Shown here: positions 1 to 334 of the stretch, piece by piece
How positions within the stretch are numbered: position 1 is the first letter of the stretch
Layout of the letters: each line of letters begins with the position of its first letter
Assembly: GCF_003334765.1 (NCBI RefSeq)
Contig: NZ_QOWT01000138.1
DNA length: 334 nucleotides
Strand: one strand, 5' to 3'
Source of the DNA: Escherichia coli
GTDB lineage: Bacteria > Pseudomonadota > Gammaproteobacteria > Enterobacterales > Enterobacteriaceae
Program-made: the position numbers and the translations under genes
Notes under the pieces: model-generated
What the model saw: the letters and a program-made list of their open reading frames with translations, nothing else
Database searches by the model: none
Told to the model about the DNA's origin: nothing

Positions 1-30
1 CCGGCTCTGCCATGGGAGGATTGCCAATGA
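1..30 (+). CDS. citD: 3' end of citrate lyase acyl carrier protein (gamma subunit) gene; last 9 codons plus TGA stop, 5'-truncated by the window edge
   Basis: Frame ending at 28-30 reads ccg gct ctg cca tgg gag gat tgc caa tga = P A L P W E D C Q *. This matches the C-terminus I recall for E. coli CitD, and the gene sits immediately upstream of citE as in the citCDEFXG operon. Only 9 codons are visible, so the call depends on recalled sequence and synteny. Confidence 0.7.
14..20 (+). promoter_or_regulatory. Shine-Dalgarno ribosome-binding site for citE, embedded in the citD coding tail
   Basis: GGGAGGA at 14-20 (core GGAGG at 15-19) is complementary to the 16S rRNA anti-SD. A 6-nt spacer (21-26) separates it from the ATG at 27-29, within the usual optimal range. 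Confidence 0.75.
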
Positions 31-334
31 TTTCCGCTTCGCTGCAACAACGTAAAACTCGCACCCGCCGCAGCATGTTGTTTGTGCCTGGTGCCAATGC
101 CGCGATGGTCAGCAACTCCTTCATCTACCCGGCTGATGCCCTGATGTTTGACCTCGAAGACTCCGTAGCATTGCGTGAAAAAGACACCGCCCGCCGCATG
201 GTTTACCACGCGCTGCAACATCCGCTGTATCGCGATATTGAAACCATTGTGCGTGTCAACGCGCTGGATTCCGAATGGGGTGTTAACGACCTGGAAGCCG
301 TCGTTCGCGGTGGTGCGGACGTTGTGCGTCTGCC
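27..334 (+). CDS. citE: Citrate lyase beta subunit (citryl-CoA lyase), N-terminal 102 codons; 3'-truncated by the window edge
   Basis: ATG at 27-29 is preceded by a strong SD. The frame is open to the end of the window (102 full codons plus 2 nt). Translation: [103 protein letters not shown]. It contains the LFVPG...D-LED...RVN pattern typical of the HpcH/HpaI/CitE family and matches my recollection of the E. coli CitE N-terminus. Codon usage is enterobacterial (ctg, ccg, cgt/cgc, no rare TTA/CTA/TCA). Confidence 0.9.

Follow-up and report, generated by a model that had tools for sequence, protein, structure and literature searches.

Coupling between overlapping genes of E. coli has been examined in native pairs in which the downstream gene's start codon and the upstream gene's stop codon share the letters ATGA. 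In four of five such pairs, all or most of the downstream translation was lost upon an early stop in the upstream gene, and removal of the Shine-Dalgarno sequence (SD) lowered reinitiation by 60–100% in the four coupled pairs (PMC6728339). Coupling drops steeply with distance (PMC10666635), and among E. coli pairs spaced between -8 and +10, those coding for subunits of heteromeric complexes are over-represented 4.5-fold (Huber et al.). In addition, local structure has been proposed to block de novo initiation at coupled pairs (Huber et al.). As a recent review puts it, the choice between reinitiation and RNA unfolding is unsettled in general, and the -4 spacing may abound simply through its ease of evolving (PMC12548453).

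Citrate lyase contains six copies each of its alpha, beta, and gamma subunits (PMC6232273), and the E. coli genes for two of these, b0617 citD (gamma) and b0616 citE (beta), are listed as a -4 pair with the entry 'CMPLX yes' (Huber et al. 2023, PMC10666635). In the same work, the distances recorded for the CitD-CitE COG pair have a median of -4, with q1 of -4, q3 of -1, and n=160 (PMC10666635 Table S4). Our literature search for citD/citE coupling or for the start/stop junction found no paper, and the early Klebsiella and Leuconostoc cit operon papers did not surface in it. In this work, we have analysed a 334-nt stretch of E. coli DNA spanning this junction (hereafter the window), for which a preliminary description had proposed translational coupling by termination-reinitiation.

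Anatomy of the citD/citE junction

The window is the citD/citE junction of E. coli, and 5422 of 5426 complete genomes match its 334 nt at 95% identity or more. The region is found at 5463 places in these 5422 genomes, that is, in more than one copy in some of them, and 2–4 places in the E. coli genome collection are plasmid-borne. For the gene identities we have used full-length proteins from a RefSeq-annotated reference locus that is 100% identical to the window. CitD scores 100.3 bits against TIGR01608 (curated NCBIfam equivalog cut-off 63.5) and CitE scores 452.1 bits against TIGR01588 (cut-off 443.4), while the CitE fragment of the window alone already matches TIGR01588 at 1.1e-40. The two genes had been named correctly in the preliminary description.

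According to the RefSeq annotation of the locus, the operon runs citC-citD-citE-citF-citX-citG-citT with dpiBA as neighbour, and all seven cit genes lie on the plus strand; we take them to be co-transcribed. The spacings along the operon (L001 3661–8937) are +14 for citC-D, -4 for citD-E, +10 for citE-F, +3 for citF-X, -26 for citX-G, and +50 for citG-T. Among the three structural-subunit genes in this region, only the gamma-beta junction is an overlap. An overlapping orphan gene connected with the citrate lyase operon has reportedly been described in E. coli by one paper; presumably this is nog1, which is antisense to citC (L001 3661–4719) and lies outside the window.

The junction letters are 11-CATGGGAGGATTGCCAATGATT-32. 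The 3' end of citD, encoding the citrate lyase gamma subunit or acyl carrier protein, occupies positions 1–30 of the plus strand according to the frame-1 translation, RefSeq, and TIGR01608; its RefSeq CDS covers locus 4734–5030, corresponding to window -266 to 30. Its nine final sense codons read P-A-L-P-W-E-D-C-Q and are followed by the TGA stop at 28–30, where both the frame-1 translation and the RefSeq CDS end (locus 5030). The 5' part of citE, encoding residues 1–102 of the 302 residues of the beta subunit, occupies positions 27–334 of the same strand, as supported by the frame-3 translation, RefSeq, and TIGR01588. It starts with the ATG at 27–29 on the plus strand, where the RefSeq CDS starts (locus 5027) and where database CitE proteins start as well (MISAS), and frame 3 stays open from there to the end of the window. 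The start and stop codons thus form ATGA at 27–30, which is present once in the whole window, and have positions 28–29 in common. These coordinates agree with those read from the letters alone in the preliminary description, whose overlap of "2 nt" is a correct though unconventional count, since by the usual convention the CDS overlap of 27–30 is a 4-nt overlap or a spacing of -4.

The SD of citE, GGGAGGA at positions 14–20 on the plus strand with the core GGAGG at 15–19, forms the strongest anti-SD duplex in the window. Its anti-SD energy is -10.2 kcal/mol, compared with -6.4 kcal/mol for the next-best unrelated site, and this exceeds the strength set by the threshold of Huber et al., in which a strong SD has -8.4 kcal/mol or better. 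The core is separated by a 7-nt spacer from the A of the ATG, and the SD as a whole lies 6–7 nt upstream of the ATG. It is located in the citD codons for Trp (13–15), Glu (16–18), and Asp (19–21), and so the placement of the SD within the last codons of citD had also been recognized rightly. A GGAGG core followed after 4–9 nt by ATGA occurs once in the window, and once in the 10.3-kb locus where 0.36 are expected. Since such a combination is expected just 0.01 times by shuffling of the window (3 of 200 shuffles had one), the arrangement is not due to chance. Searching Rfam over locus 4600–5400 gave no match at E ≤ 1, and a scan of the window for promoter-like or terminator-like sites found none.

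Conservation of the spacing and of the Shine-Dalgarno sequence

The first 60 nt of the window are identical in 5401 of 5424 E. coli records, while over the full 334 nt 1854 of 5422 records show 95–99% identity, i.e., differ by 1–5%. This suggests, if weakly, an extra constraint at the junction within E. coli, since the polymorphisms are inherited by clade. One E. coli genome, TOE17 (NZ_CP069093.1; L086 2440–2540), is a natural case of citE parted from citD. In it, foreign DNA, apparently a prophage end with a Com-family regulator gene, adjoins the citD 3' end, the break lying a little upstream of window position 11; citD is unannotated there, while citE retains its SD and ATG intact.

For a wider comparison, we have surveyed 80 CitE loci from species-level genomes, of which 77 have CitD upstream, and with the window's own locus this gives 78 loci. 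The spacing was taken from the citD stop to the best citE start. It is -4 in 35 loci, -1 in 14, -13 in eight, and -8 or -16 in two, while the gap lies between +1 and +14 in 13 loci and is longer in six, mostly from Bacteroidales. That is, the genes overlap in 59 of the 78 loci (-4, -1, and 10 others), and the spacing is no more than +14 in 72. Because the 78 loci are not independent, we have clustered CitE at 80% identity into 30 clusters, and the approximate distribution becomes 8.5 clusters at -4 and 6 at -1, a further 4.6 having some other overlap, 8.4 a gap of +1 to +14, and 2.5 a longer gap. A spacing of +14 or less is thus kept in ~27.5 of the 30 clusters (~90%).

The -4 and -1 forms occur together in several CitE clusters, and related loci alternate among -4, -1, -13, and small gaps; the Bacteroidales alone range from -13 to +204. 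As judged from these comparisons, the conserved feature is the tight junction, of which -4 is the commonest form, and exactly -4 has not been required in evolution. The distribution in our 78 loci is consistent with the published median of -4 for the COG pair (PMC10666635). Some single cases are also worth recording. In Citrobacter werkmanii (L003), GTG stands at the citE start position. The -13 class comprises L021, L022, L028, L029, L031, and L033, from Aerococcaceae, Streptococcus, Globicatella, Granulicatella, Proteiniclasticum, and Enorma, as well as L030 and L043 from Bacteroidales. In this class, the citE ATG overlaps the Trp codon of CitD (tcATGGaacg.TAA) and AAGGAG lies upstream, so that both reading frames use the same 13 nt.

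The following figures on the SD are raw counts over related loci. Of the citE starts predicted across the 78 loci, 76% are preceded by an SD at or below -8.4 kcal/mol, in comparison with 3% of internal control positions in citE. In ~70 of the 78 loci, a conserved Trp lies 1–5 residues before the end of CitD, and the codon following it is biased. Where this codon encodes Glu, 14 cases have GAG and 2 have GAA (42% GAG in the citE background), and where it encodes Gly, 27 have GGA, 4 have GGG, and none has GGC or GGT (background 24% GGA and 8% GGG). Joined to the GG of the Trp codon, such codons spell GGGAGG or GGGGAGG. The Bacteroidales retain the Trp (…VWKD*) and mostly do not have the SD (7 of 10 loci), the exceptions being L038, L042, and L063 with SD energies of -9.2 to -10.2 kcal/mol; members of this order are said not to use the SD for de novo initiation (Huber et al.). 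Overall, the SD strength and the codon usage show the SD to be under selection on top of the coding sequence.

It can be supposed, as a tentative reading that we would put slightly below even, that the CitD residues after the Trp are mainly dictated by the SD and not by CitD function (E. coli has W-E-D here and Lachnospiraceae have W-G-G), and that the junctions form an evolutionary series from spaced genes (Bacteroidales, without SD) through -1, -4, and -13 to covalent fusions. If this is true, the citDE series would be a handy system to ask what translational coupling adds to complex assembly. We have also searched the PDB by sequence for a solved CitD structure that could account for the conserved Trp near the C-terminus, and found none.

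Probable coupling of citE translation to that of citD

In our view, the translation of citE is probably coupled to that of citD to a substantial extent, by termination-reinitiation. A ribosome finishing citD would reach the UGA at 28–30 with the last sense codon, CAA at 25–27, in its P site. After release of the peptide, the ribosome or its 30S subunit would remain on the mRNA, probably because the 3' end of its 16S rRNA pairs with GGGAGGA (14–20), and a move of 2 nt would suffice to put the AUG at 27–29 in the P site, whereupon citE could start. The translation of citE would thus be tied, at least partly, to that of citD, and this tie would favour equimolar gamma and beta subunits in the alpha6-beta6-gamma6 complex. 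Some de novo initiation at the strong citE SD should probably occur too. The anatomy of the junction, its conservation, and the selection on the SD are shown by the data above, while we infer both the dependence of citE on citD translation and the mechanism of reinitiation, since a strong SD could also support independent initiation.

The latter is indeed the foremost alternative, in which translation of citE would rely mainly on free 30S subunits that the strong SD recruits de novo, and the ATGA would reflect mere genome compaction; we regard it as unlikely, though deserving of more weight than the other alternatives. It is plausible because the SD is strong (-10.2 kcal/mol) and ideally spaced and because folding predictions leave the AUG 89% unpaired. 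The overlap itself evolves easily, since three of ATGA's four bases come with the start codon, and Brown and Wade ascribe the abundance of -4 spacings to this ease. Experience with E. coli argues mostly in the other direction, as upstream translation was required in four of the five tested ATGA pairs, although the ATGA pair bioBF is uncoupled. The comparison of spacings is likewise two-sided: the spacing differs among lineages, as independent initiation would allow, but it stays tight in ~90% of the CitE clusters. The same holds for predicted structure. Across loci, structure is slightly weaker at the citE initiation regions than at internal positions (11.1 vs 14.3 kcal/mol), which suits sites that have to be accessible, whereas in E. 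coli and its close relatives these regions are about as structured as internal coding sequence (14.9–19.5 vs 14.5–16.9 kcal/mol). Furthermore, a ribosome terminating at 28–30 would physically cover both the SD and the AUG, and therefore the two events would not be fully independent on a busy mRNA.

A second alternative, which we consider improbable to a still higher degree, is coupling by RNA unfolding, where ribosomes on citD melt a structure hiding the SD and another ribosome then starts citE. A weak local hairpin (UCCCGGC...GCC..GGGA) is in fact predicted computationally on the plus strand at positions 1–17, beginning 2 nt before the window, with a local fold of -8.3 kcal/mol, and it would pair G14–A17 of the SD with the UCCC just upstream. 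The predicted opening energy of the citE region from -20 to +13 is 14.9 kcal/mol, compared with 5–6 kcal/mol at the other, gapped cit start sites (citC, citD, and citF), and Huber et al. saw predicted structures at coupled pairs but none at the uncoupled bioBF. The hairpin is short, however, and a search for a significant stable fold hiding the initiation region found none, as the stability of the 125-nt fold does not exceed that of its shuffles (z = 0.07). At a spacing of -4, moreover, the unfolding ribosome would itself occlude the site until its departure. RNA unfolding and reinitiation are not mutually exclusive.

The last alternative is scarcely credible: that citE really begins at the in-frame ATG at 12–14 or TTG at 21–23, so that no overlap exists, agrees with a frame open for 31 codons upstream and with one related protein, P0050 (MGENTMISSS), having 5 extra residues before MIS, but we have rejected both starts for their weak SD (-3.0 and -3.3 kcal/mol vs -10.2 for the ATG at 27) and their lack of conservation in relatives, the upstream ATG being GTG in L005 and absent from the candidate starts of 9 of 13 more distant proteobacterial loci (L006–L016), while the MISAS start is found in RefSeq and nearly all database entries.

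Weighing against termination-reinitiation, the citE-citF junction is a gap of +10, so that an overlap is not needed for all three subunits, and the exact -4 form of citD-citE varies among related loci. Beyond correct annotation, the significance of the junction is small. In practice, deletions or insertions at the citD 3' end remove the ribosome-binding site of citE and are likely to be polar on its translation, and refactoring that sets citD and citE apart may alter the gamma:beta ratio.

Natural fusions and comparison with known overlapping pairs

Among distant CitE relatives, we have found natural CitD-CitE fusions that form no fewer than 25 separate clusters when grouped at 50% identity (P0128, P0134, P0140, P0142, P0147, P0149, P0155, P0158, P0161, P0166, P0176, and others; loci L082 2323–3522, L083, L084, and L085). 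Each is a single chain of ~380–425 aa with CitD (PF06857) at the N-terminus, a linker of 7–29 residues, and CitE (PF03328), while P0148 has the reverse order, CitE-CitD. The P0128 fusion was read on four contigs, three of which come from three sequencing runs, and citF follows it directly with a -4 overlap. The P0142 fusion is followed, with a 26-nt overlap, by a gene of 518 residues that has no Pfam hit on record. The fusions contain the two proteins encoded by citD/citE of E. coli in unchanged order, lie beside citF, and impose a gamma-to-beta ratio of 1:1, but they do so by a covalent linker of 7–29 residues and not by coupled translation, and they come from uncultured lineages with 35–50% identity to E. 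coli CitE. As fusion is an extreme way to fix a 1:1 ratio, its repeated occurrence fits selection for this ratio and the stoichiometry rationale given above.

Apart from these, there are singleton 'fusions' close to E. coli (P0001, P0002, P0006, P0007, P0008, P0040, and P0080; 383–400 aa), in which frameshifts at varied points of the citD 3' end lead into the frame of citE; this frame stays open for 31 codons ahead of the ATG. Programmed frameshifting was considered for them and rejected. Since they are singletons, mostly on short contigs, and with differing shift points, their most likely origin is an error of sequencing or assembly or a sporadic mutation.

Overall, the citD/citE junction is a member of the well-described -4 NTGA class of co-directional overlapping genes. 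It is ordinary because the arrangement is conserved, catalogued, and typical of tandem-translated genes. The preliminary description had called it expected and not novel, and this judgement stands: the pair is already known from the RefSeq annotation and from the genome-wide table of Huber et al. 2023, our 78-locus survey agrees, and we see no departure from expectation.

Several known overlapping pairs come close to it. The chloroplast atpB-atpE pair also has a UGA/AUG overlap between two subunits of the same complex and was long assumed to be coupled, and yet atpE is reported to be efficiently translated through its own cis-element (PMC3241655), a warning against taking ATGA alone as proof of coupling. 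In E. coli, bioB-bioF has the same ATGA geometry as citD/citE. However, the SD of bioF is very weak, its initiation region lacks predicted structure, and it initiated de novo, whereas citE has a strong SD and an initiation region that is predicted to be moderately structured. A close likeness is that to hyfH-hyfI, astD-astB, ydbH-ynbE, and menD-menH (Huber et al. 2019/2023), which are native co-directional ATGA pairs of E. coli with the SD inside the upstream gene. For these four pairs coupling was measured by reporter constructs with transcript controls, while citD/citE is known from the catalogue only. Several of the four encode subunits of one complex, as is likewise recorded for citD/citE, and the junction is in line with the general rule by which genes for subunits of a heteromeric complex often overlap by 4 nt and are translated in tandem.

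Follow-up and report, generated by a model that had tools for sequence, protein, structure and literature searches.

The citD/citE junction of Escherichia coli

The window (the whole 334-nt stretch of DNA analysed here) spans the boundary between citD and citE in the citCDEFXGT operon of E. coli; among 5,426 complete E. coli genomes, 5,422 match it at 95-100% identity. In NZ_CP025842, the genes run in the order citC-citD-citE-citF-citX-citG-citT, which gives citE the operon neighbours of a citrate lyase subunit gene; RefSeq places citD at 4734-5030 in locus L001. The features of the window are as follows:

1-30, plus strand: 3′ end of citD (acyl carrier protein, gamma subunit), translated as ...PALPWEDCQ, with the stop TGA at 28-30; from RefSeq
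13-20, plus strand: SD of citE, TGGGAGGA, inside the Trp-Glu-Asp codons of CitD; −10.2 kcal/mol with the anti-SD
27-30, plus strand: ATGA start/stop overlap, citE ATG at 27-29 and citD TGA at 28-30
27-334, plus strand: 5′ part of citE (citrate (pro-3S)-lyase beta subunit), codons 1-102; from the TIGR01588 score
30-53, plus strand: codons 2-9 (ISASLQQR), a variable, lineage-specific N-terminal tail; from entropy, the diverse CitE alignment and the AF2 model
54-74, plus strand: codons 10-16 (KTRTRRS), the conserved basic strip of the CitE core; from conservation and TIGR01588
72-89, plus strand: beta-strand 1 of the TIM barrel (residues 16-21, SMLFVP); from the AF2 model and fold matches
75-77, plus strand: Met17 codon, a hydrophobic beta-strand 1 residue and not an initiation codon; no SD, Met or Leu in the family

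On either strand of 27-92, there is no Rfam match at E ≤ 1 and no promoter- or terminator-like site, and the other strand carries no open reading frame. Two copies of a weak 23-nt direct repeat (74% identity; 27-49, ATGATTTCCGCTTCGCTGCAACA, and 198-220, ATGGTTTACCACGCGCTGCAACA), each of which begins with an in-frame ATG, are most likely a chance match. In E. coli TOE17 (NZ_CP069093; L002, 1-1516), the match to the window starts only at position 11; directly upstream lie a gene for a Com-family regulator and a hypothetical gene, an arrangement that resembles one end of a Mu-like prophage integrated into citD. The TOE17 citE keeps its SD and ATG and has lost the overlapping upstream gene.

Identity and predicted fold of the citE product

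The full-length CitE has 302 residues and scores 452.1 bits against the NCBIfam equivalog TIGR01588, above the cutoff of 443.4, with CitE residues 12-299 aligned to profile positions 1-288. Its AF2 model (pLDDT 96, pTM 0.91) has malyl-CoA lyase, CLYBL, and CitE-like structures as top fold matches, and the residues expected to act in catalysis, the catalytic Arg (R76) and the Glu and Asp metal (Mg) ligands (E139 and D166), are invariant among 83 sequences; they correspond to Arg76, Glu141 and Asp168 of MCLR (PMC3832036). Between them, the AF2 model and the 83-sequence alignment provide the fold, the catalytic Arg and the Mg-binding Glu/Asp of a CitE-like TIM barrel. Judged by its sequence, the citE product is CitE, the citrate (pro-3S)-lyase beta subunit, with predicted lyase activity.

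Initiation signals at two in-frame ATG codons

Where does CitE begin? Translation of 27-334 gives R-K-T-R-T-R-R at codons 9-15 (51-71), five basic residues in seven, and an in-frame ATG as codon 17 (75-77), immediately 5′ of LFVPG. A sequence-only reading of this DNA had described both correctly; it preferred the annotated ATG27 and considered Met17 as a possible true start. Its report of a strong SD before the first ATG and none before the second agrees with the pairing energies: the SD core GGGAGGA (14-20), separated from ATG27 by a 6-nt spacer, pairs with the 16S rRNA anti-SD at −10.2 kcal/mol, as compared to +0.6 kcal/mol for the best pairing 5′ of ATG75. The second ATG is preceded by the GC-rich cgcacccgccgcagc (60-74), which contains neither an SD nor an A-rich tract and is 15 nt long, not the 12 nt given for it earlier. 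A further feature, absent from that reading, is the overlap of ATG27 with the citD stop at 28-30.

The same architecture recurs across a junction survey that covers citD-citE from 80 species of Enterobacterales and Pasteurellaceae, 79 of them with usable upstream sequence. In all 79, citE starts 6-17 codons upstream of the Met17 equivalent (with ATG in 70 and GTG in 9) and an SD of −5.9 to −11.5 kcal/mol lies 4-7 nt before that start. The two genes overlap by NTGA in 55 species, by TAATG in 10 and by 17 nt in 14; thus, the pattern typical of coupled genes, an overlap with the SD inside the upstream gene, is present in 79 of 79. At the internal ATG, the best SD found in any of these species is −5.7 kcal/mol, most are above −3 kcal/mol, and none is comparable to the upstream signal.

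The citE SD is made of codons that specify the conserved C-terminal Pro-Trp-Glu motif of CitD, and codon choice at this point is skewed. In every species that has Glu there (64 of 64), the Glu codon within the SD is GAG, against a background of 24% GAG among the Glu codons of citE from the same loci. The nominal p value of 3e-40 is inflated by shared ancestry, as the species are not phylogenetically independent, but the direction is unambiguous: this synonymous site in citD is kept in the SD-forming state.

The junction also varies in detail. Some Citrobacter, Buttiauxella, Yersinia, and Serratia use GTG as the citE start while keeping the citD stop overlap and the SD; the overlap is GTGA in seven of these loci (L012, L017, L020, L021, L028, L034, and L068) and 17 nt long in two (L056 and L059). 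The CitD of Serratia and of one Pantoea is slightly extended at the C-terminus (...ENAE in Serratia), and the citD TAA stop lies 14 nt inside citE, which yields the 17-nt overlap in place of ATGA (L054-L057, L059, L061-L067, L075, and L077, mostly Serratia).

A conserved basic strip behind a variable tail

Are the residues between the two ATG codons real protein? In the 79 species, R14, R15 and S16 are invariant and are encoded by five, four and two synonymous codons, respectively; R12 is Arg in 92% of species (Lys in the rest) and uses five Arg codons, K10 is Lys in 92%, and positions 11 and 13 and residues 2-9 vary freely (per-position entropy 0.9-2.7 bits). Because the amino acids are held constant while their synonymous codons turn over, this segment must be translated, and translation must begin upstream of codon 10; residues 10-16 thus bear the codon-level signature of a translated peptide under selection.

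Part of the strip is conserved in distant CitE sequences as well. In a diverse alignment of 83 CitE sequences (34-88% identity to E. coli), 78 have Arg15, which places it among the columns that are at least 90% conserved, 74 have Ser/Thr16, and 46 have Arg14; residues 2-9 are mostly missing. Nearly all of 150 representatives at ≤50% identity carry [L/I]-R-R-[S/T] as the segment that precedes the strand. The TIGR01588 profile aligns from CitE residue 12 and the RipC/Ccl model from residue 15, and relatives in the PDB match E. coli R12-T-R-R-S16 with R-L-H-R-S (5UGR), R-P-N-R-C (4L9Y), T-R-S (3QLL), and L-R-S (1SGJ). In the AF2 model, beta-strand 1 comprises residues 16-21, so Ser16 is already in the strand; residues 11-20 have a mean pLDDT of 96, and residues 1-10, in which a short helix (4-10) is predicted, average 80. 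The conserved CitE core therefore begins at about residue 10-12, not at LFVPG, and Met17 is a hydrophobic beta-strand residue that is Met or Leu across the family: its ATG is invariant in the 79 close species, while among the 83 diverse sequences 33 have Met and 29 have Leu at position 17, and 50 altogether have Leu, Arg or another residue there. As for the basic cluster, a window with five basic residues in seven is reached in 6.3% of shuffles of the CitE sequence; the cluster is not significant by composition alone, and its reality rests on conservation.

What, then, is lineage-specific? Sixteen residues precede the Met17 column in E. coli, as compared to a median of 6 in 72 diverse CitE sequences (interquartile range 5-9, range 3-18, none zero), and the net charge of this segment is +5 against a family median of +2. 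Within the Enterobacterales, the tail is 16 residues long in Escherichia, Citrobacter, and Salmonella, 15 or 8 in others, and 12 in Providencia, Edwardsiella, Serratia, and Klebsiella; in Pasteurellaceae, it is 10 or 6. Only some 8-10 residues (ISASLQQR) are thus lineage-specific, making the tail about 10 residues longer than the family median. The suggestion that all 16 residues form an extension in front of the core, perhaps lineage-specific, survives for residues 2-9 and fails for residues 10-16, which belong to the conserved core; likewise, the ortholog alignment proposed as a check for an enterobacterial extension finds residues 2-9 to be lineage-specific but Arg15 to be family-wide (78 of 83). 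The homologs described as beginning near LFVPG start 3-18 residues upstream of it (median 6) and always keep RR[S/T].

Database proteins that begin at the Met17 position

A handful of database proteins do begin with MLFVPG or MMFVPG, and the DNA of five was inspected. One of these, represented by eight Logan contigs, has a normal SD-ATGA start followed by a poly-A run of six (A6), at which the frame is broken; the in-frame reading MSPERKKRTRRS, as found in the related Moellerella locus L039, requires A7, so the gene caller fell back on the internal ATG. In the remaining four, the upstream sequence reads in frame as M-E-R-L-R-R-T, M-Q-R-L-R-R-T or M-K-R-N-I-R-R-S, written with differing synonymous codons; in one of them, the CTG-AGG-AGA codons for L-R-R mimic an SD. 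All five short starts are gene-calling artefacts and not natural short forms.

The A6 run in this Moellerella-like citE corresponds to codons 5-7 (L083 and L084, 566-603), between the normal start and the core, and could be either a homopolymer sequencing error or a genuine frameshifted allele. In a metagenomic lineage (L085, 48-74), L-R-R is written CTG-AGG-AGA, which creates an SD-like GAGGAG just after the citD stop and 4-7 nt before an internal ATG-ATG; this is the only lineage in which the upstream and internal start signals are truly ambiguous. A locus labelled Chryseobacterium sp. 18061 (CACSKA010000002; L038) has a cit junction of the enterobacterial type, a CitE 84% identical to that of E. 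coli and an N-terminus that hardly differs from that of Citrobacter sp. 18056 (L035), an entry of the same study; this suggests a mislabelled or contaminated assembly.

Experimental start-site data

N-termini of the Klebsiella subunits were reportedly sequenced by Bott and Dimroth in 1994; Bekal et al. purified the Leuconostoc citrate lyase in 1998, in work that is said to have included N-terminal sequencing.

In E. coli, initiation has been mapped in vitro by INRI-seq, in which the citE template was a synthetic transcript from −30 to +153 that includes both ATG codons (PMC9825163). The annotated citE initiation site (TIS) fell below the threshold and was not called, with a peak in one of five replicates, while citD and citF, whose transcripts were similarly abundant or scarcer, were called; some 30% of the annotated starts in E. 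coli likewise went uncalled (PMC9825163). Table S3 of that study, which lists non-annotated TISs, has no citE entry and none at +48, in a data set where the annotated citE TIS is also uncalled, and the in vivo Ribo-RET signal for citE is zero (PMC9825163, Tables S2, S3, and S6), probably because the operon was not expressed under the conditions used. These data are neutral to weakly supportive for ATG27 and lend no support to ATG75. The N-terminomics supplements of TRAINSPOTTER do not list citE (PMC13245402).

Why would a start with an SD of −10.2 kcal/mol initiate poorly in vitro? Dependence on upstream translation is one possible reason. A hairpin that sequesters the SD was considered as the cause and rejected: in the minimum free energy structure, the GGG of the SD pairs with an upstream CCC, but the fold is no stabler than dinucleotide shuffles (z = +0.70 for 46 nt, −0.08 for 86 nt).

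Alternative readings of the N-terminus

Could ATG75 be the true and only start, with the annotated 16 codons as untranslated intercistronic sequence? This ATG is in frame and invariant in the 79 species, a few database proteins begin there, and INRI-seq did not call the annotated start; yet these short gene calls are artefacts, the ATG lacks an SD, INRI-seq reports no alternative TIS at +48, and position 17 is not Met in 50 of 83 homologs. Furthermore, the alignments to the family model and to PDB relatives extend upstream of residue 17, Ser16 lies within beta-strand 1, and the conservation of R14, R15 and S16 as amino acids while their synonymous codons turn over effectively refutes this reading; we regard it as having almost no chance of being correct, and Met17, which the sequence-only reading had entertained as the true start, is not a start site. 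A milder version, in which ATG27 is the main start and ATG75 a minor one that yields a CitE isoform lacking residues 1-16, is slightly less remote but still very improbable. Internal in-frame starts exist in E. coli (bioRxiv 10.1101/520783), the ATG is invariant in the 79 close species, and in one distant lineage CTG-AGG-AGA mimics an SD in front of it. But the E. coli ATG75 has neither an SD nor an A-rich tract and shows no INRI-seq peak, in a data set where ATG27 is uncalled as well; the place of Met17 within the strand accounts for its invariance, and the product, deprived of the invariant R14, R15 and S16, with the last of which beta-strand 1 begins, would probably misfold or lack activity.

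Finally, T-R-R-S-M-L-F superficially resembles the Tat consensus [S/T]-R-R-x-F-L-K, with small or hydrophobic residues following it, and might be taken for an export signal or for another basic peptide that mediates targeting or nucleic acid binding. Citrate lyase, however, is a cytoplasmic complex; the motif is internal in CitD-CitE fusions, the stretch forms beta-strand 1 of a confidently modelled TIM barrel, and the same motif occurs in solved CitE-like enzymes, none of which, to our knowledge, is a Tat substrate. The first 60 residues have no match to a Tat family at E ≤ 10; the Tat signal is rejected, and this whole class of explanation has a vanishingly small likelihood.

The start of citE is, with high confidence, ATG27, as annotated in RefSeq, and 27-92 encodes the genuine CitE N-terminus, because the ATGA overlap, the architecture shared by 79 species, the GAG bias in the SD and the conservation upstream of Met17 all point the same way; the earlier preference for the annotated start, based on the SD, is thus borne out on broader grounds. 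The segment is the ordinary, correctly annotated start of a well-known gene. Beyond annotation hygiene (the RefSeq citE start is confirmed), the result matters little, although it does account for some database CitE entries that seem to begin at the internal Met: gene callers are led astray by frameshifts and by Arg codons that look like an SD.

Possible translational coupling and a proposed role of the basic strip

Start/stop overlaps commonly couple translation of adjacent genes that encode subunits of one complex. At this junction, ribosomes initiate citE at ATG27, from an SD in the last citD codons and with the start overlapping the citD stop, so that citE translation may be coupled to that of citD. 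The gene layout suggests this coupling, and the poor initiation in vitro is compatible with a dependence on upstream translation.

In the protein, residues 10-16 (K-x-R-x-R-R-S) run directly into beta-strand 1 as part of the enzyme core. Most likely, the basic strip would help to hold the phosphates of the CoA-like prosthetic group of CitD, near the nucleotide pocket, and/or would pack against the C-terminal lid of the neighbouring subunit. We infer this biochemical role because of malyl-CoA lyase structures, in which (i) an irregular N-terminus leads into beta-strand 1 and flanks the C-terminal lid domain; (ii) a residue at the start of beta-strand 1 contacts the CoA adenine; and (iii) Arg, Lys, and His bind the CoA phosphates (PMC3832036). 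No residue-level role of the pre-strand Arg is described in PMC3832036 or PMC6689899 (Rv2498c), and none emerged from literature searches on CLYBL, Roseiflexus MCL, and Pseudomonas Ccl. Lyases that act on free CoA esters have Arg15 too, so this residue is not specific to ACP docking.

Could the strip and the tail together do something more specific? K10, R12, R14 and R15, along with the enterobacterial tail, might serve as a docking element for the acidic CitD ACP and for the phosphates of its 2'-(5''-phosphoribosyl)-3'-dephospho-CoA arm, as a remnant or an equivalent of the tether in CitD-CitE fusions. We consider this doubtful. Should the docking reading be true, the longer and more basic tail of Escherichia, Citrobacter, and Salmonella would serve to tune how the citrate lyase complex assembles. 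In fusions, the linker enters CitE at the place of the pre-strand R-R-[S/T] and the tail, and this is a sensible place to seek contacts with the ACP or its prosthetic group.

Comparison with CitD-CitE fusions and related enzymes

Natural CitD-CitE fusions are common among distant relatives of CitE (e.g., P0128, P0140, and P0166). Among 34 long representatives (at least 365 aa), 26 have a CitD-like domain, N-terminal in 25; P0148 has the reverse order, with the CitD-like domain at residues 326-406. In 20 N-terminal fusions in which both parts could be located, a linker of 11-43 residues, often basic, is followed by RR[S/T]-x-L-[F/Y]-x-P-G. Since RR[S/T] is internal in these proteins, it is part of the polypeptide whatever start codon is chosen.

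A different set of fused CitD-CitE ORFs (P0001, P0002, P0006-P0008, P0040, and P0080; 383-400 aa) is 85-100% identical to E. coli CitE. Each is found in one or two Logan or ENA contigs, with the junction at the equivalent of window positions 20-30, and 1-nt indels at the ATGA junction could account for them, as assembly errors or as rare real fusions.

In the natural fusions (about 380-430 aa), the CitD-like ACP domain precedes CitE and the junction ends in (L)-R-R-[S/T]; the E. coli tail corresponds in position to the end of the fusion linker. Unlike in the fusions, the E. coli proteins are separate polypeptides encoded by overlapping genes (ATGA), and the fusion linkers cannot be aligned with ISASLQQR. 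In this overlap, citD/citE resembles translationally coupled gene pairs of bacterial operons (ATGA/TAATG), sharing with them a start that overlaps a stop, an SD within the upstream gene, and products that are subunits of one complex.

Other bacterial CitE proteins (TIGR01588) share with the E. coli enzyme the family, the cit operon context and the R-R-[S/T]-x-L-[F/Y]-x-P-G entry to beta-strand 1. Short-tailed forms, such as MKPRRSMLFIPG (P0133 and P0151) and those of Aggregatibacter (L073 and L076), retain RRS in all cases. Malyl-CoA lyases and CLYBL (5UGR, 4L9Y, 4L80, and 5VXO) have the same TIM barrel as CitE, with TM scores of 0.8-0.87, and an irregular N-terminal segment that leads into beta-strand 1, with Arg residues aligned with E. 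coli R12 and R15. However, these enzymes use free CoA thioesters, whereas CitE uses an ACP-bound prosthetic group, and neither R14 nor K10 is conserved in them.

Follow-up and report, generated by a model that had tools for sequence, protein, structure and literature searches.

The 334-nt window of E. coli DNA analyzed here, the whole stretch, carries the end of citD and the beginning of citE, and the best overall explanation, which we regard as nearly certain, is that this citE has the intact active site of its family, with residue roles that can be assigned by homology to liganded structures. An initial annotation had proposed that the acidic cluster F-D-L-E-D-S and the Arg of a V-R-V-N motif sit where HpcH/HpaI/CitE-family enzymes usually place substrate- and metal-binding residues. 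We found that this observation was correct and that its interpretation was supported after one correction: the acidic cluster serves as a metal site of the second shell, acting through water, and includes an Asp that orients the Arg. Both citE, a textbook gene, and its motifs are already known. The useful outcome is a verified residue map of E. coli CitE, in which D42, E44, D45 and R76 fall within the window and E139, D166 and D280 lie beyond it.

The window contained a single long open frame, which ran from an ATG at 27–29 to the window end (102 codons); coordinates are window positions on the plus strand unless a locus is named. In the remaining frames and on the opposite strand there were only ORFs of 20 and 24 amino acids, which were rejected as genes at this size. 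By Megablast, the window was found in 5422 of 5,426 complete E. coli genomes (99.9%), with many matches 100% identical, and the annotation under these matches was citD (citrate lyase acyl carrier protein) and citE (citrate (pro-3S)-lyase subunit beta). Based on translation, annotation and HMMs, positions 27–334 are the 5′ part of citE and encode residues 1–102 of a full-length protein of 302 aa. Positions 1–30 are the 3′ end of citD (gamma subunit), read in frame 1 as ...PALPWEDCQ* with the TGA at 28–30, in agreement with the RefSeq annotation. The corresponding RefSeq protein was WP_000622357.1, the K-12-like copy of E. coli CitE (TIGR01588, EC 4.1.3.34, citryl-CoA/citryl-ACP lyase). The window encodes this same protein: the DNA was 100% identical, the protein was identical with no differences at all, and the citCDEFXG context was shared. 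At locus L001 the gene order was dcuC, dpiA, dpiB, citC, citD, citE, citF, citX, citG, citT, which is the classical E. coli citrate-fermentation locus; citE thus has the neighbors expected of it (citC, citD, citF, citX and citG), with dpiBA upstream.

In the citrate lyase complex, the substrate is a citryl thioester on the 2'-(5''-phosphoribosyl)-3'-dephospho-CoA prosthetic group of CitD, made by CitF, and CitE converts citryl-S-ACP (citryl-CoA) to acetyl-S-ACP and oxaloacetate, as is known for the E. coli and Klebsiella enzyme. The earlier reading of the protein as a canonical citryl-CoA lyase was right in that it is the CitE equivalog, and needs to be amended in that the physiological substrate is CitD-bound citryl-S-ACP, not free citryl-CoA.

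An Rfam scan of both strands of the window at E≤1 gave zero matches, and no promoter-like sites, terminator-like sites or inverted repeats were seen when the window was scanned for them. A direct repeat of 23 nt with 74% identity was observed at 27–49 and 198–220 (ATGATTTCCGCTTCGCTGCAACA and ATGGTTTACCACGCGCTGCAACA). Each copy starts with a Met codon in frame (M1 and M58), and this two-copy repeat within coding sequence is most likely due to chance.

The stop codon of citD (TGA, 28–30) overlaps the start codon of citE (ATG, 27–29) as ATGA at 27–30, an overlap visible in both sequence and annotation (at L001, citD ends at 6030 and citE starts at 6027). This classic arrangement suggests that translation of the gamma and beta subunits is coupled. 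A strong Shine-Dalgarno-like GGGAGGA, putative in function, sits within the end of citD at 14–20, 6 nt 5′ of the citE ATG. An alternative start at M17 (ATG 75–77) was rejected because the TIGR01588 profile aligns already from residue 12; it was also disfavored because the ATG at 27 has both the GGGAGGA Shine-Dalgarno and the overlap with the citD stop. In some relatives the two subunits appeared to be joined. Among 118 full-coverage CitE representatives (from the best 150 of 14,039 matches, see below), 32 were longer than 320 aa, most of them ~380–430 aa, with the CitE match beginning near residue 100–118. The three long representatives examined (P0008, P0022 and P0056) had an N-terminal CitD (acyl carrier protein) domain and, judged from their sequences, may be CitD-CitE fusion proteins, either as real fusions or through gene-calling read-through.

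Profile searches agreed with the gene assignment. The expected match to the family HMM was found: CitE aligned with Pfam PF03328 (HpcH_HpaI) at E=2.1e-88, with residues 15–234 covering model positions 1–221 of 221, and a C-terminal match to PF15617 (C-C_Bond_Lyase) covered residues 210–299. Also, CitE passed the curated cut-off of the NCBIfam equivalog TIGR01588 (citE) with 452.1 bits against 443.4, over profile positions 1–288 of 288, and the 102-residue window fragment alone matched positions 1–91 of this profile at E=1.1e-40. The RipC_Ccl and malyl-CoA lyase models (the pair NF041626/NF038242) gave 172.7 against a cut-off of 375 and 57.4 against a cut-off of 500, respectively, so that CitE belonged to neither.

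The HpcH/HpaI aldolases proper proved to be distant relatives. Pairwise BLASTP of CitE and E. coli HpaI gave no significant alignment. The HpaI sequence used was 100% identical to 2V5J and 4B5S (4B5W is the R70A chain), and hhalign of the CitE profile with it gave E=2.2e-4 at a probability of only 45%; at this probability, CitE D37/D42/E44/D45/R76/E139/D166 fell on HpaI D37/D42/E44/H45/R70/E149/D175. It has been reported that HpaI binds an octahedral M2+ through Glu and Asp, pyruvate and waters, that its Arg (Arg72 in AbHpaI, Arg70 in EcHpaI) hydrogen-bonds the C4-OH or the aldehyde carbonyl, and that a Glu/His/water network works in proton transfer (PMC8560999). The class II pyruvate aldolases (HpaI 2V5J/4B5S, GarL 1DXE, YfaU 2VWS) share PF03328 with CitE, and HpaI and CitE have a common logic of two carboxylate metal ligands, an Arg at the end of β3 and a water network held by the β2 loop. 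Unlike CitE, HpaI has His45 in place of Asp45, lacks the C-terminal lid and its catalytic Asp, and uses 2-keto acids instead of thioesters as substrates. Since CitE has Asp45 and the PF15617 lid, it did not fit the HpaI type (D-x-E-H, no lid, ~250 aa). CitE is a member of the HpaI Pfam family with shared catalytic logic and is not an HpaI-type aldolase. The proposal that its active-site residues occupy the usual family positions holds across the whole Pfam family, with the mapping onto HpaI at the 45% probability given above.

The flagged residues could be placed exactly. The FDLEDS motif occupies 147–164 as proposed, with F41 at 147–149, D42 at 150–152, L43 at 153–155, E44 at 156–158, D45 at 159–161 and S46 at 162–164; V75-R76-V77-N78 occupies 249–260, with the Arg76 codon CGT at 252–254 and N78 at 258–260. 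Phmmer against PDB sequences returned 13 distinct sequences, every one a CitE-like enzyme, including the malyl-CoA lyases 5UGR, 4L9Y, 4L7Z and 6KIN, D. radiodurans “CitE” (1SGJ), RipC (3QLL), human CLYBL (5VXC), M. tuberculosis Rv2498c (1U5H, 1Z6K, 6AQ4), 8KHL and 9NZB; the best of these was ~30% identical to CitE. The alignments of CitE to 4L9Y, 4L7Z and 1U5V ran through the FDLEDS motif without gaps, and those to the malyl-CoA lyases stayed gap-free on to VRVN. In the 4L9Y chain (R. sphaeroides MCL, MCL-R), whose count is the published numbering plus 21, D63-L-E65-D66 and R97 correspond to the published Asp42, Glu44, Asp45 and Arg76. Similarly, N58-L-E60-D61 and R92 of 4L7Z (C. aurantiacus MCL) and D34-L-E36-D37 and R64 of 1U5V (Rv2498c) aligned to CitE D42/E44/D45/R76. 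Beyond the window, CitE E139, D166 and D280 aligned to MCL-R Glu141, Asp168 and Asp299. The counted chain numbers matched the published active-site residues of MCL-R and MCL-C (PMC3832036) and Arg64, Glu112 and Asp138 of Rv2498c (PMC6689899). The residue correspondence, which had first been put forward on sequence motifs alone, is thereby placed on gap-free alignments: D42, E44, D45 and R76 fall on named active-site residues of the MCLs and Rv2498c. CitE has the full catalytic set of the CitE-like superfamily, namely D/N-x-E-D after β2, an Arg at the β3 end, Glu and Asp as Mg ligands and a lid Asp/Glu.

A predicted structure was consistent with this placement. The AlphaFold2 model of CitE, built from an 85-sequence alignment (A2), had a pLDDT of 96.9 and a pTM of 0.92 and showed a β8/α8 barrel with a helix/β-hairpin/helix lid, the hairpin (272–279) lying between helices. 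The predicted barrel strand β2 spans residues 38–42 (138–152), with D42 last, and E44 and D45 lie in the loop that follows; the predicted strand β3 spans residues 72–76 (240–254), with R76 last. In the model E139 comes after strand 133–138, D166 after strand 157–162 and D280 after the lid hairpin, so that D42, E44, D45, R76, E139, D166 and D280 are all predicted to be on the C-terminal (catalytic) face of the TIM barrel. The top Foldseek matches in the PDB were MCLs (4L9Y, 5UGR), CLYBL (5VXC) and Rv2498c, with E of ~1e-22 to 1e-24 and TM of 0.83–0.87. These scores are global, and the residue equivalence is based on sequence alignments and model topology.

We further examined how strictly these residues are retained. 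Among 1.84 billion representatives, a full HMMER scan found 14,039 matches with E≤1e-3, and the best 150 of them were taken. A first count on these best 150 of 14,039 contained apparent motif substitutions; four of the sequences that deviated, P0003, P0091, P0137 and P0144, were later excluded, as phmmer matches CitE only in their C-terminal part and the N-terminal “substitutions” are alignment artefacts. Without these four, the representatives covering CitE residues 15–295 numbered 118 and were 35–63% identical to E. coli CitE. Among these 118 (from the best 150 of 14,039), E44, R76, N78, E139 and D166 were present in 118/118, D42 and L43 in 117/118, D45 in 116/118 and D280 in 115/118. The catalytic set D42/E44/D45/R76/E139/D166/D280 was 97.5–100% conserved in this sample, in which the average column retained the E. 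coli residue in ~40%. The conservation of the flagged residues is far beyond chance. F41 and S46 were not individually conserved, alternating with L and A, respectively. In the independent alignment A2 (85 sequences), D37, E44, K52, R76, N78, E139, D166, G225 and P246 were invariant, and D42, L43 and D45 were ≥90% conserved.

Several other residues were as well conserved as the flagged ones. D37 (135–137), K52 (180–182), R56 (192–194), N78 (258–260) and D88 (288–290) were 98–100% conserved; of these five, N78 alone had been covered before, as part of the V-R-V-N motif. Candidate roles of these residues may be CoA-phosphate binding, salt bridges and barrel capping. Beyond the window, CitE has an Asn, N233 (L001:6723–6725), in an I-x-P motif that reads “LINP”, and His is the usual residue there among the representatives (“IHP”); among the best 150 of 14,039 matches, position 233 was H in 86, N in 31 and S in 11. 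N233 may be a subfamily marker.

The role of the acidic cluster was read from liganded homologues. In MCL-R, the coordination sphere of Mg2+ consists of Glu141 and Asp168, two waters and two oxygens of the ligand; the motif Glu and Asp of the MCLs hydrogen-bond the two Mg-coordinating waters (Zarzycki & Kerfeld, PMC3832036). The inner sphere of Rv2498c is alike: Glu112 and Asp138 hold Mg2+ together with two waters and the ligand, and the 3-hydroxyl is near Arg64 (PMC6689899). These structures bear on the literal meaning of “metal-binding residues”, that is, that D42, E44 and D45 ligate the catalytic metal directly. Such ligation might seem to be favored by the mutant MtbCitE E36A (equivalent to CitE E44), which lost ~83% of activity and ~80% of Mg2+ binding, the latter loss exceeding that of direct-ligand mutants (PMC7164622), and by the fact that D42, E44 and D45 are as conserved as the known ligands. 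However, the MCL inner sphere is made up of Glu141 and Asp168 with two waters and two oxygens from the substrate, with Glu44 and Asp45 bonded to the waters only (PMC3832036), that of Rv2498c is composed in the same way (PMC6689899), and Glu36 of MtbCitE has itself been described as acting via a water molecule (PMC7164622). Direct ligation by the acidic cluster is already contradicted for the homologues and is very unlikely for CitE. The cluster consists of active-site residues, as had been proposed, and this part of the claim stands; its residues are not direct metal ligands, since E44 and D45 (156–161) work through water and D42 hydrogen-bonds the Arg. The direct Mg ligands E139 and D166, as well as the lid Asp D280, fall beyond the window.

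The pair E44-D45 consists of second-shell carboxylates equivalent to MCL-R Glu44/Asp45, Rv2498c Glu36/Asp37 and HpaI Glu44/His45. D42 (150–152; 117/118 in the sample above) corresponds to MCL-R Asp42, which hydrogen-bonds Arg76 of that enzyme, the position being taken by Asn58 in MCL-C from C. aurantiacus (PMC3832036). R76 (252–254; 118/118) is the catalytic, substrate-contacting Arg, equivalent to MCL-R Arg76, MCL-C Arg92, Rv2498c Arg64 and HpaI Arg70. The MCL Arg76 hydrogen-bonds the substrate hydroxyl, is a candidate base and is conserved across the CitE-like superfamily and malate synthases, and MCL-R Asp299, on the lid of the neighboring subunit, is the proposed proton-abstracting residue (PMC3832036). 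In MtbCitE, R64A (equivalent to R76), E112A and D138A were impaired like E36A; D37A (equivalent to D45) showed no obvious change in activity (PMC7164622), despite 98% conservation of D45. The contribution of D45 is uncertain because the MtbCitE D37A enzyme is active, though D45 is 98% conserved. Besides, the citrate-cleavage assay behind these values (PMC7164622) does not agree well with the β-hydroxyacyl-CoA lyase function later assigned to Rv2498c (PMC6689899).

The behavior of D37A (PMC7164622) also raised the question of whether the motif residues, D45 in particular, are conserved mainly for barrel folding or stability, through strand-end capping and salt bridges, and the equal conservation of D37, K52, R56 and D88, to which no catalytic role is assigned here, points in the same direction. 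We consider this improbable given the strong impairment of E36A and R64A (PMC7164622), the specific contacts to metal-bound waters and substrate seen in the structures (PMC3832036, PMC6689899) and the implication of the equivalent HpaI His45 in a proton relay (PMC8560999). There is a further idea, for which we see some chance, albeit a small one: that E44 and D45, beyond holding the Mg-bound waters, form a proton relay deprotonating the citryl C3-hydroxyl via a metal-bound water, like HpaI His45, with R76 only stabilizing the oxyanion. If true, such a relay would mean that the general base of the CitE-like superfamily has to be assigned anew, R76 not being the base proposed for the malyl-CoA lyases. 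The reported activity of MtbCitE D37A despite the 98% conservation is puzzling in this respect.

Under the preferred reading, a citE with an intact family active site, the mechanism in E. coli would be as follows. CitE is a TIM-barrel enzyme that carries a C-terminal lid, and within the HpcH/HpaI family it falls in the CitE-like branch. By analogy with the homologues, Mg2+ would be held directly by E139 and D166 together with the citryl C3-hydroxyl, a carboxylate and two waters, and these waters would in turn be hydrogen-bonded by E44 and D45 in the loop after β2. R76, the last residue of β3 and probably oriented by D42, would contact the C3-hydroxyl/oxyanion, polarizing the hydroxyl and stabilizing the oxyanion/enolate. 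The C–C bond would then be cleaved in a retro-aldol (retro-Claisen type) step to acetyl-S-ACP and oxaloacetate, with D280 from the lid of the neighboring subunit as the likely proton donor/acceptor at the acetyl α-carbon, protonating the acetyl enolate. These roles are inferred for E. coli CitE by transfer from malyl-CoA lyases, Rv2498c and CLYBL. Literature and PDB searches turned up neither a solved structure nor mutagenesis for E. coli CitE or another complex-forming CitE, and no experimental CitDEF structure; the closest chains were stand-alone CitE-like lyases, ~25–31% identical. The roles are only homologue-derived for this reason, the best PDB match being ~30% identical.

The relatives from which these roles are taken resemble CitE to different degrees. 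The malyl-CoA/β-methylmalyl-CoA lyases (R. sphaeroides 4L9Y/4L9Z, M. extorquens 5UGR, C. aurantiacus 4L7Z/4L80) have the fold in common with CitE (TM 0.82–0.87) as well as the D/N-x-E-D...R...E...D...D(lid) constellation, and the MCL-R numbering D42/E44/D45/R76 is coincidentally identical. They differ from CitE in sequence (~29–31% identity), in their use of free CoA thioesters, in having glyoxylate as the aldehyde partner and in MCL-specific insertions, whereas CitE acts on an ACP-tethered citryl thioester within the CitDEF complex. Rv2498c (“CitE”, 1U5H/1Z6K/6AQ4), Y. pestis RipC (3QLL) and human CLYBL (5VXC) belong to the same CitE-like superfamily. In Rv2498c the equivalents of the CitE set are D34/E36/D37/R64/E112/D138, and Glu and Asp bind Mg2+ along with the substrate and two waters. 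Unlike CitE, these three are stand-alone β-hydroxyacyl-CoA (citramalyl-CoA/HMG-CoA) lyases or thioesterases, come from organisms or pathways without CitD and CitF, and are ~25–30% identical to CitE.

Variation among E. coli genomes supported an intact gene. The alleles L002 and L004 (98.5% and 98.8% nucleotide identity; 4–5 differences per 334 nt) encode the identical protein WP_000622357.1. All five differences of L002 (positions 167, 173, 206, 257 and 326) were synonymous third-position changes, and the codons of D42, E44, D45 and R76 were untouched. It had been noted before that the segment gave no sign of divergence or pseudogenization; this was borne out, as the divergent alleles sampled carry synonymous changes only and the frame is open. 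The citE in the window is intact and under purifying selection. Decay of this copy could be imagined for a gene of citrate fermentation, for which E. coli requires a co-substrate, so that the genes are perhaps dispensable; moreover, the segment is missing from 4 of the 5426 genomes, and a prophage end lies in the citD 3′ end of E. coli TOE17. Several findings speak against decay or loss of function of citE: the frame stays open up to the window end, the gene has its full length of 302 aa, all seven active-site residues are present, the TIGR01588 cut-off is passed, 99.9% of complete genomes have the segment and the sampled divergent alleles differ synonymously only. The idea of decay is already effectively refuted, and we assign it a practically negligible chance.

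At the TOE17 locus (L003, NZ_CP069093.1, 481–1510), the match begins at window position 11, the junction being at ~9–11, and citD has no annotation upstream of citE. Directly upstream are com and a Mom-like DNA-modification gene (PHROG E=1e-13 and 3e-83), which identify the right-hand boundary of a Mu-like prophage inserted in the citD 3′ end, ~16 nt ahead of the citE start codon. This strain retains an intact Shine-Dalgarno and an intact citE. In addition, the segment was found at 5463 places in 5422 genomes, i.e., some E. coli genomes hold two copies of it; it was absent from 4 of 5426 genomes, and two copies were located on plasmids.
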